64,000 bases of DNA, from assembly GCA_965261395.1 (NCBI GenBank), contig OZ253462.1, positions 896,001-960,000 of the forward strand, written 5' to 3'. The notes below the pieces were generated by a model. The model did not search any database. It had not been told where the DNA came from and worked only from the letters and a program-made list of their open reading frames with translations. Shown one piece after another: positions 1 to 64,000 of this stretch (its first letter is position 1; every line of letters starts with the position of its first letter). The DNA comes from Candidatus Latescibacterota bacterium. Its GTDB lineage: Bacteria > Latescibacterota > UBA2968 > UBA8231. Position numbers and translations under genes: made by a program.

Positions 1-197
1 CTCGGATTTCCCTTTTCGGGTCGTTGAGATCTTCAAAACTACCTCCCCACACCGCCTCGTTTGAGGATCTCACTTGCGTTTCAAGATCACACTATTTGGT
101 CGCCACATGGCCGCCACACTCTAAATGAGTAAGCAGTCCATTTCGATATGGGCTGCTTTTTATTTTTATTTTTCTGCCGGTTCTTTCTTTATACGCC

Positions 198-1313
198 ATG
201 CGTATCTGTATGGTCGCCTTCACCGACCTGAATTTCGACTACCGCATCTACCGAGAGGCCACTTCGCTGCGCCGCGCTGGTCACCAAGTCGTCATTGTCG
301 CATCCTCTTTCAATCCGGCCCCTCTCAAGGGATGGGACGATTTTGAAATCTATCCGATTCTGCTAGACCGAAGCCGCTCACTGCGCCGCCTCTATCCCTT
401 ATTTTGGCAACGAGCCTATCCACTGCTTGTCGAGACCCATCCGGATGCCTATCACGCCCACGACCTAGATTCGCTCTGGCCAGCAGTGCGAGCTGCACAG
501 CGACTAAATCGGCCCCTCGTCTACGACGCGCACGAATTTTGGACCGAACAGTCTTCACTGGTCAATCGGCCGCTAATGAGATCCTGCTGGAGTTTGCTGG
601 AGCGGCGGCTGATACGTCGGGTAGATCGAATCATAACCGTCAGTGGGTCTATCGCCCAATCACTCAAGGAGCGCTACAGCCTTGACGAGGTTGTTATTTT
701 GCGCAATTTGCCGCTATTCCGCCATAAGGTCCAAAGCAACCTGATACGCGAAACGCTGGACCTACCCGCTGAGCGCCCTATTGTGCTCTACCAAGGAGGA
801 TTCCTCACCGAAAATGGCTTGCGCGAGCAAATTGAGGCCGCCGCTGGGTTTGCCGCCGCCTTAGTTTTGATTGGAGATGGGCCTAGCGAACAGGCCCTGC
901 GGAACCAAGTGCGCGCTGAGGGGCTAGAGGATCGGGTCTATTTTATTCCCCGAGTGCCCTTTCACCAACTTCACAATTATACTTGTTCGGCCGACTTGGG
1001 GCTGTGTCTAATCAAAGGCACGGGCAAGAGCTTCTACTACTCCCTACCCAACAAGCTCTTTGAATACATGATGGCCGGACTACCGATCCTAGCCAGCAAT
1101 TTTCCTGAAATGCAGCGCATCGTCCGCGAAACGCGTACCGGAGCTACGGTCGATCCAACCGATATAGCTGCCATTCGAGAGCAGATCACCGCTTTTTTGG
1201 ACAATGCAGAACAGCGAGAAGCCTGTGCCCAGGCAAGTTTGCAGGCGGCACGGCGCTATAACTGGGAACGGGAAGCCGCTCAACTCACCCAGCTATACAC
1301 AACCCTAGCATGA
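198..1313 (+). CDS. GT4 (GT-B) family glycosyltransferase
   Basis: 371 aa; YHAHD and VYDAHE motifs, C-terminal PNKLFEYMMAGLPILASN typical of Glycos_transf_1. Confidence 0.9.
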   Translation: MRICMVAFTDLNFDYRIYREATSLRRAGHQVVIVASSFNPAPLKGWDDFEIYPILLDRSRSLRRLYPLFWQRAYPLLVETHPDAYHAHDLDSLWPAVRAAQRLNRPLVYDAHEFWTEQSSLVNRPLMRSCWSLLERRLIRRVDRIITVSGSIAQSLKERYSLDEVVILRNLPLFRHKVQSNLIRETLDLPAERPIVLYQGGFLTENGLREQIEAAAGFAAALVLIGDGPSEQALRNQVRAEGLEDRVYFIPRVPFHQLHNYTCSADLGLCLIKGTGKSFYYSLPNKLFEYMMAGLPILASNFPEMQRIVRETRTGATVDPTDIAAIREQITAFLDNAEQREACAQASLQAARRYNWEREAAQLTQLYTTLA

Positions 1314-2254
1314 GTACCCCGCTGACGCTCAGCGTCGTAATGCCTACCTATGACGAGCCTGAACGCCTCGAAGCAGCGCTTAAGAGTCTATCGCAGCAAG
1401 ATTATCCTCACGAGGCGATCCAAATCATCGTTGTAGACGACGCCTCCCCCTACTTGGATACCGAGCGACTGCAAGCGGCGGTAGCGCCCTTACAATTGCT
1501 GCTGCTTCGCAACGAACAGAATCAGGGACGCGCCCGGGCGCGCAACGCAGCACTTCGGATTGCCAGCGGCGATATCGTCGTCTTTCTCGACAGCGACATG
1601 ACCGTCGGCACGAATTTTCTCCGCGCCCATGCCCAACGGCATCAAAACCATGCGGAAGCCGTTTTTATCGGCAACATCCGCTTTGCCAGTGGAATTCCCG
1701 CCACCTCCCTGACCCGCTATCTCGAAGGAAGGGGGGTCCACAGGGTCGACGCGGATAAGCCCATACCTTTCAAGTGCTTCGTCACCGGCAATTCCTCGGT
1801 TCGCTGGTCGTCCCTGCTCCGCGTGGGTTTTTTCGACGAGGATCTCACTGCTTATGGCGGCGAAGATCTGGAATTGGGGTACCGCCTCCATTTGGCGGGT
1901 ATTCCGCTTTACTATGCCCCTGAAGCCCTGTCCTACCACTATCACTTGCGTTCATTGGAGCCGCTCTGCCGTCTAATGCAAACCTATGGCAGCAAGTCAA
2001 TCCCCATCCTTTTACACAAACACCCTGAACTTGACGCCGTACTCCGTCTGGACTTTATCAGGGCCTCTGGACTTTCTCCTTGGCAGCTCGCGCTCCGGCT
2101 AGCCCTGTTGTCGCCGATTCACTATCCAATCCGCTGGTTGACCCGCTGGCTTGTGAAAAGCTATGTCCCGGATCTGGTCTTTAGTTATTTGTTCTGGTCC
2201 AGCCGCACTCGGGGTTATCTACAGGCGATTGCCCATTCAAAGGCTACTTGCTAA
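1310..2254 (+). CDS. GT2 family glycosyltransferase
   Basis: SVVMPTY, IIVVDDAS, ARN, FLDSD (DxD), GGEDLELGYRL; ATGA overlap with the GT4 gene. Confidence 0.9.
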   Translation: MSTPLTLSVVMPTYDEPERLEAALKSLSQQDYPHEAIQIIVVDDASPYLDTERLQAAVAPLQLLLLRNEQNQGRARARNAALRIASGDIVVFLDSDMTVGTNFLRAHAQRHQNHAEAVFIGNIRFASGIPATSLTRYLEGRGVHRVDADKPIPFKCFVTGNSSVRWSSLLRVGFFDEDLTAYGGEDLELGYRLHLAGIPLYYAPEALSYHYHLRSLEPLCRLMQTYGSKSIPILLHKHPELDAVLRLDFIRASGLSPWQLALRLALLSPIHYPIRWLTRWLVKSYVPDLVFSYLFWSSRTRGYLQAIAHSKATC

Positions 2255-2323
2255 TCACCTAGTAGCTTCTGTAAAAGAATAACGACTCAAATTACATACA
2301 AATACCGGAGAACCCCTAGCCTT

Positions 2324-3154
2324 ATGTATGCTCACTATCCCCGATTCTCCCAGATTCTCCGCGTAGCCCTACCTGCTCTCCTGCTGGCCCACTTCGTGGT
2401 TTGGCCCGTCGTCGGTCTTTTGTCCCTACATGCTGGTATTATTGCCGCCGAATGTACCATTCTGTGGTTTGTGGCCCTTTATATCCGTCGTCACCACTTA
2501 ATCGCCGAAGATCTTCTTCTGTTCAACGCCGCGCCAGCTAGGACCTTGTTGCTGACAATCCCGGTGACTATTTGCTGTAGCCTCGTAGTCGCCGAATTCG
2601 ACTTGTATCTGGCCTATCTTCTCGGCCGGATAGACCTATCTATGCCGTTACCCTTTCAGAAAAACCTGCTGGAGATTCAGATTCTCCGCGGACTGACGGA
2701 CGTCCCGAAGGGACTGGTAACGCTAGTGCTAGCCCCTGTGCTTTGCGAGGAGCCTCTCTTCCGCGGACTTGTACTCACCAGTCTTTACGCCCATCATGGG
2801 CCACGCTGGGCGCTAGGCGGCTCGGCCCTGCTCTTCGCCGTTTCGCACTTCAACCCTTGGCAGCTGATCCCCCTCTTTCTCTTTGGACTCTTCCTCGGTG
2901 CTTTAGTCTACTGGACTCACAGCATCTATCCCGCCATGCTCGCCCACGCGGTCAACAACTTGGCTTCGATAACTGGGATCAACTTGCGCACTTACTTAGG
3001 CATAGATGGCCTAGGCCCCTCCCAACATCTCCCCATGCCCTTGGCCCTGCTCGCCGGCCTAATCCTGCTTGTCGGCCTCCTGATTCTCTGCCGCCAACCC
3101 GCCATTATGCCGCTGCTGACTAAAAGGGAATGCTCTCCGCCCGATTATACTTGA
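2324..3154 (+). CDS. CPBP (CAAX protease/Abi) family intramembrane glutamic endopeptidase
   Basis: Hydrophobic protein with EExxFRG, FAVSH and HAVNN motifs. Confidence 0.88.
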   Translation: MYAHYPRFSQILRVALPALLLAHFVVWPVVGLLSLHAGIIAAECTILWFVALYIRRHHLIAEDLLLFNAAPARTLLLTIPVTICCSLVVAEFDLYLAYLLGRIDLSMPLPFQKNLLEIQILRGLTDVPKGLVTLVLAPVLCEEPLFRGLVLTSLYAHHGPRWALGGSALLFAVSHFNPWQLIPLFLFGLFLGALVYWTHSIYPAMLAHAVNNLASITGINLRTYLGIDGLGPSQHLPMPLALLAGLILLVGLLILCRQPAIMPLLTKRECSPPDYT

Positions 3155-3190
3155 ACTGTTGGAGACACTTGCAGAAAAAACGTTTCCCAA

Positions 3191-4060
3191 TCAACTCAGC
3201 ACCTTCTCCACCGTTTCCCCAATTTCTGCAGGACTCTCACAGATGTGAATCCCCGCTTCCTGCATCGCCGCCATCTTGTCCTCAGCCGTCCCCTTACCAC
3301 CTGAAATAATAGCTCCTGCATGTCCCATCCGCCGCCCCGGAGGTGCCGTTCGCCCCGCAGTAAAGCCAATAACGGGCTTGTCGTAGCATTCTTTGATATA
3401 GGCGGCCGCTTCTTCTTCAGCCGTGCCGCCGATCTCGCCGATCATCACTACTGCATCGGTCTCGGGATCGTCCTTAAAGAGTGCCAGCGCGTCCACGAAG
3501 CGCGTACCAATGATGGGGTCGCCGCCAATGCCGATGGCTGTAGACTGGCCTAGGCCCCGCTCAGTAAGCTGCTCTACGGCTTCATAGGTCAGCGTTCCAC
3601 TGCGCGAGATAATGCCCACTCGACCTGGCTGGTGAATAAAGTCGGGCATAATGCCGGTCTTGCACTTCCCCGGCGAGATGATGCCAGGACAATTAGGCCC
3701 GATCAGCCGAGTAGAGCGCGCCTGTACATAATGGTAGGCTTTAACCATGTCGCCCACGGGAATATTTTCGCTGATACAGATGACTAGCTCTATGCCAACA
3801 TCGGCCGCTTCCATGATCGCGTCGGCGGCAAAGGGGGCTGGCACAAAAATGATCGAAGCATTGGCACCGGAGGCCTCGACGCCTTCGGCGACCGTGTTAA
3901 ACACTGGAACTCCTTCAAATTCTTGGCCCCCTTTGCCTGGTGTTGCTCCTCCGACCACTTTCGTGCCGTACTCCAACATTTGGCGAGTGTGAAAAGATCC
4001 CTCCGACCCAGTAATTGCCTGTACGAAGACCTTGGTGTTTTCGTCGATTAAAACGCTCAT
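3191..4060 (-). CDS. sucD: Succinyl-CoA synthetase alpha subunit
   Basis: [11 protein letters not shown] start at 4060; [23 protein letters not shown] (phospho-His). Confidence 0.97.
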
Positions 4061-4073
4061 TTCTGTATTCCCC

Positions 4074-5231
<1,158 letters not shown>

Positions 5232-5393
5232 GAGCATTATCTTCTAATAGGTGGAAGGTAAAAGAGTACAAAAACCCCTCTCTACCAGCAAGGCACCCTA
5301 GGGCGCGGCAAGAGCACGTGCCAAAAGGGCTGTCGATCGTCGGAAAAGTCCCGTACTATTCAGCCATATCCAAAGACCCCGAGGAGGTGCCTG

Positions 5394-6146
5394 GTGAAAA
5401 TCTTGTTAGTCGGCGGGGCCGGCCACGTCGGCACCTGCACTACTCCCTACCTTAAACGCCATCACGACCTGCGCGTATTGGACATCGCCAAGCCGCAACA
5501 TGAGGTCGAATACATCGAAGGCTCTATCGCCGACCCGGAGGCCCTCGCTTGCGCCCTAGACGGAGTGGATGCCTTCATCAACATGACCATGAAGAGCGGC
5601 CAAGGCGGCCTCGACAGCCACCAGACCGAGGCCCAGATCGTCGACAACTACACGGTCAACTGTCTGGGACTGCACCTGCTCCTGTACACAGCTTGGCGGC
5701 TAGGGATCAAAAAAGGCCTCCACACTTCGACCATGAGCGCCCACTACCGCGCCCGCTCCTATTATCCGTCCGAGGAGGAAGTGCCGCTCGATGGCCCTAG
5801 TGTGTACGGCTTCACTAAGGGGCTAGCCGAGGGCATTTGCCGCTACTTCGCCCGCCAATTTGACCTGAACTTGGCGGTCCTGCGCATTACCGGTCCGCGC
5901 ACCCGGGAGCAATTCCTAGAACAAGCCAAGAATCCACCGCATTATCCCCCCGGTGGCCTTTATTTTACCGACGAGGAAGACTTGGCTAAGGCCTATCTAG
6001 CCGCTCTAGACTACGCATGCACAGGCCATGGCCGCTGCGACGTCTTCTTCATATCGGGCGACGCCGACCACCGCGAGATGAACATGTCCAAAGCACGAGC
6101 CGTCTTGGGCTGGGAGCCTAAATCGCACCTGATGTTGGAGAAGTGA
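5394..6146 (+). CDS. NAD-dependent epimerase/dehydratase (extended SDR)
   Basis: GGAGHVG Rossmann motif, YGFTK (YxxxK); GAGGAGG SD upstream of GTG. Confidence 0.85.
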   Translation: MKILLVGGAGHVGTCTTPYLKRHHDLRVLDIAKPQHEVEYIEGSIADPEALACALDGVDAFINMTMKSGQGGLDSHQTEAQIVDNYTVNCLGLHLLLYTAWRLGIKKGLHTSTMSAHYRARSYYPSEEEVPLDGPSVYGFTKGLAEGICRYFARQFDLNLAVLRITGPRTREQFLEQAKNPPHYPPGGLYFTDEEDLAKAYLAALDYACTGHGRCDVFFISGDADHREMNMSKARAVLGWEPKSHLMLEK

Positions 6147-6229
6147 GAATCACAAGCGGATAATGCACCCAGGGACTGCAAACTCCTGAACCAGATCGGC
6201 CAGGGCCTGCAATCGCTAGGCACGAAGTC

Positions 6230-6263
6230 AAAAAAACAGGCCCAACCATGCCGGTAGAGCCTG
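6230..6263 (-). terminator. Rho-independent terminator of rplU-rpmA
   Basis: Minus strand CAGGCTCTACC-ggcat-GGTTGGGCCTG followed by T7. Confidence 0.7.
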
Positions 6264-6310
6264 CCTCAATACTGTGGATTACTCGCTTTGTAATTTATTA
6301 ACGCATCTTC

Positions 6311-6565
6311 TCAGGCGGCGTAGACGCTCACCCGCTTGCCTTTCTTGCCAAAGGCCTCAAACTTCACCTGCCCGTCAATCGTAGCGAAGAGCGTATCGTC
6401 CCCGCCCTTCTTGACGTTGACGCCCGGGTGAATGCGCGTGCCGCGTTGCCGCACGATAATCGTGCCCGCGCTGACCTTCTCTCCACCAAAGCGCTTAACG
6501 CCCAAACGCTGGGCATTGCTATCGCGCCCGTTTTTAGAACTGCCGACGCCCTTTTTATGAGCCAT
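6311..6565 (-). CDS. rpmA: 50S ribosomal protein L27
   Basis: [16 protein letters not shown]...GTIIVRQRG. Confidence 0.98.
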
Positions 6566-6583
6566 TACCTAGTCCTTTCGCAC

Positions 6584-6901
6584 TCAGTTCGGAAGAACGA
6601 TGCCCTCGACCCGAATCTCGGTGTAGTCCTGGCGGTGACCCGTGCGCCGCCGGTACTTCTTGCGCCGCTTCTTCTTGAAAACGACGATCTTGTCGCCGCG
6701 GCCATGACCGACAATCGTCGCCGAAACACTGGCCCCCTCGACCGTGGGGCTGCCAACCCTGGTCTCGTCATCACCGGAAACTAGCAGTACGTCGGTAAAT
6801 TCCTGTGTGCTACCTTCTTCGGCCTGAAGCCGGGGTACGCGCAGACACTGGCCTTTGTCGACTTTGACCTGATGGCCGGCGATATTGACAACTGCATACA
6901 T
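6584..6901 (-). CDS. rplU: 50S ribosomal protein L21
   Basis: MYAVV start at 6901 after GGAG; KKKRRKKYRRRTGHRQ. Confidence 0.97.
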   Translation of the reverse strand: MYAVVNIAGHQVKVDKGQCLRVPRLQAEEGSTQEFTDVLLVSGDDETRVGSPTVEGASVSATIVGHGRGDKIVVFKKKRRKKYRRRTGHRQDYTEIRVEGIVLPN

Positions 6902-6977
6902 GAATTGCACTCCTACGCTAAGACTGTTTTGCAATCAACCAAGAAGCTTTTAAAGATATGGGCCGGAATTTTTTCTG

Positions 6978-8501
6978 TCAAACCCGAAACTCGGCCGTCA
7001 CATCCAAGCTGCGCTTGGTCGAGAAGATGCGATAGTCTTGGGGACCCAAAGTGGTGTCGGTCTCAATTTGGAGGCGAGCTTTGGTCGCCTTGCGCAACGA
7101 CTTGAGCCGCTCCTCGCGGTTTTCTAGCATATAGGTGGCCACATCGGGATGGACCTTTAACACGTAGCGCCTTTCGCGGGTGGCAGCATAGGAACGCTGA
7201 AGCCAGCGCTCAATCCAAGTCAGGGTTGTGTCTGGCCCCATAATCCGGCCCGTGCCGCTGCAAATGGGACAAGGCTCGCTATGCGTGTGCAAAAGGTTTG
7301 GACGGACGCGCTGGCGAGTCATTTCGACCAAGCCAAACTCGCTTATGTGCGGGCTGATCGAGACCCTCGCTCGATCCCGTTTGAACTCCTCGACCAAGCA
7401 GTCAACAACCTTTTTGCGGTTGCGCTCATCGTTCATGTCGATGAAGTCGATGACGATGATGCCGCCAATGTCGCGGAGCTTGAGCTGGCGGGCTATCTCA
7501 CGGGCTGCCTTCAGGTTGGTATTGAGGTTGTTTTCCTCCTGATCGTCCGAGCCGAGGTAACGGGCTGAATTCACATCGATAAAGGTCCCCGCCTCGGCGT
7601 AGTCGATGACCAAGGCACCGCCCTGCCGCAACCACACGGTGCGGTTGGTCGCCTTCTCGATATCTTCCTCAATGTTGAAGGCGTCGAAAATGGGCCGACG
7701 ATCGCGGTAAAACTCAACCCTTTGGCGCAATTCAGGTGAAACTTGTCGCAAATAAGCCGTAATCTCCTTGTACAACTCTTTGCTATCGACGACTAGCCGT
7801 TCCACATTGTCAGTGAACAGGTCGCGTATTACGCTGGAGGTCATGCCCATTTCCTTGTACACTAAGGCAGGCGCCTCGACCTTCCTGCTGGTCTTGATCA
7901 GACGCCCGTGGTTTTTCACTAGCTGCTTCATATCGCGTTTGAACTCGCGATCACTCTGATTTTGTCCTTCGGTCCGCACGATTACCGAATAGCCGTCGGG
8001 TTTGATTTTGAAGACCAGGTCTCTCAATCTTTTGCGTTCGTTCCGACTGACGATCTTGCGCGAGACACCAACCCAGTTTCCTCCCGGAACCAGCACCATA
8101 AAACGACCCGGAAGCGATAGCTGAGTTGTCACACGAGCACCTTTAGTGCCGATCGGCTCTTTGGTGATCTGCACCAGCACCTCTTCGCCCTTCTTGATCA
8201 GGTTTTGAATAGAAGGATAACCGCGATGGCGAGAGCGGCGCCCGTTGCGCGCCCCATCGGTCTCGTCTCTATCTGCTTCCACCATATCGCGCACCTGGAG
8301 GAACGCGGTGCGGTCTTGGCCAATTTCGACAAATGCGGCCTGCAGCCCGGGCAAAACGGCCGTTGCGACCCCTTTGTATACGTCTCCTACCGTTCGCTCA
8401 TTCTCGGGTCTTTCGACCCAGACTTCAGCTAGACGCCCTTCTTCCAAGATGGCAATGCGGGATTCGTGGATACCTTGGTTAATAAAAATTTCTGTTTGCA
8501 C
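6978..8501 (-). CDS. rng: Ribonuclease E/G family (RNase G-sized)
   Basis: S1 domain (LPGLQAAFVEIG), IDVNS, RDIGGIIVIDFIDM, CPICSGTG Zn-link. Confidence 0.92.
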   Translation of the reverse strand: MQTEIFINQGIHESRIAILEEGRLAEVWVERPENERTVGDVYKGVATAVLPGLQAAFVEIGQDRTAFLQVRDMVEADRDETDGARNGRRSRHRGYPSIQNLIKKGEEVLVQITKEPIGTKGARVTTQLSLPGRFMVLVPGGNWVGVSRKIVSRNERKRLRDLVFKIKPDGYSVIVRTEGQNQSDREFKRDMKQLVKNHGRLIKTSRKVEAPALVYKEMGMTSSVIRDLFTDNVERLVVDSKELYKEITAYLRQVSPELRQRVEFYRDRRPIFDAFNIEEDIEKATNRTVWLRQGGALVIDYAEAGTFIDVNSARYLGSDDQEENNLNTNLKAAREIARQLKLRDIGGIIVIDFIDMNDERNRKKVVDCLVEEFKRDRARVSISPHISEFGLVEMTRQRVRPNLLHTHSEPCPICSGTGRIMGPDTTLTWIERWLQRSYAATRERRYVLKVHPDVATYMLENREERLKSLRKATKARLQIETDTTLGPQDYRIFSTKRSLDVTAEFRV

Positions 8502-8566
8502 GATAAGCCCTCATACTTATTTAGTAGTCATTATAGTATAGATTATTTTAATGCCTTGCTTATAGT

Positions 8567-10417
8567 TCACTTGGCTTCTTCCTGGGCCAATACCCCCCAA
8601 TACTGCTCTTGGTCTCCGAGCACTTCTATAGCCTTCGCTAGCTGCACATCCTCCTGCAATTCTGCGAGGAGCTGGGCCTTTCTTCCTCTGAAACGCAAGA
8701 CTAGTTCTCGATGTAAAGCACTCTTTATATAAGGCGCTAACTTGCGGCTATACTGCTGCACCCACTCCTGCCCCACTGCTACTCGCAGTTGATGAAGCGA
8801 CTCCTGTGCCGCCGTACCCCAATCCATTTCCTCCGCCAAGTCCTCAAGTTCTTCTATTTGACTCAACCCTTTTGGGCCTTGATTCAGACTTCCGTCCTTA
8901 GTGCGGACGAATTTCATAAAGCTATTAACCATCTCATCGCTGACGGTCAAGCTAGGATGTTCCGCTGCCCAAGAAGAGTCGGCTGATACATAATCTATGA
9001 CAAAGTCAAAGAAGAGCCGACGACGCTCTAATTCTTGTACGTATGGGGGAAATGACTCTGGATCAATACTAATATCTGGCTTAATACCGCCGCCGCCGAA
9101 GACCTTGCGGCCTTGCTGAGTATAATAGGTTCGGTTTGCAATACTATCCGGCAATCCGTCCGCTCCTATCTTGGATTTACCTACCAAGTCGCCCAAACGG
9201 ATCAAGAGAATGCTCTCTGCGGACTCAGAATTCATATCAAAATGAGATTGGAGCGCAGAAAGGGCCTTAGCCCTATTCCCTGAACGCAAAACGAGGTCCA
9301 TCACTATCTGATGAGGCAGTTCTCTATCGCCGAACAGAACGCGATGCACCGGCCTAGCTATATTCTGTTCGCGGTGAATACTACGCCCACTTGGCGCGTA
9401 GTAGAGCGCCGTCGTCAGCTTCAGAGCACTAGACGCCTCTTCGCGTAAGTCGAATATGGTCTGTACCGAACCTTTGCCAAAGGACGCCCCCCCTATAATC
9501 ACTCCTCGATCGTTGTCTTGGATGGCTCCAGCAACGATTTCGGACGCGCTAGCGCTCCCCTCGTCAATCAGAACTACCAAGGGTATATCTCGCGCAATAG
9601 AGTGACGGTGGGAATACTTGACTTCTTCTCTCCGCCCTTCGCGTTCTTTAATAGAAACGATCGGCACCCCTTGGGGTAAAAACAAATCCGCAACTTGGGT
9701 GGCTTGACTAAACAGGCCCCCTGGATTTCCTCGCAGATCTAAAATTAGCCCTTCAACCCGAGGGAGGCTTTTTATAGCCTCTTCTACTTCACTAGAGGTT
9801 TGCTCGGAAAAACGCGTCCGGCGCATGCTTATATAACCGATTTTACCTTTGAGCTCCTCTACCAGCACAACGCTCTTGATTTTGATAATTTCCCTTTGAA
9901 TTTCAACTTCGCGTGGCGTTGCCCCCAAGTGGGTGGCGACCGAGATTGCGACCTTTGTGCCAGGGTCCCCCTGCAACGCATTGACCACACACTCAAGCTG
10001 CATATCCAGGGTACTCTTGCCTTCGACGGCGACGATCAAGTCGCCTGATCTCAGCCCTGCCCGAAAGGCAGGAGTATCCTCAATAGGGGAAATTACCACG
10101 GGAAAACGATCTTTTATGGCAACCGTAATCCCCAATCCCGTGAACTTGCCTGTAGTGTCTTGGCGCAACTGACGCAGAGCTTCCTCGTCGTAGAACTCGC
10201 TGTATGGATCGAGTTGGCCGAGCATGCCCTTGATGGCTGCGCTCATAACTTCCTCTTGGTCCAGACGGGCGTAATAATTTTCCAGAATGCGCGAATACAC
10301 TGCTCCGAAACGCTCCCAACTGGCATTTACCTCAGCATACGGATCTTCCGTAGTCGCAGCATGGATCGCGGCCCCACTGGCAAACAAAAAAATCAATCCC
10401 ACTAAGATGTGTCTCAT
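8567..10417 (-). CDS. ctpA: S41 carboxyl-terminal processing protease with PDZ domain
   Basis: Signal peptide, LDPYS, GLGITV (PDZ), DLRGNPGG, SASASEIVAG, FGKGSVQ. Confidence 0.9.
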   Translation of the reverse strand: MRHILVGLIFLFASGAAIHAATTEDPYAEVNASWERFGAVYSRILENYYARLDQEEVMSAAIKGMLGQLDPYSEFYDEEALRQLRQDTTGKFTGLGITVAIKDRFPVVISPIEDTPAFRAGLRSGDLIVAVEGKSTLDMQLECVVNALQGDPGTKVAISVATHLGATPREVEIQREIIKIKSVVLVEELKGKIGYISMRRTRFSEQTSSEVEEAIKSLPRVEGLILDLRGNPGGLFSQATQVADLFLPQGVPIVSIKEREGRREEVKYSHRHSIARDIPLVVLIDEGSASASEIVAGAIQDNDRGVIIGGASFGKGSVQTIFDLREEASSALKLTTALYYAPSGRSIHREQNIARPVHRVLFGDRELPHQIVMDLVLRSGNRAKALSALQSHFDMNSESAESILLIRLGDLVGKSKIGADGLPDSIANRTYYTQQGRKVFGGGGIKPDISIDPESFPPYVQELERRRLFFDFVIDYVSADSSWAAEHPSLTVSDEMVNSFMKFVRTKDGSLNQGPKGLSQIEELEDLAEEMDWGTAAQESLHQLRVAVGQEWVQQYSRKLAPYIKSALHRELVLRFRGRKAQLLAELQEDVQLAKAIEVLGDQEQYWGVLAQEEAK

Positions 10418-10419
10418 GG

Positions 10420-11079
10420 TTACTTTTTCTCCTCAGGAAACCACGACCACTGTCGGCGCAACGCGTCCCGGATTCTTTCGGCTAGCCGATCTATCTCGAG
10501 CTGCGCGTCAAAAACCAAACCTGCTGGATCTTTTTTGGCTATATCTTGGTAGCCTCGGGAAACCTTCTCTTGCAGTGCTATTCCTGTTTGCTCTAACCGA
10601 TCCACGACGTCCCGTCGCCTCAGGCGTGCCCAAGCCACTTCTGTGGGCAAGAGCAGATATATTGTCGCAGCCGGCAAACACTCCCCCACTGCCAGCCGAT
10701 TGACTTGTTTGATCACTTCCAGATCCAAACCGCGCCCATACCCCTGATAGGCTAGTGATGATGCAATATAGCGGTCACAAATAACCACATCTCCCCGCTT
10801 AAGCGACGGTAAGATCACCTCTTCTACATGCTGTGAACGACTGGCTGCGTAGAGGAAGAGTTCCGCCGTAGAGGATATACCCTCTAAGCTTGGATCGAGA
10901 ACAAGCTGGCGAATCCTCTCTGCGATCGGCGTCCCGCCTGGCTCTCTGGTCAGTGTAACCGGAAGACCCGCTTCCCTTAAATACGACGCCAGCACGTGGG
11001 ATTGGGTTGTAGTTCCACTTCCATCGACTCCCTCAAAAACGATGAAATGACCTCGGGACACGACGGCAGGAAAGCGCAA
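10420..11079 (-). CDS. tmk: Thymidylate kinase
   Basis: FIVFEGVDGSG, TREPGGT, ELFLYAASRSQH, CDRY, YQGYGRG. Confidence 0.95.
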   Translation of the reverse strand: MRFPAVVSRGHFIVFEGVDGSGTTTQSHVLASYLREAGLPVTLTREPGGTPIAERIRQLVLDPSLEGISSTAELFLYAASRSQHVEEVILPSLKRGDVVICDRYIASSLAYQGYGRGLDLEVIKQVNRLAVGECLPAATIYLLLPTEVAWARLRRRDVVDRLEQTGIALQEKVSRGYQDIAKKDPAGLVFDAQLEIDRLAERIRDALRRQWSWFPEEKK

Positions 11080-11100
11080 GAAAGCCCGATTAGCCCTTTA

Positions 11101-11718
11101 TCAGGACTGCTGGACTGAGGCGGGCGAATTGGGACCAGATTTCAGCCTATTGCGGATATGAGCGAGGCGCTCAACAACCGTATAGTTGGTCGTAACGGCC
11201 AATAAAACCAGCACAAAAACCAAACCTTGATGGCCCATCAGGCTCCCCACGGCCAAGGCAATTAGACGTTCCGGGCGCTGCATAAAGCCCACCTTACAAT
11301 CCTCACCCAGCCCCTCTGCACGAGCCCTTACATAACTAACCATCAGCGAACCAGTAATTGCAAAAAAGAGGATCCCCGAGGGAATCCACTCATCGCGGCC
11401 AATCAAATACGCACCTATTCCAAAATAAATAAATATCTCAGAGTATCGATCTGTAGTCGAATCCAATAAGGCTCCGAACTTGGTCTCCTTGTGGCCTTCC
11501 CTTGCAACCTGTCCATCCAAGATATCGCAGAGACCCGCAACCATCATAATGAGAGCCCCCAATTGTAAATAACCCTTAGCAAAAGCCGCAGTGGCCCCCA
11601 CGTTCATAACTAACCCCATCAGCGTCAGCCAATCCGGTCTGAAGCCCAAGCGAATAAATAAACGCGCCAACGGTCTAAGGACGACCAAAAACCACTTTTT
11701 CAGATATCTATCTAGCAA
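11101..11718 (-). CDS. CDP-alcohol phosphatidyltransferase (PgsA/PIP synthase-like)
   Basis: DILDGQVAR...GALLDSTTDR signature, SYVRARAE; start uncertain (TTG at 11718 chosen, ORF extends to 11811). Confidence 0.88.
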   Translation of the reverse strand: MLDRYLKKWFLVVLRPLARLFIRLGFRPDWLTLMGLVMNVGATAAFAKGYLQLGALIMMVAGLCDILDGQVAREGHKETKFGALLDSTTDRYSEIFIYFGIGAYLIGRDEWIPSGILFFAITGSLMVSYVRARAEGLGEDCKVGFMQRPERLIALAVGSLMGHQGLVFVLVLLAVTTNYTVVERLAHIRNRLKSGPNSPASVQQS

Positions 11719-11828
11719 AAAAGAACCTATTTGTAGAGGTAGGAGGTCATTGAGAACCTGTGTCCTCGATAACCAAGGAAAAATATACATTGTTTTTTTA
11801 GTTTTTTCCAAAAGATTTTACCTTAGAG

Positions 11829-11996
11829 TTTTCCACACCCTCACGAGCAAGTTTTCCACATCATACCTTATAGACTCTACTCAATACCTCCCCTAAATCG
11901 CAACCTATCTATTGGCTAAAATTAAACATATAAGCCTAAAAAAGGGCCTGACTCCTGTGGTTTCTTCTTATTGTGCATGTGGATAAGTGTGGGTAA
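11829..11996. promoter_or_regulatory. DnaA-box cluster outside oriC
   Basis: TTTTCCACA at 11829 and 11852, perfect TGTGGATAA at 11978, TGTGGGTAA at 11988 in an AT-rich intergenic region. Confidence 0.65.
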
Positions 11997-12049
11997 AACT
12001 TCTCTCGCAATGCCCAATTACTTTGGACCTACGAGACCCTGCTGAGCTA

Positions 12050-12673
12050 TCAGTGATAGCAATTAGTGGCGTGAAATAGCCCCAATGTACTCCCGACTCG
12101 ATCCGCCCTCCATGCCAGCAACCCCGAATCGACAGCATCTTCTCCAAGCGTTGAAAGAATCCAGCCGTGGGGAGACAAATGTCTTTGTACTAGATTAATC
12201 AGTTTCTCTGGAGGAGCCACTGCTCTCGCAGTGACCAAATCAGCTCCTACAGGACTCAAATTTTCTATCCGCTCGTTTACAACTTCGATGCGATCAAGCC
12301 CCACGGACCTTACAACCTCCTTGAGAAAGTGCGCCCGCTTCCTCCTGCTTTCGACGAGAATAAAGTATGAATCGGGAAGAGCGATCTTCAATGGAATGGC
12401 CGGAAATCCAGCTCCAGATCCTATATCCAGAATCAGCCGACGAGAGACACTTGCTACAACCGGAACCATAGTCAACGCCTGTCCCAAGTGCTTTGTTGCT
12501 ACGAAGGACAAGTCTCGCCGAGAGACCAAGTTTATTCTTCTCGACCACTGACTCAAGAGATATAGATATATTTCCAGCTTAGGCCAAGCATCCTCAAAGG
12601 AACAAGATATATCTCTTTTTCTTTTTACCCGCTCAAAGTCCTCACTAATCTCGGATGGTAGTTGGATTACCAT
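12050..12673 (-). CDS. rsmG: 16S rRNA m7G527 methyltransferase
   Basis: WSRRINLVS, LDIGSGAGFPAIPL, LVESRRKR, VTARAVA; origin-proximal location. Confidence 0.93.
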   Translation of the reverse strand: MVIQLPSEISEDFERVKRKRDISCSFEDAWPKLEIYLYLLSQWSRRINLVSRRDLSFVATKHLGQALTMVPVVASVSRRLILDIGSGAGFPAIPLKIALPDSYFILVESRRKRAHFLKEVVRSVGLDRIEVVNERIENLSPVGADLVTARAVAPPEKLINLVQRHLSPHGWILSTLGEDAVDSGLLAWRADRVGSTLGLFHATNCYH

Positions 12674-12682
12674 ATCAAATAA

Positions 12683-12698
12683 TGTTCCACGTGGAACA
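12683..12698. promoter_or_regulatory. parS centromere site 1
   Basis: TGTTCCACGTGGAACA, perfect 16-bp palindrome matching the bacterial parS consensus. Confidence 0.92.
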
Positions 12699-12751
12699 CT
12701 CGCGCAATTCTCAATGCGACACGGAGATTGTCATGGAGCATCGGCAAATAA

Positions 12752-12767
12752 TGTTCCACGTGGAACA
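12752..12767. promoter_or_regulatory. parS centromere site 2 (centre of a 44-bp palindrome, 12738-12781)
   Basis: TGTTCCACGTGGAACA. Confidence 0.92.
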
Positions 12768-14129
12768 TTATTTGCCGATGCAAAATTGGGAGAAAATGGA
12801 ATCAAGTACTTCATCCTCTATTGTCTCTCCCAACATCTCTCCTAGGGTATTCAAGGCGTCTTGAAGTTCGGCCACGACGCACTCATCGGGCTGGCTGTAC
12901 CTCAGTAACTCCTCTGCTACAGCACCAGATTTAGCTACTCGCAAGAGACAATCTTGGTGGCGTTGACGGTTGATCCCGATTCCATCTATCTCTCCTCCAT
13001 GGGGCAATTGGGCTGTCACTTCCCTCTTTAACTCTTCAATACCGAACTCCCTAAGTGCTGATATTTCAACGAATACCGAGGCCCGTGCTTCAATTTTAGA
13101 CCGATTACTAATGCCTAGCAAATCAACCTTGTTGAAGACAGCAATTGACTTCTTATCAGCCGGAAGCAGGTCCAACACAGCCATATCGTCCTCACACAAC
13201 TCAGTCGAACCGTCGAATACAGCTAAAACCACATCCGCTTCCCCAACCACCTGCGACGCTCGTTCAATCCCCTCTTTTTCGATTAGGTTGCGACTCTGCC
13301 TAATCCCGGCCGTATCGACCAGCCGTACCGTCTCTCCTGCCCATGTGGTCCGACCTTCCACTAAGTCTCGAGTCGTTCCTGGTAAAGGGGAGACTATTGC
13401 TCGGTCTTCACCGAGCAACACGTTGAGCAATGTGGACTTACCTACGTTGGGACGCCCAATGAGCACTACTAAATATCCCTCTTGACGGCGCCTTGTCCCC
13501 TCGAATGTTTCGGCAAGCCGCAAAGAGGACTCAACTACCTCGTGCAGCACGATCTGTATCTCTTGACGCCCAATATCATTGATGTCTTCGTCGGAAAAAT
13601 CGAGCCCGATCTCGAGCAGTGATAACATCTTAACCAACTGCTTCTTAAGCTCTCTTACCATCTTAGATAGACGACCACTGGCCAAGCCATAGGCATTATC
13701 GAGATGCGCTTTAGAACTGGCCTGGATGAGGTCGATTACAGCCTCAGCTTCTAATAAGTCCAACCGGCCATTGAGAAAGGCTCGACGGGTAAACTCACCT
13801 GGGGCGGCGGCGGCGGCACCCAAGCTAATCGCTTCCTCGACGACAGACTCTAATACGACTGCACTGCCGTGGCAGCTAATCTCGACTGTATCTTCACCGG
13901 TATAAGAATGAGGAGCCGCAAAGACCCAAGCGACTCCGGTGTCGATTTCTCGACCGCCAGCCCATATACGACCATATTCGACGTGTCGGACTCTCTGACC
14001 GAGTGATGGACGGGACCGAAAAATCTGCTGGCTAATAGACAGGGCTTCAGGCCCACTCAAACGCACTATCCCAATTCCCCCCTCCCCCCGTGGCGTAGAG
14101 ATCGCGACAACAGTATCGGTCTGTATCAA
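12768..14129 (-). CDS. mnmE: tRNA modification GTPase MnmE
   Basis: DTVVAISTP, GEFTRRAFLNGRLDL, GRPNVGKS, DTAG, NKVD, C-terminal FCIGK; TTG start at 14129 assumed. Confidence 0.96.
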   Translation of the reverse strand: MIQTDTVVAISTPRGEGGIGIVRLSGPEALSISQQIFRSRPSLGQRVRHVEYGRIWAGGREIDTGVAWVFAAPHSYTGEDTVEISCHGSAVVLESVVEEAISLGAAAAAPGEFTRRAFLNGRLDLLEAEAVIDLIQASSKAHLDNAYGLASGRLSKMVRELKKQLVKMLSLLEIGLDFSDEDINDIGRQEIQIVLHEVVESSLRLAETFEGTRRRQEGYLVVLIGRPNVGKSTLLNVLLGEDRAIVSPLPGTTRDLVEGRTTWAGETVRLVDTAGIRQSRNLIEKEGIERASQVVGEADVVLAVFDGSTELCEDDMAVLDLLPADKKSIAVFNKVDLLGISNRSKIEARASVFVEISALREFGIEELKREVTAQLPHGGEIDGIGINRQRHQDCLLRVAKSGAVAEELLRYSQPDECVVAELQDALNTLGEMLGETIEDEVLDSIFSQFCIGK

Positions 14130-14151
14130 GGAATCGAGATCCGGCTGAAAT

Positions 14152-15864
14152 TCAAGTGCTGGAAGGAGCGGCTTTTTTCTTAAAATGATTGACCAATAGC
14201 TGCTGGCCAATGGTCAAGACATTGAAGATAGTCCAGTAGAGCACTAATCCCGATGACATGCTCCAAAAAATAAAAATCATCACTGCTGGCATCATGTAAA
14301 CCAGAACGGCCTGCTTGGGATCCTTCATAGTCATCTTCTGTTGGATGAGCATGGAGACCGCCATTAACAATGGCAGAACATGAAGACCGAAACCGCCGAT
14401 TAGCAACTCGTCAGGAAGGGAAAGATCTTGTATCCAAAGAGTGAAGGGTGCTTGGCGCAACTCGATTGTTTTGCCAAAAAGATTGTACAGCGAAATGAAA
14501 ATGGGCATCTGCAACAATAGAGGCAGACAGCCCCCGAGAGGATTGACGCCTTCTTCCTTATAGAGCTTCATGGTCTCTCGGCTCAGGCGTTGGTTGTCGT
14601 TTTTGTACTTCTCGCGTAGTGCGGAAATTTTCGGCTGAACCGCCTGCATTTTCGCCGCAGACTCATAGGTTTTGTGCGTGAGCGGATAGACGATAATTTT
14701 GATGACAACGGCGAAAAGGACAATGATCCAACCATAGTTGGGGATATATTGATGGGTCGCTATGAATAGAATGAGTAGAAAGCGGCTTATCTGACTTATG
14801 ATCGGCCACCCGAAATCAATGGCCTGCTCTAGTTCAGCCTCATAGCCGATGAGCTCGTCGTAGTTGAGTGGGCCGAGATAAATGGTGTTATGCCAAGAAT
14901 CAGACCGTTCGAGCCGCCGACCTAGCTGAAAAGAATAGTCGGGTCGCAATTGCGACCCTTGGTGATTGCCCTGCAAGACGACGCGGGAACGCTGCTCGCT
15001 ATCGACGGGGACGCAGGAAATCAAGAAGTACTTGTTGCGAATACCCGCCCATTTTAGTAATCCTTTGTCCTCCAATTCGTCCGATTCCCCATCGTCCACC
15101 TTGAGTTCGACCCGTTCTTCGTTGATATAGGCAAAAGCCCGCATTTCAGGTAGGTCGATTTCCGGCTCGCGCTCGGTAAACGCTATGCCATTTTGCCAAG
15201 TGAGTATGGCTTCGGTATCATCGTCAAACCCCTCGTGACGCACCTGGAGATCGAAGCCATAGCGGTTCCCATTAAAGGTCAATACCTTTTCCAGTCTCCT
15301 GCCCCCCCCGAGTCGGGCCACCATAATCAAGGAGCGCTCTTCACCAGCTCCTATCTGTAGACTCGACTGATTGGCAACAAACTCCGCCGAGGAGATATCC
15401 TCCCTGTAGTTTGCTCTTTGTAGATGGATGCCCAAGCCGCTGCCGGCTGGAGGCAGCAGTTCGATAGTACTTCCATTTACATCTCTGTATTTTAATAGTT
15501 TACACGATGTAATAGTGCCGCCCTTTGTAGAGATAACAAAGCTTTGAAGCGGAGTTTGTACTACAATTTCTTCCGAGATAAAGGACGGACTTTCGGCCGA
15601 TTCGACCCTTTCAATGCCCTGAGACCTTACGGGTGCTGGCCCTTCCGTATGGAGCTGTTCCGCAGGTTCGGGATCTCGTATGGGCTCGGCTTCAAATTGC
15701 TCTTCAGCAACAGAGTCCGTTTCAGGGCTCGGCTTTTGCGGCATGGATTCCTGAGACGGAGACTCGGGCTTAGGATTTAGCCCCATCCAATCATTATAAT
15801 AGGGAAGCAAAAGGAAAATCAAGCCGATGACGAGAAAGGCCAACAGGGTCCGCTTATCTTCCAT
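14152..15864 (-). CDS. yidC: Membrane protein insertase YidC
   Basis: N-terminal TM, periplasmic domain, NYGWIIV, GVNPLGGCLPLLLQMPIF, GLVLYW. Confidence 0.96.
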   Translation of the reverse strand: MEDKRTLLAFLVIGLIFLLLPYYNDWMGLNPKPESPSQESMPQKPSPETDSVAEEQFEAEPIRDPEPAEQLHTEGPAPVRSQGIERVESAESPSFISEEIVVQTPLQSFVISTKGGTITSCKLLKYRDVNGSTIELLPPAGSGLGIHLQRANYREDISSAEFVANQSSLQIGAGEERSLIMVARLGGGRRLEKVLTFNGNRYGFDLQVRHEGFDDDTEAILTWQNGIAFTEREPEIDLPEMRAFAYINEERVELKVDDGESDELEDKGLLKWAGIRNKYFLISCVPVDSEQRSRVVLQGNHQGSQLRPDYSFQLGRRLERSDSWHNTIYLGPLNYDELIGYEAELEQAIDFGWPIISQISRFLLILFIATHQYIPNYGWIIVLFAVVIKIIVYPLTHKTYESAAKMQAVQPKISALREKYKNDNQRLSRETMKLYKEEGVNPLGGCLPLLLQMPIFISLYNLFGKTIELRQAPFTLWIQDLSLPDELLIGGFGLHVLPLLMAVSMLIQQKMTMKDPKQAVLVYMMPAVMIFIFWSMSSGLVLYWTIFNVLTIGQQLLVNHFKKKAAPSST

Positions 15865-15909
15865 AGGTTTTACTTACCCTTTTATAAACAACGTGTTATT
15901 AACATGCTA

Positions 15910-16119
15910 CTAGCGCAAAGGATCGTACCCATGCCTTCCCCAAGGATGGCAACGACTAATCCGCTTTAGCGCAAGCATCAAGCCTTTGAGTGTCCCGTAC
16001 TTATCTAGTGCTTCTTCGGCATATTGGGAACAAGTAGGTTGATAACGACAGGATGGAGGAAGATATGGAGACAGGAGAAGACGGTAGGCTCGGACGAGGA
16101 AAATGACGATTTGCTTCAT
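15910..16119 (-). CDS. yidD: Membrane protein insertion efficiency factor YidD
   Basis: CRYQPTCSQYA, RISRCHPW, GYDP. Confidence 0.95.
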   Translation of the reverse strand: MKQIVIFLVRAYRLLLSPYLPPSCRYQPTCSQYAEEALDKYGTLKGLMLALKRISRCHPWGRHGYDPLR

Positions 16120-16376
16120 AGTGGGACGAGATTTGCTACCAAGGAGTCCAGTTCCCTTTCCAAGTCAGCAAAGGGAGCTTCAACGGCTGACGGTTGGCAG
16201 AAAACGACCAGATTGCGAGGAAAGTACGGATGGCCGCGGCAAATGCTGCGCAGGCACCGCTTGAGTCGGTTGCGCTTTACAGCATTGCCCAGCTTGCGGC
16301 GGACGACAAATATTTGACCACGATCTTCCCGACCGCAGCGGATCCAAAAGCAACGGCCTCTAACCCAAGCCATCAA
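16116..16376 (-). CDS. rnpA: Ribonuclease P protein component (short, divergent)
   Basis: RNR motif KLGNAVKRNRLKR; position between rpmH and yidD. Confidence 0.85.
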   Translation of the reverse strand: MMAWVRGRCFWIRCGREDRGQIFVVRRKLGNAVKRNRLKRCLRSICRGHPYFPRNLVVFCQPSAVEAPFADLERELDSLVANLVPL

Positions 16377-16379
16377 ACG

Positions 16380-16514
16380 CTAGACTGCTAGCTGCTTGCG
16401 GCCCTTCCGACGACGACGATTGATGATATTGCGACCAGCCGGAGTGCTCATGCGCTTGCGAAAGCCATGCTTGTTGCGGCGGCGCCTGTTGCTGGGTTGA
16501 AATGTGCGTTTCAA
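16380..16514 (-). CDS. rpmH: 50S ribosomal protein L34 (absent from the ORF track)
   Basis: Hand translation from TTG at 16514: [44 protein letters not shown]. Confidence 0.97.
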
Positions 16515-16562
16515 AAAGCCTCATCTCATGTTAGGTTTGCAGAGCATGCGCAGAAATAGCCC

Positions 16563-16591
16563 AATTTAGTGGCTATTCTAATTAGTGTCAA
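16563..16591 (-). promoter_or_regulatory. Sigma70-type promoter of the rpmH operon
   Basis: Minus strand TTGACA-17 nt-TAAATT. Confidence 0.7.
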
Positions 16592-16645
16592 TACCTTAAC
16601 TCTTTGAACGCTAACGAATTTCAACGGCAACCCCGAGAGAGACTC

Positions 16646-16674
16646 TTGACTGCCATACGCCTTCTTTATAGGTT
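16646..16674 (+). promoter_or_regulatory. Sigma70-type promoter of dnaA
   Basis: TTGACT-17 nt-TAGGTT, ending 6 nt before the dnaA ATG. Confidence 0.55.
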
Positions 16675-16680
16675 GAAAAA

Positions 16681-18075
16681 ATGGCACTGAAAATACAAGA
16701 TCCCCAAGAACTATGGGCTCAATGTTTGCTCAATATCGAGCGTCAGGTTCGTCCTCAGAGTTTTGCTAATTGGTTTCTCCAGACTTCAGTAAACCACTTC
16801 GACGAAGACTCGTTGGTTATCCAAGTTCCCAGTGCATTTTCTGCCGCTTGGGTAGAGGAGCACTACTTGAAGATGATCCAATCAGTAGTGCGGGAAGAGA
16901 CGGCGCTTACTCCAAAGATCTCCTTTATCGTTGCACAAGCACCTCAACCAATTCTCGATCCAGTGATCCCTATTAAGCAGGGTCTATCTGCGAACGAAGG
17001 AGAACCCCCAGAAGATGAACAAAAAGAAATAGAAGCCGGCTCTGCCCAAACATCGCTCAACAAGCGCTATACCTTTGAAGAATTCATCGTTGGTGATAAC
17101 AATCGATTTGCCCATGCAACAGCATTGGCCGTAGCCAATGCCCCGGGTAAGACGCAATTTAATCCCCTCGTGATCTATGGAGGCGTAGGGCTAGGTAAAA
17201 CGCATCTGCTCCAAGCGATTGGGCATCACGCCTATAACCTCAACCTCGCCGAGAAAGTCGTTTACGTCCCCTCGGAAAAGTTTATGAGCGATTTCATCAA
17301 CTCGCTCCGAGACCGCAATACTAGTGAATTTCAGAACTTTTATCGCAGTGTGGACATCCTCCTCGTCGACGACATCCAGTTTATGCTCCGCGGCGAACAG
17401 ACCCAAAATGAGTTCTTTCACACCTTTAATGCCTTGCATCAGTCCGAGAAGCAGATTGTCATGACCTGCGACAGTGCTCCCGGCCATCTTTATGGATTAG
17501 AAGAAAGGCTGAAATCCCGCTTCATATGGGGGCTGGCTACCGCAATAGATCTGCCCGAACTCGAGACCCGGATTGCCATCCTTCACAAGAAGGCCGAGCG
17601 CAACGGCATGCGGATTCCCGATGATGTGGCAGCCCTGTTGGGCAATCATATCCGATCGAATGTACGCGAACTCGAAGGTACTTTGATTAGCTTGATGGCC
17701 TACTGCTCAATCCATAAGAAGGAACTCGACATAGAGGCGGCCAAGCATATTATACAAGAAAAGGGCCCTAGCCTAGCGGAACTGAGCATTGAATCGATCC
17801 AACAGCACGTCGCCGACCACTTCAATCTGACACAGGGGCAGCTCACCGGAAAAGGACGCACGCAAGACGTTGTAGCAGCACGGCACCTTGCTATGTTCCT
17901 AGTCAAGCGTCTGATCGGCAGTCCTTTCACTACCATCGGCCTACACTTCGGCAACCGTGACCACAGCTCAATCATCCACGCTGTACGCACTATTGAGAAG
18001 AAGTGTAAAAACGATCCCGCCTTCGCCAAACTAGCTGAGGATTTGTCCAATACCATCCGTCGGCAAAACCACTAA
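16681..18075 (+). CDS. dnaA: Chromosomal replication initiator DnaA
   Basis: YTFEEFIVG, GGVGLGKTHL, LLVDDIQF, NVRELEG, RDHSSIIHA. Confidence 0.98.
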   Translation: MALKIQDPQELWAQCLLNIERQVRPQSFANWFLQTSVNHFDEDSLVIQVPSAFSAAWVEEHYLKMIQSVVREETALTPKISFIVAQAPQPILDPVIPIKQGLSANEGEPPEDEQKEIEAGSAQTSLNKRYTFEEFIVGDNNRFAHATALAVANAPGKTQFNPLVIYGGVGLGKTHLLQAIGHHAYNLNLAEKVVYVPSEKFMSDFINSLRDRNTSEFQNFYRSVDILLVDDIQFMLRGEQTQNEFFHTFNALHQSEKQIVMTCDSAPGHLYGLEERLKSRFIWGLATAIDLPELETRIAILHKKAERNGMRIPDDVAALLGNHIRSNVRELEGTLISLMAYCSIHKKELDIEAAKHIIQEKGPSLAELSIESIQQHVADHFNLTQGQLTGKGRTQDVVAARHLAMFLVKRLIGSPFTTIGLHFGNRDHSSIIHAVRTIEKKCKNDPAFAKLAEDLSNTIRRQNH

Positions 18076-18639
18076 GCCCCAAGTTCAACCCCCATCTCTT
18101 AGGCCTCTTAGTCTGTATTTTTCAGTACCATGGTGCCTATTTGGCAGTGGAAAACTATTAACACCTGTCCCGCCTAAGTATTGATTCGGTGTGGATAAGT
18201 CTGTGAAAAAAAGAAAAAAATCTTTTTCAACCTTTTGTCTGTGAAAAATTCGAGTTTTCCACTCCACAATCCACAGATTAGCTCTTGTTGCCAAGTCGCC
18301 CCTCTTATTTATAAACATCTTATTAACAATATGTTCCGTTGTTTGTAGATTTAGCTCTAAGACAGTTATCCACATATCCACGGCACAACTAGAACTTCAA
18401 AAATAAAAGAACACAAAGAAGTGTAGTATTATTAGAAGCACGGATGTGGATTTCTATTTTCCCAGAATACACATCTTTCTAATTTTTTTATATACACATA
18501 CACATATGTTCCATCTTTTGCTAAATATGGGACACTATATATATAGAATTTGACATGGGTGGGCATAGAAGTTAACTTTGGTCTAAGTGTTTTAAGAACA
18601 AATGTTTTTCAGAAGTCAGAAGGATAACCGAGAAGCTGT
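18076..18639. other. Replication origin oriC
   Basis: AT-rich dnaA-dnaN intergenic region; perfect DnaA boxes TGTGGATAA (18190) and TTATCCACA (18366), many 1-2 mismatch boxes, DnaA-trio-like repeats; gene orientation flips at rpmH/dnaA. Confidence 0.9.
18550..18578 (+). promoter_or_regulatory. Sigma70-type promoter of dnaN
   Basis: TTGACA-17 nt-TAACTT. Confidence 0.6.
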
Positions 18640-19803
18640 ATGAAGTTGAGAGTAGATCGCAATGAGTTGTGGAAGGGCATTGATACTGTATTAGAAGCCG
18701 TGTCTTCAAAGCCCTCCCTGCCGGTGTTGGCTAATATCCTGCTTGAAGCCGATGAAAAAACCCTATCTCTATCTGCGACGGATTTAGATTTGTCCATCCG
18801 GACTCAAGTCCCTGCTATAGTAGAAGAGGAAGGGATGACGACTGTTTCGGCGCGCAAGCTGGCAGAAATCACCCGAGAATGGCCTGAGGCGGAACTGAGT
18901 ATTGAGGTGCAGGACGAGCGACTCAAGCTCTCAGGGCGGCTCGGGGACGCCGAAAGAAGCGAAGGAGCCTATAGCCTGTCGGGAATAGAGGCTGAAGAAT
19001 TTCCCAATATGCCGACAGCACTTGACGGCGTAAGCCTGAGCTTGGGCGAGGACGAAGCCGAGACCCATGTTCTGGTAGGCATGATCAATAAGACGGCCTT
19101 TGCCGTCTCCGGGGATGATACGCGACCCGTATTCAACGGGGTACTCTGGCGCATCGATGCCCAAGGAATGGTGATGGTGGCTACCGACGGGTCGCGCTTA
19201 GCCTGTTACAGATTGGCCATAGATTTGCAGGATCAGGTACAGGGCGACCAAGAAACTGCGGTCATCGTCCCCCCCAAAGCGTTGATCCAAATCGTCAAAT
19301 TGCTGGGTAGCCATAAAGGTCCAGTCAAGATCACGCTAGGCGAGACGCAGATACTGTTTGATATAGGACATACGCACTTGCTGTCGCGTCTGATTGAGGG
19401 ACCTTATGTCAACTATTCCCAAGTCATTCCTCAAAACAACCAAAAAGAACTAAGAATAACTAGAGAAGCTCTTCTGCCGGCCGTACGCCGGGTATCTATC
19501 CTCTCCAGTTCCTATACGCGTCAAGTGCGTTTTAAGCTAAACAGTGGCCAGGTGGAGCTATCAGCCGCCAGCCCCGAAATCGGTGGCGAAGCGAGGGAGG
19601 TCGTGCCGGCCCAATACGACTCTGAAGAGATAGAGGTTGGCTACAACGCCCAATATCTGATGGAGATCCTGCGCAGAATGGACGCGCCCGAGGTCTGTTT
19701 CCAGCTCAATGACCACGTCACAGCAGCCCTGTTGCGGCCGACGGAACAAAAGGAAGGCGAGGACTACTTCTGCTTGCTAATGCCCTTGCGGCCGACAGGA
19801 TGA
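18640..19803 (+). CDS. dnaN: DNA polymerase III beta clamp
   Basis: PVLANILL, ATDLDL, TRPVFNG, VATDGSRLA, SRLIEG, LLMPLR. Confidence 0.97.
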   Translation: MKLRVDRNELWKGIDTVLEAVSSKPSLPVLANILLEADEKTLSLSATDLDLSIRTQVPAIVEEEGMTTVSARKLAEITREWPEAELSIEVQDERLKLSGRLGDAERSEGAYSLSGIEAEEFPNMPTALDGVSLSLGEDEAETHVLVGMINKTAFAVSGDDTRPVFNGVLWRIDAQGMVMVATDGSRLACYRLAIDLQDQVQGDQETAVIVPPKALIQIVKLLGSHKGPVKITLGETQILFDIGHTHLLSRLIEGPYVNYSQVIPQNNQKELRITREALLPAVRRVSILSSSYTRQVRFKLNSGQVELSAASPEIGGEAREVVPAQYDSEEIEVGYNAQYLMEILRRMDAPEVCFQLNDHVTAALLRPTEQKEGEDYFCLLMPLRPTG

Positions 19804-20859
19804 GGTAAGCAGGCCTAGTGCGGATCCGTGAATTAACGCTGAGACCCTTCCGCAATTTTGCCGCGATTCGCTTGAGCTTTGCAGCAGATCACGTGCTGAT
19901 TTTTGGTCCAAACGGCCGCGGTAAAAGCAATATCATAGAAGCGATTTCCTACCTATCTATCGGTAAGTCAGTGCGCGGGGCCAAGGATCAACACGTCGTG
20001 CCGCACGGCGAGGACTTTTTTGATATCCGGGCCTTGTGTACTGACGGTCGCCACGACCAGCAATTACGCGTCTTTTACAGTAAGAAAGAAGGCAAGAAGG
20101 CATTTGCTGATGCCAGTCCCTTGCCCCGAGTATCGGAGTTACTAGGCACCTTCCGCACCGTTCACTTCTCTCCTGAAGACGTATCGCTGGTACTGCGCTT
20201 CCCGGCCCAGCGAAGGCGGCTCCTCGACATACTTATCTCGCAGTCTAGCGCAGCATACTTGCGATATATGCAGCGCTATTACCGAGTGTTAGCCCAGAGA
20301 AACCACTTGTTGCGCACCGCAAAAAAGTCGAGGCACGGGCTTGTCGATAGTCAAGTAATGGAACCGTGGAATGCCCAGCTAGTAGATTTGGGTGCCCAAC
20401 TCCGACTCCATCGCTTGGACGCGCTGAATACGTTGAGGGCGCCCTTTGTCCGCTACTACGGTCGCTTTGTCTTGGCGGGCGAAGAGGCAGCCGTTGTCTA
20501 TCAAGGAGCCAAGGAGCAGGATCTGGAGGCCCTTAGAGCCGAATTGTGCGAAGCACTTAGTCGCCGCAGGGAACAGGAGGCTCAAATAGGATATACGCTC
20601 TGTGGGCCACATCGAGACGATTTGAAATTCACGTTGAACAAAGAACAGGCCGACCTCTATGCTTCCGAGGGGCAGCTAAGAACCGTCCTCATATCTTGGA
20701 AGCTGGCTGAGGCCTGCTACATGGAGGAGCAAACCGGTCGGCAGCCCGTACTGCTCTTAGATGATGCCTTTTCAGAGTTGGACTCTGGCCGGACAGGAGA
20801 ATTATTGGACATCGTTGGTGAATTTGAACAGGTCATAGCGACGACCCCCCAAGAGCCTG

Positions 20860-23210
<2,351 letters not shown>

Positions 23211-23233
23211 ACAACAAAGCTAGGATTTAATTA

Positions 23234-25759
23234 ATGCTCGAACAGCAACAAAGCCGGGTCATCCGGGTCAAAATTGAAGAGGAGCTCAAAACCTCCTTCC
23301 TCGACTATTCAATGAGCTTCATCCTGTCGCGCGCCCTACCCGATGTCCGCGATGGTCTCAAGCCATCCCAGCGCCGCATCATGGTAGCGATGAACGACTT
23401 GAGCCTTTTTCCCAACCGCGGCTACCGCAAATGCGCAAAAATCGCCGGCGATACCTCTGGCAACTACCACCCACACGGCGAAGCCATTGTCTATCCGACA
23501 TTAGTGCATATGGCGCAGAATTTTCGCTTGCGTTATCCGCTGGTCCAGGGCCAAGGTAACTTCGGTTCAATTGATGGCTACCCTCCGGCGGCCATGCGCT
23601 ACACGGAGGCGAGGCTGAGCTGGCCGGCGATGGAGCTGCTAACGGATCTCGACAAGAACACGGTCGAATTCGCCAGCAACTACGACGAGACCCAACAAGA
23701 GCCGCTGGTTTTACCGTCTAGGTTTCCCAACCTGATCTGCAACGGCTCAATGGGCATTGCCGTCGGCATGGCCACCAAGATCCCGCCGCACAACCTGCGG
23801 GAAGTCGCCAGTGGCCTCAAGGCGCTGATCGATCATCCGGAGATTTCCATTGCCGAGTTGGTTGAGCACGTCAAAGCTCCAGATTTTCCCACCGGCGGAA
23901 TCATCTACGGCATAAGCGGGGTGCAGCAGGCCTACGCAACGGGCAGGGGGCTGATCTATATCAGAGCGCGGGCGGATATTGAGACCCTCAAGAATGGCCG
24001 CGAGAACATCGTCGTTACCGAGATCCCCTTCTTAGTAAACAAGGCTAGCCTGTTAGAGAAAATCGCCGATCTGGTGCGTGACAAAACCATCGACGGACTT
24101 GCCAATATTCGCGACGAATCAGGCCGCAAGGGTCTGCGCATTGTATTTGAATGCAAAAGGGACGCCCAAGCCGAAGTCGTGCTCAACCAGCTCTATAGCC
24201 ATAGCATGTTGCAGACTACCTACGGGGTTATGATGTTGGCCATTGTCAATGGCCGTCCTGAGACGCTCAATCTCAAGCAGATGCTGCAGCACTACATCGC
24301 TCACCGCCATGACATGATTGTGCGCCGCACACAATTCGACTTGGAGAAGGCCGAAGCTCGGGCGCATATCTTGGAGGGCCTGCGCTTCGCCTTGGACCAC
24401 ATTGACTTAGTCATCGAAACCATCCGCCGCTCGTCGAGTCCAGCAGATGCTCAGGAGCGGCTGGCGGTCATCCGTCCCACGACAGCAGACACGTTGAGTA
24501 TAGAAGCGACTGACGTGCAATTCGAGTTGAGCGAGCGACAGATCCAAGCCATCCTAAGCATGCCGTTGCAGCGCTTGACAGGCTTGGAGCGCGACAAAAT
24601 TGAGGCCGAGTACAAGGGATTGGTAACGACGGTTGAGGATCAGAGGGGCATTCTCGCCAGCGAAGAGCGGCAGATGCAGATCATCAAGGACGAGATCGCT
24701 GAGATCACTGAGCGCTTCGGCGACGAGCGCCGCACCGAGATCGTCTATTCAGCCGAGGAATTTGACATTGAGGACTTGATTGCCGAAGAGGACATGGTCG
24801 TCACCATCTCGCGCAGTGGCTATATCAAGCGCCTACCCCCTAGGGCCTACCGAGTACAGAATCGCGGCGGTCGAGGGGTGACGGGTATGAAGACCAAGGA
24901 AGAGGACTTTGTCGAACACCTCTTCGTGGCTTCGACCCACTCCTATATCATGTTCTTGACTGCCAAGGGCAAGTGTTATTGGCTCAAGGTCTTTCGCATA
25001 CCCGAAGGTGACCGCACGGCTCAAGGGCGGTCGATAGCCAACCTATTGCCGCTTGGCCAAGACGACCAGATATGCGCCATCGTACCAGTCCGAGAGTTCT
25101 CCGACGATCAGTACTTGTTCACGGCTACGCGCAACGGCATTGTCAAGAAGACCAGGCTCTCGGCCTATCAGAATATCCGCCGCGACGGGATCATCGCCCT
25201 GAAGATCCAAGACGACGACGACCTTATTGGGGCGGCCATCACCGACGGACGGCAGGATATTGCCCTGTTGACGCGCAACGGCCAAGCCATGCGCTTTAGC
25301 GAAAGCGAAGTCCGCGCTATGGGCCGGGTTTCTACGGGCGTTAAAGGAATTAGCTTTCGCCAAGGGGATGAGGTTGTGGACATGGTCGTAGTGCGCGAAA
25401 TCAGTACCTTGCTAACCATCTGCGAAAACGGCTATGGCAAGCGCACGAGCCAGACTGAGTACCCCAGCAAGCATCGCGGCGGCCAGGGCGTCATCGACAT
25501 CAAGACCCCCCCACGCAACGGCCCCGTAGTGGCCTGTAGGGAGATCCAAGACGAAGAGGAGGTCATGGTGGTGACCCAAAACGGTATTATGATCCGCATT
25601 TCCGTACAAGGGCTATCCACCATTGGGCGCAATACCCAAGGAGTTAGGGTCATCAATCTGGACGAGGGGGACCGAGTTATCGACATGGCCCCGCTGCCCC
25701 GTAGCGAGGAGGAGAATGGCTGGGAAAACGGCGCGGCTGATGAGGAGGCATCGGGTTGA
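23234..25759 (+). CDS. gyrA: DNA gyrase subunit A
   Basis: [24 protein letters not shown] (catalytic Tyr), GyrA-box QNRGGRG, C-terminal pinwheel repeats. Confidence 0.98.
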
Positions 25760-25784
25760 CCTAAGATAGGGCCTCGTGTATATT
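25756..25784 (+). promoter_or_regulatory. Sigma70-type promoter of the tRNA cluster
   Basis: TTGACC-17 nt-TATATT shortly upstream of tRNA-Ser. Confidence 0.65.
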
Positions 25785-25800
25785 TCTCTCCTTGAGAAAA

Positions 25801-25887
25801 GGAGGGTTAGACCTAATTGGTAAGGCAGCGGTCTTGAAAACCGCCGGGCTTACGCCCTTGAGGGTTCGAGTCCCTCACCCTCCGCCA
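25801..25887 (+). tRNA. tRNA-Ser(TGA)
   Basis: GGAGGGT acceptor, anticodon arm GCGGT-CTTGAAA-ACCGC, long variable arm, GTTCGAGTC, 3' GCCA. Confidence 0.95.
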
Positions 25888-25966
25888 GTTTACCCATTTG
25901 GTGCCGCCACAATCCCATCCTTTTGAGCGGTGGGAGCACGTCAAAAGTTTATTTTGCAATGGTCGC

Positions 25967-26060
<94 letters not shown>

Positions 26061-26072
26061 ATTTGCGTTCGT

Positions 26073-26148
26073 TGCCCTCTAGCACAATTGGAAGTGCGCC
26101 TGACTCTGGATCAGGAGGTTCTAGGTTCGAGCCCTAGGAGGGCAGCCA
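26073..26148 (+). tRNA. tRNA-Gln(CTG)
   Basis: TGCCCTC/GAGGGCA acceptor, anticodon arm CCTGA-CTCTGGA-TCAGG, GTTCGAG, 3' GCCA. Confidence 0.93.
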
Positions 26149-26151
26149 ACC

Positions 26152-26189
26152 GGCTCCTGAAGGGAATGCTTCAGGAGCCTTCTTCTTTT
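26152..26189 (+). terminator. Rho-independent terminator after the tRNA cluster
   Basis: GGCTCCTGAAG-6 nt-CTTCAGGAGCC followed by TTCTTCTTTT. Confidence 0.85.
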
Positions 26190-26251
26190 GGCCTAGATCC
26201 TGCCAAATTATCCACGCATTTAGTCTCTCGTCTCTGCATTATCTCACGCCG

Positions 26252-27391
26252 ATGAGTACCCGCATCAGAGAACAACAGCTTGCTTGGGGCCTCCTTGCGC
26301 CAGCACTTGTCGTACTGGGCGCGTTTGGACTCTTCCCTATTGGCTACGCCTTGTACGTCAGCCTGCACAAGTGGCGGATCAAGAAGGAGGCTGTGGTTGG
26401 ATTCGACCACTATGTCCGCGCCGTGGGCGACTCGCAGTACCTGCTGCCCTTCGTCGCCGGGATGGGCCTCGTCTGGGCGGCCTATCGCCTGCGTACCAAG
26501 TTATCCGAGCGCGGTCTGCGCCCCCTTTATGTCTGCATCGCTTGGGGCGCAGTCGCACTATCGGGGCTTTGGTTGGGATTGGCTCAGGGCTTGGGTAGCC
26601 TAGTCGAGACGGGCGATCCAGCGCTTTACAATGGCTTCAAGGTCACGTTTTTCTACGCGGTTGGGACGATCCCGTGCCAACTGAGCTTGGCTACCGGATT
26701 AGCGTATTTACTCTTCAAGATCACACGGGCTAGCGGCGCGTTTCGCACGCTGTTTTTTTTACCCTATGTCACGCCGGTTATCGCCTCAGCCGTGGTTTTT
26801 CGCACCATCTTTAGCCCGCACCCGTCCTCGCTGGCCAACCGCTTCTGGAGCCTTTGGGGTTTGGAGAATCAGCGCTGGCTGCACGAGAGCAAGTCCGTCG
26901 TCGCCCTGTTGTTACAAGGGGCCGGTTTTGCTTCTTACCCCGCGTGGGTGGACAGCGTCTTCCCGAGCCTAGCCCTGACCTCGATCATCCTCTACAATAT
27001 TTGGGTCTATGTCGGCTATGACACGGTGATTTTACTGGCCGGTCTCAGTGCTATACCCAAGCAATACTATGAGGCCGCCGAGATGGACGGGGCTGGCGAG
27101 TGGCAAGCCTTCCGCCACATTACCTTACCCCTAGTCTCACCCACCTTGTTTTTTTTGTCGATGGTGGCCGTCATTGGGACCTTCAAAGCCTTTAACCACG
27201 TGTATATCATGCGGACTGCGGGTGCCCGCGACTCGGTCGATGTGCTCAGTATTGCCATTTTTGACCAAGTTTTTGAGTACCACAACGCCGGCTATGCCTC
27301 GGCGATGGCCTTTGTGCTCTTCGTCGCGATTTTGGCGCTGACGCTGCTGCAAAACCGGGTACTCGGCAGGCGGGTGTTTTATGGCGACTAG
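26252..27391 (+). CDS. Carbohydrate ABC transporter permease (MalF/UgpA-like)
   Basis: FRTLFFLPYVTP, EAA loop YYEAAEMDGA, GYASAMA. Confidence 0.92.
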   Translation: MSTRIREQQLAWGLLAPALVVLGAFGLFPIGYALYVSLHKWRIKKEAVVGFDHYVRAVGDSQYLLPFVAGMGLVWAAYRLRTKLSERGLRPLYVCIAWGAVALSGLWLGLAQGLGSLVETGDPALYNGFKVTFFYAVGTIPCQLSLATGLAYLLFKITRASGAFRTLFFLPYVTPVIASAVVFRTIFSPHPSSLANRFWSLWGLENQRWLHESKSVVALLLQGAGFASYPAWVDSVFPSLALTSIILYNIWVYVGYDTVILLAGLSAIPKQYYEAAEMDGAGEWQAFRHITLPLVSPTLFFLSMVAVIGTFKAFNHVYIMRTAGARDSVDVLSIAIFDQVFEYHNAGYASAMAFVLFVAILALTLLQNRVLGRRVFYGD

Positions 27392-28217
27392 GAGCGGCCA
27401 AGCTAGGCTGATCTACTGTGGCTTGAGCTTGGGGGGGCTGGCCGCGGGCGTTCCGTTCGCGTGGATGCTGTTGGCCTCTTTTATGAGCCGCGGCGAATCG
27501 CTGCGGCGGGTCTTGCTGCCCGAGCGCGTCCAATGGGACAATTATATCGAAGCGTGGCAAGAGGCGGACTTTGGTCTCTACTTTGAGAATTCGCTGATCA
27601 TCGCCGTCCTACAGGTCAGCGGGACCCTGCTTTTCTCGCTGATGGCGGCGTACCCGCTGGCGCGGATGCAGTTCCGCGGACGAGATGCGGTATTTACCGG
27701 CGTCTTGGCTACGCTGATGATCCCCGAGGCCGTGACCATCGTGCCGAATTTTCTCGTCGTGACTTGGCTGCACCGCAATACGCCGTTTGCCTGGCTCAAT
27801 AGCTGGCCTGCCCTGACTATTCCCTTTATGGCTAGTGCTTTTAGCATTTTTCTTTTGCGTCAGTTTATGCGTGGCCTGCCCAACGAACTGTGGGATGCGG
27901 CCCGGATTGAGGGAGCCGGCCATGTGCGCTTTCTGTTTCAGATCGCGGTACCCCTGTGCCGGGCACCACTCTTGACGGTCGGCATGTTTACGTTTATTGG
28001 TTCCTGGAACGCTTTGGCTTGGCCCTTACTAGTGACCAATACGCCGGATTGGCGTCCGATCGCCGTGGGTTTGCAGCAGTTTGCCAGTGAGGCCGGGACC
28101 GAGATCCACCTACAAATGGCTGGGGCCGTCATTGCGACTCTTCCCGTACTCTTGGCGTATTTTCTCATCCAGCGAGAATTCACCGAAGGCATTTCCATAT
28201 CTGGACTTAAAGGATAA
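27381..28217 (+). CDS. Carbohydrate ABC transporter permease (MalG/UgpE-like)
   Basis: AAYPLARMQFRGR, IFLLRQF, DAARIEGA, WPLLV. Confidence 0.92.
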   Translation: MATRSGQARLIYCGLSLGGLAAGVPFAWMLLASFMSRGESLRRVLLPERVQWDNYIEAWQEADFGLYFENSLIIAVLQVSGTLLFSLMAAYPLARMQFRGRDAVFTGVLATLMIPEAVTIVPNFLVVTWLHRNTPFAWLNSWPALTIPFMASAFSIFLLRQFMRGLPNELWDAARIEGAGHVRFLFQIAVPLCRAPLLTVGMFTFIGSWNALAWPLLVTNTPDWRPIAVGLQQFASEAGTEIHLQMAGAVIATLPVLLAYFLIQREFTEGISISGLKG

Positions 28218-28221
28218 CGCG

Positions 28222-29544
28222 ATGAAACCGAAAAGTGTGCTGACGTTGGTTTGGTGCGCCTTACTGGGAGCCTGTGGCGGCCAGCAAGAAGCCGTTTACG
28301 AGCAGCAGATCAGTCTCGAAAACCTCGACCCGCAAGGACAGAAAATCGTCTTTTGGTATCAACACACCGGCCAGCGCGGAGATGCCCTGCAAGCGCTGAT
28401 TGCCGACTTTAACCAGACGAACCGCTATGGAATTGAGATTCGCGGCGAGTACATGGGTCGTTATGGGGACATCTACAACAAGATGAACGTGGGTATCCAG
28501 AGCGGTTCACTGGCCGCCAGCTTGGTCGTAGCCTACCAAAACCAAGCCCGAGCCTACTATCAAGCCGATGGCATAGTGGATATAACGCCCTATATGGATT
28601 CGCCCAAATGGGGATTGTCGCCAGAAGAGCGCAGCGACTACGTCCAAGCGTTTCTGGAGCAGGACAATCTCGGCGGAGTGCAGATTGGCTTCCCGCCGAA
28701 TCGCTCAATGGAGCTGCTCTACTACAATGTCGATTGGTTGCGCGAGCTGGGCTACGACGGGCCACCGGCGACGTGGGACGACTTTGCCGCGATGTGCCGC
28801 CTAGCCAAAGAGCAACCTTTTAGCAAAAACGAAAACCCCGCGCGCAGTTTGGGTTTTTTGCTCGATGTGGACGCCAGCCGATTCGCCGCAATGGTCTTCA
28901 GCCGCGGCGGCGACCTAGTAGATGCGACCGGCACTGCCTATGCGCTGGACTCGCCCGAAGTTAAAGCAGTACTGGAACTGCTACAGGAGCTAGCACGGGA
29001 CGGCGCAATAGACATCGCTGGCGAACGGGACGTCGAGGTAAACGAGTTCGTCACCGGTCAGATTCTCTTCTCTCAGGATTCTTCCTCTGGGATGCCCTTT
29101 TACAAGAGTGGCATTGAGGACTCTGGGCTGGACTTCGAGTGGGGAGTAACCCATCCGCCGCAGACTGGCTCTAAGCCGGTCGTTGACGTGTACGGGGCCA
29201 GCGTGTCGATCTGCACTGGTACGCCGGAAAAGCAGCTGGCGGCTTGGCTTTTCCTCAAGTGGTTTACTGCCCCACAGCAACAAGCGCGGTGGGTGCGGGC
29301 AAGCAATTACTTTCCCGTGCGCAAGAGTACGGCGCAGGAGCTGGAAAGCTACTTCGAGGAAAACCCGCACTATGGAGTGGCATTTAGCATGTTGGACTAC
29401 GGGAAATCAGAGCCGACGATGGCAGGTTACGAACAGGTGCGGCGCTTGATTCGAGAGGCGATGATAGGGGCGATAGAAGGCGAGGACGTCGAACGGGTGG
29501 TAGAGGAGTTGCAACGCGCAGCGAATCAGACGCTTGAGCCATAG
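28222..29544 (+). CDS. ABC transporter sugar-binding lipoprotein (SBP_bac_1/8, UgpB-like)
   Basis: ATG 28222, lipobox LGAC, LYYNVDWL, PATWDDF, AAWLFLKWF. Confidence 0.88.
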   Translation: MKPKSVLTLVWCALLGACGGQQEAVYEQQISLENLDPQGQKIVFWYQHTGQRGDALQALIADFNQTNRYGIEIRGEYMGRYGDIYNKMNVGIQSGSLAASLVVAYQNQARAYYQADGIVDITPYMDSPKWGLSPEERSDYVQAFLEQDNLGGVQIGFPPNRSMELLYYNVDWLRELGYDGPPATWDDFAAMCRLAKEQPFSKNENPARSLGFLLDVDASRFAAMVFSRGGDLVDATGTAYALDSPEVKAVLELLQELARDGAIDIAGERDVEVNEFVTGQILFSQDSSSGMPFYKSGIEDSGLDFEWGVTHPPQTGSKPVVDVYGASVSICTGTPEKQLAAWLFLKWFTAPQQQARWVRASNYFPVRKSTAQELESYFEENPHYGVAFSMLDYGKSEPTMAGYEQVRRLIREAMIGAIEGEDVERVVEELQRAANQTLEP

Positions 29545-29567
29545 GCGAAAAGGAGAGTCAGTGTAAA

Positions 29568-30926
29568 ATGGCCGGAGACAATAAAAAACCAAACGTTATC
29601 GTCTTTTTCACAGACCAACAGCGCTGGGACACAACGGGGCTACACGGCAATCCGATGGGCCTTACGCCGCATCTCGATCGCTTGGCTCGCGAGTACACTC
29701 ACGCGGCGCATTCCTTTACGTGCCAGCCCGTCTGCGGCCCGGCGCGCTCCTGTCTGCAAACGGGTCTCTACGCCACGACCACAGGCTGTTATCGCAACGG
29801 CATTCCCTTACCCGAGGACAGCCAGACCCTCGCCCACTACTTTGCTGCGACAGGTTACGACACCGGATATATAGGCAAGTGGCATCTACACGAGCGTGGG
29901 ACTACCGGCCCAGTGCCGGCAGCGGACCGCTTTGGCTATCAGCACTGGTTGGCGTCGAATGTTCTCGAGTTTACTTCCGACGCCTATAGTACGGTCCTCT
30001 ACGACAATGACGACCAACCCGTTCGCTTACCCGGTTATCGAGTGGATGCGGTCACGGATGCCGCAATCCGCTACGTGGATGCGCACCAAGATCGTCCTTT
30101 CTTCCTTTTCATATCCTACATTGAACCTCATCACCAGAACCACTTGGACGACTATCCGCCCCCCGATGGCTATCGGGAAACCTATACCGGAGGCTGGATT
30201 CCGCCCGATCTAGCGGCACTGGCCGGCTCGACTCATCAGCACTTGGGTGGCTATTACGGGATGGTCAAGCGGCTTGATGAAGCCTATGGCCGCCTGCACG
30301 ACGCGCTCAAGAGTCTGGAGCTGGATGACGACACGATAGTGCTCTTTACTTCGGATCATGGCTGTCATTTCAAGACGCGCAACAACGAGTACAAGCGCTC
30401 TTGCCACGAAAGCTCGATCCGCGTGCCGACGGTTTTGACCGGCCCTGGTTTTCGCGGCGGCCAATTGCAAGAACTGATTAGCTTAATCGACCTGCCGCCA
30501 ACGCTCTTGGATGCGGCTGGCTTGGAAATTCCCGATCAGATGCAGGGCCGCTCGCTCATGCCGCTTTTGCGCGGTGGAGTAGCCGATTGGCCCACAGAGG
30601 TCTTCGTGCAGATCAGCGAAGCCCAAGTGGGGCGGGCCGTTCGCACCCGTCGGTGGAAATACGGGGTGGATGCTCCAGACGGGAGCGGAAGAGATATAGC
30701 AGGAGCCGATCACTACGAGGAGCAGTACCTGTACGATCTGCAGGTTGACCCCTATGAGCTGAACAACCTAGTCGGCCTTGAGTCGCACCGAGAAGTGGCC
30801 CAAGTAATGAAGGAACGGCTCTTGAGACGCATGGAAGAAGCCGGAGAGGCTCGCCCCTACGTCAAAGAGGCCGAGCAGCGCCGCTCTGGCCAGCGGAAGG
30901 TCAGGCATGAGGAAGCGCGCTCCTAG
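29568..30926 (+). CDS. Sulfatase (FGly-dependent, Cys type)
   Basis: FTDQQR, CGPARS (CxPxR), GKWH, FTSDHG. Confidence 0.93.
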   Translation: MAGDNKKPNVIVFFTDQQRWDTTGLHGNPMGLTPHLDRLAREYTHAAHSFTCQPVCGPARSCLQTGLYATTTGCYRNGIPLPEDSQTLAHYFAATGYDTGYIGKWHLHERGTTGPVPAADRFGYQHWLASNVLEFTSDAYSTVLYDNDDQPVRLPGYRVDAVTDAAIRYVDAHQDRPFFLFISYIEPHHQNHLDDYPPPDGYRETYTGGWIPPDLAALAGSTHQHLGGYYGMVKRLDEAYGRLHDALKSLELDDDTIVLFTSDHGCHFKTRNNEYKRSCHESSIRVPTVLTGPGFRGGQLQELISLIDLPPTLLDAAGLEIPDQMQGRSLMPLLRGGVADWPTEVFVQISEAQVGRAVRTRRWKYGVDAPDGSGRDIAGADHYEEQYLYDLQVDPYELNNLVGLESHREVAQVMKERLLRRMEEAGEARPYVKEAEQRRSGQRKVRHEEARS

Positions 30927-30934
30927 TCGGCAAT

Positions 30935-32047
30935 TTAGTTCTGCTGTTGGGGCAGTAGCGGCTGATGAGTAGAGTCCAGCTTTTCGCGCAGCGATTGAAG
31001 CTCAAATAGCCGCTTGACAACCAAAGAGATAGAGCGAGCGAACTCGCCCAATATGGTCGTTAGCCGTTCGGGGTGCCTAGGCCCGCCCATGGGTAGCCCT
31101 AGGCCTAGCATACCCTGTGCAAAGGGCTTGTCGATCAGCAGTCCGGGGCGATATATCGAGTCGGGGAAGATTTCTTGAGTCATCTGGCGAGAATCCTCGT
31201 CGGCCTCGCGTTCCCAGACCTTGTCGCGGTGCCAGTGGCTAACTAACCTTGGCAGGGAGGCAAAGTGACCGAGCGATTCTTGGAGATTTACCGCGTTTTG
31301 TAAGGAGTGGTAACCACGCGCTGCGGAATAGGCGCGATAGCAAGCAAAGAGGTTTCTTTGTTCGTCGATGACCTGTAGGTCAACCGCCTCGAATTGAACC
31401 CCCAAAGCCTCTAGCTCGTCGCCGATAATGCGCACGACTGTGCCTAGATCGCGCACTTTTTCAGCTTCGCAACCAGCTTGCAAGACGCGGAAGGCCCCTT
31501 GCTGACAGCAGTGAGCGGTAATGTCGCGCGCAATGGCCAAGCGCGCTTTTTCGCTGATGTTGACGTTGGTGATCTCGATGGGGAGAAAGCTGCCGTCACT
31601 GTGCACCATGAGTGCCTCATAGGCATTGGACGAGCCGCTGGCGACCATGTGCCGGGCTGTGGGACGGGACTGGGGAGCGAATATTAGCTCAATGCCGTCT
31701 TTGGCTAGCAATTCTTCCCCGCGATAACCTAATAGGTCGGCCAAGGTCTGACTGATGAAGAGCAAGTGCCCGTTCTCGTGGATGACAAAGGCGTTGAGGG
31801 TCTCGGCGATTTGATGCAAGCAGTCTTTGTGGGCTCGAGCTAAGCTCCCATTGTCGTCCATTAGGGAGTCTGTCGAGACGCCGAGAGAATCAGCTAAACT
31901 TTTTAGAGCCGACGAACCCGGCTGGCGCACTCGGCCGGTTTCAATGCGGGAGATAGTGGCTTGGGAGACCCCGGAGCGATCTGAGAGGTCTTTCTGGTTG
32001 AGCGATTGTTTCTGTCGCAACTCTTTTAGGTTGCGTCCTAAGGACAT
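30935..32047 (-). CDS. XRE-family HTH regulator with PAS domain and GAF-like C-terminus
   Basis: LNQKDLSDRSGVSQATISRIETG (HTH_XRE); LLGYRGEELL...HSDGSFLPIEI...ARDIT (PAS/PAC). Confidence 0.8.
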   Translation of the reverse strand: MSLGRNLKELRQKQSLNQKDLSDRSGVSQATISRIETGRVRQPGSSALKSLADSLGVSTDSLMDDNGSLARAHKDCLHQIAETLNAFVIHENGHLLFISQTLADLLGYRGEELLAKDGIELIFAPQSRPTARHMVASGSSNAYEALMVHSDGSFLPIEITNVNISEKARLAIARDITAHCCQQGAFRVLQAGCEAEKVRDLGTVVRIIGDELEALGVQFEAVDLQVIDEQRNLFACYRAYSAARGYHSLQNAVNLQESLGHFASLPRLVSHWHRDKVWEREADEDSRQMTQEIFPDSIYRPGLLIDKPFAQGMLGLGLPMGGPRHPERLTTILGEFARSISLVVKRLFELQSLREKLDSTHQPLLPQQQN

Positions 32048-32168
32048 GGGCTGCTCCTATAATGGGGATATAAAACACAGGGTATTTGATATGTAAATAA
32101 TATGGCACGAAGCGGCTGATTTCCAAAATGGAAGGCGATAAAAACAAAACGTACACAAGGGGTTACGT

Positions 32169-33221
32169 ATGAAAATAACCGAAGTGCGGTCAATTTATCC
32201 CCGCTATCGCGTCGCGCCTGCTGCTTGGCGCCGGCACTTCTGGCAGATGGTCGTACGCATAGATACGGATGTCGGCGTCAGCGGCTGGGGAGCGGGTGGC
32301 GGTGGGATTGCTGCCGTAGAGGTGATCAACCGCCACCTGCGCGAGTTGCTGGTGGGGCGCAGCATCAACAGCATTGAAGATGTCGCCCATCTCTGGGACG
32401 ACCAGTACAAGGCCAGCTTGCCCTACGGCCGCAGCGGGATCGCCGTCATGGCCATCAGCGGTGTGGATCTAGCGCTGTGGGATGTCTTGGGTCGGGCAGA
32501 AGGAAAGTCCGTCTGCGACCTGCTAGGTGGTCCGCAGCGGGACGAGGTGCGGGCCTACGCCACTGGCCCAGATTGCGCTTGGTATCGCGACTTGGGCTTT
32601 AGTGCCCATAAGTCTTCGCAGACGCGGCAAGGAAGCCAAGTCGCAGATGCGGCGCGCATACTTGAGTGGGCCGAAGGGGCGCGCCAGATCTTGGGCGGAG
32701 ACGCGCTCTTGATGATCGACGCCTATATGTCGTGGTCGCCCGACTTTGCCTTGGCCGTAGCGCAGCAACTCGCGCCATTCGACATATACTGGTTTGAAGA
32801 CGTGCTGCTGCCCGACGACCTAGGAGGTTTGGCGGCGTTGCGTCCGCAGATTCAACCCATCTTGTTGGCTGGCGGCGAACACGAATTCACCGCACGGGAC
32901 TTCGGTCACATCGCCAGCGCGCGGGCACTGGACTTGTGGCAACCGGACATCACTTGGTGCGGTGGTTTGACGGCGACGCTGCGCATTGCCAAGCTCGCTC
33001 AAGCCCACGGCGTCCCCGTGGTGCCTCACCGCGGCGGCGAGATTTGGGGTCTGCACTTTTTGGCGGCTGGCTACGGCGACAATTTGGCCGAAATGGTGAT
33101 GGGCAGGCGCGGTGAGGTGCGCGACAAGCTGTGGCTAGGTGAGCGGCAACCGCAGGAGGGGTGCTTGGTACTGCCCGAGGGCCCGGGATTTGGCGTCCAA
33201 GTAAACGAGGAGCTGCTATAG
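32169..33221 (+). CDS. Mandelate racemase/enolase superfamily (acid-sugar dehydratase-like)
   Basis: AISGVDLALWD, MIDAY, WFED, GEHE, QPDITWCGG, GPGFG. Confidence 0.88.
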   Translation: MKITEVRSIYPRYRVAPAAWRRHFWQMVVRIDTDVGVSGWGAGGGGIAAVEVINRHLRELLVGRSINSIEDVAHLWDDQYKASLPYGRSGIAVMAISGVDLALWDVLGRAEGKSVCDLLGGPQRDEVRAYATGPDCAWYRDLGFSAHKSSQTRQGSQVADAARILEWAEGARQILGGDALLMIDAYMSWSPDFALAVAQQLAPFDIYWFEDVLLPDDLGGLAALRPQIQPILLAGGEHEFTARDFGHIASARALDLWQPDITWCGGLTATLRIAKLAQAHGVPVVPHRGGEIWGLHFLAAGYGDNLAEMVMGRRGEVRDKLWLGERQPQEGCLVLPEGPGFGVQVNEELL

Positions 33222-33257
33222 GTTTCTCTAGACGGCCTATCGTCGAGAATCCCGTCG

Positions 33258-33842
33258 CTACTCTTTAACAGCCAGAGATAATAGGTACGTCCCCCGCTGT
33301 TTAATCTTTTTGTAGTTGCCGAATACTTCCTTAAAATTGCGCTTGATGTACTCCTTGAGCCCGGCAATGGTGACGACCCACAGGTGTCCGCCCGGCTCGA
33401 GGCGGGCGCAGGCGTCGTGCATGATGAGCGTGAGGAGTTCGTTGCCTGTTTTCGCGGGCAAGTTGGAGGCGATGATGTCAAAGCGCAGGTGTGCGGGCAC
33501 GTGGCTGAAGGCATTGCTCAAATAGGCGCGACAATTGGTTAGCCCGTTGCGTTCGGCGTTTTGCGCCGCGTAGTCGACGGCGACAAAGTCCTTGTCGATC
33601 AGATGGACCTCGCCCTCGGGGCAGAGATAACCCAGAGACAAGCCAATCGGACCATATCCACATCCTAAGTCGAGGCAGCGGTCGGCAGGCCCGGCTTTGA
33701 TATGCTCGATGAGCAGCCGCGTACCAGGGTCAATGCGTTTGGGGTTGAAAAGGCCCCAAGTGGAGTGGAAGGTAAAAGCTCGCCCCCTGATGGTCTCTTC
33801 AAATACAATGTCTTCGCGCAGTCGGCTTATATCAACGGGCAT
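33258..33842 (-). CDS. Small class I SAM methyltransferase (MTS, RsmC-like)
   Basis: WGLFNPKRIDPGTRLL, LDLGCGYGPIG, SNLP. Confidence 0.85.
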   Translation of the reverse strand: MPVDISRLREDIVFEETIRGRAFTFHSTWGLFNPKRIDPGTRLLIEHIKAGPADRCLDLGCGYGPIGLSLGYLCPEGEVHLIDKDFVAVDYAAQNAERNGLTNCRAYLSNAFSHVPAHLRFDIIASNLPAKTGNELLTLIMHDACARLEPGGHLWVVTIAGLKEYIKRNFKEVFGNYKKIKQRGTYLLSLAVKE

Positions 33843-33860
33843 CGAAAATCGCGGCTAGGC

Positions 33861-35885
33861 CTAGTAGGCCAAGCCCAGCGGCTGCTGGTGGCGGAAGGTT
33901 TTGAATTCCGACTTGAGGGCGATTTCCACCAGATACAGACCTGGTGCCAACAACTCACCGCCCGCGTCGCGGCCGTCCCATTGCACGGTTTGCGGCCCGG
34001 CACTTTGCATTCCGACTTCGCGACCGCCGACCCGGACGCCGCGCAAGTCGTAGATGTTGAAGGCCACGGGCACCGGGGCGGGCAAGCGGAACAAGGTGTA
34101 GCTGACGGCTAGCACATCATTGGCACCGTCTCCGTTGGGGGTCAAGACTTTGCTTGAAAAAGCTAGGTCTTCGATGGGTGTCCCGGCCTCTTGAGCGCCA
34201 CCCAAGACCCGCAGGCTGTTGGTGCTGACCTCGTCGGTGGCGTTGCCGGCCTCGATCTGCTGCGGCAGACTCGCCTCGCCCGTGTCGAAAACCTCGCCAG
34301 CGAACGTGTTGGCAAAGATGAAAACCTCTGTGCCGAAGACCAGTCGCACGGGTTCGTTGCGGTCGCGCGTGACGGACTGCGGCAGATGCACCACTAGTTC
34401 GTTGTCCCCCTCTATCACTTCGGTCGGTTCTACTACTTGAAGCGGCAGGCCCATCTCTAGTCGTTTCAAGTGGGGGCGACTACCCGTGCGGATCCGGATG
34501 GTGTCGAAGCCCGGCTGGCTCGCCGCGTCGAACTGGGCACGCACATCGTAGGTAAAGTCCGTCATCTCCCCTAAGTACACCTTGGTTAGACCACCATCGG
34601 GCGTCGGCTCATCGAAGCGGGCGACCTCGCCTAGGACTTGCGAGGCTAGCGGCGGTGCGGTCTCAACCCACAGCGAGTCGAGCCGCACGAAGTCGAAAAA
34701 GGAGTCGCTCTCGAAAGTGAGTCTTACTTGGATATGGTTGCCGCGCTCCAGCGGGGCGGGCTGTCCAGACTCAGCGAGGGGAAAAGACCAGAAGGTCCAG
34801 TTGTCTTGGTCGTAAATGATTGAGGCTCTAAGGCCAGGCTTACCCTCTTGGATCTGGCCGCCGGTAGTCTGGTCTGGTTGCTTGAGTTCGTTCTCGAAGC
34901 GCTTGCGAGAGACCGTCCGCTCGGCACCGGTGTCGGTAAACTCGTGATAGACGTTGGGGTCGTAGTCGCGGCCAGAGCGCACGGAGATCGCGACTCGGGC
35001 TTGGGCATCGTCAACGAGGGTAGGGACTCCATCGACCGTTCGCATGGGGGAGGCGTCCCAAAATAGACGCCCGAAATTCACCGTGCGGCCTAGGGGGATG
35101 ATCTTAGAGAGATAAAATACCCGCTTGGGCACCCCTTCGCCCTTGAGTTCGAACTCGCCGATGGTCCCCTGCTGGACATTGGCTTGGCCCGAGGCAAAGG
35201 TTTTGTCGTCGATAGATGGATTGCGCCGCAGGCGTATGAAACGCACGTACTGCTTGGGAATGTTGAGCTGGACATTGGCGTCGAAGTTGAGTGGCACATC
35301 GGCGACCAAGGTTTCTAGGCGGTGATAGTCGTTGTCGTTATTCTCTAGGTTGAGGACGGGGTCGAACTCCTCGGCGATCGAGACTTCAAATGCCTTGAAG
35401 ATATCGTCGCGCAGCAGTGTCCCGTCGGCGCGAAAACCGTGCGGAGGCGTGTAGAATCCAACCACGTCGGCCGGTACCGGGACTCCCACGTCGAAGGTGT
35501 ACCATTCCGAGTTGATGCCACGCGCCACCGGTGGGCTGTAAGAAGAGCTGTCGCCATCCACCCACTCGGTCGTCAGGGTTCCGGCCGTGAACCAATAAAA
35601 GCCGTTGGCCGCGCGCCAGACCCGCGGAATGAGGCCGTCTTCGTAACCCAAGGAGGTGGGAAACTTGAAGGGCGACCAAGAGGGGAGTCTGGAGAGAATA
35701 TTCTCCTCGCCGTCGAAGTAGGTCGGTGCTATTGAGCCGGGAAAGGTCTCGAAGTCGATAAAGACTTCGCTGCTGTCACTCTGACTCCAAGCTAAGCCTT
35801 GGCCGCCCAGCTTCCACAGCGAAACTTGGGCGGATGCTGGTGCTGTAGTCAGCGCGAGCGCGATGAGAATCGACCATTTATGCAC
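33861..35885 (-). CDS. Large secreted hypothetical protein with C-terminal FlgD-Ig/T9SS-like domain
   Basis: GTG 35885 after GAGGAG; signal peptide ending ASA-Q; C-terminal TPNGDGAND...IYDLRG...WDGRD..G..LAPGLY. Confidence 0.75.
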   Translation of the reverse strand: MHKWSILIALALTTAPASAQVSLWKLGGQGLAWSQSDSSEVFIDFETFPGSIAPTYFDGEENILSRLPSWSPFKFPTSLGYEDGLIPRVWRAANGFYWFTAGTLTTEWVDGDSSSYSPPVARGINSEWYTFDVGVPVPADVVGFYTPPHGFRADGTLLRDDIFKAFEVSIAEEFDPVLNLENNDNDYHRLETLVADVPLNFDANVQLNIPKQYVRFIRLRRNPSIDDKTFASGQANVQQGTIGEFELKGEGVPKRVFYLSKIIPLGRTVNFGRLFWDASPMRTVDGVPTLVDDAQARVAISVRSGRDYDPNVYHEFTDTGAERTVSRKRFENELKQPDQTTGGQIQEGKPGLRASIIYDQDNWTFWSFPLAESGQPAPLERGNHIQVRLTFESDSFFDFVRLDSLWVETAPPLASQVLGEVARFDEPTPDGGLTKVYLGEMTDFTYDVRAQFDAASQPGFDTIRIRTGSRPHLKRLEMGLPLQVVEPTEVIEGDNELVVHLPQSVTRDRNEPVRLVFGTEVFIFANTFAGEVFDTGEASLPQQIEAGNATDEVSTNSLRVLGGAQEAGTPIEDLAFSSKVLTPNGDGANDVLAVSYTLFRLPAPVPVAFNIYDLRGVRVGGREVGMQSAGPQTVQWDGRDAGGELLAPGLYLVEIALKSEFKTFRHQQPLGLAY

Positions 35886-36028
35886 TGTTTTGCTCCTCAA
35901 GCTAGTCGCCAATGTTGCCAGCGACTTTTTTACGTAGTCCAAGTTTTCACTTAATCTAATAAGGCTCGTATCTCAAGCTCAAGCTGGTAGGCGATATTTA
36001 GAGTACACGCAATCGTCCATTTTGCACT

Positions 36029-37150
36029 ATGACCAATAAAACTACGCGCGGGCCTCTGAGGTGGCTCCGCGGCGATATGCACAACCACTGCGAAGATCAG
36101 GACTTGGTCGCCGAGCATTTGGAAGGGGCGTGTAATACACTCGATTTTATCGCGCTGACCAACCACGCGCAAAAACCCGTCTTCTTTGAACAGCACCGCA
36201 TGATTGAGCAAGCGCGCCGCATCCTGCCGGGGTTCCCCATCTTCTTCGGGCTAGAGTGGAACGCGCCTAGGGGGGGCCACGCCGGGCTCGTCTTTCCGAT
36301 GGGCGAGCGCGAGGCTGAAAACGCCTATGCCTTCGCCGCCGCCCACGACCGGCTGGGGGCTGCGGCTCCTGTAGGTGTAGAAGCGGCGTTAGATCATCTG
36401 AGCGCGTTGCCAGCGGCAGAGCGCCCCATCCTCTTCTTCAACCACCCCGCTGCCGGCCAGTGGTCCACAGAGAGCATCAACCGCTATCTAGCCGCTGATC
36501 GGGCGGACCTCGTCGTTGGTATCGAAGCCTTGCACGGACACCAAGCTCACGCCAAAGTCGCTGCGATGGACCCGTGTGCCTATCCGGGGGGAGCCATCGG
36601 TGGTTTGGTTGACCAAGTGTACGCCTGCCTGCGGCCATTTTCCCTGCTGTTGAACTCTGATTTCCACGTCCACAAGCAATCGCATCAGCCCGATTATCCG
36701 CTAGGTGTCTTCAATCACGTCCAGGTCGGTGTGGAGGCCGGCCACCCCACCCCAGAAGCGATCTTCGCCAGCCTGCGCCGAGGGCGCACATGTGCCTCCC
36801 AAGGGCACTGGCTCGACTTCGGCGATTTCTCGGTCGATAGCCGTTTTATCGGCGACACTTGGAGGGGAGGGCCCGGTGTTTTGCGCGTTGCCTTTGAGGC
36901 AACCGAAGCGATCGAAAAGGCCGAGCTGATTGGCCAGTGGCAGCCAAACGCCGCGCCCGCCGTACTGGAGTGTCTGGGACCCCGGCCAACTGGGAGCTGC
37001 GAATGGATGCTGGAGATCCCACCTGATGCCCAAGGCTTCGTGCGCCTGCGCATAATCGCCGAGAGCCGTGCGCGCCCGGCTCCAGGACCGCCGGCCCCCA
37101 AACACTTTCTCACCTCGGCAATCCTCTTAGATGCCGGCCGCGGCTGTTAG
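36029..37150 (+). CDS. PHP-domain metal-dependent hydrolase
   Basis: GDMHNH, ALTNH, GLEW, GH, FNHP, NSDFH metal ligands. Confidence 0.75.
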   Translation: MTNKTTRGPLRWLRGDMHNHCEDQDLVAEHLEGACNTLDFIALTNHAQKPVFFEQHRMIEQARRILPGFPIFFGLEWNAPRGGHAGLVFPMGEREAENAYAFAAAHDRLGAAAPVGVEAALDHLSALPAAERPILFFNHPAAGQWSTESINRYLAADRADLVVGIEALHGHQAHAKVAAMDPCAYPGGAIGGLVDQVYACLRPFSLLLNSDFHVHKQSHQPDYPLGVFNHVQVGVEAGHPTPEAIFASLRRGRTCASQGHWLDFGDFSVDSRFIGDTWRGGPGVLRVAFEATEAIEKAELIGQWQPNAAPAVLECLGPRPTGSCEWMLEIPPDAQGFVRLRIIAESRARPAPGPPAPKHFLTSAILLDAGRGC

Positions 37151-37448
37151 GGGAGATCGTCAGGATTAGGCTCGTAGCTATCTAGCCCGAGGCGGCAATG
37201 TGCAACAATTGAACCACTAAGTCCGCTTCCCCTAGCTTCCCCAAACAACCGCATAACTACGCTCCTCTTTATGTTGTCACGTGAAGAGGTCGCCCATTTT
37301 TGCAGACGACCTCAAAAAACAATAAGTTGCGATACCCTGTTAATCGGGAATGTGGTGAGGTGACATACGGAATTTTTGTCATTAGGGTCTAATATCCCGC
37401 CGCCTGCGCGACTATTTCTGATAATGAGCTACCTTGAAGGGGATTTTC

Positions 37449-39767
37449 ATGCTGGCCTACCTGCTCTGTATGCTTCTCGCGGGTTCCGCCCTCCACGCCG
37501 AGTACCCCCCTGGTCAAGTCCTCTTAACCCCCAAGATCGACCTCCGCCTCGAACCGACGCCTGTTGAGGGTCTCCCCGACCGCACCCTCAATCTCCCCCC
37601 CGGCTTTAAGGCCAAACTCTTTTCCGACCAAGTAGATAAAGCCCGCTTTATGGCCTGGGACGACCAAGGCGTCCTACACGTGGCAAACATGAAGACTCAG
37701 GGAAGGAATCAATGGAGCCCGGCCTCCGGCCGCCAAAGCACGGTGTTGGCCTTGCCCGACAAAGACGGCGATGGCCGCGCCGACACCGTGTACAAGGCCG
37801 CTGACGACTTTCACTGGCCGCACAGCGTCGCTTTCTACCAAGGAGCGCTCTTCGTCGCCGATGACGATGCGATCTACCGCCTCGAAGACCGGGATTCGGA
37901 TGGCTTTTACGAGGAGCGCGCCGTCTTCGCCGAGGTGCCCGGTTTTATGGGCCGATCCTCTGAGCACGTAACCCATACGCTGGTTTTCGACGAATCCAAC
38001 GACAAGCTCTACTTCCACGTTGGCTCAGGTTGCGATCTGTGCCGCGAAGACGACCCCGAACGTTCCACGGTTCTACAGCTCAACACCGACGGCACGGGTC
38101 GGCGGATCTTTGCTTCTGGCCTGCGCAATGCCATCGGCCTCGACTTGCACCCGGTCACCGGTGAGCTGTGGGGTGCCGGTAATGGACACGACCGCGAGGG
38201 ACGAGACTGGCCGCCGGAGTGGATCACCCCCCTCCGCGACGGCGGCTTCTATGGTTGGCCGTTGGCTTACGCCTATCAGGTCTGGACTGATTTCTCCATT
38301 GATGCCTATCGACGGGCGATTTTCCCGCTGACCGACGCCGACTCGCTGTTGGTTGCCAGCATGGAGCGTCCGGCGGCCCTCGTGCCGGCCCATTTGGCAC
38401 CGATGGGGCTGCATTTCTACAAGCGCGATCAGTTTCCCCCTCAGTACAAACACGCCGCGTTTGTCGCCTTCCGCGCCGGTGTCTTGGGCAACGATCCGGG
38501 CTACAAGGTCATGGCGTTCTTTGCCGAGCCGGATGGGTCCAACGCCCGCATCGCCGATTTTCTCACCGGCTTCCGCCCCGACTCCAACAGCGATTCCTTC
38601 TGGGGGACGCCGGTAGGGCTGACCACTGACGAACAGGGCGTTCTCTACCTGACGAGTGATCGCTTCACGCAGGCGATCTTTCGCATCGAGGCCAGCCCCC
38701 TCCAGGGCACGTGGGAAAATCCCCCGCCCGACACCTTGCTCGCTGGAGCAGCGCTACCTTTGCGTTCGACGATTCACCTCCGGCGGCAGGTAGCAGATGC
38801 CGAGCCTGCTCAGCTAACGGCTAATCTGGCTGCATTAGGTGGCCCGGAGGCGTTGCCGTTGCAACGAATAGACGACCAGACCTATCGCTTGGAAGCCGAC
38901 CTCTCAGCCGGCGAGCACAACGGTCGCAAAAAGCTGGTGGTACATCTCACCCAAGGCGACGAGGCGACCAAGCTGGTGCATTCTATCGTCGTGCTGCCCA
39001 AAGAGGATCAAATCCTCTTTGCCGACGAGCTCGCTTGGGACCAAGGCGCGCTCTACAGCGCACAACTCGACCCGACCCATGCCGATACCGTCTTCGCCGG
39101 CCAGCGGGCGCTGCGGGTGGAAGCTCGAGGTTTTACCATTGAATTTCTGCCCCGTGCGCCGATCGCCAGCGTCGGCTACGCCGCGCTGCGCTTAGCCTTG
39201 CATCCCGGCACTGCCACCGGCGGCTTCCGGCCCTCCTTTGGTCTTGTCGCCAATGGCGACACCGGCCACCCGCTTAGCCTCATTGACCAAGTTGATCTGG
39301 ACTTGGACCAGTGGCAGACCGTCGAGATCGCCTTGGACAAACTGGTCTTCGGCGGCCCTATTGAGTCGCTGCGTCTAATCGGCAGCCTGCGCGGGACTTT
39401 CTACCTTGACGAAATCCGCTTGGTCGCCGCCCAGTCTTCTGGAGGTGCTACGGCGGTACAGGAAGAGGGCGACCGAGGCGGTGCGCCGCGAGAATTCGCC
39501 CTAGATCTGAACTATCCCAATCCGTTCAATAGCACCACAACCATCCGCTACCGCATCGAAGAGCCGGGACAGGTGCGCTTGGAAATTTTCGACGTACAGG
39601 GCCAGAAGATGAGGACGCTCGTCGACGGCTATGCAGGCCCAGGCGTTTACCAAGTTGAATGGGATGGAGCGGACGTCAGCGGGAACCCTGTGGCCACAGG
39701 CGTTTATCTAGCGCGCCTACAGAAGGGCAGCGCCTCCTTAGTCCACAAGATGCTGTTGCTCAAATAG
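37449..39767 (+). CDS. Glucose/sorbosone dehydrogenase-like beta-propeller with C-terminal T9SS/FlgD-type sorting domain
   Basis: Signal peptide; FASGLRNAIG, GGFYGWP, AHLAPMGLHFY; C-terminus NYPNPFN...WDG...ATGVYLARL...KMLLLK. Confidence 0.82.
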   Translation: MLAYLLCMLLAGSALHAEYPPGQVLLTPKIDLRLEPTPVEGLPDRTLNLPPGFKAKLFSDQVDKARFMAWDDQGVLHVANMKTQGRNQWSPASGRQSTVLALPDKDGDGRADTVYKAADDFHWPHSVAFYQGALFVADDDAIYRLEDRDSDGFYEERAVFAEVPGFMGRSSEHVTHTLVFDESNDKLYFHVGSGCDLCREDDPERSTVLQLNTDGTGRRIFASGLRNAIGLDLHPVTGELWGAGNGHDREGRDWPPEWITPLRDGGFYGWPLAYAYQVWTDFSIDAYRRAIFPLTDADSLLVASMERPAALVPAHLAPMGLHFYKRDQFPPQYKHAAFVAFRAGVLGNDPGYKVMAFFAEPDGSNARIADFLTGFRPDSNSDSFWGTPVGLTTDEQGVLYLTSDRFTQAIFRIEASPLQGTWENPPPDTLLAGAALPLRSTIHLRRQVADAEPAQLTANLAALGGPEALPLQRIDDQTYRLEADLSAGEHNGRKKLVVHLTQGDEATKLVHSIVVLPKEDQILFADELAWDQGALYSAQLDPTHADTVFAGQRALRVEARGFTIEFLPRAPIASVGYAALRLALHPGTATGGFRPSFGLVANGDTGHPLSLIDQVDLDLDQWQTVEIALDKLVFGGPIESLRLIGSLRGTFYLDEIRLVAAQSSGGATAVQEEGDRGGAPREFALDLNYPNPFNSTTTIRYRIEEPGQVRLEIFDVQGQKMRTLVDGYAGPGVYQVEWDGADVSGNPVATGVYLARLQKGSASLVHKMLLLK

Positions 39768-39769
39768 TC

Positions 39770-40204
39770 ATGCAGCGCCTCAACCTGCCGGCCGCGACCT
39801 TTGATATCCGCCAAGTTGAAGGCAAGCGCGAGATACTCGACCCTTTGCGCCGCAAGTACGTGCGATTGACGCCCGAGGAGTGGGTGCGGCAGCACTTGGT
39901 GCAGTACCTAATATCGGATTTGGGCTACCCGCGCGGGTTGATCGCCATTGAGAAAAGCATCGACCTCCACGGCAAGCGATTTCGCGCCGATGTTATCGTC
40001 CACGACCGCGCGGGCGGTGCCGTGCTAATGGCCGAGTGCAAAGAGCCGGACGTTCCTATCAGCCAGCAGACCTTCGACCAAATTGCCGCGTACAATCGCG
40101 TGGTTCAGGCCCACTGTCTTTTGGTCACCAATGGCTTGGTCCACTACTGCTATGTCACCGATCTCGGCTTCCTCGACCGGGTGCCGCGTTACGACGAGTT
40201 GTGA
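39770..40204 (+). CDS. Stand-alone HsdR N-terminal (HSDR_N_2) nuclease-fold protein
   Basis: LTPEEWVRQ, RADVIV, AECK, QIAAYN, VTNG. Confidence 0.82.
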   Translation: MQRLNLPAATFDIRQVEGKREILDPLRRKYVRLTPEEWVRQHLVQYLISDLGYPRGLIAIEKSIDLHGKRFRADVIVHDRAGGAVLMAECKEPDVPISQQTFDQIAAYNRVVQAHCLLVTNGLVHYCYVTDLGFLDRVPRYDEL

Positions 40205-40212
40205 ACGCTCCT

Positions 40213-41424
40213 TTAGCCGGCTTCCGCGCTCCAGAAATCCGACACCGCACCATCCCGCGCGATCATCCTCTCCAACGCCAATAAGTTCCGCATCACGCAC
40301 CGCGGATGGTGATAGTGTTCTTTTCGGGATACGTGGTCGGTGTAATTCACCTTCCGGTCTCCGCCATACAAATACAACGGGTACCCGTGCTGCTTGAGCG
40401 AAAACCGCTCTTCTACACAATCGAAAACTCGTCCAAACCACTCCGCGGCCCACTCCAATCCCGCGTGTTCCAACAGAATCAGACAGCCGATCAAGGCCTC
40501 TTCCTGCAACCAGAGCACCTTGTCGAAGGTAAAGGTGCCGTGTACGTGCATCGCGCGGAAAAGCCCACCATAGACGTCGTCCCAGGCCACTTCGAGGTGG
40601 CGGCGGAAGCGCGTGGCAGCCAGATCAAAGAGCGCACGATCTCTGCGGCGCATTGCCTCGGGCAGCAGCATCCACAGCGTCTCGATTGCGTGGCCTAGGT
40701 AGATAAAGTCCTCGTTGGGGTCGTCGGGCCGTCTATAATCGTGGTCTAGCGCCTCGTTCATCAGGCGGTATTCGGGATGCCAGAAGCGATGGACAATCGC
40801 ATCGACGACGCGGTCGGCGAGCGCTTCCAACTTGGGGTCGGCAACCTGTTCAAGTAGCTGTGTCAGTATCAGCACTAGCACCATCTGGTTGCCTAATATC
40901 CGCATCCCAGGATAGTTGTGCGGGATATACCCTTCCTCTGGGGAGCGCTCGGGATCGTCAAAAAAAGAAACCGATCGCCAGAGGCTAGCGATGGCGGTTT
41001 CGAGGGCCTCTGCGTCGCCGGTCGCCCGGGCGTAGGCCTGTAATCCTTCGGCGACGAAAAGGCCCTCGTAGCCCCGCTTCGTAGCCGGCGAGATGACCTG
41101 CCCCCGCCGATCTAATGCCGTTACCCAATTTCCTGCTTGGTCTCGGCCATGCGCGAGGAGAAAGTCGCGTGCCTTGCGCGCCACCTGCAGGTGTTCCTCC
41201 CCACCAAAGTGCTGGTATAGATACGAGTATGTCCACAGGCCGCGACCCTGATACCACATGTTCTTGCTGTCTTCTAGGCGAGTGCCGTCGTGATCTAGGG
41301 CGCAGGTAAACCCGCCTAGCTCGTGGTCTATGCCGTACCGAGACCAAAAGGGCAGATACTCCTCGAAGAGGTAATGCCGATAGTGGTCCCTGAAAGCGAT
41401 CAGGCTTTTCCCCGCTATATCCAT
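40213..41424 (-). CDS. AGE family epimerase (N-acylglucosamine 2-epimerase-like)
   Basis: PFWSRYGIDHELGG, WYQGRGLW, GHAIE, WLQEEA, YHHPR. Confidence 0.85.
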   Translation of the reverse strand: MDIAGKSLIAFRDHYRHYLFEEYLPFWSRYGIDHELGGFTCALDHDGTRLEDSKNMWYQGRGLWTYSYLYQHFGGEEHLQVARKARDFLLAHGRDQAGNWVTALDRRGQVISPATKRGYEGLFVAEGLQAYARATGDAEALETAIASLWRSVSFFDDPERSPEEGYIPHNYPGMRILGNQMVLVLILTQLLEQVADPKLEALADRVVDAIVHRFWHPEYRLMNEALDHDYRRPDDPNEDFIYLGHAIETLWMLLPEAMRRRDRALFDLAATRFRRHLEVAWDDVYGGLFRAMHVHGTFTFDKVLWLQEEALIGCLILLEHAGLEWAAEWFGRVFDCVEERFSLKQHGYPLYLYGGDRKVNYTDHVSRKEHYHHPRCVMRNLLALERMIARDGAVSDFWSAEAG

Positions 41425-41439
41425 GTCGTTCTCCTAGAG

Positions 41440-42339
41440 CTAAGAGTCTGGATCGGTCTTAAAGCGGCCTTGGCCATCAATGTGCAAAGAAGCCCGCGTC
41501 TCCCCCTCTTCGTCGTAGAAGTCCAGCCGGGGGTTTCCGCCGGTCGGTAGGCCTAACCCGGCGCGGAAACGCTGCTCCTCGTCGAGAACTCCAAGCCAAG
41601 CGATTCCCTCTTCCAGTACCCCGACGATGGTGCGCGTGTGGCTGTCTTGGTCGCGCATTTCAAGCAGGGTCATGCCATCGGCTCGCACGCTCAATGTAGC
41701 GCGCACCTCGCCTTGGGCATCGTAGAGCTTGAGCGAGGGCACTTCTTCGTCTTCGAGGCCGCTTTGCAGCCGCATCCGTCCTTGGGCATCGAAGAAGCTC
41801 AGTCGCATAGCGCCGGCGTGACCGCTGCCTAGGCCGGCGCGGGGCCGTCCGGTCTCGTCGTAAAAAGCCAAACTGCCGGCCCCGTCCTCGCTCAGCGAAA
41901 GGCCCGCCCGCACTTCGCCCCGCTCGTCGTAGAGTTCCAGCAGAGGGGCCTTATCGCTCCCTAGCCGCAAGTCGGCCCGCACCTGTCCTTCTCGGTCGCG
42001 CAACTTAAGTCCATTGCTCAGCACGGCGGTAACTTCACCGTCGGCATCCCTCAACTCGAGCTCGCCGCCATTGGGCCCCTGCACCAGTTGAGCCAGTAGT
42101 TGGCGCTCGTCTCCACTCAATACAAAACGCCGTGCCTTCACCGTCCCCAGCCGCCAACGCGCAATGAGCAGCCCCAGCGAGACGAGCAGCGCCCCCCCAC
42201 TGGCCAAACCCACTAGATAGACGACGCGCTCCAACGCCTCCAAGTCCTTCCTCAGCGCCTCCCCTTCTAGGGGCTGAGCTCCGCCAAATGAGCTGAGCAG
42301 GACCAGCAATTGCACCGCCCTGAGCCAATGGATCGACAT
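41440..42339 (-). CDS. Membrane-anchored hypothetical protein with 23-aa tandem repeats
   Basis: Signal peptide and TM segment, then about 9 repeats of L-x-l-y-D-x-x-G-x-x-R-A-x-L. Confidence 0.75.
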   Translation of the reverse strand: MSIHWLRAVQLLVLLSSFGGAQPLEGEALRKDLEALERVVYLVGLASGGALLVSLGLLIARWRLGTVKARRFVLSGDERQLLAQLVQGPNGGELELRDADGEVTAVLSNGLKLRDREGQVRADLRLGSDKAPLLELYDERGEVRAGLSLSEDGAGSLAFYDETGRPRAGLGSGHAGAMRLSFFDAQGRMRLQSGLEDEEVPSLKLYDAQGEVRATLSVRADGMTLLEMRDQDSHTRTIVGVLEEGIAWLGVLDEEQRFRAGLGLPTGGNPRLDFYDEEGETRASLHIDGQGRFKTDPDS

Positions 42340-42362
42340 GTCGCAGTTTTCCGTTTTAGGTC

Positions 42363-43352
42363 CTACGAAGTTCGCGGTTCTTTATTTACCGCTTGGATCA
42401 TGGCGATGATATACCCGAACTGAAAAGCCCAGGCTTGGCGCACCCGGCCCGATACGCCCGCGGGCGGCTTGTCATCGGGATGGGACGGCGCGTGGTCGGG
42501 CATCAGCATGTATTCATAGCCTACGTCCCTCAGGGTGCGCGCCACCTCGTGCATGTCCACGTCGCCTTCGTCGGGCCAGACCTCTTGGAAATTGTGCAGC
42601 CCGCCCTTGATGTTGCGGTAGTGGATGTTGAAGAGCTTCCCGCGCTCGCCGAAATAGCGCACGATGTCGCAGAGTTCCTCGGCCGGATTTTCCAAGCCCT
42701 CAGACGCCACACCGCAACAAAAATTAAAGCCATGATACGGGCTATCGACCAGTTCGGAAAAGCGCTTGAGCCCCTCCATCACCGGCCAGTTCCAGCGCTC
42801 GACGCCGCGCAAGACGGGAGCTGGCGGGTCGTTGAGATGGCAGGCCAGCTGCACTTTGTTCTCCTCGGCTACCGGAATTACGCGCTCCAGCCAGTAGGCC
42901 GCCCGTTCAAACGCTTCTTCGCGGCTGACTACGCCCGCTTCGCTCAGCGTCTCGTTGTCGTATTTCGCTAGGTCAAATGAGCTGTACATCACGCCCCCAC
43001 GCCCGGGCGTGGGGGCGGTGCGCTGGTGCGGCAGGATGCAAAAGTTGTAGAGCAACGCCCGCAGCCCGGCCTTACCCGCGTTTTCGATCCAGCGGCAGAC
43101 CTCGTCGAGGTCTCGGTCGCGCTTCGGGTCCTGCGCCAGCGTGACGCTTTTGGGCACGCCGATGTGGGTCGACTCCAAGCTCACTCCATACTCAGCCGCC
43201 GCCTCCTTGTGCCGCACTAAGGTCTTGACCTCGTTGTCCTCTACCGAGGCGTTCATGTGTGTCACCCCATGTCGCACCAGAAACTCCAGCTCTACCTTTG
43301 AGGTCCCGATCCCTTGCACCCCGACGTGCATCCCGCCTTGTCCGTCACTCAT
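42363..43352 (-). CDS. uxuA: Mannonate dehydratase family
   Basis: LERVIPVAEE, HLNDPP, NFCCG, IHYRNI, DEGDVDM, MPDHAP. Confidence 0.8.
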   Translation of the reverse strand: MSDGQGGMHVGVQGIGTSKVELEFLVRHGVTHMNASVEDNEVKTLVRHKEAAAEYGVSLESTHIGVPKSVTLAQDPKRDRDLDEVCRWIENAGKAGLRALLYNFCILPHQRTAPTPGRGGVMYSSFDLAKYDNETLSEAGVVSREEAFERAAYWLERVIPVAEENKVQLACHLNDPPAPVLRGVERWNWPVMEGLKRFSELVDSPYHGFNFCCGVASEGLENPAEELCDIVRYFGERGKLFNIHYRNIKGGLHNFQEVWPDEGDVDMHEVARTLRDVGYEYMLMPDHAPSHPDDKPPAGVSGRVRQAWAFQFGYIIAMIQAVNKEPRTS

Positions 43353-43393
43353 TTTCGTTGCCCCTTTCTAGAAAATGACAAAGTGAATCACCG

Positions 43394-44179
43394 CTAGGCC
43401 GATGCCCCTGAATAGTGCCGCACCCCCCACAGCCAAAACGCCCGCGCCCCCACTAGCATGCCCCCCGCCATTGCCAACGCGCCCCACAACACCTCCGGCG
43501 ACAACCGCCCCACCAAAGCCTCCGACGGCACAGTCACCGCAAAGGCCACCGGTACCAGAAAAGTCATCGCCAGCTTGAGCCAGCGCGGATAGATGGCCAC
43601 CGGATACTTGCCAGCATTGTAAACGGCTTGGAAGATCACTAGGATGTTTTCTGCTCTGATAAACCAGAATGTAGTTGTTGCTAGCACCAGCCAAAAACTG
43701 TAGACGATTGCCGCGCCAGCCGCAAGCGTCAGGGCAAATCCCGCCGCGTGTGCAAGGCTCGTCTGCATCCCGATTTCGACTAGGGCTACTGCAATCAGTG
43801 CCGTCCCCTGCACTACGTCCAAAAACTTCCAAATCCGCACCTCGCCGACGCTCACTAGCACTTGTGAGTCCTCCGGCTTAGTGAGGGTAAAGTCCAGCGT
43901 TCCTAGGCGCACGTCCTCCATAAAGCGCTGCATCGACGGCTGGATCAGCGCGCCAATCAGGCCGCTCATCAGGAAGAACACCCCCAAGAGAGCCACCAGT
44001 TCGGCCGGTTGCCAGCCGCCCAGTTCCTCGGTATGCGAGAAAATCACCGCCAAACCCGCCAGCGCGACTCCTAGATTGAGCAAGCTCTGCAGGAGCTGCA
44101 CCCAGAAATTGGCTCGGTACGCCAGTTCGTTCATTGCGCCGATGCGCAGAAAGATCCACAGTAGCCGTAAATAGTTCAT
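43394..44179 (-). CDS. ABC-2 family exporter permease (DUF990-like)
   Basis: ATG 44179; LAYRANFW, GTLDFTLTKP, YPVAIYP, YSGASA. Confidence 0.85.
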   Translation of the reverse strand: MNYLRLLWIFLRIGAMNELAYRANFWVQLLQSLLNLGVALAGLAVIFSHTEELGGWQPAELVALLGVFFLMSGLIGALIQPSMQRFMEDVRLGTLDFTLTKPEDSQVLVSVGEVRIWKFLDVVQGTALIAVALVEIGMQTSLAHAAGFALTLAAGAAIVYSFWLVLATTTFWFIRAENILVIFQAVYNAGKYPVAIYPRWLKLAMTFLVPVAFAVTVPSEALVGRLSPEVLWGALAMAGGMLVGARAFWLWGVRHYSGASA

Positions 44180-44979
44180 GAGCCGACCGCCGAGTATCTG
44201 CGCACGCCGCGCGACCAGACCGCGGTCAGAATCCCCCAGCTCAGCCCCAGCCACACCACCTGGGTCGCCGCGCCCCAGAGCACTTCGGTGGGCGTGAGTC
44301 GGCCGAGCAGCAGTTCGGTGGGAAAGGCCAGCATCCAGCGGAAGGGCAAAAGCGCGGCCAGCGTCTGGAGCCACTCGGGCAAAAGCGACAGCGGTGCCAT
44401 CTGGCCCGAAAAGAAAAGCGCGGCCGCGAAGTAGAGTTGGTTGGCCGCGGCCGTGCGCGTGGTCCACAGAGCCACTAAAGCCAGTGCCCACTCGACGAAA
44501 AAGCGCATCAGGAAAGCCAGCAGGATGACAGGTATCGAGGCCCAAATTGCCCAAGCCGGCGGGTCGAAGACGGGATCGAAGAGCCAGATCATTAGACCCA
44601 CCGTCGGCAGCATTACCGCCAGGGTCAGAAACTTGTAGGAGATATTCGTGGCGATGTCGCGGTGGATCGGGTGCAGCGGCTGGAGCAGGAGCGGCGAAAA
44701 GCCCCCCGACCGCACCCGATATTCAAATTCGAACATGAACCAAGTAAACGTCAGGTGGCCCACCATCATCATGACGATGTAGTAGGCGGCAAAGTCCCCG
44801 GTAGAGAAGTCGCCCACCTGCCCGCCCTGCGAGTGGGCCACCGCCGTCCACACCGAAAGGAAGACCAGCGCGTCGACGACGCGCCCGATCAGCCAGATTG
44901 CCATTGCCGCCCGGTACTGGAACTGCACGGCCAAATCGGTGCGGAAGAGCGTGGTGTAGATGTCGGCTAGCCCCCTCAT
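44176..44979 (-). CDS. ABC-2 family exporter permease
   Basis: QYRA, LLQPLHP, FSGQMAPLSLLP, YSAVGS. Confidence 0.85.
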   Translation of the reverse strand: MRGLADIYTTLFRTDLAVQFQYRAAMAIWLIGRVVDALVFLSVWTAVAHSQGGQVGDFSTGDFAAYYIVMMMVGHLTFTWFMFEFEYRVRSGGFSPLLLQPLHPIHRDIATNISYKFLTLAVMLPTVGLMIWLFDPVFDPPAWAIWASIPVILLAFLMRFFVEWALALVALWTTRTAAANQLYFAAALFFSGQMAPLSLLPEWLQTLAALLPFRWMLAFPTELLLGRLTPTEVLWGAATQVVWLGLSWGILTAVWSRGVRRYSAVGS

Positions 44980-45968
44980 GCGCGTTCAAAAACTTCTTCG
45001 ATCACGTCCTCAATTGGCGGATCTTCCACCGTCAGATCGAGAACGGGTTGCTCTCTGAGGAGCCGTCCGGTCACCTGCGCCGTCTCCGCCTTGGGCACTC
45101 GCAGCGATACGCGCCCCTCGCTACTGGCGACTATTTCTCCATAGCCGCCGAGGTCTCCGTGCCCATTTTCCAGTTCGACGATGATCGTCTTGTGCGGTGA
45201 GAAGCGCTGCACTAGCTCGGTGAGCTGGCCGTCAAAGAGCAGCAGGCCGCGGTGGATGACCACCACCCGTTTACACAGCGCCTCGACATCGGCCATGTAG
45301 TGACTAGTGAGGAGCACGGTGGCACCGTAGCGCTGATTGTATTCGCTTAAAAAGGCGCGGATCCGCCGCTGCATGGTCACGTCGAGGCCGATGGTCGGCT
45401 CATCGAGGAAGAGGACTTGCGGCTTGTGCAAAAGCGCGACGGCAACTTCGCACTTCATGCGCTCGCCCAAGGAGAGGTTGCGCACGGGCTTGTCGAGGAG
45501 CTCACCTAGGTCGAGGAGCGCGGTCAGTTCGTCGACTGTTTGCTGGTACGCGCTCCGGTCTAGACGGTAGATAGCCCGGTTGCGTTCAAAGGAGTCGATT
45601 ACCGGAATGTCCCACAGTAGCTGGTTGCGATTGCCCATCACCAAGGTGATCTGGCGGAGGAAATCGCGCTGCCTTTTGAACGGCTCAAAACCGAGGACTC
45701 GCCCTTGTCCGCCGGAGGGGTACAGGAGGCCCGAAAGCATCTTGAGGCTGGTGGTCTTGCCCGCGCCATTTGGCCCCAAGAAGCCGACGATTTCGCCGGG
45801 GGCGACCTCAAAGCTGATCTGCTTAACCGCCTCGACTTGGCGCGTCTGGCGCTGCACTAGGCTCTTGAGCGCCGCGGCCAAGCCGCCCTCGCGCACGGGG
45901 ACCGCATAGGTCTTGCTCAATTCGCGGACATCAATGGCGGGCACTGCCAAGGGCTTTGCGCCTCCCAC
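44976..45968 (-). CDS. ABC transporter ATP-binding protein
   Basis: GPNGAGKTT, LSLGERM, FLDEPTIGLD, TSH. Confidence 0.93.
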   Translation of the reverse strand: MGGAKPLAVPAIDVRELSKTYAVPVREGGLAAALKSLVQRQTRQVEAVKQISFEVAPGEIVGFLGPNGAGKTTSLKMLSGLLYPSGGQGRVLGFEPFKRQRDFLRQITLVMGNRNQLLWDIPVIDSFERNRAIYRLDRSAYQQTVDELTALLDLGELLDKPVRNLSLGERMKCEVAVALLHKPQVLFLDEPTIGLDVTMQRRIRAFLSEYNQRYGATVLLTSHYMADVEALCKRVVVIHRGLLLFDGQLTELVQRFSPHKTIIVELENGHGDLGGYGEIVASSEGRVSLRVPKAETAQVTGRLLREQPVLDLTVEDPPIEDVIEEVFERA

Positions 45969-46056
45969 GGGTTAGGGGTAAAGGGCGAATATAACCGAAA
46001 GGATTAACAGGGAAAATAAGCTATCGGCGCGTCTCCACTGCCGAAGGTGCCCGATC

Positions 46057-46668
46057 CTAGGCGAGGGGTCGGCCGCAGAGCCGAGTGCGCATGGAATCGA
46101 GGGGAAAGGCTGGGCCGGGATCGACCTTGCGCGAGGGAGCGATTTCCTCGTGGCCGAGAATGTGCTGGATGTCGTAGCGTTGGATCAGCGCAGCGCAAAT
46201 CGCCTCGACGACCGCTAGCTGTTCGCTTGGGTAGCGGTGCCAGTAGGAGGCCTCCGACTGGTTGCGATGGACGCCGTGCACCACTTCCTCGGGCGGATAT
46301 AGCTGCCCAAACCAAGACTCGTAGCCGCCATCTCGCTCGCAAAGCTGGCCGGCGTTATCGATCTCGATGCCGATTGCATATTTGTTAAACCCCGAGCGCG
46401 TCCCCCACTGGCTCACGCCAGCATGCCAGCCGATGATGTCGAAGGGCAACAACTGCGTCACCGCGCCGTCGCGAGCCACCACTAGATGGGCCGAGACCTT
46501 GTTTTCGCGCTGGTCGTCGCAGAGGGTGTGGATGGCCGATTCGGCGTTGGCACCGGCCGTATAGTGAATGACGATGGTGTCCGGCAGCCCTAGGGCAAAT
46601 GGGTCGCCTTGGTTGGGCGATTCGATGTAGTTGACGCCTTTGAAGCGGTGGTTAAGGTCTATTTCCAT
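46057..46668 (-). CDS. N-acetylmuramoyl-L-alanine amidase (Amidase_2, AmpD-like)
   Basis: IVIHYTA, VSAH, WHAG, GIEIDN, GHEEIAPSRKVDPG. Confidence 0.92.
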   Translation of the reverse strand: MEIDLNHRFKGVNYIESPNQGDPFALGLPDTIVIHYTAGANAESAIHTLCDDQRENKVSAHLVVARDGAVTQLLPFDIIGWHAGVSQWGTRSGFNKYAIGIEIDNAGQLCERDGGYESWFGQLYPPEEVVHGVHRNQSEASYWHRYPSEQLAVVEAICAALIQRYDIQHILGHEEIAPSRKVDPGPAFPLDSMRTRLCGRPLA

Positions 46669-46815
46669 AGTATTTTCAGTAGATGCGTTTTCTACACAAT
46701 AGACGCGGAGGGCCGCAGTCGATAGGTGCTATTTCGTTGTAGAGCCACGATTAAGATATATTATACGAAATGCGAAAACGCGTCGAGCATCACCTCCCTT
46801 TAGGGTTGACTGCCC

Positions 46816-47856
46816 ATGACAACTGACGAATATGCCGCTGATCTCGCGTGGCAGCGCGCGATCCTGCAAGAGGTATCGCGCACGTTCGCGCTCACCATTC
46901 CGCAGCTTCCGTCGGGCCTGCGCGATGTCGTCGGCAACGCGTATCTGCTGTGCCGCATCGCGGACACCATCGAGGATGAGCCGACTCTCTCGGCCGACGG
47001 GAAGCGCGAATTTTCCGAGCGATTCATCCGGGTCGTCGCGGGTGAGGAGCCGCCCGCCCCATTCGCCGAGCAACTCGCGCCGCGCCTGTCCGACAGCATG
47101 CTACTCGCCGAACGCCAGCTCGTGGCCAACACCCCTCGGGTGCTGCGGATCACGCAAGGGTTTTCCGACCGGCAGCGCGCCGTACTCGTGCGCTGTGTGC
47201 GGATCATGTCGCATGGCATGGCCGAGTTTCAGCAAAGCCCGGGCCTCAAAGGCCTAGACGACCTCCCCCATCTCGACCGCTACTGCTACCATGTCGCCGG
47301 CGTCGTCGGCGAGATGCTCACCGAGTTGTTTTGCGATTACTCGACGGAAATCGACCGCCATCGCAAGAAGTTGTTGCAGCTTGCGGTGTCGTTCGGCCAA
47401 GGCTTGCAGATGACCAATATCCTCAAGGACATCTGGGATGATCGGGCGCGCGGCGCGTGTTGGCTGCCGCGCGACGTGTTCCAGCAATCCGGGTTTGATC
47501 TGCACTCGCTAGAGGCTGGCCAGACGAATCCCGCGTTCCACCCGGCGCTGAGCAAGTTGGTCGGCGTGGCCCGGATGCACCTCGGCAATGCGCTGGCGTT
47601 CACCTTGCTCATCCCCGGGCGCGAAACCGGCATTCGCCGGTTCTGCCTTTGGGCCTTGGGCATGGCCGTACTGACATTGCGCCGCATCCACGCCCACGCG
47701 GATTTTACCAGTGGGCAGCAGGTCAAAATTTCGCGGCGCAGCGTGTGGGCAACCGTGATCGTGACCAGCCTTGCGGCGCGCAGCGACGTTGTGCTCAAAG
47801 CGCTGTTTGCGCGGTTTACGCGCAAGCTGCCCTCGCATGTCGAGGTATCGGCTTGA
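46816..47856 (+). CDS. Squalene synthase (farnesyl-diphosphate farnesyltransferase), eukaryote-like type
   Basis: VSRTFA, DTIED, YCYHVAGVVG, LQMTNILKD, VKISR. Confidence 0.82.
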   Translation: MTTDEYAADLAWQRAILQEVSRTFALTIPQLPSGLRDVVGNAYLLCRIADTIEDEPTLSADGKREFSERFIRVVAGEEPPAPFAEQLAPRLSDSMLLAERQLVANTPRVLRITQGFSDRQRAVLVRCVRIMSHGMAEFQQSPGLKGLDDLPHLDRYCYHVAGVVGEMLTELFCDYSTEIDRHRKKLLQLAVSFGQGLQMTNILKDIWDDRARGACWLPRDVFQQSGFDLHSLEAGQTNPAFHPALSKLVGVARMHLGNALAFTLLIPGRETGIRRFCLWALGMAVLTLRRIHAHADFTSGQQVKISRRSVWATVIVTSLAARSDVVLKALFARFTRKLPSHVEVSA

Positions 47857-47930
47857 AGTTGGGCGCATAGCAGACTTCAGTGCTGTTTTTTATCTTCTAG
47901 CCTTCATCAAATTCTCGGAGAAATTTCACC

Positions 47931-49151
47931 ATGCAGTTTGATCTTGTACTCAAGGGCGGACACCTGATTGACCCCCAAAACGGCATTGATGCGCCCAAGG
48001 ACATTGGAATCCAGGGGAAGGTGATCGCGGCCGTAGATGCGGATTTGCCAACGGAGGGTGCCGGGCAGGTCATCGACGTGAGCGGACTCTACGTGACGCC
48101 GGGGCTAGTGGACATCCACATCCACGCCTATGCCACGGCCGGTCACCGCAATACGTGGGCTGGCGACAACAGCATCCTGCCCGACGGCTTTAGTTTCCGC
48201 ACCGGGGTGACGACGCTGGTGGATACCGGGAGCGCGGGCTGGCGCAACTTTGCGGACTTTCGCTATCGGGTAATCGACCGCTGCCAGACGCGGCTCTTCG
48301 CGCTGGTCAACATCGCCGGCACCGGAATGACCTCTATCGACCACGAGCAGAATCCGTACGACATGGATCCCGACAAGACGGCGGGCGTGGCGCGAGAAAA
48401 CGAGGACGTAGTCGTCGGCATCAAAACGGCGCACTACATAGGCCCCGAATGGATTTCGGTCGATCGCACGCTCGCGGCCGCCGAGCAGGCCGCGACGCGG
48501 GTGATGATCGACTTTGGCTACTTCAGAAAGGAGCGGCCCTACTACCAGCTCTTGGGCGAAAAACTGCGCCCGGGCGACATAAGCACCCACATCTTCCGCG
48601 GGCCGACGCCGTGGTTTGACGCGGAGGGCAAGGTGTTGCCCTACCTGCACGAGGCGCGGGCGAGGGGCGTCATCTTGGACGTGGGGCACGGTGGCGGCAG
48701 TTTCTGTTTCCGCAACGCGGTCCCAGCCATCGCCCAAGGTTTCTATCCAGATTCAATCTCGACCGATCTACACGCCCTCTGCATGAATATGGGTATGCTC
48801 GACATGGCGACGACCATGTCGAAATTTCTGGTGATGGGCATGCCGCTCGGCGAAATCATCCGCGCCTCAACCATCAACCCGGCGCGGGAGATTGGCCACC
48901 CCGAGTTGGGGCACCTGTCGGTGGGTGCTGTGGCCGATGTGGCGGTTTTGCAGCAGATGGAGGGAAATTTTGGCTTCGCCGATTCTTTTGACGGCCGGTT
49001 AGACGGCCACCAGCGGCTGTTTTGCGAGCTGACGGTCAAGGATGGCGAAGTGGTCTGGGACTGGAATGGCCGCGTGGGGATTGCCTACCCTGAACTCGGC
49101 GAAAGCTATGGGATCCGCGAGGGCGAGTACCTGGTACTGCCACCGGAGTAA
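47931..49151 (+). CDS. Amidohydrolase (dihydroorotase-like/deacetylase subgroup)
   Basis: PGLVDIHIH, GVTTLVDTGSAG, DVGHGGGSF, ISTDLH. Confidence 0.85.
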   Translation: MQFDLVLKGGHLIDPQNGIDAPKDIGIQGKVIAAVDADLPTEGAGQVIDVSGLYVTPGLVDIHIHAYATAGHRNTWAGDNSILPDGFSFRTGVTTLVDTGSAGWRNFADFRYRVIDRCQTRLFALVNIAGTGMTSIDHEQNPYDMDPDKTAGVARENEDVVVGIKTAHYIGPEWISVDRTLAAAEQAATRVMIDFGYFRKERPYYQLLGEKLRPGDISTHIFRGPTPWFDAEGKVLPYLHEARARGVILDVGHGGGSFCFRNAVPAIAQGFYPDSISTDLHALCMNMGMLDMATTMSKFLVMGMPLGEIIRASTINPAREIGHPELGHLSVGAVADVAVLQQMEGNFGFADSFDGRLDGHQRLFCELTVKDGEVVWDWNGRVGIAYPELGESYGIREGEYLVLPPE

Positions 49152-49157
49152 GCACCT

Positions 49158-49970
49158 GTGAGCACTGCTGCCGAACGCGATTACTTGTTGGGGACCGACG
49201 AGGAGGAACTGCGCCGCCTGCAAGCGCAGCACGACACGTGGCGCCCCGAGACCGCAGACTTGTGGGAGCGTGCCGATTTCAGTGTCGGGCAGGCGATTCT
49301 CGATCTAGGTTGCGGACCGGGTTTTACCAGCTTGGAACTGGCCGAGCGCGTGGGAGCAGAGGGGCGCGTTTTGGCGGTTGATGGGTCGCCGAAGTTTGCG
49401 GATTTTCTCCGGCACCGCGCCGGGTCAGCCGGCTTGCAGCAAGTCGAGGTCGCCGTAGCGGATGTCCGCACCCTCGACCTGCCGGCCGCTTCTATGGACG
49501 CTGCGTTTGCCCGCTGGTTGTTCTGCTTCATAGAGGAGCCGCAAGGGGTGATAGAGCGGGTGGCGCGAGTGTTGAGAACGGGCGGTCGCTTAGTGGTTGT
49601 GGATTACTGCGCTTATGGGGCGTTTGTCGCCCGGATTGAGCATCCCCACTTGCGGCGCGTGTTGCGGGCGGTCCATGAGAGTTTTGAAGAGAGGTTGGAT
49701 ATCGGCGGGAAGCTGCCGGAGCTAATGGCGCGGTGCGGTTTGGAGGCCGTGGAGGTCGTCCCCATCGACGGTATTGCCCGCCCCGGCGACCGCATCTGGC
49801 GCTGGATAGAGCAGTTCCTGCGCGTGTATCTGCCCGAGCTTGTGGTGCGCGGCGCATTGCGCGAGGAAGAGTGCGCCGCGCACTGGGAAGAGTGGCAGGC
49901 AAACGCCCGCGATCCGCACGCTAGCATTGCATCGCCGCCCATGGTTGGCGCGATTGGCATCAAGGTCTGA
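49158..49970 (+). CDS. Class I SAM-dependent methyltransferase
   Basis: YLLG..EELRRL, LDLGCGPG, LRTGG. Confidence 0.85.
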   Translation: MSTAAERDYLLGTDEEELRRLQAQHDTWRPETADLWERADFSVGQAILDLGCGPGFTSLELAERVGAEGRVLAVDGSPKFADFLRHRAGSAGLQQVEVAVADVRTLDLPAASMDAAFARWLFCFIEEPQGVIERVARVLRTGGRLVVVDYCAYGAFVARIEHPHLRRVLRAVHESFEERLDIGGKLPELMARCGLEAVEVVPIDGIARPGDRIWRWIEQFLRVYLPELVVRGALREEECAAHWEEWQANARDPHASIASPPMVGAIGIKV

Positions 49971-50007
49971 GGGCCGCCGGCCGGCCGTATATAAAGGAAA
50001 ACATCCG

Positions 50008-50445
50008 GTGAAAATCGTCTCTGCGCTTCTGCTCCTTGTCGTCGGATGCGGGCAAGAGCACACCGGCGATCCCATCGTCGTGCGCGACGCTTGGATCCGG
50101 GAGCCGCCCCCGCGCAGCCCGGCCGCCGGTTACTTAGTCGTTGAAAATCGGGGCGGCGAATCCGTCGAGTTGGTCGCTGTGGCAACCGAGGCTGCCGAGC
50201 AAACCGAGATACATGTAATGGAATACAAAAACGACCGGATGACGATGCGCCGAGTCGAAGGGCTACAGGTCCCAGCGGGCGGAGAGGTTGCGCTGAAGCC
50301 GGGCGGTGCCCACTTGATGCTAATGGAGCTACGTCAGCCGCTGCGGGACGGCGATGAGGTGGAGCTGGTGCTGCGCTTTGACGATGGAACGGAAAGGCGC
50401 ACTCAGGTGCCGGTGCGGAAGAAAGGTCTTTATGAGAGCGAGTGA
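50008..50445 (+). CDS. Copper chaperone PCu(A)C lipoprotein
   Basis: GTG 50008, lipobox VVGC, DAWIR, EIH..M, LKPGGAHLMLM. Confidence 0.9.
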   Translation: MKIVSALLLLVVGCGQEHTGDPIVVRDAWIREPPPRSPAAGYLVVENRGGESVELVAVATEAAEQTEIHVMEYKNDRMTMRRVEGLQVPAGGEVALKPGGAHLMLMELRQPLRDGDEVELVLRFDDGTERRTQVPVRKKGLYESE

Positions 50446-51058
50446 CACGCTGGTTTTTTGCGCGGTTTTTGCACTGCTCGGAGCCTGCGGCGCTCAGCCG
50501 GAGGCCCAAAAGGCCCCGGTGGCCGAAACCCCCACCCCCGTGGAGGTCCCCTCCTTGCGGGATTTCGGCGGCATTGGCGGCGACTTTGCGCTCGAGGACC
50601 AGCACGGTGCGCCCTTTGAGTTGCAAGGTTTGCGCGGCCAAGCCGCTATGCTCTTCTTCGGCTACACCTATTGCCCCGACATCTGCCCAGTGACCCTGTC
50701 GAAGATGGGCCGCGTCTATCAGCTCTTAGACGAGCGCCAGCAAGAGCTGACGACCCTCTTTGTCACCGTTGACCCCAAGCGCGATACGCAGGAGAAGCTG
50801 GCGGAATACCTCGACTACTTCGCCATTGATGCGATTGGCCTGCGCGGCGACAAGGAGGAAATCGACCAGGTTGTGCGTCAGTATGGCGGCCACTATAGCC
50901 TCGGAGAGGAGCAGGCCTCCTACTTAGTCGATCACTCGACCTATACCTACCTGATTGATCAGCAGGGCAAGGTGCGGTTCCTCTTCCGCCAGAGCGATGG
51001 CCCAGAGCTGATGGCAGCGGTGACCGAGCAACTCTTCGCCGAGGTAGAAAAGCCATGA
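50432..51058 (+). CDS. SCO1/SenC family lipoprotein
   Basis: ATG 50432, lipobox LGAC, FGYTYCPDICP (CxxxC), VDPKRD, VDHS. Confidence 0.93.
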   Translation: MRASDTLVFCAVFALLGACGAQPEAQKAPVAETPTPVEVPSLRDFGGIGGDFALEDQHGAPFELQGLRGQAAMLFFGYTYCPDICPVTLSKMGRVYQLLDERQQELTTLFVTVDPKRDTQEKLAEYLDYFAIDAIGLRGDKEEIDQVVRQYGGHYSLGEEQASYLVDHSTYTYLIDQQGKVRFLFRQSDGPELMAAVTEQLFAEVEKP

Positions 51059-51207
51059 AAAACGTCTTATATAACGTCTTATACAAAACAACCAAGGTCG
51101 TCCACGCGCTGTTTTGGTTTCCGTTGAGTCCGATCATCGGCCCGGATTTTCCGCAGTGCTTTCTGTTTAAGGGCCGGCAAAAGAAGCCGACTCAGACCGA
51201 TCAGTAG
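51055..51207 (+). CDS. Putative 50-aa small protein (absent from the ORF track)
   Basis: ATGA overlap with the SCO stop, GAGG upstream; MKNVLYNVLYKTTKVVHALFWFPLSPIIGPDFPQCFLFKGRQKKPTQTDQ. Confidence 0.45.
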   Translation: MKNVLYNVLYKTTKVVHALFWFPLSPIIGPDFPQCFLFKGRQKKPTQTDQ

Positions 51208-51257
51208 CCGACGTTTTAATTCCATCCGAACAACATCTCCAAGGATCCATAGCAACC

Positions 51258-52673
51258 ATGCAGCGACCGAATATCCTCATACTCTACACAGATCAGCAGC
51301 GCTGGGACGCCCTCGGTGCCAACGGCAACTCCGAGATCCGCACGCCGCACTTGGACCGGCTCGCTGCTGCCGGAGTAAATTTCGATCACTGCTTTGTGCA
51401 GAATCCGGTCTGCATGCCCAGCCGCGTGAGCTTTCTCACTGGGCAGTATCCATCCACGCTGGGGCTTTCGCACATGGGCGTGCCCGTGCCCGCGGATGCG
51501 CCGACCTTGCCGCGCCTGCTGCGCAACTACGGCTATTGCAGCGGCCAGATAGGCAAGCTGCACTTCCTGCCGCACGCCAACCGCGACCATCGCCAGCCCC
51601 ATCCCGACTACGGGTTCGATCACTTGGAAATCTCGGACGAGCCGGGTTCCTACCACGATGCCTACCGCGCTTGGGTGGCGGCGCAGGCCCCCGAGCAACT
51701 CGACCACATCAGCCTCGGCGAGGCACCCAGTTCAATCGAGTGGAAGCGGATTATGAACGTCCGCGACGGGATCGCGCATCCAGAAGAGCGCTTTGTCAAG
51801 CGCGCCTTGGCCAGCCGCTGCCGCAGCGAGCTGACCCACACGGCGTTCGTTGCCGAGCAGACCATGGAGTTTTTAACGCGCCACAGGGATGGCCCTTTCC
51901 TCTGCATCGCCGGCTTTTATTCGCCGCACGATCCGTGGGTAGCTCCCCAGGAATTCCTCGATCGCTACGATCCAGCTGCTCTGACGTTGCCGTCCTTCCC
52001 ACCGTCCCTCGCCGCTCGCCGAGGCCCACAGCACTTTTCCGACGACGAATTGCGCTCCGCCCGCCACGGCTATTACGCCATGGTATCCGAGGTCGATCAC
52101 CACGTCGGCCGCATCCTCGACCGGCTCGACGCTCTCGGCATTGCGGACAATACCATCGTCGTCTTCACGTCCGACCACGGCGAATGGCTCGGCGAACATC
52201 TGCGCTACGGCAAGGGCTACCCCGGGCACGATGCGGTCACGCGCGTCCCCTTGCTGATGCGCTGGCCCGCCGGAGCAAGGGACGGTGGGCATTGCTCCCG
52301 CATCGTCGAGGCGTTAGACGTGGTGCCGACGCTGCTGGAAGCCGCCGCAATTCAGCGGCCGGCTGCATTGCAAGGCAGCTCCCTGCTGGCCGACTTACGC
52401 GGCGAGGAGAGCGACGGTCGTGGCTCCGCCATCACGGAAATGACGCCGACCAAACCGCAATCCAACTGGAAGACGCTGCGCGTGGAGGGGTTGCGCTATG
52501 TAGTGGACGCGAGCGGAGCGGAGGCACTCTTCGACTTAGAGCGCGACCCGCTGGCCTACGAGGACGTGGCGGGCGAAAGCGCGTACGCCACTCAACTGCA
52601 AGCGGTCCGCAAGCGGTTGCTAGAGAGGCTGCTAGCGCGCGAGCGGCCGCTGCCGCGACAGTGGACGTACTGA
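51258..52673 (+). CDS. Sulfatase (Cys type)
   Basis: YTDQQR, CMPSR, GKLH, FTSDHG. Confidence 0.93.
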   Translation: MQRPNILILYTDQQRWDALGANGNSEIRTPHLDRLAAAGVNFDHCFVQNPVCMPSRVSFLTGQYPSTLGLSHMGVPVPADAPTLPRLLRNYGYCSGQIGKLHFLPHANRDHRQPHPDYGFDHLEISDEPGSYHDAYRAWVAAQAPEQLDHISLGEAPSSIEWKRIMNVRDGIAHPEERFVKRALASRCRSELTHTAFVAEQTMEFLTRHRDGPFLCIAGFYSPHDPWVAPQEFLDRYDPAALTLPSFPPSLAARRGPQHFSDDELRSARHGYYAMVSEVDHHVGRILDRLDALGIADNTIVVFTSDHGEWLGEHLRYGKGYPGHDAVTRVPLLMRWPAGARDGGHCSRIVEALDVVPTLLEAAAIQRPAALQGSSLLADLRGEESDGRGSAITEMTPTKPQSNWKTLRVEGLRYVVDASGAEALFDLERDPLAYEDVAGESAYATQLQAVRKRLLERLLARERPLPRQWTY

Positions 52674-53075
52674 GCTTGGTCTTGCTGCGAGATTCGGCGT
52701 GAGAGATGAGGATGTGGTGGTGGACTTTATTGGCAAAAAAAGAAGGCAGCAAACGGCTTTCGGCCAACGGTCTTTTCTATCTTTTCTGAACCCGCATGTT
52801 GCCTAGCCCCCGCGCTGGACAGGCCACGACGCGGGCCGAGTCCCGCAACACCAAGTCCAGAAACTCTTTCCTCCATGCGAGATCTTAGGTCTTGAGGACA
52901 ATGTCACCTTTTGACGTAACTATAGACGGGTTTCCATCTTTGGAACATCATCGTAGTGCTAATGGGTAGCCGGGAGCATCCGGTTTGCAAGAGTATCAGG
53001 TTCTCAACATCTATAATATCCAGCTTTTAGTGTGTGGGAGCTAGCGCAAAGGGTGCGAGTAGCGACACAACCCTC

Positions 53076-53104
53076 TTGACTCGGATATATGTCACTCGTA
53101 GGCT
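53076..53104 (+). promoter_or_regulatory. Candidate sigma70 promoter for the HD operon
   Basis: TTGACT-17 nt-TAGGCT, overlapped by a TGAC-N10-GTCA dyad. Confidence 0.35.
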
Positions 53105-53256
53105 TTTTATCGCAATGTAGCTCTTTGACAAGATAATAAGTTGCTAGTTCCAGTACTGAAACGTTTTTGCCCATCACCCGTCGATGTGTATCCTGTGCTG
53201 GGTAAAACCTGTTAGGTGGGTGGCCCGACTGATTTTTCCATAAGGAATAAAATTCC

Positions 53257-54588
53257 GTGAAGTATACTCACGAAATTAGAGACCCAATCCATGTGTTCAT
53301 TCGTTTGGACAGCGACGAACGCAAAGTTCTTGATTCCCGTCCGTTCCAGAGACTACGTCATATCCACCAACTGGCAATGACCTATCTTATTTATCCTGGC
53401 GCAACACATAAGCGATTTGAGCATTCGCTCGGCGTTATGGAACTCGCCGGACGGGTCTTCGATGTTGTCACTGATCCAGACAATGGCACGGATGAAATCA
53501 AGCATTTGCTGGGACCGCTCAATGCTCCTGACCAACGAGCGTATTGGCGGCGGGTGGTTCGTATGGCCGCACTCTGCCACGACATTGGCCATCTGCCTTT
53601 CTCGCACGCGGCTGAAAAGGAGCTTCTGCCAGACGACTGGGATCACGAGAATTTGACGCGAGAGATTATTGTTAGCGACGAGATGAAAATGATTTGGGAA
53701 TCTGTCACCCCCCCGCTTCGTCCCGGAGATATCGAAAAACTGGCTATCGGACCGAAGAAGGCGATCAACCTAGAGTTCACAGATTGGGAGACGATCTTGA
53801 CGGAAATCATCGTTGGAGATGCGTTTGGCGTCGACCGCATGGACTATCTGTTACGGGACTCGCATCATGTAGGAGTCGTCTATGGAAAGTTTGACCACCA
53901 CCGGCTGATCGATACTCTGCGCATTTTGCCGCCGGCCCCATCGGGCGAGAATGGGGAATCTCAAGAGCCAGCACTTGGTATGGAAGAGGGCGGCATTCAG
54001 TCAGCGGAAGCGTTGATGCTTGCACGATATTTTATGTACTCGCAGGTTTACTTTCATCCCGTGCGTCGAATTTACAACATTCATCTAACGGATTTTCTCA
54101 AGGAATGGCTCGATCATGGCGCGTTTGCAACGGACTTGGAGAGTCATCTGAAAACGACGGACAGCGAAGTGACTGTTGCTCTACGGGAAGCCGCATTTGA
54201 GGAGGAGAAGGTTGGTCATACATATGCACGCCGGATCGTACTACGCGAGCACTTCAAGTGCCTCTACCGACGGAACCCCCAAGATGTCTCCATCAACCCG
54301 GAGTCAGGAGAATTAGTTTTCAAGGCGTTAGCGGATCAATACGGCGAGGAACACTTCCGTCATGACCGTTATCGTCCAAAAAGCGGTACGCCGGATTTCC
54401 CTGTGCAAATGCGTGACGGCCGGATTATATCGTCCATCACCTTTTCCGAGGTGTTAAGCAACATACCTGTGGTTTCAATCGACTACGTCTTCGCTGATCG
54501 GCAGTGTTTCGCCGAGGCAAATACATGGCTGAACGACAACCATGGTACAATTATCAACGAACCAGAAGAGGAGGAACAAGATGGATAG
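53257..54588 (+). CDS. HD-domain dNTP triphosphohydrolase-like protein (SAMHD1/YwfO type)
   Basis: IRDPIH, FQRLRHIHQL, YPGATHKRFEHSLG, HDIGHLPFSH, HE, DRMDYLLRD, MYSQVYFH. Confidence 0.9.
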   Translation: MKYTHEIRDPIHVFIRLDSDERKVLDSRPFQRLRHIHQLAMTYLIYPGATHKRFEHSLGVMELAGRVFDVVTDPDNGTDEIKHLLGPLNAPDQRAYWRRVVRMAALCHDIGHLPFSHAAEKELLPDDWDHENLTREIIVSDEMKMIWESVTPPLRPGDIEKLAIGPKKAINLEFTDWETILTEIIVGDAFGVDRMDYLLRDSHHVGVVYGKFDHHRLIDTLRILPPAPSGENGESQEPALGMEEGGIQSAEALMLARYFMYSQVYFHPVRRIYNIHLTDFLKEWLDHGAFATDLESHLKTTDSEVTVALREAAFEEEKVGHTYARRIVLREHFKCLYRRNPQDVSINPESGELVFKALADQYGEEHFRHDRYRPKSGTPDFPVQMRDGRIISSITFSEVLSNIPVVSIDYVFADRQCFAEANTWLNDNHGTIINEPEEEEQDG

Positions 54589-55138
54589 AATGCAAAGGGC
54601 CGGGCTATTGACGCGACTGATAGAGGAGCTTCGCGAAAAGGGAAGCTGGTGCGGCGAGACGCATGTTCAGAAAGCCACGTTTTTTGCGCAGGAGCTCGCC
54701 GAAATTCCGCTGGGCTTCAATTTTATCCTGTACAAGCATGGACCGTTCTCGTTCGACTTGAGAGATGAACTCACTGCTCTACGTGCGGACGGATTATTGG
54801 AGCTTGAAACGCAAGAGTCCTACGGTCCCCGTATCTCCCCTACGCCGCAGAGCGAATACATAAAGAGCCTTTATCCCATGACCTTGGAGAAGTACGGGCC
54901 AGCCGTTGAGTTCGTGACCAACCAGCTCAGCGACAAAGGCGTCATCGAACTCGAGCGTCTTGCAACTGCGTTCTACGTGAGTCTTCCGGCGGAGGAAACC
55001 TCGGTTGATGAAAGATCCACGCGGCTGACGGCTTTGAAACCGCACATATCGCAAAAAGACGCTAAGGACGCGATTCAGGCGATTGACAAGATTGCCAAGG
55101 AAGCCCAAAACACAGTTCTCTCTACTCGCCGAGTTTGA
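54581..55138 (+). CDS. YwgA/DarG-C/Panacea-like winged-helix protein (antitoxin-like)
   Basis: ATG 54581 after GAGGAGG, overlaps the HD stop; HVQKATFF...F.LYKHGPFSFDLRDEL...LERLATAFYV. Confidence 0.7.
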   Translation: MDRMQRAGLLTRLIEELREKGSWCGETHVQKATFFAQELAEIPLGFNFILYKHGPFSFDLRDELTALRADGLLELETQESYGPRISPTPQSEYIKSLYPMTLEKYGPAVEFVTNQLSDKGVIELERLATAFYVSLPAEETSVDERSTRLTALKPHISQKDAKDAIQAIDKIAKEAQNTVLSTRRV

Positions 55139-56243
55139 CGATCAGGTCCTTGCCGAACTTGATGCCGGCGACTCGGCACGCTTCCTGTATTTGGCCCCTT
55201 TTCAGGGACGTAGAACTGTTCGTCCCTAGCCACCACCCGCCGGACAGGGAGACGGCCTGTGTATTGGCTAGCTTGCGATCGTCGGGGTAGAGCGCATACC
55301 GATCGCGTGCGAGGTACTGCCGCGTACGTCCCTTCAAATGCGGTTCCAGTTTCTCGCAGAACTGGGCATCCTTTTCTAAAAGCCGCTCGAAGACGCCCAC
55401 CAACAATTCTTTGCCATTACGGAACCATTCCGTTTGCCCGCGGAAGGTGAACGAAAACTCTTTCCCCTGTCGGCCCTTGAGGAGTTCGGAAACTGCTTGG
55501 GAATGCTCCAGTGTTGGTTCGGTAGGAACCTCAGAAGTCTTCACCCTTTGAGAACGTCTTGGCGATGACTTGGAACCTTGACCCCGAATAAACTCTTCCA
55601 CGCGGAGAAGGTCCGGTCGCACACCACTGGTCCGTTCCACTTCCTCACAGAACCAGTTCTTGAGGACCTCGGGCGGCTCGCGGAGAAGTTCGGCCCATAC
55701 CACCTCGAAGTTCGCAGCCGCTTCGCTCTGCTGTCGGAAAGCGTAGTAGTCGTCATGGGCGCGTCGGTGCGCTTCCCCGGCTCGCACGGTCTCAAAGGCG
55801 AGATAGCGGCTTATTCTCTCGGCACCTTCAGCCGAGTCGTCATCAACTAAGTCCACCGTGGCAAAGCGCCGTTCTTGGTAGCTACCCTGTCCTGCTGGAA
55901 AGAAGAACCCCCAAGAACGCCCGTCGGTCAGCACGGCGAGCGGAACTCCCTGTTTAAAGCAGTAATTAAAGAGCTGCTCTTCGCCTTTTGCGTTTGCATT
56001 GCCTACACCTTTGACCTCGACCAAGACGGACGGCTTGCCGGGCGGATGACAAAGTGCGTAATCGACGCTGAGTCTCTCGATGGGAAACTCGGGAATCACC
56101 ACTTTAGGGTCCCAGACGTTCCAACCCAGTGTATTCAGGAGACGCATCACCACGCTGCGAGAAATTTGAGCTTCGTTGACAAAGTCTCCTCGCGTCAAAC
56201 TGTCGCGAATTTCCTCGATTTGAAGGGTCAGATTTTCCGCCAC
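55122..56243 (-). CDS. HsdR_N-type PD-(D/E)xK nuclease fused to a SeqA-C-like domain
   Basis: GTG after GAGGAG; NE, PEF, VDYAL, VEVK, QLFNY, LTDG; C-terminal DAQ...GRTRQYLARD...WWLGTNSST. Confidence 0.75.
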   Translation of the reverse strand: MAENLTLQIEEIRDSLTRGDFVNEAQISRSVVMRLLNTLGWNVWDPKVVIPEFPIERLSVDYALCHPPGKPSVLVEVKGVGNANAKGEEQLFNYCFKQGVPLAVLTDGRSWGFFFPAGQGSYQERRFATVDLVDDDSAEGAERISRYLAFETVRAGEAHRRAHDDYYAFRQQSEAAANFEVVWAELLREPPEVLKNWFCEEVERTSGVRPDLLRVEEFIRGQGSKSSPRRSQRVKTSEVPTEPTLEHSQAVSELLKGRQGKEFSFTFRGQTEWFRNGKELLVGVFERLLEKDAQFCEKLEPHLKGRTRQYLARDRYALYPDDRKLANTQAVSLSGGWWLGTNSSTSLKRGQIQEACRVAGIKFGKDLIVKLGE

Positions 56244-56687
56244 GGTATCTCCTCTTCAATTGAAAAACGTTCGGATTGTCCTAGTGATTGCCTAGCCCTC
56301 GGACCGCATGAGAATAGATTATTGTAAATTGGGTCTCAAAGTCTAGCAACGTCCCCTTTAGAAGCAGCAACGAACACAGCACCGCCTCGTCGAGCGGATC
56401 AACCCCCGCAAAAGCGCGGGAATAAGTCGCGGCGATGGAGTGCCTAATTAGCCGTAGTGTCCCGCAGAATTTTTACAAGGAGTTAGCGAGCGCCGTGGCG
56501 CTTGAAGCCCAGCGAGGAGGCAGGCGTAGCGGCACGAGTGGCGACATGGGCGGTGGTGGTCCGCGAGGGGTGGAGACGGTCCGCAGGGTGGCGGGTTTTA
56601 GGACCACGCTACCAGTCCAACAGCAAGACGGTCCAGCAGCGCGCCGAGCGAAAGGCCCAGTGGTAATCGGCCGAGGCTAGGGCGTGT

Positions 56688-57245
56688 TCACCGCTTCTTC
56701 ACGACGTCTCCAACCCGTATCGCGCCTGGGCGAATAACCTTGGCGTTGACGCCGCGCAACTGAAGCTGTTTGCCCTCTGGCGAACTGATAAATTTCAGGG
56801 CATCCAGCCCAAAGCGGGCGGCAAATTTTTTGCAACCGGTGTGGGGTGGCTCCGTGATTTGGATCACGGCCGCGCCTAGGGACAGACGAGTCCCCGGGGG
56901 CACGTTGTCCACGCTTAGGTCGAAGTCGATGTATAGCTGATCCCCTGCTAGGGGCCAATGCTGCTTCTCTTGGGCCACCAAGGCCATCAAGCGGGCGTTG
57001 GTCACCGTGAGTTGCATGTCTGGGTGCGCCGACCCATCTGAGGTTTGTGAGCTGCCGCGCTTTTTCCAATTGTCGCCCACCAGCCCTTCGACTAGATCGA
57101 ATTCCCCCACGTCTAAGACTTCCCGCGTCTCTGTCTGCGGCCGCCGCACGATCAGCTCCAATACGCCCATGGATCTGGGCGACTGACGAATGTCTTCTAG
57201 CCCTGCGGTTAGCGCTCCCATGGCTAGGTGTTTCACCTCGGCCAA
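56688..57245 (-). CDS. MOSC domain protein
   Basis: GLVGDNW, LAGDQLYIDFDLS, PHTGCKKF, RGVNAKVIRPG. Confidence 0.87.
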   Translation of the reverse strand: MAEVKHLAMGALTAGLEDIRQSPRSMGVLELIVRRPQTETREVLDVGEFDLVEGLVGDNWKKRGSSQTSDGSAHPDMQLTVTNARLMALVAQEKQHWPLAGDQLYIDFDLSVDNVPPGTRLSLGAAVIQITEPPHTGCKKFAARFGLDALKFISSPEGKQLQLRGVNAKVIRPGAIRVGDVVKKR

Positions 57246-57283
57246 GATAGACCTCCTGAACGTTTTGTCTGTGTAGGCATCTT

Positions 57284-58402
57284 TTATCGCGGTACTTCGT
57301 AGGACCCTTCAATTCCGCTGGACGAGAAGAGTACTTGCCAAAGCTGGTTCGCCCGGGCGCGGAAGGAGCCAGCGGAGGTCAGCAAGTAGAACGTCCACAT
57401 CCGGTAGAAGCGCTCGTCGTAGTGGGCCTTGAGCTCGCTCCAAGCCGCGTTGAAGTTGGCGTACCAAGCCATCAGCGTCCGGTCGTAATGCGGCCCGAAG
57501 GCGTGCCAGTCCTCCAAGACAAAGTTCCCCTCGGCGGCCGTAGTAATCTGTTTGGCCGAAGGCAGCAGAGAGTTGGGGAAGACGTAGCGCTCAATCCAAG
57601 GATCGTTACGGGCCGCCGAGCCGCTGCGGCCGATGGTGTGCAATAAAAAACGCCCGTCTGGGGCTAAGCAGCGTTTGACCGTGTGCATGAAGGCTGGATA
57701 GTTCTTGACGCCCACGTGCTCGAACATGCCGATTGACAAAATGCGGTCAAAGCGCTCGTCTAAGGCTCGGTAGTCCTGCAAGCGAATCTCCACCGGCAGC
57801 CCGCGGCACGTCTCCGCGGCCAGTTTTGCCTGCTCCTTGGAGACGGTGACGCCAACCCCTTTGACTCCGTAGCGCTGGACCGCAAACCGCAGGGTGCCTC
57901 CCCAGCCGCAGCCGATGTCGAGTAGGGTCATCCCCGGCTCCAGCCCCAGCTTGCGGCAGCACAAGTCGAGCTTGGCTTCTTGCGCCTCGTCTAAGTTGGC
58001 GGCATTGCGCCAGTACCCGCAGCTATAGATCATGCGCTGGTCGAGCATAGCCCGGTACAGATCGTTGCCTATATCGTAGTGGCGCTGGCCGACTTGGAAG
58101 GCGCGGGAGGGCGTTTGCAGGTTGAGCAGCCGTGCCTTCAAATAGGGCAAAAGCAGGTGCCGCCCGCCCAACTTCAGGTTCAGCCGGGCGCGTAAGATCC
58201 GCGCGCAAAGCTCGTCTAGCTGCGGGCAGTCCCACCACCCATCCATATACGACTCGCCCGCGCCCAGTGATCCGTGGCCTAGTACGTGCGCGAACAAGCG
58301 GTCGTCGTGGACCTCTATATCCCAAGGCCGATCTCCGCCAATGCGCACATCGGCCTCCTCTAACAATGTTTCTACTCTGCGGCGACAGGCGTCCTGATTC
58401 AT
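57284..58402 (-). CDS. cfa: Cyclopropane-fatty-acyl-phospholipid synthase
   Basis: ATG 58402; GESYMDGWW, HYDIGNDL, MIYSCGYW, LDIGCGWG, SIGMFEHVG. Confidence 0.93.
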   Translation of the reverse strand: MNQDACRRRVETLLEEADVRIGGDRPWDIEVHDDRLFAHVLGHGSLGAGESYMDGWWDCPQLDELCARILRARLNLKLGGRHLLLPYLKARLLNLQTPSRAFQVGQRHYDIGNDLYRAMLDQRMIYSCGYWRNAANLDEAQEAKLDLCCRKLGLEPGMTLLDIGCGWGGTLRFAVQRYGVKGVGVTVSKEQAKLAAETCRGLPVEIRLQDYRALDERFDRILSIGMFEHVGVKNYPAFMHTVKRCLAPDGRFLLHTIGRSGSAARNDPWIERYVFPNSLLPSAKQITTAAEGNFVLEDWHAFGPHYDRTLMAWYANFNAAWSELKAHYDERFYRMWTFYLLTSAGSFRARANQLWQVLFSSSGIEGSYEVPR

Positions 58403-58620
58403 GGTGGCTTCTTCTTGGCGTCGTCTTTTTTGAGAAATGACAGCGCATATTATGCGTAACGAGCATGCTACAAACAACCCTATGCAGTGAGCGAGCGGCC
58501 GAGATGTAGGTGAATCACGCGCTTGACAGTTCGCCGCGTCCCGCTGCAATTTTCGGCGCGGCGGGCGTGGCGCGGAATGCGCGAACCATCACTTTATTAA
58601 AAAACAAAGAATAGGAATCT

Positions 58621-60243
58621 ATGACCACGGAACATTTCACCTCGACTTTAAGTCGGGACAAACCCAACTTTCTGTGGATTTCATTTGAGGATACCAATCC
58701 CCGATACGGCTGCTACGGCGATGCGGTGGCGCGCACGCCCACGTTGGATCGGCTCGCAGCCGAGGGATGCCGCTGGACGCGCTGCTTCTCTACGGCCGGC
58801 GTCTGCGCCCCGGCCCGGTCGGCCATCATCACCGGCATGTACCCAATCTCCATCGGCACCCACCACATGCGCACGACCCACGCCAATCGCGCCACGCCGG
58901 AAATGCCCACCCCGTATTCAGCCGTTGTGCCGCACTACGTAAAGTGCTTCACGGAATACCTGCGGGCGGCTGGCTATTACTGCAGCAACAACGCCAAGAC
59001 CGACTACCAGTTTACTCCCCCGCTGACCGCTTGGGACGCGCTCGGCCCGCCCGCCCACTGGCGCGACCGTCCCGATCCAGACCAGCCGTTTTTCGCGGTT
59101 TTCAACCCCACGCGCACCCACGAAAGCGGCATGTGGCCCGAGAAGTGCCCCGAACCGGAGTTCGACCCGGATGCTATCCCGCTGCCGCCCTATTTCCCCG
59201 ATACCCCCTCAGTGCGCCAAGCCATGGCGCGGATGTACACGCATATTGCGCACAGCGACCAAGAGCTTGCCCAGCTCCTGCAACAACTCGACGAAGATGG
59301 CTTGTCCGATAATACGTACGTCTTTCACTGGAGCGATCACGGCCCGCTGCCGCGCGGCAAGCGCTGGCCGTACGACGCGGGCATTCACGTCCCCCTGATC
59401 GTCCGCGGCCCAGGCATGGAAGCTGGGCAGGTCTGCGAGGACTTGGTAAGCACCGTCGATTTAGGCCCTACGGTGCTCTCGCTCGCGGGGATTGATGTGC
59501 CTGCCCACATGCAGGGCCGCGCGTTTTTGGGCCGCCAAGCCCAATCGCCGCGAGAGTACATATACGCGAGCCGCGACCGGCACGACGAGGCGTACGACAT
59601 GGTACGGGCTGTGCGCGACCGCCGCTTTAAGTACATCCGCAACTATCGGCCAGATCTCCCCTACTTGGCGTGGATCCCCTATCGCAATCGGCACCCCATT
59701 GTACAGGAGATGTGGCGCTTGCACTTGGCCGACGAGCTGGACGAAACGCAAAGGGCCATGTTCCGCTACCCGAGGCCGGTCGAAGAGCTGTACGACACGG
59801 AAGCCGATCCGCACGAGATCAATAACTTGGCAGCCGATCCCCAGTACCAGCCGGAGCGGGATCGACTGCGCGGAGCCTTGGACGAATGGCTGCGAGAAGT
59901 GGGCGACATGGGCCGAATGGCGGAAAGCGAAATGGTGCGGCAGTGGTATCCCGATGGCCAACAGCCACAGACGGCCCCGCCGGTGTGCGTGCCCATTTGC
60001 GCCGACAGCCCCGGGACCGAGCCAGCGCTGGAAGGCGGTACATTCCAAGGGCCGCTGCTGGTGCAACTCCACTGCGCCACGCAGGGGGCTTCTATCGCGT
60101 ATGCCCTAGACGACCAGCCGCACTGGCACCTCTACACCGAGCCGTTGCGCATGGAAGTTGGGACGGCTACCTTGCGGGCCAAGGCAATCCGCATTGGCTA
60201 CGAGGAGAGCCAAGAGACCCGTGCAACCTTTGTCGTAGAGTGA
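58621..60243 (+). CDS. Sulfatase with C-terminal Fn3-associated/chitobiase-like domain
   Basis: CAPARS, KTDY, WSDHG; C-terminal CATQGASIAY...W.LY.EP...LRAKAIRIGY. Confidence 0.9.
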   Translation: MTTEHFTSTLSRDKPNFLWISFEDTNPRYGCYGDAVARTPTLDRLAAEGCRWTRCFSTAGVCAPARSAIITGMYPISIGTHHMRTTHANRATPEMPTPYSAVVPHYVKCFTEYLRAAGYYCSNNAKTDYQFTPPLTAWDALGPPAHWRDRPDPDQPFFAVFNPTRTHESGMWPEKCPEPEFDPDAIPLPPYFPDTPSVRQAMARMYTHIAHSDQELAQLLQQLDEDGLSDNTYVFHWSDHGPLPRGKRWPYDAGIHVPLIVRGPGMEAGQVCEDLVSTVDLGPTVLSLAGIDVPAHMQGRAFLGRQAQSPREYIYASRDRHDEAYDMVRAVRDRRFKYIRNYRPDLPYLAWIPYRNRHPIVQEMWRLHLADELDETQRAMFRYPRPVEELYDTEADPHEINNLAADPQYQPERDRLRGALDEWLREVGDMGRMAESEMVRQWYPDGQQPQTAPPVCVPICADSPGTEPALEGGTFQGPLLVQLHCATQGASIAYALDDQPHWHLYTEPLRMEVGTATLRAKAIRIGYEESQETRATFVVE

Positions 60244-60258
60244 GACCTGGGCAGACCG

Positions 60259-61302
60259 ATGACGAGACGATTCCAAGCCGACGAGTTGGAGCGGTTAGCA
60301 GCCGCCATTTTTGAGGTCCACGGCACTCCGGCCCAAGAGGCGCAGACTGTGGCCCGCCTGTTGGTACAGGCCGATCTCATGGGCCTGCCTTCGCACGGAG
60401 TATTGCGCGTACCGCAGTATGTAGAAGACATCCGTCGCGGTGCCATCGTGCCGGGCGCGGAGGTGTTGGTGCGAGAAGGTGCCGCTGCTACCGCGCTGGT
60501 GGATGGGCAGTGGAATTTCGGCCAAATTGGGGCTGGTCGGGCCACGGAGCTGGCGGTTGAGCGCGCCCAGCGGTTTGGCGTGGGCAGTGCCAGCCTGCGC
60601 CGCTGCCGTCACGTAGGGCGGCTGGGAGCGTACGCGGAACAGGCCGCGCAGGCCCAGTGCGTGGCGCTGGTCACCTGCAGCACGGCGGGCGAGGGGCATT
60701 GGGTAGCGCCGTTTGGCGGACGCGAAGGGCGGCTGGGCACCAACCCCATTTCGTTTGCCGCGCCTACCTCGAATCAGCCCGTAGTAATGGATTTTTCAAC
60801 CGCGGCCCTGCCCGAAGGACGCGTGCGCCTATACCGGGATACCGAGCAAGCGCTGCCCGAAGGGACTTTGGTAGATCGGAGCGGAGCGCCTTCCACCGCC
60901 CCCGCCGACCTGTACAAGGCCGGGGCGATCTTGCCCTTTGGCGGGGACCAAGGATACAAGGGCTTCGGCTTGGGCTTCATGGCCCAGATTTTTAGCTGCC
61001 TGCTGGGCGAGCCGACTTGGCGCGAGGAGGGGCTGGAATCCAATGCCAATACGATGTGGCTGTTGGCGGTGGATGCGGCTGCTTGGGGGGACGCCGAGCG
61101 CTTTCGCGCTGAATTGGACCGCATGATCGCCTATGTGCGCTCGGCAGCGCCGGCGCTTGGCAGCAATGGAGTGCTGGTGCCGGGAGAACGCGAATTCGCC
61201 GCGGAGACGCGCTATCGGCGCGAAGGCATCCCGGTGGAAGAAGGGGTCTGGTGCCAGCTAGTGCAGGTCGCCCAAGAAGCCGATGTGGAGATAGAGGCAT
61301 GA
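60259..61302 (+). CDS. Ldh_2 family oxidoreductase (malate/L-lactate/sulfolactate dehydrogenase type)
   Basis: ADLMGLPSHG, HVGRLG, GTNPI, MDFST, GYKGFGL, VPGE. Confidence 0.9.
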   Translation: MTRRFQADELERLAAAIFEVHGTPAQEAQTVARLLVQADLMGLPSHGVLRVPQYVEDIRRGAIVPGAEVLVREGAAATALVDGQWNFGQIGAGRATELAVERAQRFGVGSASLRRCRHVGRLGAYAEQAAQAQCVALVTCSTAGEGHWVAPFGGREGRLGTNPISFAAPTSNQPVVMDFSTAALPEGRVRLYRDTEQALPEGTLVDRSGAPSTAPADLYKAGAILPFGGDQGYKGFGLGFMAQIFSCLLGEPTWREEGLESNANTMWLLAVDAAAWGDAERFRAELDRMIAYVRSAAPALGSNGVLVPGEREFAAETRYRREGIPVEEGVWCQLVQVAQEADVEIEA

Positions 61303-62054
61303 ACGAAGAATTGCAGACCGCCGCCGAGCATCTACACGCGTATGGGTACTGCGTGCTAAAAGACCGCATACCCCGCGAGGCTGCCTTGGCTTTGGGCCGC
61401 CGCTGTCTGGCGCTACACAGCGACCCGCGTTGCTTGGACTATATCGTGGGCGACGAGTACTATCAGACCTTGTTCGGCATGCTCAACCAAGACGACGAGG
61501 TTTGGAATTGCGCTTTCCACCCGGACCCCGTAGCTCTTGCGCGGCACTTCTTGGGGCCGCGTTGCCGCGTCGTTGAAGCGTGCTCCAAGCCGACTTGGCC
61601 TGGGGCCCCCACTCAGCATTTACACGTCGATTCTGCGGGATCGTTTGCCCGAGTGCCCGATGTGCCGTGGATGATCAACAGCATCTGGATGCTCACGGAT
61701 TTTACCGCGGCCAACGGGGCCACCGGCGTCGTGCCCATGAGCCATCGGTCACGGCGGCCTAGCCCGCCGCCCGATATGGAGGCAGATAGCCCGTTGATCA
61801 AGCCCGTGGAAGGCCGGGCTGGCTCCGTGATGTTGTGGCACGGGGGGCTTTTGCACCAAGCCCGGGCCAATCAGAGCGAGGACGTGCGGATAGGGCTGAA
61901 TATCGCGTATTACCCGCCTTGGTTTAACAATTGGATTGAAGGCGGCCACCAGCCTCTGTGGCCGGAGACGTACGAACGCATGCCCGATGACTTCCGCCGC
62001 CTGTGCCCAAAGCTGTTGGGTCGCCGCCGCGCCGACCGCTATGAACAGCGGTGA
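61299..62054 (+). CDS. Phytanoyl-CoA dioxygenase (PhyH) family Fe(II)/2OG enzyme
   Basis: ATG 61299; HVD, DFTAANGAT..VPMSH, distal H in LLHQ. Confidence 0.88.
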   Translation: MNEELQTAAEHLHAYGYCVLKDRIPREAALALGRRCLALHSDPRCLDYIVGDEYYQTLFGMLNQDDEVWNCAFHPDPVALARHFLGPRCRVVEACSKPTWPGAPTQHLHVDSAGSFARVPDVPWMINSIWMLTDFTAANGATGVVPMSHRSRRPSPPPDMEADSPLIKPVEGRAGSVMLWHGGLLHQARANQSEDVRIGLNIAYYPPWFNNWIEGGHQPLWPETYERMPDDFRRLCPKLLGRRRADRYEQR

Positions 62055-62149
62055 TTCACCGCGCCGTTAGGCGTGACATAACGAGCAACGGGTCTGGCCG
62101 GTGATTGCATACCGGGATGCCATCGGCGATTTCGGGAAAGGAATCCCCC

Positions 62150-62893
62150 ATGAAAACAGTGGTCTTCGGTGCCGCCGGTTGGTTAGGCCGCGCCGTCTTG
62201 CAAAACCTAGCTGGCAAACACGACATCCGCGCCTTTGACTACGGGCCTCAAGCCTGGGAGGCTTGGCGCGACCTTGACGGCGATTGGGCCGGCGGCGAAG
62301 TGATCCACGGCGATATAGCCGATTACCACGCGGTGGAGCGAGCCATCAGCGGCGTGGATTGCGTCATTCACACGGCGGTTTACTTCCGCGGCGATCCCAA
62401 CGACGACAAGCCCTTCCTCATCAACCTCAAGGGTTTGTGGAATGTCCTACAAGCGGCCCAGGAGCAGGGAATCCGCAAAGTAGTACACATCGGCTCGTGC
62501 CAGACCGTGCATCCCGAAGGTATTTTTTTCTCTTCGGAGGTGCGGCGTCCCGACGGCAGCCAGTACGCGGTGTGCAAGCGATTACAGGAGGAAATGTGCC
62601 GCCAGTTCCACGAAGCCTTCGGGCTGCCCATCGTGGTCTTGCGGCCCGACTACATCGGGGATTCGCGCTTGGGGATCGGCAAACAGCGGGAACCATTGCA
62701 GAACATCCGCAACGGCTTGGTCTGCCGCCACGATTTGGCCGAAGCCTGCCGATTGGCCTTAGAAAAGGACGAGGTGAAATTTGACGTATTGCACGTGGTC
62801 GGCATGCCCGAAGCCGACGCCACCTGCAATACGGCGCGGGGCCGGGAAGTGTTGGGCTTGGAATACAAGGGGAATTTGGACCAGTACCGCTGA
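62150..62893 (+). CDS. NAD-dependent epimerase/dehydratase (extended SDR)
   Basis: ATG 62150; GAAGWLG, YAVCK. Confidence 0.85.
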   Translation: MKTVVFGAAGWLGRAVLQNLAGKHDIRAFDYGPQAWEAWRDLDGDWAGGEVIHGDIADYHAVERAISGVDCVIHTAVYFRGDPNDDKPFLINLKGLWNVLQAAQEQGIRKVVHIGSCQTVHPEGIFFSSEVRRPDGSQYAVCKRLQEEMCRQFHEAFGLPIVVLRPDYIGDSRLGIGKQREPLQNIRNGLVCRHDLAEACRLALEKDEVKFDVLHVVGMPEADATCNTARGREVLGLEYKGNLDQYR

Positions 62894-62985
62894 GCTTGCA
62901 GAAGGCCTTGCAACGAACGGCTCCGTTGACACTGTTTAACGCCAACTCTTCCTTCGAGACCTTACTTATGAAGAGAGGAGAAAGC

Positions 62986-64000
62986 ATGAACAGACGAGTC
63001 TGTGGGGCCTTGCTGGCGCTGTTGTCGCTGTCGCTCGCGGGAGCGGTGTTTGCCGACGATGTCGATTGGCCGTACTACGGGGCCGACCAAGGCGGCACCC
63101 GCTACACCCCGGCGGATCAGATCAATCGCGACAATTTCGATCAGTTGCGCGTGGTTTGGCGCTACCGCCCCCCCGATCAGCAGATCTACGAGACGGCTGG
63201 CCCCAACCCGGAGGGACGCAGTCTCAGCTTCGACAACAATCGCGGCACGCCGCTCGCCGTCAATGGCGTGCTCTACTATGCCTCGCCCTTCAACATTCTC
63301 GTGGCTCTCGACGGCCAAAGCGGCGAGGAACTGTGGACCTTTGACCCAGAGGCTTGGCGGATGAACTTCCGCTTCTTGGGCAATTTGCGCGGAGTTAGCT
63401 ATTGGACCGATGGCGAGGTTGAGCGGGTATTCATGGCGACTTCGACTTCCCATTTGTATTCCATCGACGCCAAGACCGGCCTGCCCGACCCGGACTTCGG
63501 CGAGGGCGGGCGCGTCGATTTAGGGGCCTCGCTGCGCCGGCCGCTGGGCGAAAGGGATCGCTGGAACTACGGAGTCACATCCCAACCCGTGGTTTGCCGA
63601 AGCGTGGTCGCCGTTGGCTCGGCCATGGGCGACTGGCGCTTCCAGCCGCCGCCCGAGTATACCCCTCCGGGCGATGTGCAGGCCTTTGACGCGCGTACCG
63701 GCGAGAAGGTATGGGAATTCCACACGATCCCACTGGAGGACGAGTACGGCAATGAGACGTGGGAAAGTGATGCGTGGAAAAAATACGGCGCGGCCAACGT
63801 CTGGGCTACAATGACGGCCGACGAGGAACTGGGGTACTTCTACCTACCAGTGAGCACGGCCAGCCACGACTACTACGGCGGCGAGCGCCCCGGCGACAAC
63901 CTCTTCAGCGAGTCGGTCGTCTGCCTTCAAGCAGAGACCGGCGAGCGGGTTTGGCACTATCAGCTCGTCCATCACGGTCTGTGGGACTACGACCCGCCGG
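62986..64000 (+). CDS. PQQ-dependent glucose/quinate dehydrogenase family (runs off the window end)
   Basis: ATG 62986 after GAGGAG; signal peptide, DWPYYG.DQGGTRY, RGVSYW, GAANVW, DYYGG.RPGDNLF, WHYQLVHHGLWDYD. Confidence 0.92.
   Translation, partial: MNRRVCGALLALLSLSLAGAVFADDVDWPYYGADQGGTRYTPADQINRDNFDQLRVVWRYRPPDQQIYETAGPNPEGRSLSFDNNRGTPLAVNGVLYYASPFNILVALDGQSGEELWTFDPEAWRMNFRFLGNLRGVSYWTDGEVERVFMATSTSHLYSIDAKTGLPDPDFGEGGRVDLGASLRRPLGERDRWNYGVTSQPVVCRSVVAVGSAMGDWRFQPPPEYTPPGDVQAFDARTGEKVWEFHTIPLEDEYGNETWESDAWKKYGAANVWATMTADEELGYFYLPVSTASHDYYGGERPGDNLFSESVVCLQAETGERVWHYQLVHHGLWDYDPP

What the first reader, a model, noticed from the sequence alone, without database searches (positions are those of the whole stretch)
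55122..56243. Restriction-type nuclease fused to a SeqA-like methyl-adenine reader
Seen: an N-terminal HsdR_N/PD-(D/E)xK domain (D in VDYAL, EVK, QxxxY, LTDG), a low-complexity linker, then about 110 aa (about 55125-55460) reading LLEKDAQFCEKLEPHLKGRTRQYLARD...GGWWLGTNSSTSLK. As I recall it, E. coli SeqA-C reads LYSLDAQAFAEATESLHGRTRVYFAAD...PYWVITNTNTGRK. Known: SeqA-C binds hemimethylated GATC through the TNTN loop. Here that loop is TNSS, no methylase is adjacent, and oriC has no GATC, so origin sequestration is unlikely. Inference: a type IV-like nuclease that uses a SeqA fold to recognise modified adenine in foreign DNA, perhaps with altered specificity.
Basis: partly seen in the sequence, partly recalled or inferred. 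Interest (0 to 1): 0.8.

Follow-up and report, generated by a model that had tools for sequence, protein, structure and literature searches.

The report
Solitary nuclease with SeqA-like DNA reader
This gene encodes a DNA-cutting enzyme joined by a flexible linker to a domain folded like SeqA, the protein that recognises methylated GATC sites in E. coli, so it is most likely an uncharacterised defence nuclease that cuts foreign DNA carrying methylated adenine.

Summary
Window 55122-56243 (-) encodes a 373-aa protein. It has an N-terminal HSDR_N-type PD-(D/E)xK nuclease with D61, E76-x-K78 and Q90xxxY94, and a helical region predicted to dimerise. A disordered linker (227-259) leads to a C-terminal domain that matches Pfam SeqA just over threshold. 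That domain's model matches only SeqA structures in the PDB (TM 0.61-0.67, rmsd 2.0-2.7 Å). Four of SeqA's five GATC-contact residues are kept; N152 is Ser.

The family is large (464 clusters at E<=1e-30), spans many phyla and is patchy even within the host genus. It is sometimes broken and has no conserved neighbour or adjacent DNA methylase. Some members carry 2-5 tandem reader domains. Close relatives carry DUF4268 instead, a domain linked in print to type IV restriction enzymes.

The best reading (about 0.55) is a modification-dependent (type IV/IIM-like) restriction nuclease that reads methylated adenine. The target sequence and the methylation dependence are untested. Nine of 51 host genomes carry a Dam-family methylase, which argues against a simple Gm6ATC target. 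IMG already names fragments "predicted type IV restriction endonuclease". I rate it a new variant of a known kind, of moderate interest.

The parts
55122..56243 (-). Whole gene, 373 codons plus stop (stop codon at 55122-55124); GTG start at 56243
   Evidence: ORF list and translation. Full-length relatives at 35-92% identity.
55839..56243 (-). Residues 1-135: N-terminal PD-(D/E)xK nuclease domain of the HSDR_N type. Catalytic D61 (56061-56063), E76-V-K78 (56010-56018), Q90xxxY94, T106-D107-G108.
   Evidence: Pfam HSDR_N at 29.3 bits over its cut-off. Motif residues invariant in 24 sequences. Foldseek hits to the nuclease domains of DrdV 7lvv_C (E 8.6e-3), BpuSI 3s1s and HsdR fragment 3h1t.
55566..55835 (-). 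Residues 137-226: conserved helical region, predicted homodimer interface (residues 171-222)
   Evidence: AF2 helices 137-225 at pLDDT 88-98. Homodimer prediction ipSAE 0.42 against a best control of 0.00, with a symmetric interface at 171-222. This region is conserved together with the nuclease domain in all 265 retrieved relatives.
55467..55565 (-). Residues 227-259: low-complexity, disordered linker
   Evidence: pLDDT below 50 over 227-259. Length and sequence vary in alignment A1.
55125..55466 (-). Residues 260-373: SeqA-C-like DNA-reader domain. G305-R-T-R308 lies at 55320-55331 and the loop T341-N-S-S-T345 at 55209-55223.
   Evidence: Pfam SeqA at 25.8 bits (cut-off 25.5). The family profile finds SeqA as top PDB hit at E 4.4e-4. 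The domain model has pLDDT 96.1. Foldseek: 3fmt, 1lrr, 1iu3 and 3sk7 are the only hits below E 1, with TMq 0.61-0.67. The two SeqA DNA-contact segments are among the best-conserved columns in 242 copies.

Best explanation
The gene encodes a solitary, modification-dependent (type IV / type IIM-like) restriction nuclease.

Shown by computation: an N-terminal PD-(D/E)xK nuclease with a complete catalytic motif; a helical region that is predicted to pair two subunits; a flexible linker of about 33 residues; and a C-terminal domain with the SeqA-C fold. That domain keeps SeqA's R116/T117/R118/N150 equivalents (R306/T307/R308/N342) but has Ser at the N152 position.

Inferred: the SeqA-like domain docks on duplex DNA that carries N6-methyladenine in a short GATC-like site which the host itself does not make. 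The dimer holds two such readers, so it may need two marked sites. The tethered nuclease domains then cut nearby, destroying phage or other incoming DNA that is adenine-methylated. The host's own DNA lacks the mark and is spared without any cognate methylase.

The N-terminal nuclease-plus-dimerisation module serves as a chassis. Its C-terminal reader slot has been exchanged in evolution: one SeqA-like domain, 2-5 in tandem, DUF4268, or other domains.
For: Architecture and fold: (details under the observation check and parts).

Contact residues: SeqA's GATC contacts are R116, T117, R118, N150 and N152 (passage of PMC6225831 citing Fujikawa 2004; N150 and N152 lie in the DNA-binding loop, passage of PMC2691817). 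In the phmmer alignment they correspond to R306, T307, R308, N342 and S344. Among 242 domain copies the counts at these positions are G305 199, R306 156 (K 31), R308 195, G336 228, W337 225, T341 189, N342 122 (H 81) and S344 169. The SeqA DNA-contact surface is therefore what the family conserves.

No partner: in 78 loci from many phyla no neighbour cluster recurs in more than 4 loci. Pfam tallies of the 73 upstream and 72 downstream immediate neighbours show at most 3 members per family. No DNA methyltransferase appears among the 25 commonest families shown in each tally.

Host lacks Dam: the only full-length D12 methylase in the own genome scores 56.3 bits against a TIGR00571 cut-off of 114.85, and no E. 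coli or T4 Dam structure is among its PDB hits. GATC is not avoided in the genome (34842 sites, observed/expected 0.925), so the enzyme cannot be cutting unmodified GATC.

Accessory behaviour: 219 confirmed relatives across Latescibacterota, Gemmatimonadota, Acidobacteriota, Chloroflexota, Proteobacteria and others. Sixteen of 168 genomes of the phylum have a full-length match. Only 4 of 30 other genomes of the genus carry the ortholog, and one of those is broken by a stop and a frameshift. The gene sits in a stretch of lower G+C (0.54-0.56 against about 0.60).

Reader-slot exchange: of 265 retrieved relatives, 226 have the SeqA-like domain (213 once, 12 twice, 1 five times). The other 39 have only the N-module, most with a different C-terminus. 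Eight of the 120 listed carry DUF4268 and are 52-56% identical to this protein over the N-module. DUF4268 is reported as most often associated with the GmrSD type IV enzymes (passage of PMC4619093). It is also proposed as the substrate-recognition part of MdgA and MdgB, nucleases shown by experiment to be modification-dependent antiphage nucleases (passages of PMC12366544).

Dimer: ipSAE 0.42 against a best of three controls of 0.00. That mark was reached by 20 of 30 proteins solved as pairs of one chain and by 1 of 23 solved as single chains. The runs agree in at least 43% of contacts and the partner's pLDDT is at least 76. My own alignment was used, so these counts hold only roughly.

Database names: IMG names 11 of the 120 listed short proteins that match the C-domain profile 'predicted type IV restriction endonuclease'.
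Against: Nothing here tests cleavage or methyl dependence.

The SeqA Pfam score is only 0.3 bits over the cut-off, and only 5 of 120 listed relatives carry a precomputed PF03925 hit. N152, one of SeqA's two key loop residues, is Ser here and in most of the family, so the mark or the sequence that is read may differ from SeqA's.

SeqA prefers hemimethylated DNA over fully methylated DNA (passage of PMC12707154), and hemimethylated is not the state of freshly injected DNA.

Nine of 51 host genomes have a Dam-family match over the TIGR00571 cut-off, 8 of them with an intact nuclease gene. The loop motifs do not separate hosts with and without such a methylase. D12-class hits over cut-off occur in 26 of 50 hosts.

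Immediate neighbours are mostly housekeeping genes rather than defence genes. No full-length relative was found in 72,556 plasmid or 50,697 phage records. PADLOC has no model that matches beyond a weak hit at E 0.0078 to a type I methylase model.

AF2 may lean on SeqA structures it was trained on.
Confidence: 0.55

Rival explanations
1. Hemimethylation-specific restriction. The reader keeps SeqA's preference for DNA methylated on one strand only. The enzyme then attacks foreign Dam-type-methylated DNA after its first round of replication in a non-methylating host, or the replication intermediates of phages that bring their own methylase.
For: SeqA binds hemimethylated but not fully methylated or unmethylated sites. 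Methylated DNA that enters a Dam-deficient host becomes permanently hemimethylated after one replication (passage of PMC12707154). Four of the five SeqA contact residues are identical. The predicted dimer and the tandem arrays of 2-5 readers recall SeqA's need for paired sites (PMC2691817). The own genome lacks a Dam-family enzyme over cut-off.
Against: The methyl-sensing loop differs (N152 is Ser). Nine of 51 hosts carry Dam-family methylases, and in those hosts every replication fork would be a target. No experiment exists.
Confidence: 0.15
2. A modification-independent nuclease. The SeqA-like domain is simply a sequence- or structure-specific DNA-binding module. The protein would then be a selfish or homing-type nuclease, a repair or recombination nuclease, or an effector switched on by some other signal.
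For: The fold alone does not prove methyl reading. The N152 equivalent is changed. Neighbours are mostly housekeeping genes. Hosts with Dam-family enzymes tolerate the gene.
Against: An always-active sequence-specific nuclease with no methylase would be lethal unless its site were absent from the host. GATC is not avoided in this genome. The family conserves exactly the SeqA contact segments. The alternative C-terminal domain DUF4268 is tied in print to modification-dependent enzymes. No conserved partner could regulate it.
Confidence: 0.17
3. The restriction half of a dispersed classical R-M system. It would cut unmethylated sites while a methylase encoded elsewhere protects the host.
For: The nuclease domain is of the type used by type I, IIG and IIL enzymes. 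NCBI names one relative 'type I restriction endonuclease'. The own genome has one D12 methylase and four long ORFs with weak D12 hits.
Against: There is no helicase or translocase domain and no hsdM/hsdS nearby. No methylase recurs beside the gene in 78 loci. Twenty-four of 50 hosts have no D12 hit over cut-off. SeqA-type domains are not known to bind unmethylated sites.
Confidence: 0.08
4. A housekeeping SeqA or MutH analogue. It would act on the host's own hemimethylated DNA behind the fork, in sequestration or in strand discrimination for mismatch repair.
For: It is the only SeqA-like domain in the genome. The gene lies 38 kb from dnaA. The ortholog sits at the same site in four Latescibacterota genomes.
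Against: Four of 30 other genomes of the genus have the ortholog, and one of those is broken. The SeqA N-terminal oligomerisation domain is missing, and the NCBIfam SeqA model scores 23 bits against a cut-off of 185. The own genome has no Dam-family enzyme over cut-off. There is no GATC cluster beside dnaA.
Confidence: 0.05

Closest known systems
E. coli SeqA, C-terminal DNA-binding domain (PDB 1lrr, 1iu3, 1j3e, 3fmt; Pfam PF03925)
   Same: Same fold: TMq 0.66-0.67, rmsd 2.0-2.2 Å over 89-90 columns, 22% identity. The GRTR segment is identical and the N150 equivalent is kept.
   Different: There is no SeqA N-terminal oligomerisation domain; a nuclease and a different helical dimer module stand in its place. 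N152 is Ser. The host has no Dam-family methylase over cut-off. The gene is patchy and dispensable.
DpnI (type IIM, Gm6ATC-dependent), recalled from my own knowledge
   Same: It is a solitary enzyme with an N-terminal PD-(D/E)xK catalytic domain and a C-terminal methyl-adenine reader, and it has no methylase partner. This is the proposed working analogue.
   Different: DpnI's reader is a winged helix, not a SeqA fold. No DpnI structure appeared among the Foldseek hits. Membership is therefore not claimed.
MdgA / MdgB modification-dependent antiphage nucleases with DUF4268 (Cell Host Microbe 2025, PMC12366544; passages read)
   Same: Single-gene nucleases with a putative C-terminal substrate-recognition domain. 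MdgA's catalytic residue is E77. In relatives of this protein that carry DUF4268 the catalytic Glu of E-V-K sits at position 78, 95 or 132, and in this protein at 76.
   Different: I could not see MdgA's sequence (Table S7; supplements are closed), so homology of its nuclease module to this one is a lead and not a result.
RAMA-SeqA fusions noted by Iyer, Zhang and Aravind (BioEssays 2016, PMC4738411; passages read)
   Same: The SeqA domain is recognised there as a hemimethylated-m6A reader that occurs in restriction-related multidomain proteins.
   Different: The text describes SeqA fused to the RAMA domain, not directly to an HSDR_N nuclease. The figure and the supporting information were not visible to me.
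N-terminal nuclease domains of HsdR (3h1t, 2w00) and of type IIG/IIL enzymes (BpuSI 3s1s, DrdV 7lvv/7lo5)
   Same: Closest structural matches of residues 1-135, with the same D...ExK...QxxxY motif set.
   Different: There is no motor, methylase or specificity domain, and the protein is only 373 aa long.

Membership tests
SeqA protein (replication sequestration factor) | C-terminal DNA-binding domain with the SeqA-C fold | tested here: met
   Pfam PF03925 at 25.8 bits against a cut-off of 25.5. The profile finds SeqA at E 4.4e-4. Foldseek returns only SeqA entries below E 1.
SeqA protein (replication sequestration factor) | N-terminal oligomerisation domain and a full-length match to SeqA | tested here: not met
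   NCBIfam SeqA equivalog scores 23 bits against a cut-off of 185 and matches only residues 288-356. The N-terminus is a nuclease.
SeqA protein (replication sequestration factor) | GATC-contact residues R116, T117, R118, N150 and N152 | tested here: inconclusive
   Four of five are identical and N152 is Ser. The family consensus is R, x, R, N/H, S.
SeqA protein (replication sequestration factor) | Occurs together with Dam and with GATC clusters at the origin | tested here: not met
   The own genome's best Dam-family score is 55-56 bits against a cut-off of 114.85. There are 0 and 3 GATC in the two spacers flanking dnaA.
SeqA protein (replication sequestration factor) | Binds hemimethylated GATC | not testable with these tools
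   This needs gel-shift or footprinting experiments.
Type IV / modification-dependent restriction endonuclease | Nuclease domain with an intact catalytic motif | tested here: met
   D61, E76, K78, Q90 and Y94 are invariant in 24 sequences. HSDR_N scores over its cut-off.
Type IV / modification-dependent restriction endonuclease | No cognate methyltransferase | tested here: met
   The window neighbours are not DNA methylases. No neighbour cluster recurs in more than 4 of 78 loci. No DNA methylase appears among the 25 commonest families shown for 73 upstream and 72 downstream neighbours. Families carried by a single member beyond the 25 shown were not visible to me.
Type IV / modification-dependent restriction endonuclease | A domain that reads a modified base | tested here: inconclusive
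   The domain has the fold of a known m6A reader, but whether it reads a methyl group could not be tested.
Type IV / modification-dependent restriction endonuclease | Cleaves modified DNA only and protects against phages with modified DNA | not testable with these tools
   This needs in vitro cleavage assays and plaque assays.
Type I restriction enzyme R subunit (HsdR) | SF2 helicase/translocase domains and hsdM/hsdS partners | tested here: not met
   The protein is 373 aa with no ResIII or helicase hit. No hsdM or hsdS is nearby. The NCBI name 'type I restriction endonuclease' given to relative P0119 therefore misleads.
MdgA-type (nuclease + DUF4268) defence genes | Homologous nuclease module | not tested
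   MdgA's sequence is in a closed supplement. The only support is that its catalytic Glu (E77) lies near the position of the EVK Glu in this protein (E76) and in its DUF4268-bearing relatives (E78, E95 or E132).

The most novel reading that the evidence does not exclude
The family is a restriction enzyme that senses hemimethylated adenine sites, a DNA state and not just a base. It would kill foreign methylated DNA only once that DNA has replicated in a non-methylating host, or it would attack the replication intermediates of methylase-encoding phages. The dimer, or the tandem arrays of 2-5 readers, would count neighbouring half-methylated sites as SeqA does. Such an enzyme would also be a ready-made reagent for mapping hemimethylated DNA.
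Probability: 0.15. Interest if true: 0.85.

Novelty: new variant of a known kind. Interest (0 to 1): 0.55.

Why it matters
Known adenine-methyl-dependent restriction enzymes are few; DpnI and Mrr are the ones I recall. This family would add a widespread one built on a different reader, the SeqA fold, which so far is known functionally only from replication control in Dam-positive gammaproteobacteria.

The family is large: 464 clusters at 50% identity with E<=1e-30. Its C-terminal slot is exchangeable, so it offers a natural series for learning how reader domains set the specificity of type IV enzymes.

On the sober side, reader-nuclease fusions are an established theme. SeqA domains in restriction-related proteins were noted in 2016, and IMG already labels fragments of the family as predicted type IV endonucleases.

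Tried and rejected

BFVD search with the C-domain model gave no match below E 0.5. The ESM Atlas search with residues 260-373 gave top scores of 0.92 to unnamed clusters, within the range that the tool says shuffled proteins can reach. A named 'SeqA C-terminal domain' cluster scored only 0.86. I treat this as uninformative.

A search for proteins longer than 653 aa that carry the reader domain found none among 56 candidates, which the tool itself calls weak evidence.

I tried to test whether host genomes avoid Dam. D12-class hits over cut-off occur in 26 of 50 hosts and Dam-family TIGR00571 hits over cut-off in 9 of 51. In the tool's control genomes 3 of 14 are over cut-off, so there is no visible depletion. 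Loop motifs do not separate the two groups of hosts. The specificity of these methylases is unknown, so this decides nothing, and I count it as mild evidence against a plain Gm6ATC target.

The longest GATC-free gap in the window (1096 bp, 55301-56397) overlies the gene, but about one such gap is expected by chance at 5 sites per kb. I rejected it as a signal.

Plasmid and phage collections hold only 27-32% identical matches to the nuclease domain and no full-length relative.

Literature: eight searches found no description of an HSDR_N-SeqA fusion enzyme. Their terms were SeqA with restriction endonuclease, fused and domain architecture; SeqA-like with nuclease; SeqA structure terms (twice); modification-dependent restriction with SeqA; type IV restriction with SeqA and N6-methyladenine; DUF4268; and COG4748. 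The library lacks most subscription journals, and supplements are closed: the Supporting Information of PMC4738411 and Table S7 of PMC12366544 may bear on this. Fujikawa 2004 (PMC373283) is not held, so its contact list is quoted second-hand from PMC6225831.

I recall, from no call, that 'predicted type IV restriction endonuclease' is the name of COG4748. The papers read only group COG4748 with HSDR_N and list it among restriction endonucleases.

Full report
**What is there.** Window 55122-56243 (minus strand) is a 373-codon ORF with a GTG start. Relatives begin at the same position.

Pfam finds two domains over their curated cut-offs:
- HSDR_N: 29.3 bits against 25.1, residues 59-113.
- SeqA C-terminal domain: 25.8 bits against 25.5, residues 290-356.

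The NCBIfam SeqA model matches the same C-terminal stretch only, at 23 bits against a cut-off of 185. GRTR aligns with GRTR and TNTNT with TNSST, at a weak E of 0.11. A 46-sequence profile of the C-domain raises SeqA to E 4.4e-4 as the top PDB hit.

**Structure.** An AlphaFold2 model built on 24 relatives has mean pLDDT 88.8 and shows four parts:
- an alpha/beta nuclease core, residues 1-135;
- a helical region, residues 137-226;
- a disordered linker, residues 227-259, with pLDDT below 50;
- a compact C-domain, residues 262-373.

Foldseek with the whole model puts SeqA-DNA complexes first: 1lrr_A at E 1.3e-3, probability 1.00, rmsd 2.0 Å over 89 columns. The nuclease domains of DrdV, BpuSI and an HsdR fragment follow.

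The C-domain folded alone on 46 sequences reaches pLDDT 96.1. It matches only SeqA entries: 3fmt, 1lrr, 1iu3 and 3sk7, at E 2.1e-4 to 3.8e-3 and TMq 0.61-0.67. The next hit is at E 1.6. The caveat is that a predicted model may lean on SeqA structures seen in training.

**Conserved residues.** In 24 aligned relatives D61, E76, K78, Q90, Y94 and T106-D107-G108 are invariant. This is the full PD-(D/E)xK and QxxxY motif set of HsdR-type nuclease domains.

SeqA's contacts to GATC are R116, T117, R118, N150 and N152 (passage of PMC6225831 citing Fujikawa 2004; the N150/N152 loop is also named in PMC2691817). Their equivalents here are R306, T307, R308, N342 and S344.

Over 242 copies of the domain, the most conserved columns include exactly these two segments (the numbering in that output runs one lower):

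| Position | Commonest residue (count of 242) | Other |
|---|---|---|
| G305 | G 199 | |
| R306 | R 156 | K 31 |
| R308 | R 195 | |
| G336 | G 228 | |
| W337 | W 225 | |
| T341 | T 189 | |
| N342 | N 122 | H 81 |
| S344 | S 169 | N 23, D 14 |

The family thus preserves the SeqA DNA-contact face but has replaced N152 by Ser almost throughout.

**The family.** An exhaustive HMMER search finds 3684 cluster representatives at E<=1e-3 and 464 at E<=1e-30. The word-indexed search finds 278 in the 205-653 aa range.

I took a census of all 265 retrieved proteins with HMMs of the two halves:
- 226 have the N-module plus the SeqA-like domain: 213 once, 12 twice and one (P0144, 874 aa) five times.
- 39 have the N-module only, most with another C-terminal extension of 60-240 residues.

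Eight of the 120 listed carry DUF4268 in that slot and are 52-56% identical to this protein over the N-module. That is closer than most SeqA-bearing relatives from other phyla (about 35-50%), so the reader domain has been swapped on a conserved chassis. Single members show winged-helix (PaaX, GntR), DUF5655 and DUF7669 hits.

**Distribution and context.** A scan of one genome per species confirmed 219 relatives. The closest are Latescibacterota MAGs at 92, 80, 74 and 67% identity. Gemmatimonadota, Acidobacteriota, Bacteroidota (Rhodothermales), Chloroflexota, many Proteobacteria and one archaeon follow.

Within the phylum, 48 of 168 genomes have some match at E<=1e-10, but only 16 have a full-length one. 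Within the genus, 4 of 30 other genomes carry the ortholog. In one of those four (L009, which is G180) the gene is broken by a stop and a frameshift.

In 78 loci no neighbouring gene cluster recurs in more than 4. Pfam tallies of 73 upstream and 72 downstream neighbours give at most 3 members per family. No DNA methylase appears among the 25 commonest families shown in each tally, and most neighbours are housekeeping enzymes.

In the window the gene lies in a 3.5-kb stretch of lower G+C between sulfatase genes. It is convergent with an HD-protein / DarG-C-like gene pair that is present in some relatives and absent in others.

No full-length relative is in the plasmid or phage collections.

**Host methylation.** The genome is a single 6.55-Mb contig with G+C 0.593. 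It has 34842 GATC sites, at observed/expected 0.925, so GATC is not avoided.

Its only full-length D12 methylase scores 56 bits against the Dam-family cut-off of 114.85. That methylase does not hit Dam structures and is followed by a ParB-like gene. The nuclease gene holds the only SeqA-like domain in the genome. The two spacers flanking dnaA hold 3 and 0 GATC.

Among 51 host genomes, 9 have a Dam-family match over cut-off, and loop motifs do not track this. This is the main computational point against a simple Gm6ATC target.

**Oligomer.** A two-copy prediction just reaches the tool's mark. The ipSAE is 0.42 against a best of three controls of 0.00. That mark was reached by 20 of 30 proteins solved as pairs of one chain and by 1 of 23 solved as single chains. 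The runs agree in at least 43% of contacts and the partner's pLDDT is at least 76. My own alignment was used, so these counts hold only roughly. The interface is symmetric and confined to helices 171-222. This supports, but does not show, a dimer with two nuclease heads and two tethered readers.

**Interpretation.** The most likely function is a solitary modification-dependent restriction nuclease. The SeqA-like domain would recognise adenine-methylated sites that the host does not make, and the tethered PD-(D/E)xK dimer would cut nearby.

The print record on the sister architecture supports this:
- DUF4268 is reported as most often associated with GmrSD type IV enzymes (PMC4619093, passage).
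- It is proposed as the recognition part of MdgA and MdgB, which were shown by plaque assays, and for MdgA in vitro, to be modification-dependent (PMC12366544, passages).
- MdgA's catalytic residue E77 lies next to the position of the EVK glutamate in this protein (E76); in its DUF4268-bearing relatives that glutamate sits at position 78, 95 or 132.

I could not see MdgA's sequence, so the MdgA link remains a lead.

The architecture, the fold, the conserved residues, the lack of a partner and the patchiness are shown. Methyl reading, the target sequence, the cut position and the defence role are inferred.

**Comparison with what is known.** The protein is not SeqA: it lacks the oligomerisation domain, fails the full-length model and has no Dam context. 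It is not an HsdR: it has no motor and no hsdM/hsdS partners.

It would work like DpnI, a solitary Gm6ATC-dependent enzyme with an N-terminal nuclease and a C-terminal reader (recalled), but with a different reader fold. SeqA domains fused to the RAMA domain in restriction-related proteins were noted by Iyer et al. (PMC4738411, passages).

IMG names 11 of the 120 listed short proteins that match the C-domain 'predicted type IV restriction endonuclease' and 2 'negative regulator of replication initiation'. My eight literature searches found no description or experiment on this fusion. I therefore class it as a new variant of a known kind.

**Verdict.** Interest is 0.55: a large, uncharacterised and readily testable family with a new reader for a known type of defence. 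Its boldest open reading is restriction specific to hemimethylated DNA.

Noticed in passing
window 53257-55138 (+): Two overlapping genes lie convergent with the nuclease gene, and their 3' end overlaps its 3' end by 17 bp (55122-55138). The first is a 443-aa HD-domain, dGTPase-like protein (HD_assoc_2 4.3e-15; PADLOC dGTPase 4e-9). The second is a 198-aa protein resembling the C-terminal, toxin-binding half of antitoxin DarG (PADLOC DarG 4.6e-10; NCBIfam 1.4e-7, far below cut-off). The pair is present in the window, L008 and L009; only the HD gene was called in L006; both are absent in L007. It may be a separate toxin-antitoxin-like or defence module.
   Followed up: partly
window 16681-20906: ORFs of 464, 387 and 362 aa lie here. 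The first holds the genome's only DnaA (PF00308) match. I take the next two to be dnaN and recF from their order alone and did not test this. The region 8-20 kb has lower G+C (about 0.50). The chromosome origin probably lies in this window. There is no GATC cluster: 3 sites in the 816-bp spacer upstream of dnaA and 0 in the 564-bp spacer after it.
   Followed up: partly
L001 (own genome C1:2431621-2435355), ORFs 1432-2364 and 2377-3480: The genome's only full-length D12 adenine methylase is below the Dam-family cut-off (56.3 against 114.85 bits). It is followed 12 bp later by a 367-aa protein with a weak ParB-like N-terminal hit (E 2.9e-6). This may be a methylase plus ParB-nuclease pair of a mobile element.
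   Followed up: partly
proteins P0021, P0122, P0128, P0129, P0136, P0148, P0176, P0182, P0194, P0200, P0221, P0244 and P0144: Family members with two tandem SeqA-like domains, and one with five (P0144, 874 aa), follow a single nuclease module. This suggests multi-site reading.
   Followed up: partly
L009:5995-7113 and genome G153: These are decayed copies. L009 has an in-frame stop after residue 205 and a later frameshift. The G153 copy has one in-frame TGA. The genome holding L009 also has a strong Dam-family methylase at 174 bits. This is a single case and not a test.
   Followed up: partly
BFVD entry A0A2H4UTP0 (Bodo saltans virus methyltransferase, 469 aa): It gives a weak structural match to the SeqA-like domain model over 110 columns (E 0.79, probability 0.63, TMq 0.57, rmsd 3.2 Å). 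A giant-virus methylase may carry a SeqA-like module.
   Followed up: no
same-genus genomes (for example G169, G190, G191, G179, G183): Many Latescibacterota genomes hold paralogues that share only the nuclease-plus-helical module (query residues about 9-225, 28-41% identity) with other C-termini. The chassis has diversified within the phylum.
   Followed up: no
window 55301-56397: The longest GATC-free stretch of the window (1096 bp) covers most of the nuclease gene. About one such gap is expected by chance at 5 sites per kb.
   Followed up: yes
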